Part shown: one piece after another, positions 1-64,000 of the stretch | How positions within the stretch are numbered: position 1 is the first letter of the stretch | Layout of the letters: every line of letters begins with the position of its first letter | Assembly (NCBI GenBank): GCA_001805445.1 | Contig: MHGF01000029.1 | Coordinates: forward strand, 4,270-68,269 | Length of the DNA: 64,000 bases | DNA from: Omnitrophica WOR_2 bacterium GWF2_43_52 | GTDB taxonomy: Bacteria; Omnitrophota; Gorgyraeia; Gygaellales; UBA12090 | Direction of reading: 5' to 3' | Notes under the pieces: model-generated | Databases searched by the model: none | Told to the model about the DNA's origin: nothing | Seen by the model: only the letters and a program-made list of their open reading frames with translations | Made by a program: the position numbers and the translations under genes

Positions 1-286
1 CCACGCGGCACTCCCCGGAATTATAGCCGCCTCAATGCTGGGTATTGGCAGGGTTATCGGGGAGACGATGGCGGTAATGATGATTACCGGTAACGCCGCG
101 GTAATTCCCACTACTTTTTTGCAGCCGGTGCGCACCCTTACCGCGACCATTGCCGCGGAAATGGGCGAGACAGTGCACGGCAGCATGCATTATTATTCCC
201 TGTTTGCCATCGGCATAATCCTTTTTGTGATTACTTTTATTATTAATGTGACGGCGGATATGTTTTTGCATAGGAATAAAAAATAA
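1..286 (+). CDS. pstC: Phosphate ABC transporter permease PstC, C-terminal part (gene begins upstream of the window)
   Basis: The frame is open from base 2. An EAA-type permease motif (ATIAAEMGETVHG) and a C-terminal TM segment are present. It lies directly upstream of pstA-pstB-phoU. Confidence 0.7.
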   Translation, partial: HAALPGIIAASMLGIGRVIGETMAVMMITGNAAVIPTTFLQPVRTLTATIAAEMGETVHGSMHYYSLFAIGIILFVITFIINVTADMFLHRNKK

Positions 287-288
287 AT

Positions 289-340
289 ACACGAATTAAC
301 ACGAATGAAAAACCGAATTGACACGAATAGATTTGTGATA
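289..340. repeat. Direct array of the octamer ACACGAAT (forward half only) between pstC and pstA
   Basis: acacgaat-ta-acacgaat-gaaaaaccgaat-tg-acacgaat. The same core forms palindromic arrays at four other loci. Confidence 0.6.
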
Positions 341-345
341 ATTAT

Positions 346-1197
346 TTGAGCATGAAGACGACTACTAAGCAGAAAATCGCTTTTAGCATCCTTTTTTTGT
401 GTACTATTATGGTAGTGCTTCCGGTGCTTTTTGTTCTGGGGATTATTATCAAAAATGGCTGGCATGGGATCAACTGGCAATTTTTGACTACCATGCCTAA
501 GGATGGCATGCGCGGGGGAGGGATTTATCCGGCAATCGTTGGGACATTGTATCTGGTTTCCTTATCAATAGTTTTTTCTCTGCCCATAGGGCTCCTTGCC
601 GCCATTTATCTTAACGAATATGCCAAGGATAATTTACTCACCCGCCTTATACGGCTTGCCATTGTTAATCTCTCAGGAGTTTCCTCTGTAGTCTATGGTT
701 TATTCGGTTTGGCATTATTTGTTACGTTTATGAAATTTGGGGTTTCAATCCTTTCCGGAGCGCTTACGTTAGCGATAATGAATCTTCCGATTGTGATTAC
801 TGCCTCAAGAGAGGCATTGGCGAGTGTCCCATATTCTTTTAGGGAGGTAAGTTATTCTTTAGGTTTAAGCCGTTGGCAGACTATCCGGCATTCGGTATTG
901 CCTTTTGCTATCCCCGGGATACTCACCGGCGCGATCCTTAGCTTAGCCAGGGCGGCAGGTGAAACCGCGCCTATTTTATTTACCGTAGCCGCTTTTTATC
1001 TTCCCAAACTTCCGGATTCTATTTTTGACCAGGCAATGGCGTTACCGTATCATCTGTATATTATTTCTACTCAAATCCCTAACATTAGTACGGAAACCAG
1101 GTACGCGACCGCGCTTGTTCTGGTAGGCATTGTTTTTAGTATGAATATTATAGCGGTAGTGATTCGTGCCCGCTTAAGGAAGAGGAAAAAATGGTAA
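346..1197 (+). CDS. pstA: Phosphate ABC transporter permease PstA
   Basis: 283 aa with 6 TM segments. Permease EAA-loop-like region (LSRWQTIRHSVLPFAIPGILTG). Synteny with pstB and phoU. Confidence 0.85.
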   Translation: MSMKTTTKQKIAFSILFLCTIMVVLPVLFVLGIIIKNGWHGINWQFLTTMPKDGMRGGGIYPAIVGTLYLVSLSIVFSLPIGLLAAIYLNEYAKDNLLTRLIRLAIVNLSGVSSVVYGLFGLALFVTFMKFGVSILSGALTLAIMNLPIVITASREALASVPYSFREVSYSLGLSRWQTIRHSVLPFAIPGILTGAILSLARAAGETAPILFTVAAFYLPKLPDSIFDQAMALPYHLYIISTQIPNISTETRYATALVLVGIVFSMNIIAVVIRARLRKRKKW

Positions 1198-1976
1198 CCC
1201 ACGCCACCAGGTCACCAGGTCACCAGGTCACCAGTAAAATTATTATACAACAACTTAGCATTTGGTTTGGAAAGGTTTTGGCTTTAAGGAGCCTGAACCT
1301 GGAAATACAGGGTAATGAAATCCTTGGCGTTATTGGCCCTGCCAACAGTGGCAAGACTTCCTTTTTGAGGCAGCTTAACCGCCTAAATGAATTGGAGGCG
1401 AGTTTTCGGATGAGCGGCGAGGTCATTTTGGATAACAAAAATATCCAGCACATAAAACCTGAAGCGTTACGAAAAAGGGTGGGGATGATTTTTGCCCTTC
1501 CGCAGGTTCTTCCTATATCTATCTATGACAATGTTGCCTATGGGGTGCGGATGCACGATGGTAAGAGTAAAAGTGAACTAGACGGTATCGTTGAGGATTC
1601 GCTTAAGTCATCGTTTTTGTGGGATGAGGTTAAGGACAGGCTAAAAGAATTAGCGACAAAACTCTCAGGAGGCCAACAGCAACGCTTGTGTATTTCCCGC
1701 ACTTTGGCAGTAAAGCCTGAGGTAGTTTTATTCGATGAGCCTTGCTCCGGTCTTGACCCTATTTCTACTGCTAAAGTAGAGGAGTCAATGCTTAAGCTGA
1801 AAGAAAAATATACTATTGTCTTGGTAACCAATAATACCAAGCAGGCAGCCCGGGTAAGCGACCGCACAGCTTTTTTCCTTACGGGTGAGTTGGTAGAGAT
1901 AGACAAAACGCATAAACTATTTACCGCTCCCAAGGATAAAAGGACAGAAGAGTATATACAGGGGAAATTCGGGTAA
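1191..1976 (+). CDS. pstB: Phosphate import ATP-binding protein PstB (copy 1)
   Basis: Walker A GPANSGKTS, ABC signature LSGGQQQR, Walker B VVLFDEP. The start overlaps the pstA stop (ATGGTAA). The N-terminus carries an unusual tandem CACCAGGT x3 insertion. Confidence 0.85.
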   Translation: MVTHATRSPGHQVTSKIIIQQLSIWFGKVLALRSLNLEIQGNEILGVIGPANSGKTSFLRQLNRLNELEASFRMSGEVILDNKNIQHIKPEALRKRVGMIFALPQVLPISIYDNVAYGVRMHDGKSKSELDGIVEDSLKSSFLWDEVKDRLKELATKLSGGQQQRLCISRTLAVKPEVVLFDEPCSGLDPISTAKVEESMLKLKEKYTIVLVTNNTKQAARVSDRTAFFLTGELVEIDKTHKLFTAPKDKRTEEYIQGKFG

Positions 1977-2045
1977 AAAAGCTCAATGTTACGAAGGACG
2001 TATGATGAGAGACGAAGGATGTGAACAGCAAGGTGATTTCCAACA

Positions 2046-2801
2046 ATGTCAAAGATAATTGCAAAAGACTTAAATCTCTGGTATGGCGCTTTTCACGCTT
2101 TAAAGCATATTCACCTTGACTTTGACGAGAGGCGTATCACTGCTATTATCGGCCCCTCCGGATGCGGCAAGTCTACGCTTTTAAGGGTTTTTAACCGGAT
2201 GAATGACTTAGTTGAAGGCGTGCGCATGAAAGGAGAGGTGTTGATAGATGATAAGAGTATTCTTGACGGCGGGTTTAATGATTTGGTAAAATTGCGTAAA
2301 AAAGTAGGTATGGTCTTTCAGAGGCCAAACCCTTTTCCACTTTCGGTGTATGAGAACGTTATCTTCGGCCTTAAAGTCCATCACTTGGCAAAAAAGAATG
2401 ATTTTGACGCTATAGTACAGGAAAGTTTAGAGTCCGTGCTGCTGTGGAATGATTTAAAAGATAAACTGCGTAAGAATGCGTTAGGGTTATCGTTAGAGCA
2501 GAAGCAGCGGCTTTGTATTGCCCGGACTATCGCGGTTAAGCCGGATATAGTGCTGATGGATGAGCCGTGCTCAGCGCTTGACCCGCAGGCAACCCTCAAG
2601 ATAGAAGAGCTGATGCAGCGGCTTAAAAAAGAGTATACGATAGTGATAGTGACGCACAATATGCAGCAGGCAGCGCGGGTTTCTGATGATACGGGATTTA
2701 TGCTTTTGGGTGAACTGATTGAATTCGGAAAGACAGTAGAAATATTTACCGCGCCCAAGGACAAGCGGACAGAGGATTATATTACAGGCAGATACGGGTA
2801 A
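2046..2801 (+). CDS. pstB: Phosphate import ATP-binding protein PstB (copy 2)
   Basis: Walker [13 protein letters not shown] signature LSLEQKQR, Walker B IVLMDEP, and the PstB C-terminal [18 protein letters not shown]. Confidence 0.85.
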
Positions 2802-2945
2802 TTGCAACCGCGGAGGCGCTGAATAACTGTTAGAAGTAAATGTTCCGCAGAAACACAGAAGAAGACTTATTGAATTTCCGCGCTTCAGCGGAAAAGCATA
2901 ATTTTTATTCAAATTCCGCGTTTCAGCGGTTGCAAGGGAGGAATA

Positions 2946-3611
2946 ATGGAAAGAATCTTTGACGAAGAATTGAAGCAATTGCGCCAATACATATTGACTA
3001 TGGCATCATTGGTTGAAGAAGCCATTTTTAAATCAGTAGAGGCGCTTAAGCAAAGGGATAAGTCGCTGGCTGAGGCAGTGATTGCTTCTGATAAAAAGAT
3101 AGATGAGTTAGAAAATAAGATTGATGAATTTTGTTTGGACTTAATCGCGCTTCGCCAGCCGGTTGCCCAGGATTTGCGTTTTATTACCATGGCAATGCAG
3201 AGTGATGCTGACCTTGAGCGGATGGCGGATTTGGCGGTAGATATTGCCCAGAGGGCGGAAGAACTCATTGCTCAGCCACCGTTAAAACCGTTAATTGATA
3301 TCCCGAAATTAGCCGAAATTGCCCAGAAAATGGTAAAAGAGGCAATAGATGCCTTTATCAATAAGGATGTGGAATTAGCAAAGAAGGTTATGCTTGCTGA
3401 TAGGGAAGCGGATGCGCTTCGTGATTTGGTCCAGAAGGAATTGATTTATGATTATATGGTAAAAGACGGCACAACCGCCCCGCGCGCGGTTCCCTTAATT
3501 TTAGTTACCCGCCACTTAGAGCGTATCTGCGACCACGCTACCAATATTGCCGAAGACGTGATTTATATGACTGAGGCAAAGATGGTCAGGCACCATCCGG
3601 AGAAGTTGTAG
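2946..3611 (+). CDS. phoU: Phosphate transport system regulator PhoU
   Basis: 221 aa with two PhoU repeats (DxxxD-type helices such as ADLERMADLAVDIA and HLERICDHATNIAEDV). Immediately downstream of pstB. Confidence 0.85.
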   Translation: MERIFDEELKQLRQYILTMASLVEEAIFKSVEALKQRDKSLAEAVIASDKKIDELENKIDEFCLDLIALRQPVAQDLRFITMAMQSDADLERMADLAVDIAQRAEELIAQPPLKPLIDIPKLAEIAQKMVKEAIDAFINKDVELAKKVMLADREADALRDLVQKELIYDYMVKDGTTAPRAVPLILVTRHLERICDHATNIAEDVIYMTEAKMVRHHPEKL

Positions 3612-3661
3612 CAATCATTATTACCGTTGAGCATCGCATTTTCTTATGATATGATAATGCT

Positions 3662-4348
3662 ATGCCTAAACTGGAAAATTACCGTAAAATAAAAAAGTTT
3701 TGCCTGGAATGGGGCGCGGACCTCTTTGGGGCGGCGGAGATATCCTCGTTAAAAGGTACCTTTGTTATTACTCCAAGAATCGTTGAGGGTTTACAGAGCG
3801 CAATCAGCCTTGGAGTACGCGCTTCGTGCGAAGTTTTAGGTGAAATTGAGCAGCAACCTACCAAACTTTATTTCCATCATTATCGCACCATTAATATGTT
3901 TTTGGACCAATTAGCGCTGCGGTTAAGCAATTATATCCAGAATTTAGGTTTTCGCTCGCTTCCTATACCCGCATCGCAAATCGTTGACTGGCAAAAACAA
4001 ACTGCTCACCTTTCCCATAAGCATATAGCGTATTTAGCGGGATTAGGCTGGATTGGCAGAAATAATTTAATGGTAAATAATAAGTTAGGCAGTCAGTTCA
4101 GGTTGGTAACGGTGCTTACGGATATGCCTTTAAAGTCAGATAAGCCTACGCAAGAAGATTGTGGAAATTGCCGCGCGTGTGTGGTACTATGTCCAGTAAA
4201 AGCAATAAAGGAAAAAAGAGAAGATTTTGACCATTTAGGGTGTTTTGCCTTATTGAAGGAGTTCCAAAAACAAAAGATTGTTGACCAGTATATCTGCGGA
4301 ATCTGCGTAAAAGCCTGTCGTGGAAAATCGCCCTTTAATAAATCTTAA
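3662..4348 (+). CDS. Short epoxyqueuosine-reductase (QueG)-like 4Fe-4S protein
   Basis: QueG-like core AYLAGLGWIGRNNLMVNNKLGSQFRL and 4Fe-4S cluster motif CGNCRACVVLCP. At 228 aa it is shorter than canonical QueG. Confidence 0.45.
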   Translation: MPKLENYRKIKKFCLEWGADLFGAAEISSLKGTFVITPRIVEGLQSAISLGVRASCEVLGEIEQQPTKLYFHHYRTINMFLDQLALRLSNYIQNLGFRSLPIPASQIVDWQKQTAHLSHKHIAYLAGLGWIGRNNLMVNNKLGSQFRLVTVLTDMPLKSDKPTQEDCGNCRACVVLCPVKAIKEKREDFDHLGCFALLKEFQKQKIVDQYICGICVKACRGKSPFNKS

Positions 4349-4416
4349 GCGGTTTTCCGAAGGCCCCGCCTACGGTAAGGCCAAGACGCGGGGTGTCGCT
4401 ATAGTTAAAGGAAAAA

Positions 4417-5115
4417 ATGCCAAAAACCACTAATCAGATTGAGGCGCTTTCTCAAATCGCGCAAGCAATTACCTCGGATTTATATTTAGACGATATCTTG
4501 CGGCTTATTGTCACAGTTACTGCCCAAACCTTGCGTTCGAAGATTTGTTCGCTTATGCTTCTTGATGAGAAAAAACAAGAATTGATAATCAGGGCAACAC
4601 AGTCAATATCCGAAAGCTATAACAAAAAATCTCCGCTTAAGGTTGGTGAGGGCATAGCGGGAAAAGCTGCCTTAGAAAAAAGGCCTATTGCTGTCTATGA
4701 TGTGACTCAGGAAAAAGAATATAAATATAAGGATATTGCCGAAAATGAAGGGCTTGCCTCTTTGTTGTGTGTGCCGCTTATGGTTAAGGGAAGGGTCATC
4801 GGCGTAATAAACCTGTATACCTCAAAACCGCATAAATTTACCAACAATGAAGTGCATATGCTCACCGCGATAGCCAATCAAGCCGCGATGGTGATTGAGA
4901 ATACCGAGCTTATGGTAAAATCAAAAATTATTCAGGAAGAGCTTGAGACACGTAAGTTGGTAGAGAAGGCAAAAGGCATTCTAATGAAAGAACAAGGGTT
5001 ATCAGAGTCAGATTCGTACAGGACGATTCAAAAGTATAGCATGGATTCTCGTAAATCAATGCATCAAGTTGCTGAGGCAATTGTCATGGCGCAGGCAGTG
5101 AAAGAAAAGCGATAA
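4417..5115 (+). CDS. GAF domain plus ANTAR (RNA-binding antiterminator) regulator
   Basis: N-terminal GAF-like fold. The C-terminus has an ANTAR signature (TRKLVEKAKGILMKEQGLSESDSYRTIQKYSM). Confidence 0.6.
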   Translation: MPKTTNQIEALSQIAQAITSDLYLDDILRLIVTVTAQTLRSKICSLMLLDEKKQELIIRATQSISESYNKKSPLKVGEGIAGKAALEKRPIAVYDVTQEKEYKYKDIAENEGLASLLCVPLMVKGRVIGVINLYTSKPHKFTNNEVHMLTAIANQAAMVIENTELMVKSKIIQEELETRKLVEKAKGILMKEQGLSESDSYRTIQKYSMDSRKSMHQVAEAIVMAQAVKEKR

Positions 5116-5119
5116 ATAC

Positions 5120-5205
5120 TTTAAATTGCTGCATTTCAAACTGTTAAACTGCTAAATGGCTAAACTGCTTAACAGTTTAACGCTTTAACACTTTAACAAT
5201 TTAAA
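5120..5205. repeat. Period-8 palindromic array (AAACTGCT units followed by TTAACNNT units)
   Basis: aaactgtt|aaactgct|aaatggct|aaactgct|taacagtt|taacgctt|taacactt|taacaatt. The period is exactly 8 nt and the second half is the reverse complement of the first. Confidence 0.6.
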
Positions 5206-5478
5206 ATGGATTGGCGTATTTTTTTTACCGCATTTACCACAATACTTGTCGCGGAATTAGCGGATAAAACTGAGATGGCAGTCTTAAGCCTGACCGCGAA
5301 GACTAAATCTCCCTGGCCGATATTTTGGGGGGCAATGCTGGCGTTTGCGGTAGCAACTCTCTTAGCGGTTTTGTTAGGGGATGTGGTGGCAAAGTTTGTG
5401 CCTATCCATATCCTGCGTTTTGTCAGCGCAGGGATATTTATTCTTATCGGGATTTTAACTTTATGGGGTAAGCTATAA
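5206..5478 (+). CDS. UPF0016/GDT1-family (TMEM165-like) membrane protein, single-repeat form
   Basis: 90 aa with 3 TM helices and the E-x-G-D-K-T-type motif ELADKTE. Confidence 0.55.
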   Translation: MDWRIFFTAFTTILVAELADKTEMAVLSLTAKTKSPWPIFWGAMLAFAVATLLAVLLGDVVAKFVPIHILRFVSAGIFILIGILTLWGKL

Positions 5479-5502
5479 TATCTTGTTAACCAAATAAAGT
5501 TT

Positions 5503-5535
5503 CGTGTACCGTGTACCGTAACGGTAAACGTAACA
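5503..5535. repeat. Short palindromic array with GTACCG/CGGTAC core
   Basis: gtgtaccg gtgtaccg taacggta aacgtaac. The same core recurs at 16297-16350 upstream of glnK. Confidence 0.45.
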
Positions 5536-5580
5536 TGTCTTCAAGATATAACTATTATTTTATGAAAGTTACTTTGTAAG

Positions 5581-6210
5581 ATGCAGGAAACGGAAGCGGT
5601 AAAAGAGGCGGCGAAACTTATCGGGATAGCCATCCGCACCGCACCCAAAAGCGCTGGGGTTGACGATATTTCGTATACGATAGTGAGTGATTCTGAAAAG
5701 GCAGCATCGGCAGATGAAATCAGAAAAATCGCGGCCTTTCTGATTAAAGAAAATAGGGAAGCAAAGACGAAAAAGGCAATAGAGTTGGATTGGCATAGCG
5801 ACGCGGAGGTGATTGACAAATCAGATTGCCTTATACTTTTAGGAGTGAAGGGCCGTAAACCATTGGGGTTTAATTGCGGGGGCTGCGGCTTTAAAGGCTG
5901 TCAGGAATTCATGAGCGCTAAGTCGCCTGAAACTATCTTTATGGCGGGACCCTTTTGTATGTTTAAGCTTTTGGATTTAGGTATCGCCGTCTCAAGCGCT
6001 GCCAAGGCAGCGGCACATTTTAATATTGATAACCGTATTATGTACCGGGCAGGCTTGGCAGGATACAAGTTAGCTTTATTGAAAGAGTGTAATCCTGTTA
6101 TAGGTATTCCTCTTTCCGCCTCTGGTAAAAATATCTATTTTGACCGTAAGGAAAAGGTAGAAGCCAAAGAACTTTGGAGGCAGATTAATAGTTCTCTTCT
6201 TTCTAAATAA
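5581..6210 (+). CDS. Cys-rich ferredoxin-like protein (DUF2148-like), function unknown
   Basis: The CGGCGFKGC cysteine cluster is the only recognisable feature. Confidence 0.35.
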   Translation: MQETEAVKEAAKLIGIAIRTAPKSAGVDDISYTIVSDSEKAASADEIRKIAAFLIKENREAKTKKAIELDWHSDAEVIDKSDCLILLGVKGRKPLGFNCGGCGFKGCQEFMSAKSPETIFMAGPFCMFKLLDLGIAVSSAAKAAAHFNIDNRIMYRAGLAGYKLALLKECNPVIGIPLSASGKNIYFDRKEKVEAKELWRQINSSLLSK

Positions 6211-6257
6211 TGAGCTATTAGCAAGAATTCGGTAAGGAGTGCGGTAATATGTTGCAA

Positions 6258-6420
6258 ACGGATATCAGGGCATCTAGGGGATTAGGATTTGGGTATCGGG
6301 ACATCGGGGAATCAGGAAAAAGACCGTTGTGTTGTTCCCGACATCCTGATATCCTGATTACCAAATTCTGAGCACCCGATTACCTGATTTCCGCAGTTAA
6401 GATGGTTAACTACACATAGT
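6258..6420. repeat. Palindromic array of ATCAGGG/ATCGGGG units followed by CCCGAT/CCTGAT units, upstream of the lrp-family gene
   Basis: atcagggc atctagggg attagga tttgggt atcggga catcgggg aatcagg ... cccgac atcctgat atcctgat taccaaat ... cctgattt. The flanks AGTGCGGTAATATGTT (5') and ACACATAGTATACGAG (3') are identical to those of the element upstream of glnN. Confidence 0.65.
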
Positions 6421-6437
6421 ATACGAGGGGGAAAGCA

Positions 6438-6923
6438 ATGGATGAAATTTTAGAGATTTTAGAAAAAGACGCGCGCACCAGTCCGGAAGAAATTGCCAAG
6501 ATGCTTCATAAGGATGTTTCAAAGGTAAAGCAGGCAATAAGGAAATATGAGAAAGAGGGGGTAATCTTAAAATACAAAGCGGTAATCAATAAAGAGCTTA
6601 CCCGTGACGAGGAGTCTGAGGTGCGGGCACTCATCGAGGTAAATATCGTGCCGCAAAAAGACTTAGGTTTTGATAAGATTGCAGAGAGGATTTATTCGTT
6701 TCCCGAGGTTACGAGTTGTTACCTTATTTCAGGAACGTATGATTTGTTGGTAGTCATTGAAGGTAAGAATATGCACACGGTTTCGAATTTTGTTGCCGAA
6801 AAGCTTTCTTGTATGGAGAATGTTAGGGGAACCGTGACCCATTTCCTGCTTAAGAAGTATAAGGAGGATGGGGTAATGTTGAAGCATAGAGAAGAGAATA
6901 AGAGGATAGCGATATCGTATTAG
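6438..6923 (+). CDS. Lrp/AsnC-family transcriptional regulator
   Basis: 161 aa with an N-terminal HTH (ILEILEKDARTSPEEIAKML) and a C-terminal RAM domain. Confidence 0.8.
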   Translation: MDEILEILEKDARTSPEEIAKMLHKDVSKVKQAIRKYEKEGVILKYKAVINKELTRDEESEVRALIEVNIVPQKDLGFDKIAERIYSFPEVTSCYLISGTYDLLVVIEGKNMHTVSNFVAEKLSCMENVRGTVTHFLLKKYKEDGVMLKHREENKRIAISY

Positions 6924-7046
6924 CGTATAGCGTGTAGCACATAAGCTGATTAGTTTATGGGTAGGCAGTAGATAGTAATAAGAAAAGATGTTTTTTGTTT
7001 TACTAAACAGCTAACGAGCTAAACAGCTAATGAACTAAGCATTGTT

Positions 7047-8201
7047 ATGAAAGATATTATTTCTAAAGTAGTCCAAGAAATGCAACCTTCAGGTATCCGT
7101 GCCTTCTTTGACCTTGTGCTGGGAATGAAGGATGTCATCTCTCTGGGCGTGGGTGAGCCGGATTTTGTTACCCCTTGGAGTGTCAGGGAATCTGCTATCT
7201 TTTCCTTGGAACAGGGGTATACCAGCTATACCTCGAATAAAGGGATGATGAAGCTCAGGCTTCAAATTGCGCGTTTTCTTAAGAATCATCATGAAGTTAC
7301 CTACGATCCAGACGATGAAATCCTCATTACTGTGGGAGTGAGCGAGGCCTTGGATTTAGCCATGAGGGCTATTATAAACCCTGGAGATAAGGTTTTAATT
7401 CCTGAACCCTGTTATGTTTCTTACGGGCCAGTCACAGCGCTTGCCGGGGGTATCCCTGTGTATGTTTCAACCGCCCCTACAGGCTTTAAAATTACACCTG
7501 AGGCAATTGAGCGGCACTGCGATACGAAAACCAAAGCCATCATTATTAATTATCCTTCTAATCCTACGGGAGTATCGTATAGTAAGAGGGATCTGGAGTG
7601 TTTAAAAAAGGCTATCCTTAAGCATAAGCTTATATTAATTAGCGATGAGGTCTATGATGAGCTTACCTATGATTTCGCGCATACTTCGTTTGCGGCGCTC
7701 TCCGGGCTAAAAAACAATACCCTTTATCTAAACGGATTTTCAAAAAGCTATGCTATGACCGGTTGGCGGGTTGGGTATGCCTGCGGCCCGAAAGAGATAA
7801 TAGCGGCTATGACTAAAATTCACCAATATACCATAATGTGCGTGTCTATAACTAGTCAGATAGCAGCCTGTGAAGCTTTGCAATCGGGGAGAAAAGCTGT
7901 CGAAGAAATGAAGCGTGAGTACCGGCGCAGAAGGGAATTTGTGGTAGATAACCTCAATAGGATAGGATTATCCTGCAATAAGCCTCAAGGGGCGTTTTAT
8001 GCCTTTGCTTCGGTAAAAAACACCAGCTTAAACTCAATAGATTTCTGCCAGCAGTTACTTAAAGAGCAGAAAGTGGCGGTAGTTCCCGGCAACGCCTTTG
8101 GAAAGTCGGGAGAAGGGTATATCCGCATTTCCTATGCCTCCAGCTTTAGCAATTTAAGAGAGGCGTTAAGGAGGATGGAGATATTTTTAAAGGGATTGTG
8201 A
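7047..8201 (+). CDS. Class I/II pyridoxal-phosphate aminotransferase (aspartate/aromatic type)
   Basis: 384 aa. NPTG motif and PLP-lysine context SKSYAMTGWRVGY. Confidence 0.8.
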   Translation: MKDIISKVVQEMQPSGIRAFFDLVLGMKDVISLGVGEPDFVTPWSVRESAIFSLEQGYTSYTSNKGMMKLRLQIARFLKNHHEVTYDPDDEILITVGVSEALDLAMRAIINPGDKVLIPEPCYVSYGPVTALAGGIPVYVSTAPTGFKITPEAIERHCDTKTKAIIINYPSNPTGVSYSKRDLECLKKAILKHKLILISDEVYDELTYDFAHTSFAALSGLKNNTLYLNGFSKSYAMTGWRVGYACGPKEIIAAMTKIHQYTIMCVSITSQIAACEALQSGRKAVEEMKREYRRRREFVVDNLNRIGLSCNKPQGAFYAFASVKNTSLNSIDFCQQLLKEQKVAVVPGNAFGKSGEGYIRISYASSFSNLREALRRMEIFLKGL

Positions 8202-8250
8202 GATAGAAATGCGAGTGAGCAAAAAGGCTTAAAAAAGGAGTAGAGCGGCG

Positions 8251-8700
8251 ATGTTAGAGGAAAAAATTTTAGAGGATTATAAGCAAGCATTGAAGGCCAA
8301 AGACGCAGAAAAGGTGTCTACCATTAGTTTTTTACGTTCACAAATGAAAAATCTAGCCATAGATAAAAGGCAAAATGCTTTAACCGACGAAGATGTGATA
8401 AGTGTTTTAAGAAAGCTGGTTAAACAGCGCAGGGATTCCATCGAGCAGTTTAAGGCCGGCAACCGCCAGGATTTGGTGGAAAAGGAGGCCAAGGAGCTTG
8501 AGATATTGTTGGCATACCTGCCCCAACAGGTTTCTGATGAGAAAATGAAGGAAATCATTGAAGAGGTAGTGAAGGCAACGGGTGCAACCAGTATTCAGGA
8601 TATGGGGAAAGTAATGAAGGAGCTCATGGCTAAGTTTGCCGGCAGGTCTGATAATAAATTGGTGAGTGAATTAGTGAGGCAGCGTTTAACGCAAGGATAG
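8251..8700 (+). CDS. GatB/YqeY-domain protein
   Basis: 149 aa with YqeY-like sequence throughout. Confidence 0.65.
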   Translation: MLEEKILEDYKQALKAKDAEKVSTISFLRSQMKNLAIDKRQNALTDEDVISVLRKLVKQRRDSIEQFKAGNRQDLVEKEAKELEILLAYLPQQVSDEKMKEIIEEVVKATGATSIQDMGKVMKELMAKFAGRSDNKLVSELVRQRLTQG

Positions 8701-8702
8701 CT

Positions 8703-9002
8703 ATGGCAACGGTTAAGAAACTGGTGGATATTTCCCATCACATTGCTAAAGAAAAAGGCTGGTGGGATGATGCTAGGAATGATGGGGAATTAATTGCCCT
8801 GATGCATTCAGAACTTTCAGAGGCGCTTGAGGCAATGCGTAACCATGCCCAAGAAGAGGATGTTGCTGAGGAATTGGCAGATTGCTGTATCCGGATATTT
8901 GATTATTGCGGGGCACGCGGTATAGATTTGCAAAAGGCAATTACGCGGAAGATACAAAAAAACCGTAAACGCCCTTATAAGCACGGGAATAAAAAATTTT
9001 AA
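8703..9002 (+). CDS. MazG-like nucleotide pyrophosphohydrolase (all-alpha NTP-PPase)
   Basis: EexxE-type metal-binding helices (SELSEALEA, EELADC). Confidence 0.55.
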   Translation: MATVKKLVDISHHIAKEKGWWDDARNDGELIALMHSELSEALEAMRNHAQEEDVAEELADCCIRIFDYCGARGIDLQKAITRKIQKNRKRPYKHGNKKF

Positions 9003-9017
9003 GGAAAGATAATAAGG

Positions 9018-9080
9018 GGTCGATAGTCGATGGTCAATAGTCAATAGGGAAAACATAGGCTATAGACCATAGACCATGAG
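9018..9080. repeat. Palindromic array with GTCAATAG/CTATAGAC core
   Basis: tcgatag tcgatgg tcaatag tcaatag ... ctatagac catagac cat. Confidence 0.5.
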
Positions 9081-9095
9081 CTCTCCATTGGTCTA

Positions 9096-9386
9096 ATGTT
9101 TACACACGCCGTATTATTTGAGATTAAGGCTAAGGAAATCAAGGCTTATTGTAAAGACTGTAAGATGTGGGCCGGTTATGCCAAGAAGGCTAAAGGGTTT
9201 ATCCGCTATCTTACCGTAAAACGCCTTGAGTATAAGAACCAGTATGCCTCAGTTTACGAATGGAATTCCAAGCAGGATCACGGCCGTTTTATGAAAAAAT
9301 TCCATGACTGGCTGGTGAGCAAATCAAAAGCAAAAGTAAAGGTCATAGGGTATTATAATCTTAAGGTAATAGATGAGATTAGGTAA
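9096..9386 (+). CDS. Hypothetical small protein, possibly an ABM/Dabb-like fold
   Basis: The ORF is defined by the six-frame track; I have no independent support for the fold. Confidence 0.3.
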   Translation: MFTHAVLFEIKAKEIKAYCKDCKMWAGYAKKAKGFIRYLTVKRLEYKNQYASVYEWNSKQDHGRFMKKFHDWLVSKSKAKVKVIGYYNLKVIDEIR

Positions 9387-9483
9387 GCACGAATTTGCAC
9401 GAATAAAAGGCCGAATGGACACTAATTTATTAAAAATAATTTATTCGTGTTAATTCGTGTGAAATTCGTGTCTATTCGTGTTT
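9386..9483. repeat. Palindromic array of CACGAAT units followed by ATTCGTG units
   Basis: gcacgaat ttgcacgaat aaaaggccgaat ... attcgtgt taattcgtgt gaaattcgtgt ctattcgtgt. The reverse-orientation units are spaced at 11 nt. Confidence 0.65.
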
Positions 9484-9500
9484 AAAAGGAAGAAATAATC

Positions 9501-10265
9501 ATGGCGGACGCGAAATGCCCGGGGCAGAACCCGCAATACTGGAAGCCGGAAGATGCCGTTGAGGTGCAATGCCCTCAGTGTAAAGAGATAGTCGAGTTTT
9601 TTAAGGATGAACCGAAAAGGAAATGTTATAACTGCAAGCATGAGGTAATTAATCCTAAAGTTGATTTTGGCTGTGCGTTGTGGTGCCCCAAGGCAGTGGA
9701 ATGCATTGGCCAGGAACGTTATCAACAGCTTTTAGCTTCCGCGAAACAAGCGCCGGCAACAGATAAATACAGGACTAAAAAGGATCTTTTGGTTTTTGAA
9801 ATGGAGCGATATTTCGGGAAGGATACTAAAAGTATTACCCATGCCAAAAAAGTGCTTAGTTTTGCCGAACAGCTTTTGGAAAAGGAAAAGGCGGAGCCTT
9901 TAGTGGTGATTGCCGCGGCTATTCTTCATGATATAGGGATATGTAAGGCAAAAGAAAAGTACGGCAGCCACGCGGCCGGGTATCAGGAAATTGAAGGCCC
10001 CGCGGTTGCCCGGGAAATGATGGAAAAAATCCAGCTTAAAAAAGAAGTCGTTGATGAAGTCTGCGCGATTATTGCCCATCATCACAGCCCTAAGGAAGCG
10101 GAAACATTAAATTTCAAGGTGCTCTATGACGCGGATTGGCTGGTGAATTTTAAGGATGAGTATGCCAGGTATCATAAGGAAGAGGTATCTGAGGTAATAG
10201 AGAGGGTTTTCTTGACAAAAAGTGGTAAGGAGTTGGCGCGGGAACTTTATATTTTGCCTGAGTAA
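9501..10265 (+). CDS. HD-domain phosphohydrolase with N-terminal Cys4 zinc ribbon
   Basis: Two Cys pairs (CPQC, CYNC) form a zinc ribbon. The HD motif is AAILHDIG and a downstream IAHHH is present. Confidence 0.65.
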   Translation: MADAKCPGQNPQYWKPEDAVEVQCPQCKEIVEFFKDEPKRKCYNCKHEVINPKVDFGCALWCPKAVECIGQERYQQLLASAKQAPATDKYRTKKDLLVFEMERYFGKDTKSITHAKKVLSFAEQLLEKEKAEPLVVIAAAILHDIGICKAKEKYGSHAAGYQEIEGPAVAREMMEKIQLKKEVVDEVCAIIAHHHSPKEAETLNFKVLYDADWLVNFKDEYARYHKEEVSEVIERVFLTKSGKELARELYILPE

Positions 10266-10390
10266 GAGATGAGAAAAAGGCATTCTCTATGCAGAACGAT
10301 AGCCCGTTAGGTTTCAAAGATTTTGTGAGGGACATGTAACCTAACGGGATTTTTGTTTCCAAAAATGATGCCTTCAAAAAGAGCATAGCT

Positions 10391-12334
10391 ATGGATCTTG
10401 AAACAGTTTTTCACGATTTTCTTAACAGTTTTAAAGTCGCGCTGAATAATGCTGCGGTGTATTTTCCTGAGCATCCCGTTTTTAAAAAATCAATAGAAGA
10501 CTGCAAACTGAAAATAGAACTACTGGTAACATTTGTTAATCCTATAAGAATTGCTTTTGCTCCGGTTTCGCTATTTTTTAACGGAAAAGTCTTTGAGAAA
10601 ACGCAACTCTATGAAGACCTGGCAAGGTTTTTCCATTTCCGCAAGATCCAAAGCGTAGAAATTAGAAAAGGGGTATCGTTGGAGGAGTTGATTAATTTTT
10701 TCCTTAATGTTTCGAAGAGTCCCCGCGAAATTTTCAAAAAAGGAGTAATAGAGAGCATTGCTAAAAAAGAGAGCATATCTTCTATTAGGGTAGAAGTGTT
10801 AGATTATTCCCAGTTTCTTTGCACTGATTGGGGAGAAGAGGGTAAGGATGTCTGGGCATACCTGTTTAACACTATTATGTCGGAAGAGGATACCCACAAG
10901 ATTGATCATCTTGCTGATAACTTTGAAGAAGTGGTGGGTAGGTTAAAAAGCAGTGATTTACTCGAGAATGAGGAATTGCACTACAGCATGGTTAAATTCC
11001 TTGAATATCTGCAAAGCAAAGAACACCAAAAGTTCCTTGAATGCTCGAAAGCAGTAATGAACCTTATCTTAAAAGACAGGAATATTTCTCAAGAAGCTAT
11101 GCTTGAGAGGGCGCGCACCTTTTTTAGAGGATTAAATGCGGAACAATTGGCAGATACCTTGTGGCAGGAAATTGTAGGGAATGACAGTTTTAACTCCTTA
11201 AGCTTTGGCCTGTTTTCCACCTTAATTAGGGATAAAAAACAACATGAGCAAATTGCCGTTTCTCTGGCGGATAAATTTAAAAAAGACAAGCGGGTTGTTG
11301 ATAACCCTCGCGTAAGAAAAAAGATTCAAGACTTGTTTTTATCTGCGAATACCTCTGTTCCCGAAGTGTATCGTAGCACGCTTTCGATATTACTTAAGGA
11401 GCTAACTACTTCAAAAGCAGGCCAAGCGCTCTTCAATACTCATTCCGTACATAACAGCTATCGTTTTCTTATCCTTAATTTATTGGCGCAGGAAAGAAAT
11501 CGCAGTAGGCTGGCGCTACTATCGGAAAAACTGTTGGCTGAGTGGTCTTCTGTTACTGCCGATAGTGATATAGAGTTTCTGAAAGTGTTTCTAGTAATAA
11601 TGCAGCAAAAAGCAAACGATGTATCTTTTTTTGATACTCTTGAACCGTTGAAAATGCGTGCCCTAAACTTTATAGAAAACGCTCTATTCGAAGAAGAGAA
11701 TTCTTTAGGTATTGAGCGCATGGCTGATTTTCTGACCAATAGTTCTTTGTCTGCAGATGTCTATTTTAATAAGATATTTAAGGAACATAGAGTACATGCT
11801 TCCATTTTACGCCTGTTTTTCCGTTTTTATTCTAGACGTATGCCTGATTTTTACGCTCTTCTGCAAAAGAAATCTAACGATGGCGTATTTCTCAAGGCTA
11901 TGATGGATAGCTTAAAGGAGGTTAATTCAGCCTTGAGCCTGGAAATACTTAAATACATTTATTCACTTGGCGGTATTTTTGTAAAAAAAGAGATACTTGT
12001 CGCCATGCGCCAGATGACAACCCGAGATGAAAACTTTTTGTTTTCCGTCCTCAAGGAAAATAACGTGCTTCTCAGGAAAGAAGCATTCTTGTTGATACGC
12101 AATGATCCTCAGAGCATGGAAAATGCGTTTGAGCTCTTACTATGCATTTCCAGCCCTTTTGGAGTACATAATAAAATTTTGCAGGAAAATATAGAAATAG
12201 CGGCAGAAGCAAAGGCGGCCAAAGAGGCGCTTAGTTATCTTACACTATTAAGCAGGAAAAGGTTTTTTTGGAACCGAGAGGTTAGGGAAAAGGCGCATGC
12301 TGCCTTAATGAGGTTGAATGCAGAAAAATTTTGA
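10391..12334 (+). CDS. Large alpha-helical hypothetical protein whose first ~130 aa are homologous to the N-terminus of the downstream HD-GYP protein
   Basis: 647 aa. Its stop overlaps the next gene's start (ATGCAGAAAAATTTTGA), indicating translational coupling. The shared N-terminal pattern includes YFPEHP.../YPREHP... and (I/V)R(K/R)GV..EEL..F. Confidence 0.5.
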   Translation: MDLETVFHDFLNSFKVALNNAAVYFPEHPVFKKSIEDCKLKIELLVTFVNPIRIAFAPVSLFFNGKVFEKTQLYEDLARFFHFRKIQSVEIRKGVSLEELINFFLNVSKSPREIFKKGVIESIAKKESISSIRVEVLDYSQFLCTDWGEEGKDVWAYLFNTIMSEEDTHKIDHLADNFEEVVGRLKSSDLLENEELHYSMVKFLEYLQSKEHQKFLECSKAVMNLILKDRNISQEAMLERARTFFRGLNAEQLADTLWQEIVGNDSFNSLSFGLFSTLIRDKKQHEQIAVSLADKFKKDKRVVDNPRVRKKIQDLFLSANTSVPEVYRSTLSILLKELTTSKAGQALFNTHSVHNSYRFLILNLLAQERNRSRLALLSEKLLAEWSSVTADSDIEFLKVFLVIMQQKANDVSFFDTLEPLKMRALNFIENALFEEENSLGIERMADFLTNSSLSADVYFNKIFKEHRVHASILRLFFRFYSRRMPDFYALLQKKSNDGVFLKAMMDSLKEVNSALSLEILKYIYSLGGIFVKKEILVAMRQMTTRDENFLFSVLKENNVLLRKEAFLLIRNDPQSMENAFELLLCISSPFGVHNKILQENIEIAAEAKAAKEALSYLTLLSRKRFFWNREVREKAHAALMRLNAEKF

Positions 12335-13646
12335 GACATCTTTAAGAGATTTAATCAATTCGTTACAGTTAGCAAAAATCTACCCAAGAGAACATCCTCA
12401 ATGTAGGAATGCTCTGGATAAGGCGTATGAAAGTTTGCAACATCTCCTCCAAGGCAAGGAAGAGATTGTGGTGGGGATTGTCGGTGATGAATTAGCTTTT
12501 GAGAAGGAAATTTTTCTTGATTTAAGCAGGGCTGTTAAACCGCTCATCCAGTTTCTTAAGGAAAGAGGAGTGGAAAGGATTGTATTCAGACGGGGAGTGC
12601 GAAGAGAAGAGCTTCTCGAATTTATTGTTTTCTTGATTACTCCAAAAGAAGATATTGGAAATAATGCACAACACTACTTATTACTTAAGGGTGTTGAAAA
12701 TATATTTGTTAGTAAAATAAGGCTATCATCTTCGTCTTCTGAAGAGGTGAGGAAATCAGTGCGTTATTTAAACTTATATCACGGCTCCCTTGATGCTATA
12801 TCGAAATCTATGAATGCAGTTTTAAATAGTCAGGCACTCGATTATATAGATCTAAAGTATGCCTTTACTAATATTACGGAGAAGTTATTCGGTGATTATA
12901 AAGATTTTCTCAAATTAACGACGTTAAAAAAGCACGATGTGAGTACATTTGTGCATATGCTTGATGTGGCGATTTTAGCCATGTATCTTTCTTATAGGAT
13001 GAACTTCAGGAAAGAAGAGATTTATAGTATTGGTATTGCCGCGCTTTTTCATGATATCGGGAAGATCTATATTTCGCGTAAAGTAATTGATAAACCTGAT
13101 AAATTGACAGATGAAGAGTTTGCCATGATGAAAAGTCATACTGTCTTGGGAGCGGAAATCCTTTTGAAATATACTGATAGCCTTGGCATCTTATCGCCGA
13201 CGGTTGCCTTCGAACATCATTTGCGATACGATGTTAAAGGTTATCCGAAATTAAGTTTTCCGCATATGCCGCATCAGGCCTCTCTTATTGTTTCAGTGTG
13301 CGATGTTTATGATGCGCTTAATCAGCGCAGGAGCTATAAAAACAGTTATTCTCCCGATATGATTTATAATTTAATGCTTAAAGAAAAGGGTGGATTATTT
13401 GACCCTGAAATCCTGGAAAGATTTTTTAAGGTGATTGGTGTTTGGCCGATAGGGGCAGTAGTAGCTTTAAGTGACCAGAGGGTAGCTGTGGTAGAAGAAG
13501 TAAATGAGGATGATATTTTTTCCCCTCGCGTTAAAATTCTTTCTCCCGATAGTAAGGAAGAGCGGATAGATTTAAGAGAAAGAAAGCCGGAAATCAAGGT
13601 AGAGCATATTGTGGAGGGGTTTGACTACAAGAAAAATTTCTCTTGA
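12318..13646 (+). CDS. HD-GYP domain protein (putative c-di-GMP phosphodiesterase) with novel N-terminal domain
   Basis: HD motif ALFHDIGK. HD-GYP signature HHLRYDVKGYPK. Confidence 0.75.
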   Translation: MQKNFETSLRDLINSLQLAKIYPREHPQCRNALDKAYESLQHLLQGKEEIVVGIVGDELAFEKEIFLDLSRAVKPLIQFLKERGVERIVFRRGVRREELLEFIVFLITPKEDIGNNAQHYLLLKGVENIFVSKIRLSSSSSEEVRKSVRYLNLYHGSLDAISKSMNAVLNSQALDYIDLKYAFTNITEKLFGDYKDFLKLTTLKKHDVSTFVHMLDVAILAMYLSYRMNFRKEEIYSIGIAALFHDIGKIYISRKVIDKPDKLTDEEFAMMKSHTVLGAEILLKYTDSLGILSPTVAFEHHLRYDVKGYPKLSFPHMPHQASLIVSVCDVYDALNQRRSYKNSYSPDMIYNLMLKEKGGLFDPEILERFFKVIGVWPIGAVVALSDQRVAVVEEVNEDDIFSPRVKILSPDSKEERIDLRERKPEIKVEHIVEGFDYKKNFS

Positions 13647-13705
13647 CAGAATTATTGTTTGTGGTATAGTTTAGGTATTGTACAAAGCTGTAAAGCGCAT
13701 AGAGG

Positions 13706-13740
13706 CGTCCAGAACAAAAGTCTGGACGTTTTTTTTGCAG
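13706..13740 (+). terminator. Rho-independent terminator after the HD-GYP gene
   Basis: ggcgtccagaacaaaagtctggacg followed by tttttttt. Confidence 0.6.
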
Positions 13741-13901
13741 CTATATAAAGGCTCGCTTAAGAACGTAAAGAAAACCATGAAGAAGTAGCTGTAGGTTTTA
13801 AAAGCAGCTTTTATAATGTTTCATTAGTGTTTTGGTGATCTCGGGATAACGATGTCCTGAATATAGCAAGGCTAAAGAAGCTATGTTTGGGACATTTTTT
13901 T

Positions 13902-14480
13902 ATGAAAGAGGCAGCGGGAGAATTTTCATATACTGTGAGAGAGCAAAGTTTTGATACCATAGTCAATGCACTTATGCCGAGCATAAAAAAAATCTGCACA
14001 AAGAATAGATTTTTGGGATGTATTGATAGGGATGATCTCATTCAGGAAGCGCTTATAAGCCTATGGAAACGGTTTGCGTGCGGCCAATTGCGTGATAAAA
14101 CAATAAGCTATGTCCTCAAAGGGTGTTATTTTCATATACAGAATTATATCCGGACACATAAAGTGCGTTGCGATATAAAAAGCCTTGATGAACCTATAGC
14201 CAGAGAAGGGCCTGATATTATTTATCTTAAGGATATCATTCCCGACACAGTGGAGAGTCCTTTACAGAGGCTCAATTGTAAGCTTATTGTTGATGACTTG
14301 ATGCATAACGGATTAAGGAGCCGCGAGAAAGAGGTAGTGAGTTTGCTTTACAAAGGCCTCACGCTCAGGGAGGCGGCGGAAGCGTTAGGTATATCTCATG
14401 TGCGTGTTTTCAAAATAAAACAGGCCATATGCTCAAGGTATAAAGATAAGTTTTTTGATACTAGCAGCGCTGCCAGGTAA
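13902..14480 (+). CDS. Sigma-70-family RNA polymerase sigma factor (regions 2 and 4 only)
   Basis: Region 2.2-like DDLIQEALISLWKRF. C-terminal region 4 HTH LREAAEALGISHVRVFKIKQ. The start could alternatively be the TTG at 13887. Confidence 0.55.
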   Translation: MKEAAGEFSYTVREQSFDTIVNALMPSIKKICTKNRFLGCIDRDDLIQEALISLWKRFACGQLRDKTISYVLKGCYFHIQNYIRTHKVRCDIKSLDEPIAREGPDIIYLKDIIPDTVESPLQRLNCKLIVDDLMHNGLRSREKEVVSLLYKGLTLREAAEALGISHVRVFKIKQAICSRYKDKFFDTSSAAR

Positions 14481-14640
14481 GTCATATTCCTTAGCTGTGG
14501 TGTACACAGGCGAAAACAATGCTGTTACGCTGATAAAAAATAGTAAAGGGTAAAAGCACCGGGAAAGAAGGGTTAAGACAAAGGGCGTCTTACAAAGAAG
14601 GCGCCTCTTTTATTTTTTAAATAAATGAATGGGTGAGAAA

Positions 14641-14961
14641 ATGAAAAAAATTGAGTGTATTGTCCGTGAGGAAAAACTGAAGGAGCTTACGCAAGCACTG
14701 CGCGAGGTAGGTATAGGCGGCATGACCGTAAGTGAAGTGCGGGGTTTTGGCGTGCAGACCCTGCGCCCTGAAAGTTTTCTTTTTGTGCATAAGGTAAAAA
14801 TAGAGATTTACGCCGCGGATTCACAGGTAAATGAAATTGTGGATACGGTTGTCTCCCATTGCGCTTCCGGGAAATTGGGCGATGGTAAGATCGCGGTGTT
14901 ACCGATGGAAGACTGTATCCGCGTGCGTACAGGAGCGCGTAAGCAAACGGCGCTATTTTAG
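14641..14961 (+). CDS. glnB: Nitrogen regulatory protein P-II
   Basis: MKKIECIVREEKL...GGMTVSEVRGFG is a canonical P-II fold. Adjacent to amtB. Confidence 0.85.
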   Translation: MKKIECIVREEKLKELTQALREVGIGGMTVSEVRGFGVQTLRPESFLFVHKVKIEIYAADSQVNEIVDTVVSHCASGKLGDGKIAVLPMEDCIRVRTGARKQTALF

Positions 14962-15004
14962 TTTTAAGGCTAACAAAGATTCACAAAAAAAAGGAGGAAG
15001 AAAG

Positions 15005-16234
15005 ATGATAAACTCAGGAGATACCGCATTTGTCTTGATGTCGGCGGCATTAGTATTGCTCATGACGCCGGCATTGGCATTTTTTTATGGAGGCATGGTA
15101 AAACGTAAAAACGTATTGGGTATTTTGATGCAGTGTTTTATTCTGATGTGCGTGATAAGCCTGCAGTGGGTACTCTACGGCTATAGCCTTTCTTTTGCCC
15201 CCGGAGAAGGTTTTTGGGGTGGGTTTAGCTGGGCAGGGCTTACTAATGTAGGTTTAGAGCCTTACGCGGATTACGCGGGGACGATTCCTCATCAGGCATT
15301 TATGATTTTTCAGGCAATGTTCGCGATTATTACCCCGGCTTTAATCCTGGGCGCGTTTGCCGAAAGGATGAAGTTTTCTTCCTTTTTAGTTATCATGATT
15401 CTTTGGGCGACATTTGTCTATGATCCGGTCTGCCATTGGGTTTGGGGGCTTGGCGGCTTTATCAGGAAATTAGGCGCTTTGGATTTTGCCGGCGGGACTG
15501 TAGTGCATATCAATGCCGGTATCGCGGCGTTAGTAACGGCGCTTGCTATAGGAAAGAGAAAGAATTTTAATCATAGCCCTACCCCTCCGCATAATGTCCC
15601 TTTTATAGTCTTAGGCGCGGGGTTATTATGGTTTGGCTGGTTTGGGTTTAATTCAGGAAGCGCTTTGGCGGCAAATGGCATAGCGGTGAATGCCTTTGTG
15701 GTTACCAATACCGCGGCAGCCGCGGCAGGCTTAAGTTGGGCGCTTTTGGATTGGATGTTTAACGGCAAGCCCACTATTTTTGGATGTGTCACGGGTGTGG
15801 TTGCCGGGTTGGTCGCGATTACCCCCGCGGCAGGCTTTGTGAATGTTATTTCGGCAATAATTATAGGAGTGGTAGTGAGCATAATATGTTTTATTTCGGT
15901 TACCGTGCTTAAGCCGAAACTTGGCTATGATGATTCTCTCGACGCCTTTGGGGTGCATGGTGTTGGCGGTATTTGGGGGGCGCTGGCAACAGGCTTGTTT
16001 GCTTCCAAAAGTGTTAATCCCGCGGGCGCGGACGGATTATTTTATGGTAACCCGCAGCTTTTTATTATCCAATTAAAAGCAGTCGGAATAACCGTCCTCT
16101 ATTCTTTGATTGTTACTTTTGCTATTTACAAGATTGTGGATATGGTAATGGGGGTGAGGGCGTCAGAGAAGGATGAAGTTGTTGGGCTTGACCTTACTCA
16201 GCACCATGAGGCCGCATATACACTTTTGGAATAG
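15005..16234 (+). CDS. amtB: Ammonium transporter Amt
   Basis: ~409 aa with 11 TM segments and Amt signatures (DFAGGTVVHINAG, GAGLLWFGWFGFN). RBS AGGAGG lies 8 nt upstream. The tracked ORF starting at 14831 is an in-frame upstream extension. Confidence 0.9.
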   Translation: MINSGDTAFVLMSAALVLLMTPALAFFYGGMVKRKNVLGILMQCFILMCVISLQWVLYGYSLSFAPGEGFWGGFSWAGLTNVGLEPYADYAGTIPHQAFMIFQAMFAIITPALILGAFAERMKFSSFLVIMILWATFVYDPVCHWVWGLGGFIRKLGALDFAGGTVVHINAGIAALVTALAIGKRKNFNHSPTPPHNVPFIVLGAGLLWFGWFGFNSGSALAANGIAVNAFVVTNTAAAAAGLSWALLDWMFNGKPTIFGCVTGVVAGLVAITPAAGFVNVISAIIIGVVVSIICFISVTVLKPKLGYDDSLDAFGVHGVGGIWGALATGLFASKSVNPAGADGLFYGNPQLFIIQLKAVGITVLYSLIVTFAIYKIVDMVMGVRASEKDEVVGLDLTQHHEAAYTLLE

Positions 16235-16296
16235 AGATTTCTTTAAAAATGAGGAGCAGCGCTGAACATGTTACATAGGAAGATGATAATTGTTGC

Positions 16297-16350
16297 GTGT
16301 ACCGCTCACCGTAACGGTAAACTGTTGGCGGTAAACGGTAAACGAAACAG
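16297..16350. repeat. Palindromic array with GTACCG/CGGTA core upstream of glnK
   Basis: gtgtaccg ctcaccg taacggta aactgttggcggta aacggta aacgaaac. Confidence 0.45.
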
Positions 16351-16373
16351 TATCTTTAAACAGAGGAGGTTAT

Positions 16374-16715
16374 ATGAAACTTATTATCGCGATTATTCAG
16401 CCGCATAAGTTAGAGGATGTCAAGGCTGAACTCTATAATACAGAAGTAAACCTTATTACCGTAAGTGAAGTTTTAGGCCATGGCCGGCAGAAGGGGGTCA
16501 CTGAGGTGTATCGCGCGGCAAGGGAAAAAGGAAACCTTTTACGAAAGGTTAAACTGGAAATTGCCGTTAACGATAATTTTGTCGAGCCAACCATAAAGGC
16601 GATTACTAAGGGCGCGCGGACAGGTGAGATAGGCGATGGTAAAATCTTTGTGTTAGATTTAAAAGATTGTGTCCGTATCCGCACCGAAGAACGCGGGCCT
16701 ATGGCTATAGGATAA
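16374..16715 (+). CDS. glnK: P-II family protein (GlnK-type)
   Basis: 113 aa P-II fold, directly downstream of amt. Confidence 0.85.
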
Positions 16716-17142
16716 AAGAGATGATGGAAGCCGCATGGCCTCTTGGGTGCGCGAGGGGAGGCCTGCGGTCAAGAAAATATGGGTTACCAAAGTAACCATA
16801 AAATTACTTATCATAATAATAAGGTTATGGTATACTCTTTTCTTGGCGGAAAGTGTAAAAAGGGCAAATCGGTTTGACCGTTAGCCCCTAGAGAGACAAA
16901 AAAATTACAGTAGTGCACTGTGAAATTAGTTCTCAATAGTTGACAGTGCACTAAGGGGGTGTGGGGAAGACCGTTACCCACGATTGGGGGGTGTTCAGCG
17001 TAGCCGACGATGAGTCGGCGGAGCGCCGAAGGGGGGCTTGCTCCCATAGCGGAAGTGCGGAGTTAACTTTCGCTATACTACCAATAATTAAGTTAACAGA
17101 GCACTAGTGCGGTAATATGTTAAAAGTGCCTGCCCACGGCTT

Positions 17143-17300
17143 CGCCGTGAGGCGAGCCGCAAGCAGGGATATCGGATGATCAGGGGATTGGGAGAAAAAG
17201 GTAATATTTTGTTCCCAATATCCTGATGCCCTGATTACCAAATCCTGATACCCTGATTGCCTGATTTCCGTATTTCACATCTATTATAACACATAGTATA
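17143..17300. repeat. Palindromic array of ATCAGGG/ATCGG units followed by CCTGAT units, upstream of glnN
   Basis: cagggatatcggatgatcaggggattggg ... cccaatatcctgat gccctgat taccaaat cctgat accctgat tgcctgat ttcc. It shares its 5' flank AGTGCGGTAATATGTT and 3' flank ACACATAGTATACGAG with the lrp-upstream element. Confidence 0.65.
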
Positions 17301-17316
17301 CGAGTGGAGGAGGATC

Positions 17317-19509
17317 ATGAGTATTCGAGAAGAAGTTTTATTCAAAATTAAGAGTGTTGATTTGGAGAAGAAAGAGCAGCCTGAAAGTGTATCGAGCTAT
17401 TATGGTGAGAATACTTTTAGTGTCTCAACAATGAAAGAGCATATTTCCGAAAGCACATTTAACGCCTTTAAGCGTTGGATGTCCGAAGGAATAACTATTT
17501 CCATGGACCAGGCTAATGAGATTGCCGAGTGCATGAAAAAATGGGCTATGTCTAAGGGAGCGACGTACTATACCCATTGGTTTCAGCCGATGACGGGGTT
17601 AACCGCGGAAAAACACGATAGTTTTATTTCCATAATCGCGCCCGGAAGAGTTATCGAGAAATTTTCAGGGAATAAGCTTATTCAGGGTGAGCCTGATGCC
17701 AGCTCTTTTCCTTCCGGCGGCATACGCGCGACTTTTGAGGCCAGGGGTTATACCGCCTGGGACCCTTCAAGCCCCGCGTTTATCATTGAAAGCACATTGG
17801 GCAAAACGTTGTGCATCCCGAGCATTTTTATTTCCTATCACGGAGAGGCATTAGATAAGAAGCTTCCGCTGTTGCGTTCTGATGAGGCTTTAAATAAAGC
17901 CGCCATAGGCCTGTTACAGCTTTTTGGCCATAAAGATGTTAAAAAAGTAGTTTCTACCTGCGGGCCGGAACAGGAGTATTTTTTAATAGACAAGCATTAT
18001 TATAATTTGAGGCAGGACTTGGTATTGACCGGGCGCACCTTGGTAGGGGCGGGTTCCCCTAAGGGCCAGCAGTTAGAAGACCAGTATTTTGGGACCATTA
18101 AAGAGCGGGTGATTAATTTTATGTTTGAGGTGGCTGAGGAAGCCTATAAGTTAGGCATTCCGGTTATTACCCGGCATAATGAAGTCGCGCCGCATCAATA
18201 TGAGTTCGCGCCTATGTTTGAAGAATCAAATCTTGCCGCTGACCATAATCAGCTCTTGATGGAGTTAATGAAGAAGGTCGCGCTTCGCCATAACATGGTG
18301 TGCTTGTTGCACGAAAAGCCGTTTGCCGGCATAAACGGAAGCGGTAAGCACCTTAATTGGTCCTTGGCGGATGATAAAGGCAACAATCTTTTAAATCCCG
18401 GAGAAACCCCTGAGGATAATCTGCAGTTTCTGGCGGTATTAGCCGCGGTGCTTCGGGCAGTCTACAAGCACTCTGACCTTTTACGCGCGAGTGTGGCAAT
18501 GGCAGGAAATGAGCACCGCTTGGGAGCTAACGAGGCCCCGCCTGCGATTATCAGTGTCTTCCTGGGAAGCCAGTTAACCTCTATCCTGGACATGCTTGAA
18601 AAAGGAGCTAAGAATAAGGTTTCTAAACGCGACATAATTGACTTAGGCATTGCCCGCCTGCCCAAGTTTAATAAAGACACCACCGACCGTAACCGTACTT
18701 CGCCATTTGCCTTTACCGGTAATAAGTTTGAATTCAGGGCGGTAGGCTCTTCTCAGAATATTTCAACGCCTATTACGGTAATTAATACTATTATCGCCGA
18801 GAGCCTGGATTACGTAGCCGATAAAATACGCAAGGCTTCAAGCGGTAAAGATTTTAACACCGCAGTGTTACGGGTGGTTGCTGAGCTTACCAAAGAAACC
18901 AAAGATATCCGTTTTGAAGGCAATAATTATTCCGAAGAGTGGCTGAAAGAGGCCAAGAAACGAGGCCTTCCCAATGTCGCTTCTACCGCGGAGTCATTAA
19001 AGGCGTTGGAGAAGAAGGATAATATCGCCCTGTTTGAGAAATATAAGGTTTTCTCAAAGGAGGAACTTATAGCGCGCTACAAGATTTGGATGGATATGTA
19101 TAATATAACCATAGGAATTGAGGCGAATACCCTGAACGAAATGGTCAATTCCTGTATTGTGCCCGCGGGCTGCGAATACGAGCAATTATTGGCGGATAAT
19201 CTTTTAAAGCTTACACAGCTTAAGAAAGAGGTTAAGTTGGAGTTAGATGCCGCGGTGTTAAATGACCAGAAAGCTCATTTGAGTGAAGTGGCGCAAAAGA
19301 TTTATTACGTCAGGCGCAACTCCAAGGAGCTGGAGAAGCTTTTGGAAAAAGCCGCCGGCCTGCACCACGAAGAGCGCGCGGAGCTTTATTTTGAAGAGCT
19401 CAAGCCGCTTATGGAACATATCAGAAAACATGTTGATGCCTTGGAGCGGGTTGTTTCCGATGAACATTGGGATTTGCCCAAGTATCGCGAGATGCTGTTT
19501 GTAAAATAG
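17317..19509 (+). CDS. glnN: Glutamine synthetase type III
   Basis: 730 aa, GSIII-sized, with GS catalytic-domain similarity. Confidence 0.85.
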   Translation: MSIREEVLFKIKSVDLEKKEQPESVSSYYGENTFSVSTMKEHISESTFNAFKRWMSEGITISMDQANEIAECMKKWAMSKGATYYTHWFQPMTGLTAEKHDSFISIIAPGRVIEKFSGNKLIQGEPDASSFPSGGIRATFEARGYTAWDPSSPAFIIESTLGKTLCIPSIFISYHGEALDKKLPLLRSDEALNKAAIGLLQLFGHKDVKKVVSTCGPEQEYFLIDKHYYNLRQDLVLTGRTLVGAGSPKGQQLEDQYFGTIKERVINFMFEVAEEAYKLGIPVITRHNEVAPHQYEFAPMFEESNLAADHNQLLMELMKKVALRHNMVCLLHEKPFAGINGSGKHLNWSLADDKGNNLLNPGETPEDNLQFLAVLAAVLRAVYKHSDLLRASVAMAGNEHRLGANEAPPAIISVFLGSQLTSILDMLEKGAKNKVSKRDIIDLGIARLPKFNKDTTDRNRTSPFAFTGNKFEFRAVGSSQNISTPITVINTIIAESLDYVADKIRKASSGKDFNTAVLRVVAELTKETKDIRFEGNNYSEEWLKEAKKRGLPNVASTAESLKALEKKDNIALFEKYKVFSKEELIARYKIWMDMYNITIGIEANTLNEMVNSCIVPAGCEYEQLLADNLLKLTQLKKEVKLELDAAVLNDQKAHLSEVAQKIYYVRRNSKELEKLLEKAAGLHHEERAELYFEELKPLMEHIRKHVDALERVVSDEHWDLPKYREMLFVK

Positions 19510-19531
19510 CAGCCGCAGTGAAGGAAAAAAA

Positions 19532-19568
19532 GGGGAAACAGGAATAATGTTTCCCCTTTTTTTTCTTG
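19532..19568. terminator. Bidirectional rho-independent terminator after glnN
   Basis: aaaaaaa-ggggaaac-aggaataat-gtttcccc-tttttttt. Confidence 0.7.
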
Positions 19569-19738
19569 CCTAAAGCCCGACTTTGAGATATTATAAATAT
19601 TCGTTTAAGGAAAGGATAAGTGATAAATTATGAATGATAAATTTAAATTTTCCCCCCTCCATGTTTTTATGCAGGCTATTCTTGTCGTAAGGTACAACGT
19701 AAAACTTATCATTTATAACTTATAATTCATAATTTCTA

Positions 19739-22700
19739 ATGAACAGCCGTCAAAACTTAGAAAAATACGGGCTTTATGATTCGCGCTTTGAACATGATTC
19801 CTGCGGCGTGGGTTTTGTCTGCGACATTAAGGGAAGAAAGGCAAATGCCATTGTTACGCAGGGCGTAACTGTGCTTAAGCGCCTTTCGCATAGGGGCGCA
19901 ACCGGCGCGGATCCAAAAACAGGAGACGGGGCAGGGATACTTATTCAGACGCCTCATGAATTCTTTTGCAAAGCCGCGGAAGCCGCAAAAATTACCCTCC
20001 CGCCTTTTGGAGAATATGCTTCGGGTTTAGTGTTTTTGCCTACCAACGCCAAGGAAAGAAAGTTCTGCAAAGAAGTATTTGCCCAAAGTATAAAAAAAGA
20101 GGGGCAAACTCTCTTAGGCTTTAGAAAAGTTCCTGTTGATAGTTCTGTTATCGGTAAAGCGGCGCAAGATAGCCAGCCGGTGATTGAGCAGATATTTATT
20201 GGCAAAGATAGAAGTAATAGTACGGGGTTCAGGGGACAGCCTGCCTGCCGGCAAGGTAGGGGTTCAGGGGACAAGCCGCAGGCAAAAAGTCAAGAGTCTC
20301 TCGAATTTGAGAGGAAGCTTTATGTTATCCGAAAGCAGGTAGAAAATACCATTCGCTCGTCAAATTTAAAACAAAAATCATTCTTTTATATCCCTAATCT
20401 TTCCAGCCGCACGTTTTCCTATAAAGGCCTGCTGATGCCTGAGCAGGTGGATAAATTTTTCCTTGATTTGCAAGACGAGAGCATAAAAAGCGCGATCTGC
20501 CTGGTGCATTCACGGTATTCAACTAATACCTTCCCGACATGGGATTTGGCGCAGCCGTTTCGGTTCCTGGCGCACAATGGCGAGATAAATACCTTACGCG
20601 GCAATGTTAACTGGATGTCAGCGCGCGAGGGATTATTAAAAAGCGAGCTTTTCGGTAAAGATATTCAGAAGCTAAAGCCGGTTATCGTGCCAGGGGGAAG
20701 TGACTCGGCAATGCTGGATAACGCCTTTGAATTGCTTGTGCTTTCCGGAAGGCCCATTTATCATGCCATGATGATGTTGATTCCGGGCGCGTGGGAACAG
20801 CATGCGTTAATGGATGAGAAACTCAAAGACTTTTATAAATACCATGCCTGTTGTATGGAGCCGTGGGATGGCCCTGCCGCGATTGCCTTTACTGATGGTA
20901 TCCAAATAGGCGCGGTGCTCGACAGAAACGGCCTTCGCCCGGCGCGGTATGTGGTGACTAAGCAAGATTTAGTGGTTATGGCATCGGAAGTGGGGGTATT
21001 GGATATTCCTGCTTCAGACATTGTTACTTCAGGCAGGCTTGAACCGGGGAAGATGTTTTTTATAGATACCCAAGAGCAGCGCATTATTAACGATGATGAG
21101 GTAAAGCAGAGGGTATCCCGCCAACGGCCCTATGGAGCGTGGCTTAAGGAGAACCTGTTAGAGTTTGATGCGTTGACAAGAAAGACGAAGGACGTGGGAC
21201 GAAGGACGAAGGACGATTATGACATACTGACGCAACTCAAAGCTTTTGGGTATACTCGCGAAGATTTAAAAGTTATCATCAAGCCAATGGCTGAGGAAGG
21301 AAAAGAGCCTACGGGCTCAATGGGTAATGATGTGCCCCATGCCGTGCTTTCTAAGCATCCTCAGGTCCTGTATACTTATTTTAAACAACTCTTCGCCCAG
21401 GTTACCAATCCGGCGATAGACCCTATCAGAGAAGAATTGGTGATGAGCCTTTTTAGTTTTGTGGGCTCGCAGAAGAACATCCTGGATGAAACTCCGCAGC
21501 ACGCGCATAAATTACTGGTGAAAGAGCCCATTCTTACCAATGACGGCTTAGAGCGGTTTCGCGCAATCAAAGAAAAGGGGTTTAAATCCAAGATAATCTC
21601 TATACTTTCTCCCGCGGAAGGCGCGAAAAAAGATAAAAAAAGCGGCTTCCTAAAAACCCTTAACCGTATCTGCCAAGAGGCGGCCTCCGCTATAAAAAAA
21701 GGTTATAGTTTTATTATTTTAAGCGACCGTGGGGTGAATAAAAACTATATGGCCTTACCCGCGCTTTTAGCGGTGGGCGCGGTGCATCATTATCTGGTCA
21801 AAAAGGCATTACGCACCCAAATCGGTATTATTTTAGAGGCTGCCGAGCCGCGGGAGGTGCATCATTTTGCTTTATTATTCGGTTATGGCGCTGATTGTAT
21901 TAATCCCTACTTGGCATATGAGGCAATTAAACACCTCATTAATGAAGGCCAGTTAAACTTAGAGCCTGAAAAGGCATTAGAAAATTACCGCCATGCCCTT
22001 GATAAAGGAATATTAAAAATACTCTCTAAAATGGGTATTTCAACCTTACAGAGTTATCGGGGCGCCCAGATATTCGAGGCTTTGGGGATACATCAGGAAG
22101 TCATTGACAAATGTTTTAGCGGGACTGTTTCGCGTATCGGCGGAGCCGGCTTTCAGGAAATTGCCGAGGAGACACTGCTTAGGCATACAGCCGCGTTTTC
22201 TGAAAATTTATTGCACTTCCCTTATTTAGCAAGCGGCGGCGTATATCAATGGAAAAAAGACGGAGAATACCATCTTTGGAATCCGGACACTATCGCCGCG
22301 TTACAGGATGCCGCCCGGCGCGGGGACCATAAGAAATATAAAGAATTCGCAAGCCTCATTAACGACCAGTCTAAAAATCCCACTACCTTACGAAGCCTGC
22401 TGAAATTTTTCTCCGAAGGCTCATCCGCCTCTGGCGGAAAACATACCAAAGCGATTTCTATAGACAAGGTTGAGCCGGCGCAGGCATTATTTAAGCGTTT
22501 GGCTACAGGAGCGATGAGTTTTGGCTCTATCTCCCGCGGCGCCCATGAAAATTTGGCCTTTGCCATGAATAAGCTTGGCGGCCGTTCAAACACCGGTGAA
22601 GGCGGCGAAAACCCTGAACGCTTTAAACCCCTTCCTAATGGTGCATCAGCTCGCAGTGCCATAAAGCAGGTAGCTTCGGGTAGGTTTGGGGTTACTGCCA

Positions 22701-24394
22701 ATTATTTAGTTAATGCAGATGAGCTGCAGATAAAGATTGCCCAAGGCGCAAAACCCGGAGAAGGAGGCCAGCTCCCCGGGCATAAGGTAAGCGCGATTAT
22801 CGCCAAAACCCGTTATACTACCCCGGGAGTAACCCTTATTTCACCGCCCCCGCATCATGATATTTACTCTATTGAAGACCTGGCGCAATTGATATTTGAT
22901 TTAAAGAATGCCAACCCCCGGGCGCGTATAAGCGTAAAATTAGTTTCAGAAATCGGCGTAGGAACCATTGCCGCGGGCGTGGCAAAGGGGCACGCGGATA
23001 TGATTTTGATTTCAGGTGGTGACGGCGGCACGGGAGCGTCTCCGGCGAGCTCGATTAAACATGCCGGGCTCCCCTGGGAATTGGGAATTTCTGAAACCCA
23101 TCAAACGCTTGTGCTTAACGATTTAAGGAGCCGGGTGCGCCTTCAGACAGACGGACAAATGCGTACCGGACGCGACATAGCGATAGCCGCGATTTTAGGG
23201 GCTGAGGAATACGGTTTCTGTACCGCGGCGTTAATCATTTCAGGGTGTGTGATGCTCCGGCACTGCCATTTGAATACCTGTTCTGTGGGGGTAGCCACGC
23301 AGGATGTGATGTTAGAAAAAAGATTTAGCGGCAAGCCCGAATACCTGGTTAATTATTTTACTTTCGTGGTAGAAGAATTGCGGGAGATTATGGCCTCTTT
23401 GGGGATAGCCAAGCTTGATGATATGATTGGCAGGACCGAGCTTTTAGAAGTTAATTCAGAAATTATTCCCTGGAAGGCGAAAAGAATAGACTATTCCCGT
23501 ATCTTGTATAAGCCTAAAGCCCCAAAATCTATCGGCACCTATTGCATGATTACCCAAGATCACGGTATTGATACAATCTTAGACCGTAAGCTGATTGAGC
23601 TTTCCAAACCCGCATTGGAAAAGGCTCAAGGAGTAACGATAACTTTACCCATTGAGAATGTGAACAGGACAACCGGAGCGATGTTAAGCGGTGAAGTCTG
23701 CAGGCGTTATGGCGAAGAGGCATTGCCCGATGGGACCATCACTTGTAAGTTTAAGGGAATCGCGGGGCAGAGCTTTGGGGCATTTTTGGCAAAGGGCATT
23801 ACCTTTGAGCTTGAGGGCATGGCAAATGATTATGTGGGTAAGGGTATTTCCGGCGGTAAAATTATTATCTATCCGGATAAGCGGGCAACATATGTCTCCG
23901 AAGAAAACATTATTATAGGAAATACCACTTTTTACGGGGCAATTACCGGCGAGGCATATATTCGCGGTGTTGCCGGTGAGCGCTTTTGTATACGAAATTC
24001 TGGGTTATTCTCGGTGGTAGAGGGCGTGGGTGACCACGGCTGTGAGTATATGACCGGCGGCAGGGTAATAGTGCTGGGTAGAACAGGACGAAATTTTGGC
24101 GCGGGTATGTCCGGCGGAATTGCGTATGTGTACGATAAAAATGGCGACTTCAAAAATAAGTGCAATATGGAGATGGTGGCATTAGAAAAGTCTGATGCCG
24201 ATGATGAGCTTACCATACGCGATTTACTGCATAATCATTACCGTTATACCAATAGCCCTGTGGCCAAGCAGATGCTTGATAATTTTAATGATACGCTCAA
24301 GAAATTTGTAAAGGTTATGCCGCTTGAGTATAAGCGGATTTTAGAACAGAAGAAGCTGGAGAAGAAGCTGGATTTGGCGGAAGTGTCGGATTGA
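19739..24394 (+). CDS. gltB: Glutamate synthase (GOGAT) large subunit
   Basis: 1551 aa. N-terminal amidotransferase Cys (MNSRQNLEKYGLYDSRFEHDSCGVGFV), FMN/Fe-S central domain, and a C-terminal GXGXG domain. Two in-frame low-complexity insertions are encoded by tandem repeats. Confidence 0.9.
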   Translation: MNSRQNLEKYGLYDSRFEHDSCGVGFVCDIKGRKANAIVTQGVTVLKRLSHRGATGADPKTGDGAGILIQTPHEFFCKAAEAAKITLPPFGEYASGLVFLPTNAKERKFCKEVFAQSIKKEGQTLLGFRKVPVDSSVIGKAAQDSQPVIEQIFIGKDRSNSTGFRGQPACRQGRGSGDKPQAKSQESLEFERKLYVIRKQVENTIRSSNLKQKSFFYIPNLSSRTFSYKGLLMPEQVDKFFLDLQDESIKSAICLVHSRYSTNTFPTWDLAQPFRFLAHNGEINTLRGNVNWMSAREGLLKSELFGKDIQKLKPVIVPGGSDSAMLDNAFELLVLSGRPIYHAMMMLIPGAWEQHALMDEKLKDFYKYHACCMEPWDGPAAIAFTDGIQIGAVLDRNGLRPARYVVTKQDLVVMASEVGVLDIPASDIVTSGRLEPGKMFFIDTQEQRIINDDEVKQRVSRQRPYGAWLKENLLEFDALTRKTKDVGRRTKDDYDILTQLKAFGYTREDLKVIIKPMAEEGKEPTGSMGNDVPHAVLSKHPQVLYTYFKQLFAQVTNPAIDPIREELVMSLFSFVGSQKNILDETPQHAHKLLVKEPILTNDGLERFRAIKEKGFKSKIISILSPAEGAKKDKKSGFLKTLNRICQEAASAIKKGYSFIILSDRGVNKNYMALPALLAVGAVHHYLVKKALRTQIGIILEAAEPREVHHFALLFGYGADCINPYLAYEAIKHLINEGQLNLEPEKALENYRHALDKGILKILSKMGISTLQSYRGAQIFEALGIHQEVIDKCFSGTVSRIGGAGFQEIAEETLLRHTAAFSENLLHFPYLASGGVYQWKKDGEYHLWNPDTIAALQDAARRGDHKKYKEFASLINDQSKNPTTLRSLLKFFSEGSSASGGKHTKAISIDKVEPAQALFKRLATGAMSFGSISRGAHENLAFAMNKLGGRSNTGEGGENPERFKPLPNGASARSAIKQVASGRFGVTANYLVNADELQIKIAQGAKPGEGGQLPGHKVSAIIAKTRYTTPGVTLISPPPHHDIYSIEDLAQLIFDLKNANPRARISVKLVSEIGVGTIAAGVAKGHADMILISGGDGGTGASPASSIKHAGLPWELGISETHQTLVLNDLRSRVRLQTDGQMRTGRDIAIAAILGAEEYGFCTAALIISGCVMLRHCHLNTCSVGVATQDVMLEKRFSGKPEYLVNYFTFVVEELREIMASLGIAKLDDMIGRTELLEVNSEIIPWKAKRIDYSRILYKPKAPKSIGTYCMITQDHGIDTILDRKLIELSKPALEKAQGVTITLPIENVNRTTGAMLSGEVCRRYGEEALPDGTITCKFKGIAGQSFGAFLAKGITFELEGMANDYVGKGISGGKIIIYPDKRATYVSEENIIIGNTTFYGAITGEAYIRGVAGERFCIRNSGLFSVVEGVGDHGCEYMTGGRVIVLGRTGRNFGAGMSGGIAYVYDKNGDFKNKCNMEMVALEKSDADDELTIRDLLHNHYRYTNSPVAKQMLDNFNDTLKKFVKVMPLEYKRILEQKKLEKKLDLAEVSD

Positions 24395-24404
24395 TAATAG
24401 TTGA

Positions 24405-24580
24405 ATAGTTACGCGGGTCCTGCCAGGGTTGTATTTTCGCAGGGACGTTCGTCCGCCGTAGGCGGACTCACTCGGCGTAAATTTTTGCACCCGCCACGGA
24501 AGTAATAGCGGGGCCAAGCTGCAAAAATTTTCGTACGCCCCGCTCAAACACAACCCTGTCACCCGCTATAAGTGTTAAGA
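24405..24580. repeat. Nested inverted repeats (about 170 nt) in the gltB-gltD spacer
   Basis: The outer pair is GCGGGTCCTGCCAGGGTTGT ... ACAACCCTGTCACCCGC. The inner pair is GGCGTAAATTTTTGCA ... TGCAAAAATTTTCGTACGCC, and a central hairpin is CCGCCGTAGGCGG. Confidence 0.55.
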
Positions 24581-24599
24581 ATTATTCGGAGAGTTCCTA

Positions 24600-26081
24600 A
24601 TGGCAGTTGATATCAAAGGTTTTTTAAAGGTGAAACGCGGGCATGCTGAATATCGGCCGGTCTGCGAGCGCGTTAAGGACTATAAGGAGGTCATTGTCTT
24701 AAGGAGCGCTTCGCAATCTGAGGAGCAAGGCTTGCGTTGTATGGACTGCGGCACGCCGTTTTGCCATTTTGGCTGCCCGGTTGGCAATTATATCCCGGAA
24801 TGGAATGAGTTGGTGGCATCCGGCAAGTGGCAGAAGGCATTTGAGCTCCTTAATGCCACTAATACTATGCCGGAGATTACCGGGAGGCTTTGCCCGGCAT
24901 TATGCGAATATGCTTGTGTATTAGGAATTAACGATGACCCTGTAACTATACGAGAGAATGAATTAGCAATTATAGAAACTGCCTTTAAAGAAGGATTTAT
25001 TAAGCCGCAGCCTCCTAAGAAGCTCACCGGAAAAAAGGTCGCGGTAGTCGGCTCAGGCCCCGCGGGGTTATCAACTGCCAGCCAGTTAAATAAAGCAGGC
25101 CATACGGTCGTGGTATTTGAAAAGTACACGCACGCAGGAGGTATTTTACGTTACGGCATCCCTGATTTTAAACTTGAGAAACGGGTGATTGATAGGCGCG
25201 TTGCTATCTGGAAAAAAGAAGGAATAAAGTTTAAGACCAATATTAATGTGGGTATAGATTATCCGGCCTCAAAATTATTAAAAGAATTTGACGCGGCCTG
25301 CCTTGCCGGCGGCTCAAGGGTTGCGCGCGATTTAAAGATAGAGGGCAGGGAATTAGCCGGGATTCATTTTGCCATGGATTATTTGATTCAGTCTAACCAG
25401 AGGGCTAGTGAAGAAAAACCAAACCCGCATTGGAAAAATTCCAATGCGGGTTTGGAAGTAGGTCAGCTTATTGATGCCAAAGGAAAGCGTGTATTGGTAA
25501 TCGGCGGAGGGGATACTGGTGCTGATTGCGTGGGGACTGCCAATAGGCAGGGCGCGTCTTGTGTGGTGCAGATAGAGGTTATGCCTAAGCCGCCTGAATG
25601 CCGCACTGAAGATATGCCCTGGCCAAGATATCCGATGCTGCTAAAAACTTCTTCAAGCCATGAAGAGGGTGGAGAGCGCCAATGGGCGGTTTTAACTAAA
25701 AAGTTTATCGGTGAAAATGGAAAGGTTACAAAGGTTTCTTGTGTAAGGGCGGAATTCCCGGGAAAAGACGCCAAAGGCTGCCCTGTGATGAGAGAGGTTG
25801 CGGGAAGCGAATTTGAGATTGAAGCGGACCTGGTAATTTTGGCAATAGGTTTTGTCCATCCCGAGCATGAAGGTTTGTTAAAAGGGTTAAAAATAGAGTT
25901 AGATTCCCGCGGTAACGTCAAAACCGACGAGAACTATATGACTTCCAAGAAGGGTGTGTTTTCCGCAGGCGATATGCGCAGGGGTCAATCCCTGATTGTC
26001 TGGGCAATCCACGAAGGCAGGCACGCAGCCCGCGCTATTGACGCCTACCTTATGGGTAAATCTTCATTACCCATTCTTTAA
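24600..26081 (+). CDS. gltD: Glutamate synthase small subunit (NADPH-dependent)
   Basis: 493 aa. N-terminal Fe-S Cys clusters (CMDCGTPFC, CPALCEYAC) and an FAD/NAD Rossmann motif (VAVVGSGPAGL). Confidence 0.9.
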   Translation: MAVDIKGFLKVKRGHAEYRPVCERVKDYKEVIVLRSASQSEEQGLRCMDCGTPFCHFGCPVGNYIPEWNELVASGKWQKAFELLNATNTMPEITGRLCPALCEYACVLGINDDPVTIRENELAIIETAFKEGFIKPQPPKKLTGKKVAVVGSGPAGLSTASQLNKAGHTVVVFEKYTHAGGILRYGIPDFKLEKRVIDRRVAIWKKEGIKFKTNINVGIDYPASKLLKEFDAACLAGGSRVARDLKIEGRELAGIHFAMDYLIQSNQRASEEKPNPHWKNSNAGLEVGQLIDAKGKRVLVIGGGDTGADCVGTANRQGASCVVQIEVMPKPPECRTEDMPWPRYPMLLKTSSSHEEGGERQWAVLTKKFIGENGKVTKVSCVRAEFPGKDAKGCPVMREVAGSEFEIEADLVILAIGFVHPEHEGLLKGLKIELDSRGNVKTDENYMTSKKGVFSAGDMRRGQSLIVWAIHEGRHAARAIDAYLMGKSSLPIL

Positions 26082-26253
26082 TAAAAAATTTAAAAACTAA
26101 TTTATATCTTGGCTTGATTTTTTTCTGATACATGTTATACTTTGTATAGAAATATGATTTTTATATGTATATAGATAAGCAATTCGCGCATACAAGTTAT
26201 GTTCACCTGCCGCTTTGCGGCGGTTCCATAACTTGTGCGCTCATTAAGGAGGT

Positions 26254-26544
26254 GTGATGGTAACTACCTTTGAGAAGAAGCAGATTGTCAGCAGTACAGA
26301 GCTTGTGCGGTCATTTAAAAAGTATGAAAATGAACTCCCCTTAGGAGATATTTTTATATTTAAACGCAATGCCCCTGAGGCTGTATTAATGGATTATTCC
26401 CGCTACGAGAAAATAAAGCAAAAGCTGGAAGAATTGGAAGAATTATTGGAGCATATAACTATTTATGAAATGGCTCAGCAAAGAAAATCCAGCCCAGCCA
26501 AGAAGGTCTCTTTAGAAAAACTGAAGAAGCAATATGGTTTATAG
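26254..26544 (+). CDS. Phd/YefM-type antitoxin
   Basis: Small acidic protein overlapping the downstream RelE/ParE-like gene by 11 nt. Confidence 0.55.
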   Translation: MMVTTFEKKQIVSSTELVRSFKKYENELPLGDIFIFKRNAPEAVLMDYSRYEKIKQKLEELEELLEHITIYEMAQQRKSSPAKKVSLEKLKKQYGL

Positions 26545-26842
26545 CCTAAAGTGGAAGCCGGAAGCCGAACGGGAATTTAAGAATCTTGATAAAGCAATTC
26601 AAAGGCAGGCATTTGCTCAGTTTAAAAAGTTGGAAAATTCGCCAGAACTTGGTGAACATTTAGGAGATAAGGCGGGTTTTGACCTTACAGGTTACAGAAA
26701 GCTTTATTTCTTTAAGAAAAAATACAGGGTAGTTTATGAGCTTGACTTAAGAAATAAAGAGGTCATTATCTATGCCATCGGCAAGCGGGAAAATATGAAG
26801 GTTTATCAAGAGCTTGCCAGGCGATTAGGAAAAGTGAAATAA
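26534..26842 (+). CDS. RelE/ParE-family toxin
   Basis: 102 aa basic protein with RelE-like length and a terminal KxxR...Y pattern. Paired with the upstream antitoxin. Confidence 0.6.
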   Translation: MVYSLKWKPEAEREFKNLDKAIQRQAFAQFKKLENSPELGEHLGDKAGFDLTGYRKLYFFKKKYRVVYELDLRNKEVIIYAIGKRENMKVYQELARRLGKVK

Positions 26843-26929
26843 TTCAGCTTTCCCGACTTTGTTGCATGCATTATTTGTAACGCTTTGTTTACCAATGAGT
26901 TCTGATAGATTTTTACGCATTGATTCACT

Positions 26930-27010
26930 AACACGAATGCAAACGGATTGTAGCGGATGCAGACAGATTGTTTTTATCCGCGACATCCGTAATCATCCGT
27001 CTGAATCAGT
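26930..27010. repeat. Palindromic array with CGGAT/ATCCG core
   Basis: aacggatt gtagcggat gcagacagatt ... atccgcgac atccgtaatc atccgtctgaatc. Confidence 0.5.
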
Positions 27011-27098
27011 ATATCTAAAAACACAGGTTCATTAAAAACTATGTTTTATCTTTAACTCAAAAGTTGCAACAAACTTAAGAAACTATCGAAATAATAAC

Positions 27099-27127
27099 TT
27101 GACAAAATAAGTTTCTATGATATACTT
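27099..27127 (+). promoter_or_regulatory. Sigma-70-like promoter (TTGACA-N16-TATACT)
   Basis: ttgaca aaataagtttctatga tatact. It would drive a short transcript ending at the 27207-27250 terminator, or an attenuated leader of the giant gene. Confidence 0.35.
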
Positions 27128-27206
27128 TAAATAAGTATTTAACAACAATTAGCTTATATATGTTGCTGGTGTATGGAGGTACGCCAACAACGTAACTAAT
27201 ATATAA

Positions 27207-27250
27207 TGCCGGATTGCCAAAAATGGTCAGTCCGGCATTTTTTATTTTTT
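27207..27250 (+). terminator. Rho-independent terminator/attenuator upstream of the giant gene
   Basis: tgccgga-ttgccaaaaatggtcag-tccggca followed by ttttttatttttt. Confidence 0.5.
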
Positions 27251-27361
27251 GTCCATAACCAAACCCCGCAACCTACGCGGTTGACTTTTTTCCCCGACGG
27301 TAAATTTCCGCAACCTCCGCGGTTGACTTTGGTAAGGGGTTTTTATAGGAGGATTACAAAG

Positions 27362-30300
27362 ATGGTACGTAAGATAATCTCAATAGTAGTAACGATAGGC
27401 TTACTCTTTAACCAAGGCGGGGTTATTTATGCCGCGGGTGAACTTAACCTTTCAAGCTATCTTAGCCAGTTGCATACGAGCCTGGTTAAGCCCGATATCT
27501 TCCGGCCGGTGCACCTGCGCTATTTCTCCTATGACAGCCTGAATAACAGCTACAAGATACTCTTGGATAAAGGAGACTACACCAAGTCACCAAGTCACCA
27601 GGACACCCCCGACGCTTCGGTCGGGGCAGGCAGGTCACCAGAAGAAGATCTCGTGCTCAAGGAAACTGCCCAGGAGTTGATGGACTACTTCCTGATAGGA
27701 GTAACTCTCCCCAATGATACTTTTTGGGTAAACCTAAGGCCTGATGCCCCGGATACCATCATAGACCCTGAGTTAGAGACAACCGATATAGGTAAGATAT
27801 TCCTTGAGGCCGACCTCCAGCTCAAGAAGGATACCGCGAGCTTTACTTCACCCCAAACCCCTGAAGGCAAACAGTATTGGGATAAACTCTATAAAAAGGC
27901 AGGGGAATTATTTGGCTCGGAGAATATTACCATACCTACCTTAACCCGCCCATGGATAGTGCCCAATGAAATCATCGTAAGAGAAACAGATGATTCGGCC
28001 TATGTGTACAAAGCAACGCTTAAGGTGTTGCTGGAAGAAGATTATCTAAAAAGCTCTCAGCCTTCAGCTCTCAGCCCTCAGCAATACAATTTTAAAGATT
28101 CAAGGTTAAAAGAGCTCAATGAATACTCTACCCAGCTTATCAGAGAAACTATAATTCCTAAGCTTACCAGAGAGGTAAACTCAAGCCAAAGGTATGCTAA
28201 GTTACGGCAGGTATACTATTCGCTGATACTTTCAAGATGGTTTAAGGCTCGTTTTAATAGTAAAGAGTCACAAGGTCACCAAGTCACAAGGTCACAAGGA
28301 GAAAATTACATTAATTTAATTGATAGGCGTAATCTCACTAACCTTACCTCAGAAGAACTATGGGATAAGATTACCTATTTTAACCAATACAAAGACTCCT
28401 TCAACAAAGGTGAATATAATATCAAGGAACCTACGTTTACTGCCTACGGCCAGAGTATCAGGAGTTATACCAGCGGGGGGATTGGCATTGGGCAAGCGAT
28501 ATTACCTTTTGAAGCTGATATGCAAGGTCAAGGCGCAGGGAGTCCAATACGGGGAGGAAGTTTTCAAGGGAATAATCCTGTTATTTCTGATGCGGTAATT
28601 GGCGCAGATGAAAAGAGTATAGTTTTAGATGAAAATCTTGAAGTTGTTGAACAGAAGCCTGTTGCCCTCGCCGCCTCGCCGGTGACTGTTGAAGATGCAG
28701 ATCAAAAGATTCTGGATATTCTTGAAGAAGAATTTATTTCAGATATTTTCCCAAAAGATGTGGTAGAGAAGTTTAAAGAATATAAAAGCATTAAAATTAG
28801 CAAATTTAGCAATATTGATAAGGATGTTGGAATGCCCCATGCAAGAAAAGATATAGAGAAATTATCCAGAATAAAAGGCTTTCTTAGGTATGTTATGAAT
28901 GAGTACACTAAAATAAAAGAAAAAGATGAGACCCGAGCGCGGGTACTCCTTAATAAGATAAAAATCTTGCAAGAATATCTAGAACAAGCATTAGGTGGAG
29001 AATTGTCAGTGCTTAAGGAATTTGCCGCTAATATTAATGCTGGAAAAATAACAGTTATTAGCGTTGCCATATTAAAGCAATGGGAAAAATTAATGGCTGA
29101 TATGCTTATTTCTGAAAGATACCACGCATTTGTTAAGCATTTGACTAAGAGAAATATAGAATTCTCTCGGGCAGGGAGCCTGATGAAGATATTGAACTTA
29201 GAAAGAGCAGGTAAGCGCGCCACGCAATTTAAAATTAAAGCTGGAGAGACTCTCGAGAAAAAATATAACCCCGGAGATAAATTTATTTTCAACGATGTTT
29301 TGCCGGATATTGCTTTAGGAATTAACTTTGGGGGGATACTTACTGATATAATAGTAAACGCTAATCCGCTCTTGTGGGGAAATGTGCTTATTCTTCCCGA
29401 TCCCAGTAAGTGCCTTAGCCAATATTTTAACAAAGAAGCAGCGATAGTAGCTCTTAATTTATTGGATAAGTTTAACAACCCGGGTTATAAACTAGGATTT
29501 AATGGCCCTGGGGCTTTTGCTTCTGTCCCTCAACTTCATCTGCAGGGATTTGATTATTTTGACAGCACTGGAGAAGATAAATTGCCCGTAGAAAACGCTG
29601 AAAAAACTTCTTTTTTCAGCAATAACAACGTATCCATTATGACTCTATCAGATTGGGCAGTCAATACCATTGTTTTAAACGGTAGTTCATTAGATTCATT
29701 AAACAAAGCGCTGGTATTACTTACCGATATATTGCATAAACGTAATCAACCGTTTAATATCGTTTTCACAAAAAATAGTGATAACAACTATGCTGTGTAT
29801 GTTTTTCCTAGAAAGCTGGAAGGCCCTGGGGGGGTTTTTGGCACAGGCGTTGCATTTTTAGAGTTAGCCGGAGCAGTATTGTTTACTAATCAGAATTTTG
29901 GCGGAGTGATGTTAAAAGATAAAGATAAAGAAAATCTTGAACAGCGCATAGCTTATCTTAAAAACATACGTCAGATAATATTTGGGGGTGGGACTATTGC
30001 AGAAGACCTCGTTCAGAGTGTTGGACTCGATTGGAAGGATGTTTCCAGCAAATTGATCGAAAATGGTTGGGCGAAGCCAAAAAATAAAACAGAAGTGACT
30101 TTAACAGCAAGTTTGGAACAGGTAAAAGACAGCATGTCAAGAGTTTTTGGTGATAAATGGGAAAAAATTATCTCAATCCTGGAGATTGATGACTTTCGTT
30201 ATGAAAATGAAAAAAACAAAGACGGTGATTATGTTTATTATGCTCGTCCCAAGAGAAGCGGTGAAAGCAAAGAAATTACCCCGTCGGATCTTAGCAATAA

Positions 30301-33300
30301 ATTTATGCACTATATTGATTTATCAAATATAGTGGAAATTCTTTATCAGAAAGCTGGGAGAGAGCCAGAGTTGAGAAAGTATTATGAGAAGATAACAAGC
30401 GAGTTTTATAAGGAAAAATCAGTAGATAATTACAAACAAGCTGAAGAAGATGATTTGCGAAAAGATATTGCCGCCGTGGGGATAGATGATGGCACATTTG
30501 AGAAAATTTTAGAAGTTTATAAAGATCAGTTAGTAAATTTATTCTCTGCCGCCTCGCCGCTGACAACGTTGAAGGAGAAGATAAGCGGGGTGTTCGAGAA
30601 AATACAGGAAAAGATAAATGACCAAGGACTCTTAAATTATAAAGAAGAATTAGCATCATTCTTGGAGAATTTAGAAAAAGATTTAGAAAGGCCGTTAAAT
30701 GAGATAGATAATGTTGTGAACGGGCAAGGCACTCTAAAAGATGCTTTTAGCGCGATTGAAAAAATATCAACTATTCTATTTAATAAGGAAGGTGAAATAG
30801 GCAGTATCCATACCGATATCAAGTCTATGATGGTAAGTTTGCACAGGTATGAACTGCCATCGCTTATGAGGCAAATTGAAAAGAGCCTTGGGCAGAGGGA
30901 AATCACCGCCTCGCCGCTGACGAAACAGACCGTAAAAGATGTACAATTTAACCCAGGAGAAAAGGTGTTCTTGCGCGCTGAGGTTAATATGCCAACCGAT
31001 GAGCAAAGAAATATCACTGACTATACGCGCCTTAAACAGGCGTTACCTACTATCAAATATTTGATAGGACAAGGAGTGAAGCTTGTTATTGCAGGACACC
31101 TGGGCCGGCCGCAGGAGGAGAAAAACAAGGATTTCAGTTTAGATATAGTAGCTCAGGCTCTACGATCTGAGTTGCCAGGAGTAACCATTACATTTGACAA
31201 GACAATCTTTACCCCTAAAGACGCGGAAGGTTTTATTAATTCCGAGATGAAAAACGGGGATATTTTACTTTTAGAAAACGTCCGGATGAATAAAGATGAA
31301 GAACAAAAAGAAGGGATTAATAGCCAATTCGCCAAAGATTTGTTTTTTGGCATAGATAAATATGTTTCAGATGCCTTTGGGGTTATGCATAGAGAAAACA
31401 ATGTTTCAATGGTTGGCGCTCCTAAGGGGATGCCGCGTGTTGCCGGGCTTTTAGTCCAGAAGGAAATAGAGTACCTGAATAAGATTTTGAATCCTGATGT
31501 GGCAATTGTCGGAGGAGCAAAAGTATCCGATAAAATTAAAATAATAGAGAAGCTTTTAGAAAAAGCGGATAAAATTCTTATTGGCGGGGCAATGACATTC
31601 GCTTTTGAAAAAGCCATGGGGAAAGATATTGGCAATTCTAAGCTTGGTAAGAATAAGGAAGAGGCAGAAAGAGAAACGCAATTTGCAAGGCAGCTTCTTG
31701 AAAAGGCGAAAGGAAAAATAATCCTTCCTTTGGATCATATAGTTGCAGATAGATTTAATAATGATGCGGAAAGAAAATCTGCGGAGTCAGGCAAGATCCC
31801 TGACGGCTGGATGGGCTTAGACATTGGCCCTGAGACTATTAAGCATTACAGAGCAATCATTGAGGAGGCGGAAACAGTTATCTGGAACGGCCCTATGGGG
31901 GTATTTGAATTTGATAATTTTGAGCAAGGCACGAGAGTAATAGCCGAGGCAATGGCAGTGGTAAAGAAAAAAGGCGGTATCGCGGTGGTAGGAGGGGGAG
32001 ATTCTGCTTTCGCGGTAGAGAAGTTTGGGCTAGCTGGTGAAATGTCACACGTATCTACAGGAGGAGGCGCGGCCTTAAAGTTTATCGAAGATGATGGCAA
32101 TTTGCCAGGAATTCTAGTGTTAAGTGATAAAGTAGAGGGCATCACCGCCGGCCTGCTGGGAGAAGAAATGTCGGGGGTGTATGGCGAGAATGCGCAGCCT
32201 TTACGCTATGTTTCTGTTGAAGATTTAACTGAGGGGGAACTTAGCTCTTTGAGAAGTTCCATCGTTGAGCGGATGACGTTGTCTGCAAGGGAAACGGATA
32301 ATACATATAAAAATGCGCGCTTTGCGGTTGAAATAGACCAAGGTAAGATTATTGTCTGGGGGAGGTTGGAATATAATGAAAAGACAAATGCAATAAGCCA
32401 GATTATCTTCCCGAACGCTCTAAACCTGAGCGAAGATAAGAAAAAAGATATAGAGGCTGCCTTTATTCAGGCATGGGATGAAGAATCGAAAATAAATGTT
32501 CTTTACACCGCCTCGCCGTTAGAATCTACTCCAGAGATATATGTGTTGGATAATCATCTATCGCTTGCAGAAGGAGCTAAAACCGGGAAGGCTAATATTG
32601 GGCTTGCTAAATCTAGCCTATACGATGGAGGAATTTTAAATCATTCTGAGGAGCGTGCCAGGCTTGAGTGGGCTATAGGGAATGTATTAGGAAGAATACT
32701 TTATTTTGGGTATGAGCGGTTTGACAGTGAACTTAACCGCATGGTTTTTGCTGATGAAGCAGTAGGAATTTGGAAAGCAACTTTAGCAACCGAAGGTATA
32801 TCCGAAACTGATTATAAAGAATATTTTGATCTTCAAAAAGAAAAGGACAAGATTAATCGTGATAATCTGCAAGATAGCGCACGCTCTATAGTGAACAGAA
32901 TAATTAATCTTCAGTTGAAAAAACTAATAGCTTCTACAAAGGGGGAAAAGGGGTATCCAGTCAAACAAGTTGTACTTTGCGTTGGTGAGGATTTAGGTCA
33001 GCGTTACGCAGGGCGGACGCAGGATGTTTTAAGGCAGGACATAAAGGAAATTTTAAAGGACATAATGAAAGAAGATGTGCAGAAATATGGGGGTATTGGT
33101 TTGAGGATAGCCTATGAGCCGCGCTGGGCAATTGGAACAGGCAAAACGCCTACATTGGAAGAGATTCAGAATGCGCATAGATTTATAAAAGATACTCTAA
33201 AAAGCGCAGGAGTACTAGGCATAGAGCTTGATGTTGATTATGGCGGAAGCTTAAACGCAAAGAACAAAGAGATATTATCTTTGCCTGACGTTGACGGTGG

Positions 33301-36229
33301 GCTTATTGGCAGTGCTGCCAAAACCGTTGAGGCAATCAAACCGGTTATAGAGGAAGCGATTATTCAAGGGGAGAAAAAGGGGAAAATCCTCAATATCGGG
33401 ATGAACTGGAAGGCTGAAAATAGAGGAACTGGTTTAGCCCCGCTGGGAAGCTTTATGGCATTTTTCAAGAGCCCTGGTTTTAATATTGTGGGTAAGCTAA
33501 GCATAGCCATTGGAACTACCCGGGTTAGAGATGTTAAAATGGCAGTATTGGGGGTTAAAGAGTATTATAAAAAAATTTACCAAGCAGCCGCCTCGCCGCT
33601 GGCGCTGGAGAATGAAGTGAAGGTGATACAGGAAGTAAGAGAAAAATTAAATGCATATCATAGCGGTACTATACTGCAATTCTCAAACGTATCGCTATCG
33701 AACCTTATAATATCAGTCACAAAGATGGCTAACGAAATTCAGCCAATGAATCGTATGGCTTTACCCGAAGAAGCACAAAAATGGTTTGGTATTGAAGCAG
33801 GGCTTGTACGGATTCAGGCCAAAGTCAGAGAAAATATGGAAGCATATAAAAAAGAGTTGGCAGCTTTTTATGCGGAAATCGGGCAGCATTCATATATTAA
33901 ATTGGATGAAGAGCAGAAATTATACTACACTAATAAATATGCCCGTGATATTGAAACGACGAATGACGTAGATGTAATTATTGAAGCGGCAGAACATGCC
34001 TATCGGCTGCGGGAGACTTATTTAGCGCAAGAGGCACAAAAAAAGATTGTTTCTCAGGGTAATACTTCCGCCGCCTCACCGTTGACGCTTAAGGAATTCT
34101 CTAAAAAGCTTGATCAGATGCCTAATAATAAAGTGTCGTCTCACGAAGCATTTTTAGAATTAATTAAGATGGCATCAGAGCTTTCAGCCCGGGAGGAGAT
34201 ACCGGAAAATATCCAAGAGAAAATATACGCGGCAGTCAGCCGTATCATGCCTGTGGCAGGTGAATATGTTGATAAAGAGCGTAAGGATATCCCCGGGCAG
34301 GCCCGTACTATAGAACCTATCCTGGCTATAATTGAAAGCGGATTAGAAAATTATATGGTTAAAGAGGATATGGGGTTTAAATTAGTGGACGCTATTGAGA
34401 AGGCCTTAACAGGGCATCTTGCCTATTCAAGGTATACACAACAGATAGATGATGTAATAACCGCAATAAAAAAAGATCATATTAAGATAGAAAAGATTCA
34501 AGAGTTTATTAAAGATTCGTTTAGCCAGTATGATGGCATTAAAGATGCGATTGATTTTAAGAGCGGAGAAATCGCGGAGTTGCTTGAGAAAAATAAAGAG
34601 GCTAATGCATTACTCGCGTCAGTAAGGCAGGCAAAGGAGATAACCGCTAAGCAAAGCGGCAATACAATCAAAGGCACGTATATAGACCAATCCCTCTTTG
34701 ACGCTATGGCTTGGGATATAATGATCCAAAGAGTAAGAATCGATAAATTAGAGGAAATTCTGGATGAACAGGTGAGCCGGACGAATCAATTTTTTACCAG
34801 TGATTCTATCAAGCTTTTCTGTAAGGAGTTTAAGGAAGCAGGCAAAACCGGGAAAAAACGCGTATTAGTTTCCAGGTTTAATGAAATCCGGGAAGAGGGC
34901 TCAAGAACCGATAGCGAATTGATCCAGCTAAGAGATTACTTAGCCGGGATTTTAGGAGTATATTATTTAAAAGCGGCTGAGGAGGTAAGAAGCAAGCTTA
35001 CGCCACAGGATACAGTAGAATATAAAGAAGCCCTTGATGCGGCAGGACAAGTTATTGATCTTCTTCTTAAAGGTAACGTAAAGGATCAGTTGTTTTCCGC
35101 GCAATTAGATACCGTTGTCAAGGCGTGGGATAGTATGCAAAAATCCCGTTCATCGTCGGCGCTTACCGCTGAAGAATTTATTCTTGCGGTAGATGCTCTT
35201 GGGAAAATGGCCAAAGAGAAGACGATCTCATATGAAACTGCTTTTGACAGAATGGTAGGAGCGGTTTCGGCTCTTGAAAAAGATGTAGTGGTTCCTTATG
35301 CTAAAATAGCCGATGAGTTGTATTCAATAATTCACAATGGGGTGGCGCTTGACCCTTATAGGTTAACTCTCTGGGAAGATGCCAAAGAAACGTTGTTAAG
35401 AAGGAAGAAATATGCCAGAGAGGGCATTCTTGATATGATTGAAAAAAGATTAGAGATATATAAGCGTGATTTAGCGCAGAAAGCGGGTAAAGATCTTAGC
35501 AAGTGGATAGGCGCGCTCACCGCTCACTTAGGCGCAGGTATCCGCGACTATAAAGAACACATAAACTCTATTAAAAGTACTGAGGATTTATTGTTGACTA
35601 AGGTTCAAGAGTTTTCTTCGGTCAATCGAGCGGTACAGAAGAAAGAATGGTCTGATGATAAAGAGAAGTATTATGAAGCTATGAAAAGGAAAGGCGTTTC
35701 TATTGACGAATTGAAAGGGAAATTGGATGAGATAGATAAATATAACGAATTCCTCTTAACAGTAGCTAAAGCGCGAGAAGCCATCTCTGCCGGCCAAAAA
35801 TCGTCTTCGTCGTCGCTTGTCGCTCAAGAGCCTGCTCAAGACTTTGCTATCCCTGAAGCCCAAAATACCTTCGGTGGTATTGATATGACCGACAGGGCGC
35901 TGCATATTAACTTTGAGCGCTGGGGAAGCCTTGCGGATATAGAGATGGAGCTGCCAAAACTCAGTCATGTGGAAGCGATTGATTTAGACAATGAATACCA
36001 GCAGATACAGGCCATGGCCTCATCCGGCATCAGGCCTTCAGATACGCGTATTTTGGAGTTTATCGCCGCCTGCTATTATAGGGAAGAATTTAGCCAAAGG
36101 CTTTCTGAAATCACCGCCTGCCTTAAAGAAGCGCATGCCTTGGATGAGCGTGAGGGAAAAGAAAGCAGCGAGACCCTGCGTTTAGCCACCTTGCTCCCTG
36201 ATGCGTTGTACGTAAATAGCCTGAATTAA
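27362..36229 (+). CDS. Giant secreted multidomain protein (~2,955 aa) containing a phosphoglycerate-kinase domain and a triosephosphate-isomerase-like domain
   Basis: RBS AGGAGG precedes the ATG at 27362. A signal peptide (MVRKIISIVVTIGLLFNQGGVIYA) is present. The PGK motifs are HLGRPQ, IVGGAKVSDKIKIIEKLLEKADKILIGGAMTFAF, GGGDS and STGGGA. The TIM motifs are AYEPRWAIGTGKTPT and YGGSLN...VDGGLIGSAA. The conserved N- and C-terminal domains are shared with the 813-aa paralog. Confidence 0.8.
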   Translation: MVRKIISIVVTIGLLFNQGGVIYAAGELNLSSYLSQLHTSLVKPDIFRPVHLRYFSYDSLNNSYKILLDKGDYTKSPSHQDTPDASVGAGRSPEEDLVLKETAQELMDYFLIGVTLPNDTFWVNLRPDAPDTIIDPELETTDIGKIFLEADLQLKKDTASFTSPQTPEGKQYWDKLYKKAGELFGSENITIPTLTRPWIVPNEIIVRETDDSAYVYKATLKVLLEEDYLKSSQPSALSPQQYNFKDSRLKELNEYSTQLIRETIIPKLTREVNSSQRYAKLRQVYYSLILSRWFKARFNSKESQGHQVTRSQGENYINLIDRRNLTNLTSEELWDKITYFNQYKDSFNKGEYNIKEPTFTAYGQSIRSYTSGGIGIGQAILPFEADMQGQGAGSPIRGGSFQGNNPVISDAVIGADEKSIVLDENLEVVEQKPVALAASPVTVEDADQKILDILEEEFISDIFPKDVVEKFKEYKSIKISKFSNIDKDVGMPHARKDIEKLSRIKGFLRYVMNEYTKIKEKDETRARVLLNKIKILQEYLEQALGGELSVLKEFAANINAGKITVISVAILKQWEKLMADMLISERYHAFVKHLTKRNIEFSRAGSLMKILNLERAGKRATQFKIKAGETLEKKYNPGDKFIFNDVLPDIALGINFGGILTDIIVNANPLLWGNVLILPDPSKCLSQYFNKEAAIVALNLLDKFNNPGYKLGFNGPGAFASVPQLHLQGFDYFDSTGEDKLPVENAEKTSFFSNNNVSIMTLSDWAVNTIVLNGSSLDSLNKALVLLTDILHKRNQPFNIVFTKNSDNNYAVYVFPRKLEGPGGVFGTGVAFLELAGAVLFTNQNFGGVMLKDKDKENLEQRIAYLKNIRQIIFGGGTIAEDLVQSVGLDWKDVSSKLIENGWAKPKNKTEVTLTASLEQVKDSMSRVFGDKWEKIISILEIDDFRYENEKNKDGDYVYYARPKRSGESKEITPSDLSNKFMHYIDLSNIVEILYQKAGREPELRKYYEKITSEFYKEKSVDNYKQAEEDDLRKDIAAVGIDDGTFEKILEVYKDQLVNLFSAASPLTTLKEKISGVFEKIQEKINDQGLLNYKEELASFLENLEKDLERPLNEIDNVVNGQGTLKDAFSAIEKISTILFNKEGEIGSIHTDIKSMMVSLHRYELPSLMRQIEKSLGQREITASPLTKQTVKDVQFNPGEKVFLRAEVNMPTDEQRNITDYTRLKQALPTIKYLIGQGVKLVIAGHLGRPQEEKNKDFSLDIVAQALRSELPGVTITFDKTIFTPKDAEGFINSEMKNGDILLLENVRMNKDEEQKEGINSQFAKDLFFGIDKYVSDAFGVMHRENNVSMVGAPKGMPRVAGLLVQKEIEYLNKILNPDVAIVGGAKVSDKIKIIEKLLEKADKILIGGAMTFAFEKAMGKDIGNSKLGKNKEEAERETQFARQLLEKAKGKIILPLDHIVADRFNNDAERKSAESGKIPDGWMGLDIGPETIKHYRAIIEEAETVIWNGPMGVFEFDNFEQGTRVIAEAMAVVKKKGGIAVVGGGDSAFAVEKFGLAGEMSHVSTGGGAALKFIEDDGNLPGILVLSDKVEGITAGLLGEEMSGVYGENAQPLRYVSVEDLTEGELSSLRSSIVERMTLSARETDNTYKNARFAVEIDQGKIIVWGRLEYNEKTNAISQIIFPNALNLSEDKKKDIEAAFIQAWDEESKINVLYTASPLESTPEIYVLDNHLSLAEGAKTGKANIGLAKSSLYDGGILNHSEERARLEWAIGNVLGRILYFGYERFDSELNRMVFADEAVGIWKATLATEGISETDYKEYFDLQKEKDKINRDNLQDSARSIVNRIINLQLKKLIASTKGEKGYPVKQVVLCVGEDLGQRYAGRTQDVLRQDIKEILKDIMKEDVQKYGGIGLRIAYEPRWAIGTGKTPTLEEIQNAHRFIKDTLKSAGVLGIELDVDYGGSLNAKNKEILSLPDVDGGLIGSAAKTVEAIKPVIEEAIIQGEKKGKILNIGMNWKAENRGTGLAPLGSFMAFFKSPGFNIVGKLSIAIGTTRVRDVKMAVLGVKEYYKKIYQAAASPLALENEVKVIQEVREKLNAYHSGTILQFSNVSLSNLIISVTKMANEIQPMNRMALPEEAQKWFGIEAGLVRIQAKVRENMEAYKKELAAFYAEIGQHSYIKLDEEQKLYYTNKYARDIETTNDVDVIIEAAEHAYRLRETYLAQEAQKKIVSQGNTSAASPLTLKEFSKKLDQMPNNKVSSHEAFLELIKMASELSAREEIPENIQEKIYAAVSRIMPVAGEYVDKERKDIPGQARTIEPILAIIESGLENYMVKEDMGFKLVDAIEKALTGHLAYSRYTQQIDDVITAIKKDHIKIEKIQEFIKDSFSQYDGIKDAIDFKSGEIAELLEKNKEANALLASVRQAKEITAKQSGNTIKGTYIDQSLFDAMAWDIMIQRVRIDKLEEILDEQVSRTNQFFTSDSIKLFCKEFKEAGKTGKKRVLVSRFNEIREEGSRTDSELIQLRDYLAGILGVYYLKAAEEVRSKLTPQDTVEYKEALDAAGQVIDLLLKGNVKDQLFSAQLDTVVKAWDSMQKSRSSSALTAEEFILAVDALGKMAKEKTISYETAFDRMVGAVSALEKDVVVPYAKIADELYSIIHNGVALDPYRLTLWEDAKETLLRRKKYAREGILDMIEKRLEIYKRDLAQKAGKDLSKWIGALTAHLGAGIRDYKEHINSIKSTEDLLLTKVQEFSSVNRAVQKKEWSDDKEKYYEAMKRKGVSIDELKGKLDEIDKYNEFLLTVAKAREAISAGQKSSSSSLVAQEPAQDFAIPEAQNTFGGIDMTDRALHINFERWGSLADIEMELPKLSHVEAIDLDNEYQQIQAMASSGIRPSDTRILEFIAACYYREEFSQRLSEITACLKEAHALDEREGKESSETLRLATLLPDALYVNSLN

Positions 36230-36239
36230 CCGATAGCTA

Positions 36240-36385
36240 CCAATGCCCGCCAATGCCAGGCATAGTCAAGTAAGAATTGTTAATGCCTGGTATCTTAGTG
36301 TTATCAGTGCCAGACATATACAACGCGTAAACAACTTGCCTATGCCTGGCACTGTCTATTTATAGATGCCAGGCATTGCTCTTTT
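36240..36385. repeat. Dispersed copies of the palindromic motif (A)TGCCAGGCAT downstream of the giant gene
   Basis: aatgccaggcat, aatgcctggtat, agtgccagacat, atgcctggcact and atgccaggcatt, spaced about 25-30 nt apart. Confidence 0.5.
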
Positions 36386-36403
36386 TTTAGCAGAAAAAAT
36401 ATT

Positions 36404-36436
36404 TGACAAAAGAAGAAAATATGTTACATTATAGGC
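36404..36436 (+). promoter_or_regulatory. Candidate sigma-70 promoter for the ATP synthase operon
   Basis: ttgaca-N16-tacatt, about 150 nt upstream of the first atp gene. Confidence 0.3.
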
Positions 36437-36580
36437 ACGTTATGAGGCTATAAAGACAAGGGTGTCTAAAAAGGCTATGTGTGCCTTAAAAGCTAAACCT
36501 AAAGTTTAGTACCCCGCACCCGTAATAGTAGTAATCCCAAAAGGTTACACTTCTGCTTTAATACTTAACAGGCGAGGCAT

Positions 36581-36826
36581 TTGCTGAATCCCGCGGATAA
36601 CAAAGACAAAAACGAGAATCTTAAATACTTAAAGGTTGTCCTTGAGGCTACAAGCATCCCCTTTGTATTGCTTGGCGGGCCGATGGTGGGATTTTTTATC
36701 GGGGCTTTTCTTGACCAAAGGTTTAATTCCGGGAAGTTATTTACTTTTCTCTTTGTAGTGTTGGGTTTTGTCGCGGCAGTCAAAGAAACTATTTATATTA
36801 TTAAGAGGGTGCAAAAAGGCATATAA
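36581..36826 (+). CDS. AtpZ/AtpI-like small membrane protein of the ATP synthase operon
   Basis: 81 aa with 2 TM segments. First gene of the atp operon. Confidence 0.5.
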   Translation: MLNPADNKDKNENLKYLKVVLEATSIPFVLLGGPMVGFFIGAFLDQRFNSGKLFTFLFVVLGFVAAVKETIYIIKRVQKGI

Positions 36827-36828
36827 GC

Positions 36829-37224
36829 GTGGAGATCTCTTTTATCTACAAGTCGCTCAAAGTAAGCTTTTGGTTTACTCTACTGCTTTCATTATTTTCT
36901 CTTTATTATTTCGGCCAAAAATTCACATTAGGCTTAATCAGCGGCTCTTTCTGGAGTATAGCTAATTTTTTGCTTTTTGTTGGGCTTTCAAAAGCTTTTA
37001 CGGATATTGCTCATAACAAGCTGAAGATAGCCTTGTATGCTTTTATTAAGTTTGGAGCGCTTTATATTACAGGTTATTTGATTATATCATCGTCTAAGGT
37101 TTCATTGCCCGGTATCAGTGTGGGGTTTGGCATCATTTTTACGGTGATTTTTCTGCAGGCAATAGGAATGGTGTTTGCCTCGTTGGAGACTACAGCGCAA
37201 CCGGAAAAATTAAAATGTCTCTGA
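36829..37224 (+). CDS. atpI: ATP synthase protein I-like membrane protein
   Basis: 131 aa with 4 TM segments and a GTG start. Lies between the atpZ-like gene and atpB. Confidence 0.5.
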   Translation: MEISFIYKSLKVSFWFTLLLSLFSLYYFGQKFTLGLISGSFWSIANFLLFVGLSKAFTDIAHNKLKIALYAFIKFGALYITGYLIISSSKVSLPGISVGFGIIFTVIFLQAIGMVFASLETTAQPEKLKCL

Positions 37225-37251
37225 CGGGGTTTACTCAAAAAGAGGTGCCTT

Positions 37252-38073
37252 GTGTCAGGCTCTGAAAGCTCCTCACAGGAATTAGCAAATTTTATCGGTA
37301 TCACGGTTAAAGGTTTAGGTGATTCAGGCCTTGGGATATTCCTTCATCGCTGGGAAAATGTGATTTTTTCCTTGATAGCGGTGGTGTTTCTATCTCTTAT
37401 GGCTTACTTTGCCCAGCGTAACCGCTCTTTTGTCCCTGAGCGAAGGCTCCAGAATATGGTTGAGGTACTGGTTGAGAGTTTAAGTAATTTTGTCTCCGGG
37501 GTCCTGGGTGAAAAAGAAGGCAGGCATTATCTTCCGTATATAGGCACGCTTTTTCTCTATATCTTAATTATGAATTTTATGGGTATGGTGCCGGGAATGA
37601 AATCGCCCACGTCCAGCCTGAACACGACTGTGGCACTTGCGCTTTGCACCTTTATCTACGTGCAATATACCGGGATACGGAGGCTGGGAATGATCGGCTA
37701 TCTTGACCATATGGCAGGAAGCCCGCGCATGCCTGAGGAAAAAGGCGTTTTTAAAATATTCTTAATTTTACTGTTTATTCCTATCCATATCCTTTTATTC
37801 ATTATCCATATTATTGGCGAGTTTGTAAAACCAGTAAGCTTATCCCTGCGTCTTTTTGGGAATATTACCGGTGAAGACGCGCTTTTGTATGTGTTTGTTA
37901 TGTTGGGGCTTTCAATGTTTTCTGCCTGGAAAAGTCCCGTAGGGTTCCCTCTGCAGATACCGATAATGTTTTTGTCGTTAATCGGGGGGGCGGTGCAGGC
38001 AATGGTCTTTAGCCTGCTTTCGGCAGTGTATATCTCGATGATGCTTCCGCATCATGAAGAAGTGAAACATTAA
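37252..38073 (+). CDS. atpB: F0F1 ATP synthase subunit a
   Basis: 273 aa. Conserved Arg within LSLRLFGNI. Confidence 0.85.
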   Translation: MSGSESSSQELANFIGITVKGLGDSGLGIFLHRWENVIFSLIAVVFLSLMAYFAQRNRSFVPERRLQNMVEVLVESLSNFVSGVLGEKEGRHYLPYIGTLFLYILIMNFMGMVPGMKSPTSSLNTTVALALCTFIYVQYTGIRRLGMIGYLDHMAGSPRMPEEKGVFKIFLILLFIPIHILLFIIHIIGEFVKPVSLSLRLFGNITGEDALLYVFVMLGLSMFSAWKSPVGFPLQIPIMFLSLIGGAVQAMVFSLLSAVYISMMLPHHEEVKH

Positions 38074-38096
38074 TAAGAAAGGAGAAACGTAAAAAA

Positions 38097-38339
38097 ATGG
38101 ATGCAAATACAGCATTAGCACTTTCTTTGCCGTTTGGATTGGCAATCGCCGCGCTGGCAAGTGCCTTCGCGTTGGGCAGGGCAGTGTCGGCAGCAATGGA
38201 TGCCATGGCGCGCCAGCCTGAGGCAGCCCCGAAAATTCAGGTGGCGATGATTATCGGATGCGCTTTTATTGAAGCATTGACGATTTACGCGTTTGTTATC
38301 GCGTTTCTTTCAATGGCAAAGATACAGGCGGTTCATTAA
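38097..38339 (+). CDS. atpE: F0F1 ATP synthase subunit c
   Basis: 80 aa hairpin protein. Within IEALTIYAFVIAF, the E of IEAL is the proton-binding carboxylate. Confidence 0.85.
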   Translation: MDANTALALSLPFGLAIAALASAFALGRAVSAAMDAMARQPEAAPKIQVAMIIGCAFIEALTIYAFVIAFLSMAKIQAVH

Positions 38340-38340
38340 T

Positions 38341-38440
38341 CTACAATGTAGGGCTACGCGAATAAACGCGAATAAAAAGATTGAGAATATTCGCGAATTA
38401 AAATTCGCGTAAATTTACGTAACAATGTAAAGTTGTTTCA
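38341..38440. repeat. Palindromic array with the variant core CGCGAAT/ATTCGCG
   Basis: acgcgaat aaacgcgaat ... attcgcgaat taaaattcgcgt aaatttacgt. An ACAATGTA direct repeat flanks the array at both ends. Confidence 0.55.
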
Positions 38441-38469
38441 TTGCAGTAACTTTTTAGTAAGGCACGAAC

Positions 38470-38955
38470 ATGATGAATCTTGATTTTCAACAGGTACTTA
38501 CCCAAGCCGTAGGTTTTCTCATCCTTTTGGGGCTGCTCAAGCTGTTTTTCTGGAAGCCGGTCATATCTTTACTTGACCAGAGGAAAGAAAAGATAGCCGC
38601 GGAGTTTAAACACATTGAGGACGCCAAGGCAGAGCTTGCTACATTAAAGGCTGAATATGAAACAAGGCTTGCCTCAATTGAGGAAATCGCCCGGCAGAAG
38701 ATAAAAGAGGCTGTTGAAGAAGGAAAAAGAATAACCGATGAGTTGAAGTCCAAGGCTGAGGAGCAGGCACGCCAGATAATAGAAAGTGGCCGGGAGAATA
38801 TCAGGCAGGAGCTCTTAAAGACAAAGCAGGAATTAAAAAGCCATATCGTGGATTTGGCGTTAAGGGCTACTGAGAGTATTATCCTTGAGAAACTCACGGC
38901 AGATCATGACAAGAAGCTGGTTGAAGATTTTCTTGACAAGATAGACAGGGCCTGA
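38470..38955 (+). CDS. atpF: F0F1 ATP synthase subunit b
   Basis: N-terminal TM segment followed by a long charged coiled coil. Confidence 0.8.
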   Translation: MMNLDFQQVLTQAVGFLILLGLLKLFFWKPVISLLDQRKEKIAAEFKHIEDAKAELATLKAEYETRLASIEEIARQKIKEAVEEGKRITDELKSKAEEQARQIIESGRENIRQELLKTKQELKSHIVDLALRATESIILEKLTADHDKKLVEDFLDKIDRA

Positions 38956-39016
38956 TGAACCCCGCGCCTTCTAAAATGTTTAAAAGATTAAAAATGAATA
39001 AGAACGAAGGTGCGGG

Positions 39017-39565
39017 GTGAAGGACGATGTGCTAGCAAAGAGATACGCCGATGCCTTTTTAAGCTATGCCTGCCAGGGCCTAAGTGAAGAAAAGGCGCTT
39101 GACGATTTTAAAAAGGCAAGGGAAATTCTCTTAGAGAATAAAGAGCTTATTCTTGATTTCTTGGAAGCTCCGGCAGTAACCGTGCTTGAGAAAAACGCCT
39201 TTATTGATAAGTTCTTTGGCGAGGGCTTCTCAGAAGAGTTCCGGCAGTTTTTAAAATTTCTTTTAAAGAAAAACAGGATCGACAAACTCTGGGATGTCGC
39301 GGAATATGTCAGGGTCGCCTATTCTCACGGCAAAAGCGTAAGGGCGCTGCTTAAGACGAGTTTTCCTTTAGATTTGGAATTGGTCCAGTTGATTATTGAC
39401 AGCCTGGAGAGAAAGTTCCAGAGAAAAATCAAACTGTATATAGAGCTTGACGGCGAGCTGTTAGGGGGAGTTAAGGTGGTCATAGGCAACAAGGTAATTG
39501 ATGGGTCCGTGAAAAGGCGTATTGAAAGGCTTAAAGAACGATTTGAAACACTAAGGACTGCGTAA
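39017..39565 (+). CDS. atpH: F0F1 ATP synthase subunit delta
   Basis: 182 aa OSCP/delta-like protein, positioned between atpF and atpA. Confidence 0.75.
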
Positions 39566-39566
39566 A

Positions 39567-41096
39567 ATGGCGATAAAACCGGAAGAAGTAACATCAATAC
39601 TCAAGAAAGAATTAGAAAAGTACCGTTCAAAGATTGAGGTGGAGTCGGTTGGTACCGTAATCCAGGTGGGAGATACTATTGCCCGCGTCTATGGCCTGGA
39701 TGATGTGATGATGGGTGAACTGGTGCAATTCCCCGGCGGGATTATGGGAATGGTGTTAAACTTGGAAGAAAATAGCGTGGGTGTGGTTATCTTCGGGACT
39801 GACAATGCTGATATGACTATCCGCGAGGGGGATATTGTCAAGCGCACAGGAAAAATTGTCCAGGTCCCTGTGGGTAATGCCCTGGTGGGACGGGTAGTAA
39901 ACGCGCTGGGAAGCCCGATTGACGGTAAAGGCGCCGTGGTTACGGATAAATATCGGCCTCTTGAAGCAGGCGCCCCTAATGTCATTGACCGTCAGCCGGT
40001 AAAAGAGCCGCTTGAAACCGGCATCAAGGCAATTGATTCAATGATTCCTATCGGTAGAGGGCAAAGAGAGTTGATTATCGGCGACCGCCAGACAGGAAAA
40101 ACCGCGATTGTTATTGATACTATCATCAATCAAAAAGGAAAAGGCGTTTACTGTATCTATGTGGCGATAGGCCAGAAGATGTCAAGTGTGGTGGCTATAC
40201 ATGAACTTCTGAAGACCTATGGGGCAATGGAATATACTACTATCGTCAGCGCCTCAAGCCGGGCATCAGCATCGTTACAGTATTTAGCGCCGTACGCTGG
40301 ATGCGCGATAGGCGAAGAGATGATGTATTCGGGAAAGCATGTGCTAGTGATTTATGATGACCTTTCTAAGCATGCCCAGAGCTATCGGCAGCTGTCGTTA
40401 CTTTTAAGGCGCCCACCGGGAAGAGAGGCATATCCCGGTGACGTGTTTTATCTGCATTCCCGCCTTTTAGAGAGGGCGGCAAAGCTCAAGGATTCCTTAG
40501 GCGGAGGCTCGCTTACCGCGTTACCTATAATTGAGACACAGGCCGGAGATATCACCAGCTATATCCCGACTAATGTTATTTCAATTACTGACGGCCAGAT
40601 TTACCTTGAGAATGACCTATTTTATTCAGGGGTGCGCCCGGCTATAAACGTGGGGCTATCCGTTTCAAGAGTCGGAGGCAAGGCCCAGATAAAGGCAATG
40701 CGCCAGGTGGCCGCGAAGCTGCGCCTTGACCTGGCCCAATACAGGGAATTGGCGGCGTTTGCCCAATTCGGAAGCGAATTGGATAAGACTACCCAGATGC
40801 AGCTGACCCGCGGGGAGAAGATGGTTGAAATACTCAAACAGGCGCAGTTTGTGCCGCTTCCGGTGGCAAGGCAGATTTTGATTATTTATTGCGGCACGCG
40901 CGGGTTTCTTGACGATTTGCCGATACACTTACTCAAGGATTTTGAGGCCAAAATCTTCGCGCATATCGAGAAGGAATATCCTGACCTTGAGTATGAGATT
41001 GAGAATAAAAAAGAATTAAGCCCTGATTTGATGAAAAAGCTTGATGAGATAATTGCTTCGTTCAAGCAGTATTTCAAAGGCACAGGCGCAAGCTAA
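39567..41096 (+). CDS. atpA: F0F1 ATP synthase subunit alpha
   Basis: 509 aa. Walker A GDRQTGKT. Confidence 0.95.
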
Positions 41097-41110
41097 CCGC
41101 ATTCAGTCGT

Positions 41111-43382
<2,272 letters not shown>

Positions 43383-43386
43383 GATA

Positions 43387-43644
43387 ATGGAAAAAGACTT
43401 TTTACTTACCATACTTTGCCCGGATAAAAAATTATACGAAGGGAGAATCAAGTCGTTAATAGTGCCTTCTGAATTAGGGTATCTTGGTGTCCTCGCTAAC
43501 CACGCCCCGCTTATCACTAACCTTGTTCCCGGAAAAATCACCATCCGCAATCCATCCGATGAGATAACCGTACTTCATGCTCACGGTAAAGGCTTCTTAG
43601 AAGTTTTTAAGAATAACGTCACCCTCCTCGTAAGCGCCGCCTGA
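43387..43644 (+). CDS. atpC: F0F1 ATP synthase subunit epsilon
   Basis: The ATG lies 4 nt after the atpD stop and the product has an epsilon beta-sandwich N-terminus. The tracked ORF starting at 43351 is an in-frame upstream extension overlapping atpD. Confidence 0.8.
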   Translation: MEKDFLLTILCPDKKLYEGRIKSLIVPSELGYLGVLANHAPLITNLVPGKITIRNPSDEITVLHAHGKGFLEVFKNNVTLLVSAA

Positions 43645-43715
43645 TGCGCTTAACCACGTTCATTTAATTATAATAGTCTAAAGAATTGACAGCGTCTCTG
43701 GACACTAAAAAACAA

Positions 43716-43748
43716 AAAAGCCCTTTATCCAAGGGCCCTTTTGGAGGC
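43716..43748 (+). terminator. Rho-independent terminator after the ATP synthase operon
   Basis: aaaaagccctttatccaagggccctttt. A second hairpin plus T-run (tagcgcttgtcgcta ttttttt) follows at about 43758-43785. Confidence 0.6.
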
Positions 43749-44206
43749 TATAAACCTCTAGCGCTTGTCGCTATTTTTTTCCTCCTTTATTTATGAGTTC
43801 TTAGGGATTGTTGCTTTAGGGAGGCAGTTCCCCAAGACTTTTAGAAAACTTGTAACTAAAGTATGCCATAAGAAAACAAAAAAACAAGGGGTAAAAAGCC
43901 ATTTTTAGAAAGCGTTTTCTCGGTGTTTGAAATAATGAAAACTTGGATAAACGAATTCAGGCGGATGGTTACGGATGTCGCGGATAAAAAAATCTGTTTG
44001 CATTCGTGTATTTAATCAATGCGCAAAAATCTATTCTGATTCATTGGTAAATAAAATATTACAAAAAGTGCTTACAACAAAATCGGGAAAGCTTCCTTGA
44101 TTTTGGTTGACAAGCTTACCTTTTATGCTATCCTAAAATAAATAGATTTATAAAATAACGCTGCGGTAATGATAAGAATTAATTTCATAACAGGAAGGCG
44201 CGCTGA

Positions 44207-45844
<1,638 letters not shown>

Positions 45845-46168
45845 TCGCGAATTTTCTATCTTCTTTCTCCGTTATTGTTATCCTGCCTAGTTAAGATCTC
45901 CCTCCTCGCTTGCCTGCCGGCAGGTAAGCCGAGGCAAAATCTCTAATCCAGAGGAATATATTTTTCTCTCCATTAAAAGAAAGGTTTTCGATAATTTTTG
46001 CCTCAGTCGGCCGGATAATTAAGTTATTGCCTTATTAAAGAAAACGCTTTCCCGAAACCCCTGTTTTAGCCTTGTAATCCTAAGAATCGAGGGTATACTT
46101 TAATTACCAATTGAAAACTCAAAAAAGTTTATGTTTTCCTCTAAAACAATTTTTAGGAGATATGGCCA

Positions 46169-48610
46169 ATGCTAAAAAAGACGATAGCCGTTTTTTTATC
46201 TTTTAACTTCCTCTTCACCCAATGCCTTTTTGCCCAAGGCGTAGCCCAACTTAATATAGGAAGCTACCTGCGTACTGCAACGAGCAGTATGGCAGTGGAT
46301 AAATTCCGCCCTGTGCATATGCGTTATTTCTCCTATGATATAGCAACGGATAAGTTTGAAATGCTTTTGGATAAGGGAGACAATAAGGATATAAAGGAAG
46401 ATGAGCTTAAGGATAAGTCTAAAGCATTGATGGAGTATTTTCAGATTGGATTATCTTTGCCTAACGATAAGTTTTGGGTGAACTTGAGGCCGGATGCGGA
46501 AGACCAGATAATTGATCCGGAACTGGAAAAGACTGATGTGGGCAAGATTATGCTTGAGGCTGACCTGCAGTTAAAGAAAGACACCGCAAGTTTTACTTCG
46601 CCTCAAACTCCGGAAGGAAAAGAATATTGGGATAAGTTGTATAAAAAAGCAGGTGAGCTCTTCGGAACAGAAAATATCACTATCCCCACTATAACCCGTC
46701 CCTGGATAGTCCCGGGGGAGATAATTATAAGAGAAGGGGAAGATTCTGGTTCGACTTCGCTCACCACAAGCGCCTATATCTACAAGGCGAATATGAAGGT
46801 GATGTTAGAGCAGGATCACCTTCAGGGGACAGGGGGAAGAGTTCAGGGGATAGATTACAGTTTTAAGGACCCACGAATGAAGGAATTGAATGAATATTCC
46901 TCACAGTTAATCCGGGAACTGATTATCCCTAAGCTGACCAAAGAGGTAAATATCTCCAAAAGATACGCCGCTCTTCGGCAGGTATTCTTTTCCTTGGTAA
47001 TGGCTCGCTGGTTTAAGGATAATTTCACCGGAAAACCCGGCACCTACGCCAGCCTGATTGACAGCCATAACCTTAATGATATTAGCTCTCAAGAACCCTG
47101 GTCAAAGACTGTTTATTTCAACCAATACAAGGAGTCTTTTGCCAAGGGCGAATATAACCTCAAAGAGCAGGTAGCCACTCCCTATGGACAGACGATTCGA
47201 AGTTATGTGAGCGGGGGAGTTGTGATGAATTTCGCTAAGAACATATACGAAGGAGGTAAGAAATTATTCTTGCCTGTTTTGTTTGCAGGAGTCTCAAATT
47301 TATCTCTTTTTGCTGGTAATGGTGATACGGGAGCAATGAGAAAGGTGGGGGCTGAAGAATATTCTGTAAGGCAAGAGAAGGCATTAACAGTGGCTAATTA
47401 TCTTAGAGCAAAGAAAGAAACGCAGGATAATATTAGAGCATTTACGCGCGATCTCGAAAAAAAATTTCCTCTTAGCCCCCAGATTATTAGGAAAATCCAA
47501 GAATATATTATTGGTTTTTCTTCAAAAGTTCTCAGTTTAAGTCCTCAAGACTCGAGAGAGAAAAGAATAGGAGATATCCTAAAAGATATAAGAGAAGAAT
47601 TCGGACAAGATTATCCAATTACAGGTATGAATGAATCTCTGGAAGGAATACTCAATCCGCTAGATACACTTGCAAATGAAAATAACTCTATAGAGCTTAA
47701 TGAGGCAATAAGATTAGCGATAAGACAAGCTACGTTAGATTTAAGGTCATCAATTGAACGAAGTCTTAAGGAGAGAACAGGCTCTTCGCCTCTTGCGGAG
47801 AAAGAAAAGATATCGAGGCAAATTTGGCTGGCTATGGCTGATTTGAAAAAGCTGCTTAATGATTTGGATGGAAAGATTACGCCTGAGGATATGAAGCCAG
47901 CCCAGGTACCTTTTGGTCCGGAGGTGCCAACGGTAAGATCTCCTGAGAGGGCTGTAAATATATTGCTTAATCTTATAGCGGATTATTTAAAAGATATGAA
48001 TAGTATTCCATCAGGCCTGGATACTTTCATAAGGATAATGGAAAACTATCGTGATAAGGACTTAAAAGAGGTTTTAGAAAAATATAAGTTTGTGGATAAG
48101 CTTAATCAAATTATTGAGAAGCTTAGCCCTAAGCAAAAAGATGCGGTTTCTCCGGAGGTGAGCATAGAAGCAACTCGGGAGAAGCAGGCAGCAAGCCCTC
48201 TTGCAGGTAGTGAGCCCTCTAGAGATACCTTAGGCGGTATTGACTTTCGTGCCATGAATTACCTCACGCAGCCGATGGGTAGTTTTCAGGGGCTTAATTT
48301 TACCCTGCCTCTGCTTAGCAGCAGCGCTCTTGAGGCAATAGACTTGGATGAAGAATTAGACCAGATAACGAATATGGCCATGCAGGGGATAATTCCTTCC
48401 GGCCAAAGGATAAAGGAGTATTTGGCTGCTTGCTTCCAGAAAGGCAAGATTGAGGATAAACAGGAATACTTGCTCTTATGCTTAGTTGAGGTCTGCCGCC
48501 TGCTTGAGGATGAGAATATGGAGAGCGCACCTGAGCTTCGGGAAGCCATAGTCATTGCCGATTCAGGGAGGTTTGTCTTGCAAGCAAAAGAGAATATTTC
48601 GCTGAATTAG
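46169..48610 (+). CDS. Secreted 813-aa paralog of the giant protein (shared N- and C-terminal domains, unrelated middle)
   Basis: Signal peptide MLKKTIAVFLSFNFLFTQCLFAQG. The N-terminal ~380 aa are about 60% identical to the giant protein (FRPVH(L/M)RYFSYD, WVNLRPDA, LEADLQLKKDTASFTSPQTPEGK, YWDKLYKKAGELFG). The C-terminal domain begins GGID and ends SLN in both proteins. Confidence 0.7.
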   Translation: MLKKTIAVFLSFNFLFTQCLFAQGVAQLNIGSYLRTATSSMAVDKFRPVHMRYFSYDIATDKFEMLLDKGDNKDIKEDELKDKSKALMEYFQIGLSLPNDKFWVNLRPDAEDQIIDPELEKTDVGKIMLEADLQLKKDTASFTSPQTPEGKEYWDKLYKKAGELFGTENITIPTITRPWIVPGEIIIREGEDSGSTSLTTSAYIYKANMKVMLEQDHLQGTGGRVQGIDYSFKDPRMKELNEYSSQLIRELIIPKLTKEVNISKRYAALRQVFFSLVMARWFKDNFTGKPGTYASLIDSHNLNDISSQEPWSKTVYFNQYKESFAKGEYNLKEQVATPYGQTIRSYVSGGVVMNFAKNIYEGGKKLFLPVLFAGVSNLSLFAGNGDTGAMRKVGAEEYSVRQEKALTVANYLRAKKETQDNIRAFTRDLEKKFPLSPQIIRKIQEYIIGFSSKVLSLSPQDSREKRIGDILKDIREEFGQDYPITGMNESLEGILNPLDTLANENNSIELNEAIRLAIRQATLDLRSSIERSLKERTGSSPLAEKEKISRQIWLAMADLKKLLNDLDGKITPEDMKPAQVPFGPEVPTVRSPERAVNILLNLIADYLKDMNSIPSGLDTFIRIMENYRDKDLKEVLEKYKFVDKLNQIIEKLSPKQKDAVSPEVSIEATREKQAASPLAGSEPSRDTLGGIDFRAMNYLTQPMGSFQGLNFTLPLLSSSALEAIDLDEELDQITNMAMQGIIPSGQRIKEYLAACFQKGKIEDKQEYLLLCLVEVCRLLEDENMESAPELREAIVIADSGRFVLQAKENISLN

Positions 48611-48667
48611 TGGTGCGGTTTTAAAAAGGTTGATTATCATTATGGGTATGTTATAATTAATCCCATA

Positions 48668-49057
48668 ATGAACAGAAAGGCCAAAACCTGGCTGGAATTA
48701 GCCGAGAATGATTTAGAGCTGGCTAAAGAGCTTTTAAAGCGTAACGGAAAAGTTTATTATTCCGCGCATTTTTGCCATTAGGCAATTGAGAAGCTGCTAA
48801 AAGCGATAATATCCCATCGCACTGAGAAAATCCCTCTACCTACCCATAATTTTAAAATCTTGCTTGATCAAGCTGAGCTAAAAGATATTCCTGAAGACAG
48901 AAAGAAATTCCTGTTTGGCTTAATGCCGCATTATATCGGAACAAGATATCCTGAGGATATCGCTAAACTTTATAAGCAATATACGAAAGCTTTTGCGATG
49001 AGATTATATAAAGAAACTTACGAGGTTTTTAAATGGTTAGAAGCTTATCTGAAATAA
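48668..49057 (+). pseudogene. HEPN-domain gene interrupted by an in-frame TAG at codon 38 (nt 48779-48781)
   Basis: MNRKAKTWLELAENDLELAKELLKRNGKVYYSAHFCH*AIEKLLKAI. The stop sits where HEPN proteins carry a Gln (CAG to TAG). The downstream part continues in frame to 49057 and overlaps the MNT gene start. Confidence 0.5.
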
Positions 49058-49362
49058 AAAAGATAGTTAATGCCTATAAAGGCGAATTGAGGCGCCATAA
49101 TATCCGCATTACCAAAACCATCCTTTACGGCTCTTACGCCAGGGGAAATCCTAAACCTTATAGCGATATAGATTTGGTAGTAATTTCTCCGGATTTAGCA
49201 AAATTCCCTCCTTTAAAAAGGCAGGAATTGCTTGCCCGCTTCACTATGGATATTGACGCTCCCCTTGAGGTAATAGGGTATACTCCCAAGGAATTAAGGA
49301 ATTCTAATAATACCATTTTCGGGCAGATAATCCGCGAAACCGGGAAGGTTTTGCCTGCTTGA
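49033..49362 (+). CDS. Minimal nucleotidyltransferase (MNT), partner of HEPN
   Basis: GSYARGNPKPYSDIDLVVIS is a GS...DxD nucleotidyltransferase motif. Confidence 0.7.
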   Translation: MVRSLSEIKKIVNAYKGELRRHNIRITKTILYGSYARGNPKPYSDIDLVVISPDLAKFPPLKRQELLARFTMDIDAPLEVIGYTPKELRNSNNTIFGQIIRETGKVLPA

Positions 49363-49451
49363 GGCCTGCCGCCAGTCATTGCTGATTCCGTAAGGGTTGT
49401 CCTGCAAACAGAAGATCCTTCAGAATTAAAAGCTTGTTTTAATTCTGAAGG

Positions 49452-50684
49452 CTAAGCCTCGTTACGAGGCTTAGCCTTGACAAAATCCAATATGCTTTTG
49501 GCGGCGCGAAGGGGGGCGCCTGGCTCGCCTAAATTTTCCCTCAAGGCAGTGAACTCTCTCTTTAGCTCATCTAATCGTTGTGTATCGCTCAATATTTCTA
49601 AAACTTTTTTAGCTATTGCCTCTGGTTTTGCCTTGAATTGAATGAATTCAGGGGCTATGCATTTTCCTGCCACGATATTTTCCATTCCAATGTAAGGTAC
49701 CCTTACTAGCGGCCGGTAGAGCATATAATTTAACGCTGACATTTTATAGATAACCACATTCGGTTTTTCCATTATGGCAGTCTCAAGGGTCGCTGTTCCA
49801 GAACTCACCAGGACAAAATCCGCCACATTGAGGCAGTCATACTGTTTTCCTTCAATAATCTTGATTTCTAAATTGAGATTGCTTCGTCCTGCTTCGGCTT
49901 CGCCTCGCAGTCCTGGCAATGACGACTGAATAATTTTCTCGTATAGAGTAGTGTCGAGGGATGAGGGTTTAGAAATAATAAACTGGGCGTTAGGTATTTT
50001 TTCTTTGATCAGCCGCGCGCTTTGGAGCATAATGGGTAAGATATTGTTTATTTCCGAGGCCCGCGAACCCGGTAAAAGCGCGAAAACAGGGCAGTTTTCT
50101 TTTAAGCCAAACGCCTGTAATGCCTCTTGCCGGCTAAGGGTTGGTTTTACGATATCTAAAAGCGGATGGCCCACAAACTCCGCGTCTATCCCGAATCTCC
50201 GGTAAAACTCCCGCTCAAATTTAAAGATAACAATCATCTTGTCAATACATTCTTTAATGGTTTTTACCCTGCCCTGCCGGGAAGCCCAGACTTGAGGGCT
50301 GATGTAGTAGATGGTTTTGGTGAGGGTATGTATCCTTTTGGCAAGCCTAAGGTTAAAACCAGAAAAATCCACGAAGATTACCGCATCAGGCTTAAGCTCT
50401 TCAATCTTATCCAAGACCAAGCGCATCAATTTTTTGAACTTATCGAGATTCTTTAGAACGTCAAAAAAGCCTAAGACGCTTAAATCCTTGATATCGTGAA
50501 TAATTTCCGCCCCCGCGGCCTTGAGGCGTTCACCGCCAACAGCAAAAACCTCTAAAGTGGTATCTAATGCCTTTAATTGGGAAACAAGCAGTCCAGCCTG
50601 AAGGTCTCCTGATGGCTCTCCTGTAACTATGAGAACCTTTTTCATACCCCTGGCGTGTGTAAGGGGTTCTATCGGTGTTTCCAT
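49452..50684 (-). CDS. lpxB: Lipid-A-disaccharide synthase
   Basis: 410 aa glycosyltransferase-family protein with an LpxB-like N-terminus (KVLIVTGEPSGDLQAGLLV). Confidence 0.8.
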   Translation of the reverse strand: METPIEPLTHARGMKKVLIVTGEPSGDLQAGLLVSQLKALDTTLEVFAVGGERLKAAGAEIIHDIKDLSVLGFFDVLKNLDKFKKLMRLVLDKIEELKPDAVIFVDFSGFNLRLAKRIHTLTKTIYYISPQVWASRQGRVKTIKECIDKMIVIFKFEREFYRRFGIDAEFVGHPLLDIVKPTLSRQEALQAFGLKENCPVFALLPGSRASEINNILPIMLQSARLIKEKIPNAQFIISKPSSLDTTLYEKIIQSSLPGLRGEAEAGRSNLNLEIKIIEGKQYDCLNVADFVLVSSGTATLETAIMEKPNVVIYKMSALNYMLYRPLVRVPYIGMENIVAGKCIAPEFIQFKAKPEAIAKKVLEILSDTQRLDELKREFTALRENLGEPGAPLRAAKSILDFVKAKPRNEA

Positions 50685-51634
50685 ATTAAATTTTGGATAT
50701 GGAGGGCTACTTGAAGCGCCTGGCGGCCTTCAAGGCCAGAGACCAAGGGTTTTTGTTTGTGGGCTACACATTCAAGGAAAGAGGAAAGTTCTTTTTTGAG
50801 GGGTTCTTCTTTTTTTATCCAGATGGATTCCTTGGTTATTTTCTGGCTTGGGCTAGAGGAAGCCCAACCATTGCCCTCTGGCTGATCGCCGTCTTTGCGG
50901 TAAATGACAGCTTCTTCGTTCTTATAATCTAATGAAATATAAGTATTGTTTAGGAAAATGCGGATTTTACGTATGGATTCATCAGAGATACGGCTGGCGG
51001 TAAGATTGGTGACGCATCCATTTTTGAAAGTAATTCTCGCGTTGGCAATATCTTCATGTTTGGTAAGTACAGGGATGCCAACTGCTTCTATACGTTTAAT
51101 CGGAGAATGTACTATCCCCAAAACAATGTCAATATCATGGATCATCAGGTCCAGCACCACTCCGATATCAAGGGAACGCCCGGGAAAACCGCTTAAACGG
51201 TGGACTTCGATAAATTTTGGTTCTTTACAGATATGGGTGATCGCGGAGAACGCGGAATTAAACCTTTCGATATGCCCAACCTGCACGGTCAATTTCTTTT
51301 TTTTGGCGAGCTTAAGCAGGCTGTCTGCATCTTTGAGGCTGGTAGTGAATGGTTTTTCTACCAGGACATTGATTCCGGAAAGCAGAAATTCTCTGGCGAT
51401 TGCGTAGTGGCTCACGGTGGGGGTGGCAATGCTTACTGCCTGCACGCGGGAGAAAAGGCCTTTATAGTCAAAAAATGCCTTGGTTTGGAGGGATTCCGCG
51501 ATGCTGAGCGCCTTGGAGTGCTCAGTGTCGCAGACTCCGATGAGGTTTGCCTGAGGCAATTCGCTGTATACGCGCGCGTGGGCTGAACCCAGCCGCCCTA
51601 CGCCAATGACTGCTACGTTGATTTTGGTAGACAT
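50669..51634 (-). CDS. Gfo/Idh/MocA-family NAD(P)-dependent oxidoreductase
   Basis: N-terminal Rossmann motif VAVIGVGRLGSAHARV and an EKP motif. The minus-strand reading frame overlaps the lpxB reading frame. Confidence 0.75.
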   Translation of the reverse strand: MSTKINVAVIGVGRLGSAHARVYSELPQANLIGVCDTEHSKALSIAESLQTKAFFDYKGLFSRVQAVSIATPTVSHYAIAREFLLSGINVLVEKPFTTSLKDADSLLKLAKKKKLTVQVGHIERFNSAFSAITHICKEPKFIEVHRLSGFPGRSLDIGVVLDLMIHDIDIVLGIVHSPIKRIEAVGIPVLTKHEDIANARITFKNGCVTNLTASRISDESIRKIRIFLNNTYISLDYKNEEAVIYRKDGDQPEGNGWASSSPSQKITKESIWIKKEEPLKKELSSFLECVAHKQKPLVSGLEGRQALQVALHIQNLIWKHR

Positions 51635-51711
51635 TAAACCTAATCATAACAAATAGCTTGTGAAAAGTCAATAAGTTTGGTATACTTAAATTTCACTGAA
51701 AACTCTTTTAA

Positions 51712-51803
51712 ACACGAATTCTCACGAATTGCACACAAATTGACACAAATATAGTCTTGAAATCATTCGTGCGTATTCGTGTGTAATTCGTGTCTATTCG
51801 TGC
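51712..51803. repeat. Palindromic array of CACGAAT units followed by ATTCGTG units in the divergent spacer between the oxidoreductase and msbA-like genes
   Basis: acacgaat tctcacgaat tgcacacaaat tgacacaaat ... attcgtgc gtattcgtgt gtaattcgtgt ctattcgtgc. Confidence 0.65.
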
Positions 51804-51833
51804 CTAATATTTCTTAAAACTATATAATTTTCT

Positions 51834-53627
51834 ATGAAAGAATATCGCAGGTTTATCCGGTTTCTAAAACCGCATTCAGGGATTTTAGGCTTGGCAGCGG
51901 TGTTTATGGCTATTTCCAGCCTTTTTGACTGGGTTTCCATTGCCATGCTTGTACCGGTTACCGATAAAGTCTTTAATAACGGTAAGATTGTCTTTCCTGT
52001 TAAACTGCCTGAGGCCGTTGAAGGCTTTGTGGGGAGGATTAACAATATCTCGCAGATAGACTTACTGCATATGCTTATTCTTTTTATTCCTCTTCTTTTC
52101 CTCTTAAAAGGGCTAACCAATTTCCTTTATTCATACTATATGTCTGATATAGGCCAGCTCTGCGTGCGGGATATCCGCAGCCGTTTGTATGAGAAGCTTC
52201 AGAGCTTATCTTTGGAGTATTTTACTAAAAAACGGGCTGGTGAGCTTGTTTCGCGGATTACCAACGATGTGAAACTGGTAGAGAATGCCCTTTCCTATGG
52301 CACTACGGATTTGGTCTACCAGTCATTTTTGATTATCATTTTTGCCTTTACCATATTTTTTATCCATTGGAAATTAGCCCTTCTTTCCTTACTGTTGATT
52401 CCTTTTATCGCTCTTCCTATTACTAAAGTAGGCAGAAAGCTGCGCAAGATCTCCCGTTTTTCCCAGGAAAAGATGGCGGATACTAATTCGCTTTTGGTAG
52501 AGACGATAAGCGGGGTGAGGATTGTGAAGGCTTTTTGTATGGAACCGTATGAAATAGCCAAGTTCAAGAAGCAAAATCACGAGTATTATAAATTGTCCAT
52601 GAAGTCAATAAAGCGTTCGCTGCTCTTAGGCCCGCTCACAGAACTTATCGGAGTTTTCTTCGGGATTTTTATCCTTTCATGGGTGGGTAAAGATGTGATT
52701 TCCGGGAAGCTTTCGTTCGGGGTATTCGGGCTTTATTTAGGCTCGCTTTTTTCCTTGATCCGTCCGCTTAAAAAACTCAGCCAGGTGAATTCTATCAATC
52801 AGCAGGCGCTTGCCGCAAATAGCCGTATTTATGAAGTGCTTGACGCCCCGATAGCCGTTAGGGAGGCGCCGAATGCCTTTGATTTAAGCAGGGTTTCTCA
52901 GCAGATAGAGTTTAAGGATGTTTCTTTTAGATACGAAGAGGCGCAGGTATTAAAACATATCAGTTTTTCGGTTAAAGTGGGGGAAGCGATTGCTATTGCT
53001 GGCCCCAGCGGCGTGGGTAAAAGCACGTTGCTTGATCTGCTGCCCCGTTTTTATGACCCTCAGGAAGGCGTGATTTTAATTGACGGGATTAATAGTAAAA
53101 CTATTTCCCTGAAATCGTTGCGAAATCAGATCGGCATAGTGACGCAGGAGGTTGTGTTATTCAATGATACCGTAAAGGCGAATATCAGCTATGGCCACTT
53201 GGATGTTGATGAGAAGAAAATAGTTGAGGCTTCTCGTATTGCCAATGCCCATGATTTTATTATAAAGCTTCCGGATGGATACGATACGTTTGTGGGAGAC
53301 AGAGGGGTGAAGCTTTCCGGAGGAGAGCGCCAGAGGCTTGCCATTGCCAGGGCATTATTCAAGAATCCTCCGATTCTTTTATTGGATGAAGCAACCAGCC
53401 AGTTAGACAGCGAGTCGGAGCGTTTGGTCCAGGAGGCGCTTAATCAACTGATGCGGGGAAGGACCGTGTTTATGGTAGCCCATAGGCTTTCTACGCTTAA
53501 GAACGCGTCGCAGATTATTGTTTTGGATAAGGGGGCTATTGTGCAGTCGGGCACCCATCAGGATTTACTTGAAAAAGAAGGCCTGTACCGCAGGCTCTGG
53601 GATATGCAAAATTTTAGTAAAATTTGA
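51834..53627 (+). CDS. ABC exporter, MsbA-like (lipid A/lipid flippase family)
   Basis: 597 aa. A six-TM transmembrane domain is followed by Walker A GPSGVGKST, ABC signature LSGGERQR and Walker B ILLLDEATS. Confidence 0.8.
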   Translation: MKEYRRFIRFLKPHSGILGLAAVFMAISSLFDWVSIAMLVPVTDKVFNNGKIVFPVKLPEAVEGFVGRINNISQIDLLHMLILFIPLLFLLKGLTNFLYSYYMSDIGQLCVRDIRSRLYEKLQSLSLEYFTKKRAGELVSRITNDVKLVENALSYGTTDLVYQSFLIIIFAFTIFFIHWKLALLSLLLIPFIALPITKVGRKLRKISRFSQEKMADTNSLLVETISGVRIVKAFCMEPYEIAKFKKQNHEYYKLSMKSIKRSLLLGPLTELIGVFFGIFILSWVGKDVISGKLSFGVFGLYLGSLFSLIRPLKKLSQVNSINQQALAANSRIYEVLDAPIAVREAPNAFDLSRVSQQIEFKDVSFRYEEAQVLKHISFSVKVGEAIAIAGPSGVGKSTLLDLLPRFYDPQEGVILIDGINSKTISLKSLRNQIGIVTQEVVLFNDTVKANISYGHLDVDEKKIVEASRIANAHDFIIKLPDGYDTFVGDRGVKLSGGERQRLAIARALFKNPPILLLDEATSQLDSESERLVQEALNQLMRGRTVFMVAHRLSTLKNASQIIVLDKGAIVQSGTHQDLLEKEGLYRRLWDMQNFSKI

Positions 53628-53874
53628 GTTGCCATATTGCTTTTTTATGGTATAATTTTTTTTTACCTGTAGAGTGTTTAGTTTTTTGATGATGAGTAGT
53701 AATTAATAACATAATACCCTGACAGTTGAGATGCTGTAGCGATCCATTCCTTTGGCTATTACTAGGAATTATGTACGGTAATAGCAGATAAAAAGGTTTG
53801 GCAGTGGGTTTTTAACCTCTATTAGATATTAGAAGTTTTTCTAAAGAGCGTGGCATTAAAGGAGGAGAATACAA

Positions 53875-54783
53875 TTGGCAGAAGAGTTAGTTAAGCAGTT
53901 ACTTGAAGCAGGGGTGCATTTTGGGCACCAGACAAAGCGCTGGAATCCTAAAATGGCGCCTTTTATTTTTGGAGAGCGCAACAATATCTACATTATAAAC
54001 CTTGAGAAAACAGTAGAGTATTTGCAGCGGGCTCGGGAGTTTCTAAAGGATTTAGCCAGAAAAGGCGAGATTGTGCTCTTTGTCGGCACGAAGAAGCAGG
54101 CCCAGGACATTATTGCCGAGCAGGCGAAAGCATGCGGAATGTATTATGTCCCTCATCGTTGGTTGGGCGGGCTTCTGACCAATTTTAAGACGATCGAGAA
54201 GTCAATCAACAGGCTCAAGGATATCGAGAAAATGAAAGAAGACGGCCGCATGAATAGCTACATCAAGAAAGAAGTGAGCATGCTGCTTAAAGAGCAAGAG
54301 AAGCTGGAAAAGAATCTTGGGGGCATTAAGGATATGGAACGCCTGCCGTCTGCTTTATTTGTTATTGATTCCAAAAAGGAATCGTTGGCAGTCGCTGAAG
54401 CGCGGAAATTGGGTATTCCTATTATTGGGCTTATTGATACCAATTGTAATCCTGATCTCATTGATTATCCTATCCCGGGTAACGATGACGCGATTAAATC
54501 AATCCGCCTTGTCACGACTCTCATCGCGGAATCTATCGCCGAAGGCAGAAAAGGATTCCTTGAGTATTTGGCACAGGTGAATATAAAAGCTCAGGCCGAT
54601 GAGGCAGCGATAGAAAGTCAAACAATAACCTTCGGCGAAGATGGAAACGTAAAAGAAGAAATTATCGCGTTAGCCGAAGAAGTCGTAGGCGTTGACAAGG
54701 AAGAAGCCGGTAAAAGGCCCCTGAAAGCGAAGCCCATAGATGCCGCAGCCGACCAAAGGGCAAAGAGGAAGGGTAAAAAATAA
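53875..54783 (+). CDS. rpsB: 30S ribosomal protein S2
   Basis: TTG start with GGAGGAG 8 nt upstream. Conserved [18 protein letters not shown]. Confidence 0.9.
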
Positions 54784-54936
54784 GCTGTTTTAGAATCAGA
54801 AGAGCCTTTTCGCGGATATGAGGCATGAAAGGCATGCTTCATGAGAAAACTACCGGATTTTCTGACTAAGGTAAGCGCGGGTTTAAGAAGAGATAATGAT
54901 AGTCGAAGCTATAGACGTTAGAGGTGAGGAGGTTTC

Positions 54937-55467
54937 ATGGGAATACATGGTTCTTTAGAATTAATCAAGCAATTGCGCGAAACTACTTCCTTGGGAGTGT
55001 CTGATTGCAGAAAGGCTTTGTACGAAGCAAAAGGAGATGTCACTAAAGCAAAAGATATTTTAATGAAGCGAGGCCTCGAGATCGCTGCTAAAAAATCCGA
55101 TCGGATAGCCAAGGCAGGCAGAATCGCGAGCTACATCCATCATGATAATAAAACCGGGGTTCTGGTTGAGGTAAATTCAGAGACTGATTTTGTGGCGCGC
55201 AATGAAGAGTTTATCAAGTTTTCCAGTGATGTGGCTCTGCATGTGGCAGCAATGAAGCCTCGCTATGTTAAGAGGGAAGATGTTCCGCAGGAAACGGTGA
55301 AGGAGCAGGCTGATGGAGAGGCTTTTTGTAAAGAGGCCTGCCTCTTGGAGCAGCCGTTTGTGAAGAATCCTTCTCTTACCATCAAGGAGTATCTTAATTC
55401 AATCATTGCTAAGGTGGGGGAAAATGTAATTATCCGGCGTTTTACGCGTTTTCAGATCGGAGAATAA
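54937..55467 (+). CDS. tsf: Elongation factor Ts (short form)
   Basis: N-terminal UBA-like LRETTSLGVSDCRKALYEAKGDVTKA. rpsB-tsf-pyrH-frr synteny. Confidence 0.8.
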   Translation: MGIHGSLELIKQLRETTSLGVSDCRKALYEAKGDVTKAKDILMKRGLEIAAKKSDRIAKAGRIASYIHHDNKTGVLVEVNSETDFVARNEEFIKFSSDVALHVAAMKPRYVKREDVPQETVKEQADGEAFCKEACLLEQPFVKNPSLTIKEYLNSIIAKVGENVIIRRFTRFQIGE

Positions 55468-55572
55468 AAATTCTGGCATATCCTTGAGCGTAATCATTCA
55501 ATGAATCAAGGATAATACTCTCCACTCTTTGCTGTAGGATACATAAGACAATAAACCTTTGTAACGGATACA

Positions 55573-56298
55573 ATGATCAAAAAGCCTGTTTATAAACGTG
55601 TGGTCCTGAAACTAAGCGGCGAAGCCTTGCAGGGCGCGCATCGCCACGGTATAGACCAGAAGACGCTTTTCTCCATTGCGACGCAAATAAAAGAAATTAA
55701 ACAGCTAGGGATTGAAGTCGCCCTTGTGCTGGGCGGCGGCAACATATTCCGGGGACAGGAAAATGTAGAGGCTAAGGGCCTTGATATGGACCGTTCGGTA
55801 GCCGATTATATGGGAATGTTGGCAACAGTGATCAACGGCATGGCGCTTCAAGACGCATTGGAAAAAATAGGCGTGGCTACTCGAATTATGACCGCTATAG
55901 AAATCAGGCAGGTCGCGGAATCCTATATCAGGCGGCGGGCCATGCGCCACTTAGAAAAGGGGAGAGTCGTCATTTTTGTAGCAGGGACGGGAAATCCTTA
56001 TTTCACTACCGATACCACAGCGGCATTAAGGGCAAAAGAAATTAATGCCCAGGTTGTATTAAAGGCAACGAAGGTCGATGGAGTATACGCGGCAGATCCC
56101 TTTAAAGTCAAGGGGGCCAAGAGGTTTTCCGAACTTAAGTATATTGATGTGGTAAGAAAGGGCTTGCGGGTAATAGATTCGACAGCTGTTACGTTGTGTA
56201 TGGAAAATAAACTTCCTATTATAATTTTTGATATGACCAAGGAAGGGAATATCCACAAGGTAATAATGGGCGAGAAAATAGGGACGATTATCCAGTAA
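55573..56298 (+). CDS. pyrH: UMP kinase
   Basis: [19 protein letters not shown] and a conserved C-terminus. Confidence 0.9.
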
Positions 56299-56299
56299 A

Positions 56300-56420
56300 A
56301 AGGCGGATATTAGGTAATCGGGTGATTGGGATTTGGGTGTCAGGGAATTGGGGATTAGGGACAGAAACCCCCCAATATCCAAATCCCGATACCCTGATTT
56401 CCCGGTCGCCGCATTTAAAT
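56300..56420. repeat. Palindromic array of ATCGGG/TCAGGG units followed by CCCGAT/CCTGAT units, upstream of frr
   Basis: aatcgggtg attggga tttgggtg tcaggga attgggg attaggg ... ccccccaat atccaaat cccgat accctgat ttccc. Confidence 0.6.
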
Positions 56421-56459
56421 ATTATTGATAACATAGAGCAGCAGGATAGAGAGGTAAAT

Positions 56460-57020
56460 ATGGCAGTAAAAGACATAATAAAAGACGCGGATGAAAAGAT
56501 GAAGAAGGCTCTCGAGGCGATGCAGAGAGAATTTTCGGAAATTAGTACCGGGAGGGCAAACCCTCATATGGTAGAGGGCTTGCGTGTTGAGTGTTACGGC
56601 TCTCCGATGCTTTTAAAGCAATTAGCATCGATTAGTGTTCCCGACGCGCGGACACTATTGATTCAGCCCTGGGATACCACAGTCATTCCGGAAATAGAGA
56701 AGGCAATTTTGAAATCAAACCTTGGGGTTAGCCCGGTTAATGATAAGAAAGTGGTAAGGCTTGCAATCCCGCAACTTTCTAAAGACAGGCGCGATGAGCT
56801 GGCCAAAGTGGTAAAGAAAATGGCAGAAGAAGGAAGAATCTCCTTGCGGACTATTCGCCGAGACATGAAAGAAGCTATTGATAAGCTGGAGAAGGATAAA
56901 CGTATTTCAGAAGATGATAAATTCAAAGGCCATGACAGTTTGCAGAAAGTGATGGATTCTCACATAGAGAGAGTTGATCAGATATTGGCAGCAAAAGAAA
57001 AAGAATTGGCCGAATTCTAA
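56460..57020 (+). CDS. frr: Ribosome recycling factor
   Basis: MAVKDIIKDADEKMKKALE is a canonical Frr start. The tracked ORF is extended upstream in frame. Confidence 0.9.
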   Translation: MAVKDIIKDADEKMKKALEAMQREFSEISTGRANPHMVEGLRVECYGSPMLLKQLASISVPDARTLLIQPWDTTVIPEIEKAILKSNLGVSPVNDKKVVRLAIPQLSKDRRDELAKVVKKMAEEGRISLRTIRRDMKEAIDKLEKDKRISEDDKFKGHDSLQKVMDSHIERVDQILAAKEKELAEF

Positions 57021-57021
57021 A

Positions 57022-57117
57022 ACACGAATTATCACGAATGAAAAGCCGAATTAACACGAATAAAAACCATGCGGTTAATTCGTGTTATTTTGATTCAAAT
57101 TCGTGTAAATTCGTGTT
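57022..57117. repeat. Palindromic array of CACGAAT units followed by ATTCGTG units between frr and tRNA-Lys
   Basis: acacgaat tatcacgaat gaaaagccgaat taacacgaat ... attcgtgt tattttgattcaa attcgtgt aa attcgtgt. Confidence 0.65.
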
Positions 57118-57120
57118 TAT

Positions 57121-57193
57121 GGGCCGCTAGCTCATCAGGTAGAGCATCGGCTTTTTAAGCCGAGTGTGCCGTGTTCGAGTCACGGGCGGCTCA
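57121..57193 (+). tRNA. tRNA-Lys (anticodon TTT)
   Basis: Manual fold: acceptor GGGCCGC/GCGGCTC, D-arm GCTC..GAGC, anticodon stem TCGGC/GCCGA with loop TTTTTAA, T-arm CCGTG-TTCGAGT-CACGG. Confidence 0.85.
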
Positions 57194-57196
57194 TTT

Positions 57197-57399
57197 TTAT
57201 AATTTCGCAGGTGACGTAGAACACAAGGGGGTTGAGGGGGAAGCATTTCCCCCTCGCTTTCGGGGTAACAGTCCGCCACGATTTTTGGCGGACGCCATAG
57301 GGGCAGTGGTTCGATTTTGCTTACCATCCTTCGAATCATCCTGAGCGAAGTCGAAGGAAGCCTCTTTGGATAGTGTTCGAGTCACGGGCGGCTCATTTT
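57197..57399 (+). other. 177-nt structured insert bounded by a 26-bp direct duplication of the tRNA-Lys 3' end
   Basis: gtgttcgagtcacgggcggctcattt occurs at 57171-57196 and again at 57374-57399. The insert contains hairpins GGGGGAAGCATTTCCCCC, TCCGCC-N9-GGCGGA and CCTTCGA-N16-TCGAAGG. Confidence 0.5.
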
Positions 57400-57495
57400 A
57401 AGTGTAAAGTGTGTAAGTGTAAAGTGTGTAAGTGGGATGAGTGTGTATGAGATTCACGAAACTTTACACTTACGCACGTACACACTTTTTGTCTG
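57400..57495. repeat. Palindromic array with AGTGTAAAGTGTGTA units (two direct copies followed by inverted copies) plus a T-run
   Basis: agtgtaaagtgtgta agtgtaaagtgtgta agtg ... actttacacttacgcacgtacacact ttttt. Confidence 0.5.
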
Positions 57496-57504
57496 CCTTA
57501 CCGA

Positions 57505-57586
57505 GGGCGGATGGCGGAATTGGCATACGCGATAGCCTTAGGAGCTATTGGGGAAACCCTTGGAGGTTCAAATCCTCTTCCGCCCA
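57505..57586 (+). tRNA. tRNA-Leu (anticodon TAG), long variable arm
   Basis: Manual fold: acceptor GGGCGGA/TCCGCCC, anticodon stem ATAGC/GCTAT with loop CTTAGGA, variable arm GGGGAAACCC, T-arm GGAGG-TTCAAAT-CCTCT. Confidence 0.8.
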
Positions 57587-57689
57587 GTACATCAGAACTA
57601 AGAGCTAAGAATTTAGTTTGTAGCCACAGGTGGCTTTTTAACAATATCCTGCCTTCGGCAGGATAATTGTTGTAAGCAAACATAGCCGA

Positions 57690-57810
57690 TTGTTAAAAAG
57701 CCAAAGGGGTGCGGGGAAGGAATTTTCCCCGCGCTGTTGGGGTGACAGCCCTAACGTAACTTCGGGGCGCCATAGGGGCGAAGCCCCTATGGGGAGTGAA
57801 CGTCCGTCAA
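57690..57810 (+). ncRNA. Candidate structured RNA element, paralogous to part of the 57197-57372 insert, with RNase P RNA S-domain-like motifs
   Basis: AAAGGGGUGCGG...CCCCGCGC, GGGGUGACAG, CGCCAUAGGGGC-GAA-GCCCCUAUGG. It aligns with the earlier insert over GGGGTAACAG ... CGCCATAGGGGC. Confidence 0.35.
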
Positions 57811-57886
57811 TAGGAGATAAGTTTTTGATAAGGCAAAAAGCTTTATTTGTTTACTTGCTAGCCTTGAATAGTCTATAGTGAACGAC

Positions 57887-57959
57887 GCGGGAGTAGCTCA
57901 GTTGGTAGAGCGCAACCTTGCCAAGGTTGATGTCACGGGTTCGAATCCCGCCTCCCGCT
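57887..57959 (+). tRNA. tRNA-Gly (anticodon GCC)
   Basis: GCGGGAGTAGCTCAGTTGGTAGAGC...CCTTGCCAAGG...TTCGAAT...CTCCCGC. Close to the canonical tRNA-Gly(GCC). Confidence 0.85.
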
Positions 57960-58154
57960 TATTTACCCCAGTAGAGAAAGCCACCGAATTTATTCGGTGG
58001 TCATCACCTTATAAAGTCGACGGTGGTTTAATGCCACCGTTGGCGCGGACCGTTAGAGAACGTAATTCTCTAACGGGGTTTACTTTAGCGTGGAAGTTTT
58101 CATTGTATTTTTAGTTTAACAAGTTGTTGCTATCGGTATTGTGTTGAAGGAGGA

Positions 58155-58634
58155 ATGACTCGTATGAAAATTATAGAGTTTCTGTCGAAAGACGCAATGA
58201 GCGCAGATATTAAAGCAACCAAAAAGGAGGATGTGCTCAAGGAAATGGTTGATTTGCTTGTCTCTGCCCAAGCGATCGATAAAAAATGCCGCAATAAACT
58301 TGTCGAGCAGCTTATGGCAAGAGAAGCGTTAGGTTCAACCGCGATTGGACAGGGAGTAGGAATACCCCATACTAAATCGGATTGCGTCAATAAGCTTACT
58401 GCTGCCTTTAGCCTGTCGCAAAAGGGCGTTGATTTTGATTCCCTTGACGGAGAGAAAGTGTATATCTTTTTCCTGCTTATTGCCCCTATAGATTCCGCGG
58501 GCCCTCATTTAAAGGCCTTGGCCAGGATTTCCCGTCTTCTTAAAGACAAATATTTCCGTGACAGCCTTAAGGAATGTAAAGATGAAAAGGCTATTTTTAA
58601 AATCATCATTCAGGAGGATGAAAAAAGAGTATAG
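58155..58634 (+). CDS. ptsN: PTS EIIA-Ntr-type regulatory protein (PtsN-like)
   Basis: EIIA fructose/Ntr family, with the active-site His context GQGVGIPH. Confidence 0.7.
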   Translation: MTRMKIIEFLSKDAMSADIKATKKEDVLKEMVDLLVSAQAIDKKCRNKLVEQLMAREALGSTAIGQGVGIPHTKSDCVNKLTAAFSLSQKGVDFDSLDGEKVYIFFLLIAPIDSAGPHLKALARISRLLKDKYFRDSLKECKDEKAIFKIIIQEDEKRV

Positions 58635-58710
58635 CCCTCTAGGTGTTTTTAGATGAGCCATTGGCGGTTGTGGCAGGAAAAGAGATTCATTATGGCAGCG
58701 AAGCTATGCT

Positions 58711-59970
58711 TTGTTGGTACGAATGAAGAATAATTCAAATATATTCTTTAAGGTAATAAAGTGGCTTTATCCTGGAATGAGGGTAAAACGATGGATTGCC
58801 TTGCTTACCCTTGCGGTAGTACTGATTACTTTTGGCAGCGCCCGCCTTTTGGTTGAGCCGAGTGTCTTTTACCGCGCGTTTTATATTTTAGCGATATTTA
58901 CCGGTGTGTTCTTAGGCATTCTTGGCTTACGTAATATCCTTGGCTCGTTTATTAATGTCTTTATACCGCCCGGTGAAAGAGAAATCGTAGATATGATCTA
59001 CCGCAAGCGTTATCTCGAGAAAGGGCCGCGGATTGTTGCTATCGGAGGAGGCACAGGGTTATCAGCATTACTCTACGGACTCAAGGAGTATACTTCTAAT
59101 ATTTCGGCAGTAGTTACCGTGGCTGATGATGGCGGTTCTTCAGGAAGGATACGGCAGGAATTCGATATCCTTCCACCCGGGGATATACGCAATTGCCTTG
59201 TGGCGCTAGCGGATGCGCCGAGTTTGATGCAGGATTTATTCCAATTCCGGTTTGATACCTCAAGTGAATTGTCCGGGCACAGTTTTGGGAATTTATTTAT
59301 TACCGTTATGACGAAACTCACCGGTGATTTTGAGAAAGCGGTTAAGGAATCAAGCAAGGTCCTGGCGATACGCGGCCAGGTAATACCATCAACGTTAAAT
59401 AAGGTATCGTTGGTTGCCCGCTACAGAGATGGTACAACTACCGAGGGAGAGGCCTCAATACCGAAAAAAAAACAGCCTATCGCGAAGATATCATTAAAAC
59501 CTCAGGATGCTATTGCTACTCCTGAGGCCCTCAAGGCAATTTCCGAGGCACAGGCTATTATCCTTGGGCCGGGGAGTTTATATACGAGCGTTATTCCGAA
59601 TCTTTTGATTAAGGAAATCAGAGACGCGGTTACCGCCAGCAGCGCCTTAAAAATATATATATGCAACGTCATGACACAGCTCGGAGAAACTGAAGGCTAT
59701 AGTGCTTTTGACCATATCAAGGCGGTCATCGACCATAGTTCTCCCAAGATCATTGATTACTGCGTTGTGAATGTTACCCACATAGCCAAGGAGTTATTGG
59801 ATAGATATAGCCATGAATATTCATATCCTGTAGTTGTTGATATGGAAAAGATACGGCATGCCGGCTATAGGGTTATCGAGGCGGACATCATCAACGCGAA
59901 AGATTATGTGCGCCATGATTCGGGGAAGCTCGCGCGTATTATTAGCGATTTGATTCAAGAAAACTTTTAA
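58711..59970 (+). CDS. YvcK/UPF0052 (CofD-like) gluconeogenesis-factor-family protein with N-terminal TM extension
   Basis: IVAIGGGTGLSALLYGLKEYTSNISAVVTVADDGGSSGRIR. Confidence 0.8.
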   Translation: MLVRMKNNSNIFFKVIKWLYPGMRVKRWIALLTLAVVLITFGSARLLVEPSVFYRAFYILAIFTGVFLGILGLRNILGSFINVFIPPGEREIVDMIYRKRYLEKGPRIVAIGGGTGLSALLYGLKEYTSNISAVVTVADDGGSSGRIRQEFDILPPGDIRNCLVALADAPSLMQDLFQFRFDTSSELSGHSFGNLFITVMTKLTGDFEKAVKESSKVLAIRGQVIPSTLNKVSLVARYRDGTTTEGEASIPKKKQPIAKISLKPQDAIATPEALKAISEAQAIILGPGSLYTSVIPNLLIKEIRDAVTASSALKIYICNVMTQLGETEGYSAFDHIKAVIDHSSPKIIDYCVVNVTHIAKELLDRYSHEYSYPVVVDMEKIRHAGYRVIEADIINAKDYVRHDSGKLARIISDLIQENF

Positions 59971-60049
59971 AAATAGTTTTCAGCCGAAGGCTGATAGCTT
60001 GCGCCGTAGGCGCATCCGCCTGCGGCGGAGATAACTGATAGCTAAAGAA

Positions 60050-60394
60050 ATGCATACTGTAAAAAAGAAAATAATAGTGAAAAACAAGCTCGGCCTTCAT
60101 GCCCGGCCGGCTGCTTTGTTTGTGCAAATCGCGAATAAATTTGAAGCTGATGTTAAGGTTACCAAGGATGATATGGAAGTTAATGGTAAGTCCATCATGG
60201 GAATATTGATGCTTGCGGCAGAAAAGGATAGCACTATCACTATTGTAACTACAGGAAAAGATGCTCATGAGGCAATGGCTGAGCTTGAGAAAATGGCAGG
60301 GACCGATGATATGGAGCAGATGCTTAAACCTGTCAATCCAGTGCCGGCAGAGAGAAATCCATCAAAACATGGTGAAAAGAAGGCGAAGAAATGA
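60050..60394 (+). CDS. ptsH: Phosphocarrier protein HPr
   Basis: Active-site His in GLHARPAALFV. Overlaps the ptsI start. Confidence 0.8.
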   Translation: MHTVKKKIIVKNKLGLHARPAALFVQIANKFEADVKVTKDDMEVNGKSIMGILMLAAEKDSTITIVTTGKDAHEAMAELEKMAGTDDMEQMLKPVNPVPAERNPSKHGEKKAKK

Positions 60395-62127
60395 TTAACT
60401 TAAAGGGGATCCCTGCATCAGGGGGCATTGCTATAGGCCCGGCCTATTTATGGACAAAAGAGGAGCTCATTGTCCCCAAGCAGGTTATTTCAGATGACCA
60501 GATTGCAACCCAAATCCAGATTTTTGAAGAAGCATTAATTAAAACGCGCCGTGAGATCCTGGATTTGCAGAAGAAAATAGCAGATGAGATGGGGCAGGAT
60601 GAGGCGGAAATTTTTGATGCTCATCTTCTCGTTCTTGAGGACCGCACGATTATAGAAGAAGTAATTTCCCAGTTGAAGAAGGATAAGCTTAGTGCCGCGT
60701 ATGTCTTTCAGGATGTGCTGCGTAAGTATGTTCAGGTATTTTTAAGGATTGAGGATGAATACCTTAAAGAGCGGGTGAGCGATATTAACGATGTAGGCAG
60801 GCGTGTGCTGCGTAATCTTTTGGGCAAAACCGCTAAGCCTCTTGAAGAACTCCAGGAAAAGGTCATTTTGGTTTCGCATGATTTGTCTCCTTCAGATACG
60901 GCAATGATGCATAGGAAAAATGTCTTGGCGTTTGTGACTAATGTAGGAGGCAAGACTTCTCATACCGCGATTATGGCTAAATCTATGGAGATACCAGCCG
61001 TTGTCGGCCTTGAAGTGGCAACGCTTAAGATTAAAACCGGCGATACCCTTATTATTGATGGAAGCACGGGATTGGTTTTTATTGATCCTGACAGCCAGAC
61101 GCTGGAAAGCTATCAGCGGCAAAAAACAGCATTTAAAGATACTACTCAGCGTTTTATCGGCCTCAAGGATAAGCCCGCCCTCACGCTTGACGGAACGCGC
61201 GTGCATATAGCGGCGAATATAGAACTTCCTGATGAAATCCCTTCCCTCAAAGAGCATGGGGCAGATGGGATAGGGTTGTACCGCACGGAATTTTTCTATA
61301 TGAACAGGGTTGACCTGCCCACAGAAGAGGAGCATTATGAAGCATACAAATTTGTCGCGGAGGCGATGAACCCTCATTCTGTTACTATCCGGACCTTGGA
61401 TTTAGGAGGGGATAAGTTTATATCTCACTTGGAGATTCCTCGTGAGATGTCTCCGTTCTTGGGGTGGAGGGCAATCCGTTTTTGTTTGGCGCGGCCCGAT
61501 ATGTTTAAGTCGCAGCTGCGGGCGATCCTCAGGGCGTCAGCCCACGGGAAGCTTAAGCTTATGTACCCTATGATTTCCGGGATTGAAGAGTTGAGGCAGG
61601 CAAATGTGCTTTTGGAAGAATGTAAAAATGAATTGCGCCAGCGTAAGAGCCCTTTTGATGAGTCAATTGAAGTAGGGGCAATGATTGAGGTGCCTTCCGC
61701 GGCAATGACCGCCGACATTCTGGCACGAGAGGTTGATTTCTTCAGCATTGGCACCAATGACCTGATTCAATATTCTATAGCGGTTGACCGCAGCAACGAG
61801 AAAGTAGCGTACCTTTATGAACCCGCGCATCCGGGGGTGCTGCGTTTTATAAAACACATTATTGATATAGGCCATGCCGCGGGTATTCGTGTGGGGATGT
61901 GCGGGGAAATGGCAGGGGATTCGCTTTTTAGCCTGGTATTGCTGGGTTTGGGTTTAGATGAATTCAGTATGCCTTCGGTGATGATTCCTGAAATAAAACA
62001 TGTCATTCGTTCTGTGACGATGGCTCAGGCAAGCCAGATTGCTACCCAGGCGTTATCGTTACCAACGGCAAAGGAAGTTGAAAGCTTTATCCAGAGTAAA
62101 TTGGATGAATTAGAGATTGTGCGCTAA
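60391..62127 (+). CDS. ptsI: Phosphoenolpyruvate-protein phosphotransferase (PTS Enzyme I)
   Basis: 578 aa. Phospho-His domain GGKTSHTAIMAKSMEIPAVVG and a PEP-utilising C-terminal domain. Confidence 0.9.
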   Translation: MINLKGIPASGGIAIGPAYLWTKEELIVPKQVISDDQIATQIQIFEEALIKTRREILDLQKKIADEMGQDEAEIFDAHLLVLEDRTIIEEVISQLKKDKLSAAYVFQDVLRKYVQVFLRIEDEYLKERVSDINDVGRRVLRNLLGKTAKPLEELQEKVILVSHDLSPSDTAMMHRKNVLAFVTNVGGKTSHTAIMAKSMEIPAVVGLEVATLKIKTGDTLIIDGSTGLVFIDPDSQTLESYQRQKTAFKDTTQRFIGLKDKPALTLDGTRVHIAANIELPDEIPSLKEHGADGIGLYRTEFFYMNRVDLPTEEEHYEAYKFVAEAMNPHSVTIRTLDLGGDKFISHLEIPREMSPFLGWRAIRFCLARPDMFKSQLRAILRASAHGKLKLMYPMISGIEELRQANVLLEECKNELRQRKSPFDESIEVGAMIEVPSAAMTADILAREVDFFSIGTNDLIQYSIAVDRSNEKVAYLYEPAHPGVLRFIKHIIDIGHAAGIRVGMCGEMAGDSLFSLVLLGLGLDEFSMPSVMIPEIKHVIRSVTMAQASQIATQALSLPTAKEVESFIQSKLDELEIVR

Positions 62128-62136
62128 GTTTATACA

Positions 62137-62913
62137 ATGAAAACATTGATATTAGCCGCAGGCTACGGCACGCGGCTTTACCCATTAACCAAAGAGTATC
62201 CTAAGCCGCTTCTTCCTGTGGCCAAAAGGCCCATACTTGACTATATTGCTGAAAAGTTGGCCAGGATTAAAGAAATAACGCAGCTACAGGTAATAACGAA
62301 TGATAAATACTATAAAAATTTCTTGGCCTGGGCGGATAATTTTAAAAAGTCTTCTCGTAAGTATCAGCGACTATCTATAAACGTACTCAATGACGGCACA
62401 AAAAGCGTGGAAGACCGCTTAGGAGCAATTGGGGATATACATTTTGCCCTGCGTCAGGAAGAGAGTACGGAGGATGTCCTTATTTTTGGAGGGGATAATC
62501 TTTTTGAGGAAAGCCTGGATAGTTTTATCGCGTTTGCCTTAAGCAAGAAGCCGCAGGCAAGTATCGGTGTTTATGATATCGGGCAAAGGGAACTTGCTGC
62601 CAAATATGGAGTCGTGAGCCTGGATACCAGTAATCAAATTGTTGATTTTGTGGAAAAGCCCTCTGTGCCGCGGTCATCATTGATTGCGACATGCCTTTAC
62701 TATATTCCTCGGGAAAAAGTAAAGTACATTAATGAATATGTCCAGAGCGCGCATACGGAAAAGGATGCCAGCGGCAGTTTTATACGTTGGCTAAGCAGCA
62801 AAGAAACGGTGTATGGCTTTGTTTTTAATAAGCATTGGTATGATATAGGTGATCCGCAGGTGTATCAGGAAGCGGATAAGGTGTTTGAAAAATTTAAAAA
62901 AGGAGAAGAGTAG
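62137..62913 (+). CDS. Sugar-phosphate nucleotidyltransferase (glucose-1-phosphate thymidylyl/uridylyltransferase family)
   Basis: MKTLILAAGYGTRLYPLT is the G-x-G-T-R signature. Confidence 0.75.
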   Translation: MKTLILAAGYGTRLYPLTKEYPKPLLPVAKRPILDYIAEKLARIKEITQLQVITNDKYYKNFLAWADNFKKSSRKYQRLSINVLNDGTKSVEDRLGAIGDIHFALRQEESTEDVLIFGGDNLFEESLDSFIAFALSKKPQASIGVYDIGQRELAAKYGVVSLDTSNQIVDFVEKPSVPRSSLIATCLYYIPREKVKYINEYVQSAHTEKDASGSFIRWLSSKETVYGFVFNKHWYDIGDPQVYQEADKVFEKFKKGEE

Positions 62914-64000
62914 ATGGAAAAACGCAGGTATTTGTTTACTTCGGAATCAGTCGGTGAGGGCCATCCGGATAAGGTCTGTGACCAGATATCGGACGGTATT
63001 TTAGATTGTGTTTTACGCCAGGATCCTTATGGAAGGGTTGCCTGTGAAACATACGTTACCATGGGGCTTCTTATTGTCGGTGGTGAAATTACCACTACAG
63101 GTTTTGTAGACGTGCATAATTTAACCAGGAACATATTAAAGGAAATTGGCTACGATCATCCCAAGTATGGTTTTGATTATCATACCTGCGCGGTTATTAA
63201 TACCATCCACAGCCAGTCTCCGGATATTGCCCAGGGAGTAAATACCGGAGGCGCCGGCGATCAGGGATTTATGGTTGGGTATGCCTGTAGGGAAACCCCT
63301 GAACTTATGCCGCTTCCCATTATGCTCGCGCACCATTTGGTAAGGAAAACTGCTGAGGTAAGAAGGGCAAAGATTCTCAAATATCTCGGCCCTGATTGTA
63401 AGAGTCAGGTGAGCGTGGAATATGTTGATGGACATCCTAAGCGAGTGGATTCCGTGGTTATTGCCTGCCAGCACACTGAGGAAATCCTTGATAGCTCAGG
63501 CATGCATATCACCAAAAAAGCGAAGCAGGAAATTATCGATGAGATTGTCAAGCCTATAGTGAAAGAGTATTTAGATAAAGACACCAAGTTTTATATCAAT
63601 GAAACCGGAAAATTTGTGGTTGGTGGCCCTCAATCGGATACCGGAATGACTGGGCGAAAGATAGTGGTTGATACCTATGGCGGAATGGTTGCTTCAGGAG
63701 GCGGGGCGTTTTCCGGGAAAGACCCGACAAAAGTTGACCGTTCGGCCGCCTATATGGGCAGGTACATTGCCAAGAATATCGTTGCCGCGGGTATCGCCGA
63801 GAAATGCCTTATTCATGTTGCCTATGTTATCGGCAAGGCGGAGCCTTTGGCGGTAATGGTTGATACCTACGGGACAGGAAAGATTTCTGAGCCCGCGATA
63901 GAAAAGCTTATTAAGAACAATTTTGATATGACCCCTCAGGGGATGATTCAGAGCCTGGATTTGCTCAGGCCTATATACAGGAAAACTGCTTGCTATGGGC
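62914..64000 (+). CDS. metK: S-adenosylmethionine synthetase (3' end beyond the window)
   Basis: The ATG is fused to the preceding stop (TAGATG). [34 protein letters not shown] and GGGAFSGKD motifs are present. The six-frame track omits it because no stop falls inside the window. Confidence 0.9.

Follow-up and report, generated by a model that had tools for sequence, protein, structure and literature searches.

tRNA genes are classic landing sites of phages and genomic islands, which bring their own integrase, and an intact tRNA gene followed by a repeat that runs from the T-arm to the 3′ end is the classic att footprint; preferences for certain sublocations within tRNA genes were reportedly described by Williams in 2002. 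The tRNA-targeting integrative elements (phages, ICEs, and genomic islands) measure kilobases and carry a tyrosine integrase, and there are cis-mobilizable derivatives of them such as CIMEs. MITEs are small, non-coding, multi-copy, and structured, and have terminal inverted repeats of their own, while in the CTX-phage attP(+) hairpin (XerCD) and in integron attC sites, inverted segments of one strand mimic the duplex target. Among structured RNA motifs, the orphan Rfam family Clostridiales-2 (RF02937) is said to be a candidate sRNA presented by Weinberg et al. in 2017. Here, we analyzed a stretch of 64,000 nt of bacterial DNA (hereafter, the window; all features below lie on its plus strand), in which the segment at 57198-57399, directly behind a tRNA-Lys gene, is one copy of a small, protein-less element from a large family. 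The evidence supports its assignment to a class of miniature, non-autonomous insertion elements targeted to tRNA genes.

The target gene of this copy is an intact tRNA-Lys(UUU) at 57121-57193 (ARAGORN; Rfam tRNA, 59 bits). It belongs to an intergenic tRNA cluster (tRNA-Lys, tRNA-Leu(UAG), and tRNA-Gly(GCC)) with rpsB, tsf, pyrH, and frr upstream and genes for PTS-EIIA, a CofD-like protein, HPr, and PtsI downstream; the closest named homologues of the Frr protein are from Candidatus Omnitrophota. A repeat search found the sequence GTGTTCGAGTCACGGGCGGCTCATTTT, which we denote X, at both 57171-57197 (copy 1) and 57373-57399 (copy 2), with 27/27 positions identical. X comprises the last 23 nt of tRNA-Lys(UUU), namely 3 bp of the T-stem 5′ strand, the T-loop, the T-stem 3′ strand, the acceptor 3′ strand, and the discriminator, followed by TTTT. 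The original prediction, made from the letters alone, had described 23 nt plus 3 nt repeated 177 nt downstream; the repeat is real, the coordinates given for it hold to within 1-2 nt, and its measures are revised here to 23 + 4 nt, with 202 nt from start to start and 175 nt in between. Shuffles of the window gave an expectation of 0.00 for the 23-mer with up to three mismatches, versus the two copies found. As repeat copy 2 has no 5′ acceptor strand, no minihelix forms, and ARAGORN found neither a tmRNA nor a second tRNA gene in the insert. The strong structure foreseen for the insert was borne out by an MFE of -87.8 kcal/mol versus -61.7 ± 4.3 in shuffles (z = -6.1), and the expectation that the bracketed segment holds no integrase agrees with the finding that no ORF of 80 aa or more overlaps the 175-nt insert.

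Occupancy of this site is polymorphic in a species-level population. Three metagenome contigs, L001-L003, encode an Frr that is 99% identical to that of the window, and two of them, L001 and L002, whose flanking DNA is 97-98% identical to the window (about 97.5%), contain the same locus with exactly 202 nt missing. Their tRNA-Lys, identical to that of the window, runs straight into TTTTTAAGTGTAAAGTGTG..., as found after 57399 in the window; the L001 junction reads ...GGCTCATTTTT joined to AAGTGTAAAG..., its right side being the window sequence after 57399. Since the tRNA-Lys of both contigs is directly joined to the sequence that follows 57399, the window differs from them by exactly 202 nt, and the alignment leaves the segment 57198-57399 (the 175-nt element plus repeat copy 2) without a counterpart. 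The comparison of empty and occupied sites that had been proposed along with the original prediction thus yielded an empty site. More distantly, L004, about 70-74% identical over the flanking genes, is empty at tRNA-Lys as well, while L006, about as distant from the window, has this tRNA-Lys site filled by a shorter, diverged relative of the insert, behind which come a decayed version of the tRNA 3′ end (GGTGTTCAAGTCACGGGC--CTCATTCTT) and then host sequence as in L004. The tRNA-Lys site is patchy, with the window and L006 occupied and L001-L004 empty, and as is the case for tRNA-targeting integrative elements, the alleles differ by the element plus one repeat (the window versus L001/L002, and L006 versus L004). 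Finding both occupied and empty relatives (the window, L001, L002, L004, and L006) indicates either repeated or long-standing occupation of the tRNA-Lys site. The polymorphism could reflect either a precise insertion or a precise loss through the 27-nt repeat, both of which give the same picture. Indeed, a precise deletion between the 27-nt repeats would restore the L001 sequence exactly, which is what one would expect if the element were not mobile by itself and were instead an old ncRNA gene of tRNA operons accompanied by a partial tandem tRNA duplication, with the strain differences being deletions through the repeat and its spread from strain to strain being due to ordinary homologous recombination. 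We consider this reading rather improbable; the patchy occupancy of tRNA-Lys already argues against it, and more evidence on both sides of it is given below.

Between the repeats, an AT-rich spacer (TATAATTTCGCA; 57198-57209, as read from the sequence) leads from the tRNA end to an antisense arm, X′, and is about 5-60 nt long in other family members. Behind the arm lies a conserved core, which begins with G1, an unpaired purine run AAGGGGG (57225-57231) that forms conserved columns in both the MAFFT and the covariance-model alignments. It is followed by the P1 hairpin, UGAGGGGG...CCCCCUCG (57233-57256), defined by covariation counts and closed by a conserved U.G pair, and by the G3 box GGGGTAACAG (57262-57271), recognized by the search pattern and by a three-way covariation. 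The P2 hairpin, UCCGCC-ACGAUUUUU-GGCGGA (57272-57292), comes next, with tandem G.A pairs at its base in most relatives (alignment columns 171/227 and 172/225). In P3 (57293-57369), the stretch CCAUAGGGGC at 57295-57304 pairs with GCCUCUUUGG at 57360-57369, a U.U pair included, and the enclosed loop (57305-57359) is an optional module of about 55 nt (a 54-nt insert in the covariance-model alignment). Over 37 nt, this module has 92% identity with the P3 insert of a tRNA-Val element from a different genome (L103). Across the family, the order of the core is G1, P1, G3 = GGGGURACAG, P2, and P3 = CCAKAGGGGC...GCCCCUWUGG, often then P4, a hairpin (GAGCGA...GAGCGA) that is common among relatives and that the tRNA-Lys copy of the window is without. 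With the paralog behind tRNA-Leu, the tRNA-Lys copy has AAGGGG(G)U, a GGGG/CCCC hairpin, GGGGURACAG, a second hairpin, and CGCCAUAGGGGC in common.

Covariation supports this fold. In two alignments, A3 (MAFFT, 54 members) and A4 (100 members, guided by the covariance model R1), P1 and P2 covary strongly. We counted 364 double-change cells in A4 versus 131 ± 9 in shuffles, none of 500 shuffles scoring as high; 86.6% of the cells were paired, versus at most 64% with slid partners. Compensatory changes occurred at 14/14 pairs of P1 and P2: for P1, double changes were seen at 9/9 pairs in A4 with 93-96% of cells paired, and for P2, all 5 modelled pairs covary. P3 is nearly invariant, in part owing to the search pattern, in which the sequences of P3 and G3 were set. 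The R position of G3, at which the search pattern admits only A or G, covaries with a non-Watson-Crick pair in P3: among 111 copies, the positions R (GGGGURACAG), K (CCAKAGGGG), and W (CCCCUWUGG) combine as G,G,A in 59, as A,U,U in 30, and as G,U,A in 6. This three-way covariation suggests a tertiary contact onto the non-Watson-Crick P3 pair and hints at a base triple. The strand that folds is the tRNA-sense strand. The conserved U.G pair of P1 and the tandem G.A pairs at the base of P2 exist on that strand only, and G.U outnumbers A.C by 29 to 13 with one pair set aside; G.U pairs are rare overall, at about 2% of cells. GC-GNA-GC triloops, which are very stable in DNA, are common. The rarity of G.U and these triloops would point to single-stranded DNA as the folding form, and the intrinsic terminators of the Clostridiales-2 cousins (below) to RNA. 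Folds of the HDV-like, hammerhead, and group II D5 types, compared by eye, were rejected as required P1 or core pairings are missing, and a small ORF behind SD-like boxes was dismissed for having no conserved start or stop.

The core is widespread. Scanning one genome per species with the pattern GGGGTRACAG-N10-30-CGCCAKAGGGG, we found the arrangement GGGGURACAG-hairpin-CGCCAKAGGGG at 120 loci or more in at least eight phyla. Carriers include Omnitrophota, Planctomycetota, Acidobacteriota (Holophagaceae, Geothrix, and Solibacteraceae), CPR lineages, Elusimicrobia, Rokubacteria, Actinomycetota, and others, and some genomes have several copies. The viral contigs scanned for the core pattern gave 0 matches, and BLAST against phage and plasmid collections found no match to the element. 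These data bear on the notion that the locus is the scar left when a prophage or an integrative element decayed or was excised, that is, attL plus attR with the interior deleted, an option that the original prediction had put forward. While an intact tRNA with a 3′-end repeat that starts in the T-arm is what such a scar would look like, the interior is a conserved, covarying motif at 120 or more loci in many phyla and not gene debris, it contains no ORF of the above size and no similarity to phages or plasmids, and it comes with an element-specific antisense arm. We therefore give this option hardly any credence, the conserved interior being what excludes a prophage scar.

Linkage to tRNA genes is a recurrent property of the family. 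Upon orienting 124 instances and running ARAGORN on all of them, we found 34 copies located 46-138 nt 3′ of an intact tRNA on the same strand, with tRNAs of 11 specificities (Leu, Met, Arg, Thr, Val, Ser, Lys, Gln, Trp, Asn, and Phe). A repeat of the 3′ part of the copy's own tRNA follows the core in 27 of these 34, its exactly matching part being 16-55 nt long, and about 40 copies have a repeat resembling a tRNA 3′ end when loci are included whose tRNA runs off the contig or contains an intron. The repeats start in the T-loop, the T-stem, or the variable loop and end mostly within about 7 nt of the tRNA end; longer ones, reaching 11 to more than 39 nt past it, occur in L125, L037, L120, and L028. 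Many members have the T-loop of the second tRNA copy split by a small hairpin (GGTTC-TAGGCCGAAGGCCG-GAATCC), and two loci, L019 and L115, contain tandem arrays of complete units. Those copies that have no repeat were considered as possible longer, autonomous relatives and rejected as such, given that L108 is truncated at its 3′ end and that L057 and L085 are old and diverged. Taken with the empty site and the L006 relative in the same site, the 27 tRNA-linked repeats uphold one of the options first offered for this locus, a miniature non-autonomous element targeting tRNA-Lys. Another, a local duplication by some other process, does not fit the same architecture at 11 tRNA specificities with matching arms. 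For the same reason, an old, immobile ncRNA gene is hard to reconcile with the data: independent duplications would not be expected to produce this one architecture with matching arms at 11 tRNA specificities in several phyla, and the tandem arrays of complete units as well as the occurrence of several copies per genome, some of them in MITE-like carriers, speak against it too.

The window itself contains three copies. The covariance model R1 scores the tRNA-Lys copy at 81.8 bits (57199-57387) and assigns 102 bits to a second member at 57632-57886, between tRNA-Leu and tRNA-Gly, with its core at 57676-57810, which confirms the paralog noticed earlier downstream of tRNA-Leu. This copy ends at the -10-like box and leader of tRNA-Gly, and its orthologue in L004 (113 bits) has at its flanks a direct repeat of some 22 nt from the tRNA-Gly leader; it is missing from L001, L002, L003, and L006, and copies resembling it are found upstream of tRNA-Gly in L089 and L123. 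Its presence at the same place in L004, where the flanks are only about 70-74% identical, and the similar copies in L089 and L123 are what an element without mobility of its own would show. A third, divergent core copy (16926-17069; R1 26.9 bits, E about 1e-5) lies in an unrelated intergenic region. It has MITE-like terminal inverted repeats and no adjoining tRNA, and its variant boxes GGGGTGTTCAG and CGCCGAAGGGG are nearer to the Clostridiales-2 consensus. Copies in Holophagaceae are MITE-like as well (about 290 nt, with inverted ends and CTAG flanks), and another Omnitrophota subtype adjoins the 3′ end of a convergent tRNA.

Most tRNA-linked members also carry an antisense arm. Neither this arm nor the optional module of P3 nor the size of the family had figured in the original prediction. 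In the window, X′ (57210-57224, GGTGACGTAGAACAC; GGTGAC GTAG AACAC) is complementary to the T-arm sequence GTGTTC GA GTCAC, and in the MFE fold it pairs with 57373-57385 (GTGTTC..GTCAC of repeat copy 2), thereby closing the element. In most tRNA-linked members, the arm 5′ of the core ends in GAACC, the reverse complement of GGTTC, and its complementarity continues into the T-stem, the variable loop, or even all of the acceptor 3′ strand; for the L101 arm, the predicted duplex has 18 consecutive base pairs. The stem formed by arm and repeat invariably straddles the point where element and repeat meet. In a permutation test on 33 non-redundant cases, in which each arm was paired with the last 30 nt of its own or of the other tRNAs, the mean duplex energy was -19.4 kcal/mol for the own tRNA versus -14.6 kcal/mol for the others (permutation p<1e-4); the own tRNA ranked among the top 3 of 33 for 19/33 arms, and first of 33 for the arm of the window. 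Arms track variants of the T-stem, with AACAC/GTGTT in the window and AACGC/GCGTT in L035, L046, and L125. This tRNA-specific test alone was significant, while a generic test of pairing between left and right flanks, run over all subtypes with both long and short left flanks, was not (median z = -0.7, weak). As the repeat is perfect and X′ is an imperfect complement that fits the T-stem variant of its tRNA, X′ was carried in by the element and not made at insertion.

How does this anatomy compare with known mobile DNA? Tyrosine-integrase elements that target tRNA genes are alike in the intact tRNA with a T-arm-to-3′-end repeat, in the existence of occupied and empty alleles, and in the tandem arrays. 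They differ in size and content, as the present element has 175 nt with no integrase in it or near it, and in that the family has a structured core, an antisense arm matched to the target, and one related core serving many tRNA targets. MITEs resemble the family in being likewise small, non-coding, multi-copy, and structured, and terminal inverted repeats with short CTAG/TA-type flanks are indeed found in the relatives of the Holophagaceae subtype and in the copy at 16926-17069. In the tRNA-linked form, however, there are no such inverted repeats of the element's own, the right arm of the inverted repeat being the duplicated target, and the target duplication is 27 nt here and 16-44 nt in the family, versus 2-10 nt for MITEs. 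The third likeness is to the CTX attP(+) hairpin and attC, with which X′:X agrees in that inverted segments of one strand imitate a duplex target: the intramolecular stem is present in the MFE fold and specific for the own tRNA. A single-strand exchange of the CTX type is predicted to yield target, loop, inverted arm, rest of the element, and target, in this order, which would correspond to X, spacer, X′, core, and X. The center of the X′:X stem is mismatched in tRNA-Lys members, with GAG opposite CGA. This likeness is one of anatomy, and the targets differ, CTX attP and attC addressing dif and attI and the present family a tRNA gene.

We regard it as moderately probable that the family consists of non-autonomous elements that enter tRNA genes by T-arm recombination through the folded arm:repeat stem. 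Recombination would take place inside the T-arm region, whereupon the tRNA-like segment of the element would replace or duplicate the 3′ end of the gene, as in tRNA-targeting integrative elements. Folded from a single strand, the X′:X stem would imitate the duplex segment of the tRNA gene and could serve as the recombination site, with a recombinase presumably supplied in trans. Against this reading, the overruns of the repeat past the tRNA end (L125, L037, L120, and L028) fit better with target-site duplication or tandem arrays than with an att identity block. For candidate partner proteins, we clustered the 1,926 ORFs of the 120 listed loci (about 8 kb each) all against all and inspected the result by eye. 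Neither the clustering nor the inspection revealed a mobility gene recurring near these loci; the families that did recur were housekeeping or generic ones, identified by eye as histidine kinases, ABC transporters, Ser/Thr kinases, GpsA, homoserine dehydrogenase, ECF sigma factors, and Frr. No integrase was found within the element or recurrently near the listed elements, no RT-like ORF recurred near the listed loci, and no transposase was seen near the listed elements. Because no mobility protein recurs near the listed elements, we infer that they are non-autonomous; as no recombinase, reverse transcriptase, or transposase was identified, the proposed mechanism is deduced from anatomy.

As the element lies downstream of a tRNA gene on the same strand, transcription from the tRNA promoter may read through into its core, and the transcript may act as an RNA. 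There are two further readings. In the first, which we think possible though unlikely, the family would be a guided mobile RNA or single-stranded DNA, in which X′ and X together recognize both strands of the tRNA gene by base pairing and the core acts as a scaffold or catalyst for a trans-acting or host enzyme that inserts it. The second, the main rival to T-arm recombination, is an RNA-templated (retro) insertion, to which we assign a similarly low probability. Here, tRNA processing would free the element from a transcript that it shares with the tRNA. The tail X of the element would pair with the antisense strand and its arm X′ with the sense strand of the tRNA gene. A nick in the T-arm would serve to prime a trans-acting reverse transcriptase, and the duplication would result from a second nick, staggered to lie slightly beyond the tRNA end. 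Such a scheme would account for the constant orientation just 3′ of a highly expressed gene, for the ability of X and X′ to jointly address both target strands, and for the absence of an encoded protein, as in SINE-like elements. It would also account for the variable repeat length (16-44 nt), with several repeats including genome-specific bases past the tRNA end (11 nt in L125, 6 nt in L035, and 27 nt in both L037 and L120), and it predicts host downstream sequence after copy 2, as observed. Against it stand the lack of a reverse transcriptase recurring near the listed elements and an Rfam scan of the window that found neither group II introns nor retrons, with no match to either at E up to 10 in 56950-58150. 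Furthermore, the majority of repeats stop no more than about 7 nt from the tRNA 3′ end, for which selection on an att identity block or an end of homology is the simpler explanation, and neither poly-A nor 5′-truncated copies were seen, the one truncated copy (L108) being cut at its 3′ end.

The nearest named entity to the family is the orphan motif Clostridiales-2. At the gathering threshold, Rfam reported tRNAs only in the window, with no family for the insert, and nothing besides tRNAs and one group I intron in 17 related loci. The Rfam scan suggested early on for the insert thus gave no hit at threshold, and what it did give, at E up to 10, were chance miRNA matches and weak Clostridiales-2 matches with the parts in register. 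Those scored 25.0 bits (57220-57361) and 20.9 bits (57697-57780), far below the gathering score of 58.6, and they follow the Clostridiales-2 order of G-run, hairpin 1, GGGUG..CAG box, hairpin 2, and CG.C..AGGG in register. The window copies and Clostridiales-2 have in common a purine run GGGG(G)UG, a GGGG/CCCC hairpin, and a variable, covarying second hairpin; both families are multi-copy, with 120 or more loci found upon scanning metagenomes with the Clostridiales-2 consensus, and the copy at 16926-17069 is intermediate in sequence between the two. R1 scores Clostridiales-2 loci at 17.5 bits or less, indicating that the relationship is distant, and the P3 sequences differ. In Clostridiales-2 loci, a conserved palindrome precedes the motif and an intrinsic terminator follows it, as in RNA genes; only 1 of 121 listed loci is near a tRNA, and no tRNA-derived flanks were seen by reading the sequences alone. 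An ATG...TAG frame is present in some of these loci and lost in others. Whereas the Clostridiales motif is a stand-alone unit with a terminator, the window copy resides in an Omnitrophota tRNA cluster and ends in a tRNA fragment. That these cousins resemble stand-alone RNA genes with terminators is a further point in favor of an ncRNA gene without mobility of its own, which, given the evidence from the tRNA-linked copies, we still hold to be rather improbable. In the literature that could be searched, we found no earlier description of such tRNA-linked elements, and the family is apparently both widespread and undescribed.

The family, with 120 or more copies in eight or more phyla, most of them uncultured, uses the landing site of phages and genomic islands with less than 200 nt and no protein, and it connects the orphan Rfam motif Clostridiales-2 to mobile DNA. 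If arm and tRNA-like tail specify the target, it would be a naturally re-targetable insertion system, with its core as a novel functional fold of RNA or DNA. Should the guided reading be true, the family would constitute a new class of protein-less, guided mobile element that is re-targeted by changing its arms. Even with an ordinary mechanism, it accounts for much of the otherwise unexplained structured DNA between tRNA genes in Omnitrophota and Planctomycetota, and its annotation would keep tRNA fragments from passing as prophage scars.

Upon following the core, the conserved folded motif of the element, through the rest of the window, we found a second copy between tRNA-Leu and tRNA-Gly (57632-57886). 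Its orthologue in L004, a relative ~70-74% identical over the flanking genes, lies at 3831-4080 and is flanked by direct repeats (~22 nt) from the tRNA-Gly leader that include its -10-like box; the window copy, unlike this orthologue, has a decayed left repeat. Neither the close contigs L001, L002 and L003 nor L006, the other ~70-74% relative, contained this second copy. A third, divergent core copy occurs at 16926-17069 (flanks ~16912-17108) and scored 26.9 bits with R1, the covariance model of the family. It occupies an intergenic site with no tRNA nearby and is bounded by MITE-like terminal inverted repeats, formed by TAGTGCACTGTGAAAT and by AGTTAACAGAGCACTA in reverse complement. Its boxes GGGGTGTTCAG and CGCCGAAGGGG come closer to the consensus of Clostridiales-2 (RF02937).

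Digester and bioreactor metagenomes were rich in Clostridiales-2-type RNAs, which occur in multiple copies (at least 120 loci, L127-L246) and have a conserved palindrome upstream (YAGGAAAGTATACTTTCCTR) and a terminator downstream. In one subgroup, longer near-identical flanks recur in ~10 contigs, which suggests that this subgroup is carried by a larger repeat. In Holophagaceae loci (L011, L013, L015, L033, L034, L040 and others), the core lies within a ~290-nt MITE-like element that has inverted ends TAGTGGTGCCCGCGCGAAAT ... GGCGAGGTGCACTAG, is flanked on either side by CTAG, and is often positioned directly 3' of a stop codon.

Around the tRNA genes, the window differs from the close contigs at several further places. 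Directly 3' of tRNA-Gly, a 117-nt insertion with three hairpins (57967-58083) has TTTAC on either side and is missing from L001 and L002. Two of its three hairpins matched in a scan for terminator-like structures, and neither the window nor the loci retrieved yielded a further copy. The interval between frr and tRNA-Lys (57022-57115) holds an imperfect palindrome of CACGAAT/ATTCGTG units whose orientation is flipped relative to L001-L003 (opposite strand, 96.8% identity); a 41-nt partial copy of it lies near the window start, at 289-329. At 57399-57428, TAAGTGTAAAGTGTG occurs twice as a 15-nt tandem duplication, a single copy being present in L001 and L002, and this duplication is located at the base of a long hairpin of the GTGTAAAG type (57399-57488). 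For frr itself, the mechanical ORF (56322-57020, GTG start, 232 aa) and the public gene call P0001 have an identical start. Because most of the homologues listed are 186 aa long, the true start is likely the ATG at 56460.

Among tRNA-linked elements elsewhere, ARAGORN missed the tRNA upstream of the element in L101 because a group I intron sits in it (397-632, minus strand; Rfam 92.6 bits). In L024, the antisense arm, ~60 nt upstream of the core as oriented, is perfectly complementary to the 3' end of a tRNA, CCA included (GGGTTCGAATCCCTCTCACCA). The tRNA thus matched differs from the adjoining tRNA-Ser, and the second repeat copy appears chimeric. The locus may record a switch between tRNAs with a common T-arm.

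Follow-up and report, generated by a model that had tools for sequence, protein, structure and literature searches.

The two G-rich elements in the tRNA cluster of the window (the whole 64,000-nucleotide stretch of Omnitrophica WOR_2 bacterium GWF2_43_52 DNA analysed here), together with a third copy at 16950–17049, are members of one widespread family of structured RNA elements that are approximately 90–150 nt long and absent from Rfam 15. In most tRNA-linked members (element A but not element B), the fold is closed by a helix formed with a duplicated copy of the host tRNA's 3′ end. We consider the family best explained, with a probability of roughly 55%, as non-autonomous, protein-less, insertion-like structured RNA located at the ends of stable-RNA genes.

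Elements in the window

Elements A and B are paralogues well beyond chance, so the initial annotation was right to see two related elements in the tRNA cluster. A single core covariance model built from homologues (R1) matches both, giving 83.9 bits (E=1e-16) for B at 57700–57792 and 62.1 bits (E=6e-12) for A at 57223–57319. Their alignment spans AAGGGG, a hairpin, GGGGT(A/G)ACAG, another hairpin and CGCCATAGGGGC. Exact GGGGTRACAG occurs at only two sites in the 64-kb window, as does exact CGCCATAGGGGC, and in each case the two sites are elements A and B. The extents first proposed for the elements need correction, however: the A core reaches 57369, because its P3 helix is split by a 55-nt insert. 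Unit A as a whole starts at the tRNA-Lys 3′ end, finishes with a 27-nt repeat and measures 202 nt from repeat to repeat. The features are listed below with their positions in the window, strand and supporting evidence.

57120–57194, + strand: tRNA-Lys(UUU), host gene of element A (ARAGORN; Rfam tRNA, 59 bits)
57171–57197, + strand: direct repeat copy 1, comprising the tRNA-Lys T-arm, acceptor 3′ strand and discriminator, plus TTTT (27/27 identical to 57373–57399)
57210–57224, + strand: anti-T-arm strand (a′) GGTGACGTAGAACAC, the 5′ strand of closing helix P0 (RNAfold of the unit, duplex energies, co-variation with host T-stems)
57225–57233, + strand: element A junction J0/1 AAGGGGGTT (family alignment and model)
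57234–57255, + strand: element A hairpin P1, GAGGGGGAA / TTCCCCCTC (P1 covariation)
57256–57271, + strand: element A junction J1/2 GCTTTCGGGGTAACAG (alignment; base N of GGGGU-N-ACAG covaries with P3)
57272–57292, + strand: element A hairpin P2 (P2 covariation)
57293–57369, + strand: element A CG, then P3, in which CCATAGGGGC at 57295–57304 pairs with GCCTCTTTGG at 57360–57369 (fold and model)
57305–57359, + strand: 55-nt hairpin insert inside element A P3 (L055, L102 and L107 have this insert in an identical position)
57373–57399, + strand: direct repeat copy 2, again the tRNA-Lys 3′ end; the P0 3′ strand is made up of the first 13 nt (repeat search and fold)
57505–57586, + strand: tRNA-Leu(UAG), upstream of element B (ARAGORN, Rfam)
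57631–57703, + strand: perfect 15-bp hairpin with a nested hairpin, its 3′ arm abutting element B (inverted repeat and fold)
57700–57792, + strand: element B core (R1, 83.9 bits; alignment)
57703–57792, + strand: element B parts, namely J0/1 57703–57710, P1 57711–57732, J1/2 57733–57748, P2 57749–57767, CG, and P3 57770–57792 (alignment)
57887–57959, + strand: tRNA-Gly(GCC), end of the cluster (ARAGORN, Rfam)
16950–17049, + strand: third, divergent and free-standing family member, flanked by hairpins (R1, 28.5 bits, E=1e-4; fold)

In the RNAfold structure of unit A, the anti-T-arm GGTGACGTAGAACAC pairs with GTGTTCGAGTCAC in repeat copy 2, with a G/A mismatch at its centre. The tRNA-Leu end was not found duplicated around element B, and R1 finds no element downstream of tRNA-Gly(GCC). 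A promoter and terminator scan of 56900–58200 gave neither A nor B a convincing promoter of its own. Small ORFs overlap the elements at 57127–57339 (−), 57197–57385 (−) and 57690–57878 (+); we do not treat them as coding, given that the bases are conserved in the manner of paired RNA.

The family, its fold and its tRNA hosts

A search pattern derived from A and B (CCCC..GGGGTNACAG..GCCAWAGGGG) was run on GTDB genomes and matched at least 120 loci, against a chance expectation of approximately 7 by our own uniform-composition estimate, and we therefore treat the matches as a family. About two of the loci listed look like chance matches. Almost all of the matches listed come from Omnitrophota or from MAGs labelled Planctomycetes. 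The R1 model recovers 109 copies in 100 sources, and one host is cultured and has a complete genome (Ca. Velamenicoccus archaeovorus LiM, NZ_CP019384.1, region of about 232,597–232,880). There the element itself occupies about 232,692–232,789 and follows tRNA-Gln.

The core consists of three hairpins and the G-rich junctions AAAGGGGUG, GGGGUNACAG and CGCCAUAGGGGC. It folds as a multi-helix junction in which P1–P3, often joined by a fourth helix (P4), are linked by nearly invariant G-rich strands, and in most members the long helix P0 closes the whole. The covariation analysis of homologous loci that had been suggested at the outset bears out P1 and P2 of this fold: 89% of cells are paired, the observed covariation was matched by none of 500 shuffles, and both sides have changed in compensation in 6/8 pairs of P1 and 5/6 of P2. 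Tandem G.A/A.G pairs at the base of P2 swap with Watson-Crick pairs, and the junction base N shows tertiary covariation with its partner (A:U 85, G:A 13, U:G 3, C:G 1). P3 is nearly invariant, so its pairing leans on a few variants (L025 and L090), and the near-identical strains L001–L004, being invariant, carry no covariation information. Counts of G.U versus A.C (6 vs 4; 7 vs 7) are uninformative as to which strand folds, and we assign the folded strand because of the tandem G.A motifs and the co-orientation with tRNAs.

That the elements lie in a tRNA cluster, as the initial annotation recorded, turns out to be their key feature. Among the matches listed, a co-oriented tRNA ends within 130 nt upstream of 75 elements, and in none of these 75 is the nearest upstream tRNA in the opposite orientation. 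An exact copy of the tRNA 3′ end, at least 14 nt long, lies downstream of the element in 64 of the 75 tRNA-linked loci. These copies span 14–58 nt (mostly 17–37), and the end of the repeat usually coincides with the mature tRNA terminus. Flanking repeats were found at 67/102 elements versus 7/357 control positions; element B, the third copy and several subtypes do without them. The P0 duplex has a median energy of −13.6 kcal/mol with the cognate sequence, compared with −9.5 for non-cognate and −8.0 for shuffled sequences, and at orthologous frr-tRNA-Lys loci the anti-T-arm follows each species' own T-stem. A reading of the anti-T-arm as complementary to a tRNA primer (PBS-like) was rejected, as it complements the T-arm and not the 3′-terminal 18 nt including CCA. 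An origin by cDNA or template switching from mature RNAs is likewise disfavoured, as CCA is missing from the junctions unless encoded and the 5S case is antisense.

Hosts among the matches listed include at least 12 tRNA species plus 5S. The 5S rRNA 5′ end serves as a host with a 37-nt repeat, this copy in the 23S–5S spacer being antisense, and the 3′ flank of rnpB hosts an element 33 nt after the gene in L016. A tRNA with a group I intron is also among the hosts; such introns sit in the host tRNAs of L024, L055 and L083 and not in the element. Within tRNA clusters only some tRNAs bear the element, and at some loci an intrinsic-terminator-like hairpin lies between tRNA and element. Genomes carry several copies each, and a single MAG has at least seven, some with TIR-like ends and unlinked to tRNAs, tandem units occur in L006, L050, L063 and L113, and L122 has a second, near-identical copy at a non-tRNA site. 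Element B is missing from the orthologous spacer of a close relative (L113), and elsewhere elements hold orthologous positions across many species (e.g., frr-tRNA-Lys at 11 loci).

Pfam scans of the 120 nearest neighbours and clustering of ORFs within 3 kb returned housekeeping genes only, with no integrase, transposase or reverse transcriptase near the elements. The adjacent genes are unrelated to one another and track tRNA-locus synteny, unlike the functionally coherent set expected downstream of a riboswitch or other cis-regulatory leader. A phage, viral or plasmid origin was set aside: the pattern had no match in IMG/VR viral contigs, and blastn found none in phages or plasmids.

Weighing the explanations

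Under the insertion reading, the inserted unit comprises a spacer, an anti-target strand and the core. It lies directly after the tRNA gene, shares its orientation and has the host gene's last 14–58 nt (mostly 17–37) repeated directly on either side. The anti-target strand and the downstream repeat form P0. The element is probably co-transcribed with its tRNA. The direct repeat may be an insertion footprint of the Campbell or att type that must keep the host terminus intact, while the conserved core may perform an RNA-level task for the element (self-processing or recruitment of a host factor), to which P0 would bring host-derived sequence. We favour a mobility-like interpretation because of the multi-copy genomes, the tandem units, the second copy in L122 and the absence of B from L113. 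Several observations run against it, however. No mobility protein is encoded nearby, viral contigs, phages and plasmids give no matches, repeats of 14–58 nt are atypical as transposase target duplications, element B, the third copy and several subtypes have no repeat, and the reading does not explain how anti-target strand and repeat would acquire their fit to another host gene. The many orthologous copies across species also look like long vertical inheritance, which possibly points to a host function over active transposition. We regard as quite unlikely the further idea that the conserved core is a new catalytic RNA, which would dock the host tRNA 3′-terminal sequence (genuine or duplicate) with the anti-T-arm as guide, cleave and/or ligate at its boundary, release a unit-length and possibly circular RNA, and define the tRNA 3′ end, the whole behaving as a tRNA-dependent, protein-less, self-processing ‘retrozyme/viroid-like’ mobile RNA of bacteria integrated at tRNA genes.

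The elements could instead be domesticated, i.e., host cis-acting RNAs of tRNA operons whose core is a sensor, switch or processing signal. The anti-T-arm would pair either with the real T-arm, blocking its folding, or with the decoy copy, forming P0 and freeing the tRNA, and the core would thereby set tRNA maturation or define the 3′ end. Such a role fits the co-orientation of all 75 tRNA-linked copies, the conserved positions such as frr-tRNA-Lys, the very strong purifying selection on the core, the three-way co-variation of anti-T-arm, tRNA and copy, and repeats that usually stop at the mature terminus; the presence of four G-tracts versus two C-tracts, and a J0/1 G-run whose length follows P1, are compatible with alternative pairings. 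It sits badly with elements on only some tRNAs per cluster, with free-standing, multi-copy and TIR-like versions away from tRNAs, with the antisense 23S–5S copy, with terminator-like hairpins between tRNA and element, and with tandem arrays and presence/absence differences between close relatives. We think domestication fairly unlikely. We judge it very unlikely that the elements are DNA remnants, namely miniature attL/attR elements of the CIME type in which the core serves recombination or arm binding, or forms a folded single-stranded att site. Integration into tRNA genes classically leaves direct repeats that begin in the T-arm or T-loop and extend to the tRNA 3′ end, and the repeats here run in just that way. 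The mismatched centre of P0 at the T-loop may resemble the folded single-stranded att site of CTX phage, and in the 5S case orientation follows the gene end and not transcription. However, an integrase is near none of the approximately 120 loci, the units are just 110–250 nt, the hosts range over at least 12 tRNA species plus 5S, phage, viral and plasmid collections hold nothing similar, and the core has RNA-type covariation, with tandem G.A exchanging for Watson-Crick pairs and a tertiary covariation.

The initial annotation had listed three possibilities tied to RNase P, namely a reduced or split RNase P RNA, an S-domain-derived tRNA-binding module or pseudogene fragments, with coincidental resemblance in an unrelated structured RNA family as a fourth option. 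The likeness to class A RNase P RNA (RF00010) consists of G-rich strings of 7–12 nt shared with E. coli M1 RNA (AAAGGGUGCGG, GGUAACAG(UCCG) and AUAGGGG) and an association with tRNA biology: the elements adjoin RNase P substrates, and in L016 one follows rnpB itself. cmscan with the Rfam RNase P models (RF00010, RF00011 and others), the check proposed at the time, found no match in 56950–58150 or 57685–57830 even at E<=10, and none across the whole window at gathering score. In the reverse direction, R1 on the S-domain region of E. coli rnpB with filters off gave 3.4 bits (E=1.6), and a random site in the same 3.5 kb scores higher. The P4 strands of RNase P (CR-I GGAAAGUCCGG and CR-V ACAGAA.CCGGCUUA) can both be seen when rnpB of E. 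coli or L016 is matched. Near the elements the initial annotation found neither strand and no model matches, in line with the original view that neither copy is a canonical rnpB. Canonical full-length class A rnpB is present in Omnitrophota MAGs that carry the element (L016, 168.7 bits; L119, 154.3 bits).

The three M1 strings cited in the initial annotation are truly in rnpB, but the helix labels given to them were wrong by the Rfam alignment of E. coli rnpB. There, AAAGGGUGCGG..CGCACC covers a junction and one whole hairpin, GGUAACAG takes in the GNRA loop and 3′ strand of the hairpin that follows, and CCAAAUAGGGG is an internal loop/helix, which we take to lie in the catalytic domain under standard helix naming. 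The counterparts in the elements are J0/1 (with P1), J1/2 and the P3 5′ strand, i.e., single-stranded junctions and one helix strand in place of two hairpins and an internal loop, and in the 12-mer, UCCG comes from the P2 stem of copy A, which is variable. We reject the RNase P link because no model matches, the reciprocal search on E. coli rnpB failed and the structural contexts differ, and we give its three variants almost no credence. The evidence backs the fourth option, coincidental resemblance.

If this description is right, an RNA fold conserved from phylum to phylum is widespread in Omnitrophota and in uncultured phyla close to them. It would be new to the current Rfam library and to the literature searched, and would rank with the more strongly constrained of the orphan RNAs of bacteria. 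Three features of its anatomy are unusual: it is joined to the ends of tRNA genes (now and then of 5S or rnpB), it carries a second copy of the host's terminal sequence, and it closes its own fold by pairing that copy with an antisense strand co-evolving with the host tRNA. Such an anatomy points to a protein-less mobile RNA of a new kind or to a new tRNA-linked layer of RNA regulation or processing, and both are directly testable because Ca. Velamenicoccus archaeovorus LiM is in culture with a complete genome. For annotation, the element accounts for the ‘partial tRNA’ fragments that keep turning up in these MAGs and for their long tRNA spacers.

Comparison with known systems

The nearest Rfam relative is RF02937 (Clostridiales-2), itself an orphan, which is distant and matched only below threshold. 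It is the best or only non-tRNA match of all three window copies (A 25.0, B 20.9 and third copy 21.4 bits, where the gathering score is 58.6), and 19 other family loci likewise gave no match at that score. The cmscan alignments cover the full model (1–82) for all three copies, and the elements share its two hairpins parted by conserved GGG-containing single strands. The order of features is the same: GGGgUG, a G/C hairpin, a linker, GGGUG(c)uCAG, a second hairpin and CG.C.AAGGG. The Rfam model, however, is without the P3 3′ strand, P4 and P0, and it comes from Clostridiales, whereas the elements belong to Omnitrophota/PVC. Weak matches to lactis-plasmid and miRNA models around the region are noise. 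Rfam models of self-cleaving ribozymes and group I/II introns do not match the elements at E<=10, and literature searches on Clostridiales-2, Omnitrophota tRNA/ncRNA and the motif strings returned nothing relevant.

Ribozyme-bearing non-autonomous elements include retrozymes and R2, whose 5′ HDV-like ribozyme forms a helix with host rRNA; group I/II introns use guide-exon pairing. The elements described here are similar in placing a structured RNA in a repeat-flanked, protein-less unit with a host stable-RNA gene, with predicted co-transcription, and in having one strand complementary to adjacent host sequence. They differ in matching no known ribozyme or intron family and in having no identified reverse transcriptase partner.

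With integrative elements of tRNA genes, and CIMEs in particular, the family shares direct repeats of the tRNA 3′ part that bracket an insert and leave the tRNA intact. The insert here is only approximately 110–250 nt, however, and has no integrase; no tyrosine or serine recombinase gene lies in or beside the element among the neighbours of approximately 120 loci. Also unlike CIMEs, the elements use at least 12 tRNA species plus 5S as hosts and have a conserved RNA fold that is closed using the repeat.

MITEs and REP-like repeats are likewise small, non-coding and multi-copy, and the TIR-like ends in one MAG and the nesting of other repeats inside elements add to the likeness. In the window, the inverted repeat is anti-T-arm versus T-arm, the ‘duplication’ is 27 nt and the three copies have diverged. 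The elements differ from MITEs in that their core sequence and structure are conserved across phyla, they target the termini of stable-RNA genes, and their repeats are far longer than usual target-site duplications.

Two copies of one element in a tRNA cluster

Elements A and B, two paralogous stretches of about 100 nt, can be aligned with each other as the initial annotation stated, and the two signature strings of 10-12 nt have exact matches at only these two sites in the window. Their paralogy holds up with R1, a covariance model of the shared core built from homologues in other genomes, which scores 83.9 bits for B and 62.1 bits for A. Both elements are present, but their real extent exceeds that first assigned to them. 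The cluster, part of an Omnitrophota MAG, is organised as follows (forward-strand coordinates):

56460-57020: frr
57019-57118: palindromic ACACGAAT block
57120-57194: tRNA-Lys
between tRNA-Lys and its 3' repeat: element A
57171-57197 = 57373-57399: 3' end of tRNA-Lys and its exact 27-nt repeat
57399-57488: long hairpin
57505-57586: tRNA-Leu
57631-57703: perfect 15-bp hairpin
57700-57792: element B
57887-57959: tRNA-Gly
from 58155: ptsN-like gene

The lower score of A is due to a 55-nt insert (57305-57359) which splits its last hairpin, P3. This insert is a short interspersed repeat with a 14-bp hairpin (GGTTCGAC-N-GCTCACCATCC...CCTGAGCGAAGTCGAAGG), and it occupies the same P3-loop position in three other genomes (loci L055, L102 and L107). 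The repeat also occurs at ~46746 in the window and at L035 and L039, with half-copies elsewhere. A third, divergent family copy lies at 16950-17049 (+) (R1 28.5 bits, E=1e-4; Rfam model RF02937 21.4 bits). It is free-standing and intergenic, with hairpins on both sides (flanks 16911-17100), the upstream one being AGTGCACTGT...ACAGTGCACT.

An identical Frr protein is encoded in four NCBI assemblies (including GCA_003499645.1 and GCA_001806055.1), all with tRNA clusters identical to that of the window. In L113, from a close relative (Omnitrophica WOR_2), the A orthologue has no P3 insert and has the optional hairpin P4, and B is absent from the orthologous Leu-Gly spacer.

Three neighbouring structures deserve description. 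The ACACGAAT-type repeats, 100 nt in all, that separate tRNA-Lys from the stop codon of frr have 20-nt arms that are 85-90% complementary, with a weak, sub-threshold match to the lactis-plasmid RNA model. Directly after the tRNA-Lys 3' duplicate, 57399-57488 holds a tandem pair of 15-nt units (TAAGTGTAAAGTGTG) and a long, imperfectly paired hairpin with a U-run at its end, which could terminate the tRNA-Lys/element A transcript. The 57631-57703 hairpin contains a nested GC hairpin (57645-57665), its 3' arm continues straight into J0/1 (the first junction) of element B, and it is comparable to the a/a' hairpins found in a free-standing subtype of the family.

No relationship to RNase P RNA

The initial annotation had likened the elements to RNase P RNA. 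The scan it proposed, with RNase P models, gives no match in the region at E<=10. With filters off, R1 reaches 3.4 bits (E=1.6) for the S-domain region of E. coli rnpB, and a random site 1 kb away scores higher. As aligned in Rfam, E. coli rnpB has GAAAG+GGUGCG-GUAAGAG-CGCACC as a junction plus a full hairpin. The hairpin after it is GCGCGGCUG-GUAA-CAGUCCGUGGC, whose loop and 3' strand make up GGUAACAG, while CCAAAUAGGGG forms an internal loop leading into a later helix. In standard nomenclature these shared strings belong to P13, P14 and J5/15-P15, which makes the labels P9-P13 first given to them wrong. In the elements, GGGGUAACAG is unable to form an rnpB-like hairpin and is single-stranded in the covariation-supported fold, and the UCCG stretching the match to 12 nt is merely the variable P2 stem of copy A. 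Canonical rnpB is found in element-carrying Omnitrophota (L016, 168.7 bits, class A; L119, 154.3 bits). With no model match either way and non-equivalent structural contexts, we reject any RNase P relationship.

A conserved fold, often closed with a copy of the host gene's end

We searched one genome per GTDB species with the pattern CCCC-N5-11-GGGGTNACAG-N8-38-GCCAWAGGGG, so the family sample is one chosen by fixing ~22 nucleotides. The search gave at least 120 stretches (more than 120 among the matches listed) vs a chance expectation of ~7 by our own uniform-composition estimate; only ~2 listed matches (L007 and L032) look chance-like. Nearly all listed matches are from Omnitrophota or MAGs labelled Planctomycetes/PVC (many NCBI taxon labels being coarse), with a few from Nitrospirota/Thermodesulfovibrionia, Gammaproteobacteria, Thermoanaerobaculia, Edwardsbacteria, FCPU426 and Eubacteriales. 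One carrier is the complete genome of Ca. Velamenicoccus archaeovorus (L063). R1 found 109 copies across 100 sources, some of them additional tandem copies overlooked by the pattern. Neither the pattern in 2.9 million viral contigs nor element B in phage and plasmid collections (blastn) gave a match.

The consensus reads aAAAGGGGUG - P1 (YGGGG...CCCCR) - GCUUUCGGGGU-N-ACAG - P2 - CG, followed by P3 (CCAUAGGGGC-AGA-GCCCCU-x-UGG) - GG - optional P4 (GAGCGA-hairpin-GAGCGAC). Covariation analysis with homologous loci, also proposed in the initial annotation, supports this paired fold. Across 95 distinct sequences, with 500 shuffles as control, 89% of cells are paired (81% in shuffles) and 195 are changed on both sides (66 in shuffles); 0/500 shuffles equal any observed measure, and shifting the partner by 1-3 columns lowers pairing to 36-61%. 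Compensatory changes affect 6/8 pairs of P1 and 5/6 of P2. P3 is almost invariant, in part imposed by the search pattern; it is a candidate hairpin backed by L025 (GGGGGU/ACCCCC) and L090, and RNAalifold offers a competing fold in which the GGGG of J1/2 pairs with the CCCC of P3.

What is conserved is an RNA fold or, at minimum, a strand-specific one. At the base of P2, two positions show either tandem G.A/A.G (124 cells) or Watson-Crick pairs (59 cells), an RNA-type, strand-specific feature whose CGA/GAG theme recurs in P4 and in the closing helix P0. Covariation also links base N of GGGGU-N-ACAG to x, the mismatched base in the 3' strand of P3 (A:U 85, G:A 13, U:G 3, C:G 1, with few exceptions), which indicates a tertiary contact. 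The J0/1 G-run length follows the P1 G:C run. Some 35 unpaired nucleotides stay nearly the same from phylum to phylum, which may be a signature like those of ribozymes and aptamers.

The elements are attached to the termini of stable-RNA genes. Among the listed loci, 75 have a tRNA whose 3' end lies <=130 nt before the anchor, and without exception this tRNA is co-oriented with the element. At least 12 amino-acid specificities are represented, and the host terminal sequence is duplicated: 64 of these 75 carry an exact copy of the tRNA 3' end after the core. The copy is 14-58 nt long (mostly 17-37), lies 15-120 nt downstream of the core (typically 40-60) and usually ends at the tRNA terminus or 0-3 nt off, CCA included where encoded. 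Flanking direct repeats of >=14 nt were found for 67/102 elements (all those listed with enough flanking sequence) vs 7/357 control positions.

A strand complementary to the repeat start, the anti-T-arm, sits just upstream of J0/1 and closes the fold as P0. For element A, the two strands of this helix are GGUGACGUAGAACAC (57210-57224) and GUGUUCGAGUCAC (57373-57385), with a G/A mismatch at the centre, and P0 is recovered in MFE folds. Cognate duplexes are the most stable (median -13.6 kcal/mol, vs -9.5 for non-cognate and -8.0 for shuffled), and across 11 loci with the orthologous frr-tRNA-Lys arrangement the anti-T-arm varies with each species' T-stem (GUGAC..GAACAC, GCGAC..GAACGC, GAGAC..GAACUC). 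One subclass has an inner P0 (GAGAACCY/RGGUUCU) that is the element's own sequence, with a small hairpin at the would-be T-loop centre and then a 17-20-nt tRNA tail. Loci L024 and L054 have a long antisense strand that complements the tRNA end perfectly over 15-20 nt; between this strand and the tRNA stands a terminator-like hairpin.

Other hosts occur. At L109 (4225-4459), the element lies antisense in the 23S-5S rRNA spacer and mirrors what is seen at tRNAs: the 5' end of 5S is directly repeated over 37 nt (4225-4261 = 4423-4459), the two copies bracket the element, and the repeat stops at the 5S terminus. At L016, it is on the 3' flank of rnpB (113-621, -), 33 nt past the rnpB end; ~20 nt after that element, a ribosome-binding site precedes the ATG of a gene judged PilT-like by eye. 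Group I introns (RF00028, 81-93 bits) occur at L024 (397-632), L083 (542-753) and L055 (4411-4638), all with a terminator-like hairpin between tRNA and element. The first two interrupt the element-hosting tRNA gene, which explains why these tRNAs escaped ARAGORN; at L055 the match is >3 kb from the element (1202-1344) and is only a tentative case of a host-tRNA intron.

Mobility-like behaviour, interpretation and closest known family

Genomes carry several copies at different tRNAs, and the family also shows tandem units and presence/absence differences. In MAG ERP119294_co1_15, at least seven free-standing copies are embedded in a ~260-nt unit with TIR-like ends. Tandem units occur at L050 (4152-4603, three) and L006 (5538-5823, two), and partial tandems of about 1.2-1.3 units at L063 (692-880) and L113 (~7037-7250), the last unit ending just past the anti-T-arm/J0/1. 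L122 has two near-identical copies (1416-1577 and 4067-4228, 2 mismatches), the second at a non-tRNA site and stopping exactly before the 17-nt tRNA tail. The tRNA 3' end bounds it on one side and the T-loop-centre hairpin bounds the opposite one, possibly delimiting a mobile unit. The elements have no associated protein within the neighbourhoods of the listed loci: integrase, transposase and reverse transcriptase are not enriched there. Ordinary riboswitches, unrelated to the element, are present in fetched Omnitrophota loci (c-di-GMP-I, c-di-AMP and TPP kinds; L119 6281-6371, L116 370-552, L058 2926-3036).

We infer a unit that would insert in Campbell or att fashion; repeats would end at the gene terminus because only insertions whose repeat reaches it leave the host gene intact. 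The antisense strand would be kept by selection for P0, the element would be co-transcribed with the tRNA, and the core would do an RNA-level task for the element itself. That this task is performed by a guide-directed ribozyme working at the tRNA-sequence boundary seems to us unlikely.

In the chief alternative, the element would be a switch or processing module domesticated by the host, with the anti-T-arm alternating between the real T-arm and the decoy provided by its copy. A DNA-only att remnant would account for the repeats but leaves the RNA-type covariation unexplained, and an inserting unit with an RNA-level core is the reading we prefer.

Our literature search found no paper describing the family. 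Its closest known counterpart is RF02937 (Clostridiales-2): all three window copies match the model over its whole length, their parts in the same order, but at only 21-25 bits vs a gathering score of 58.6. RF02937, itself an orphan in function, is therefore probably a distant relative.
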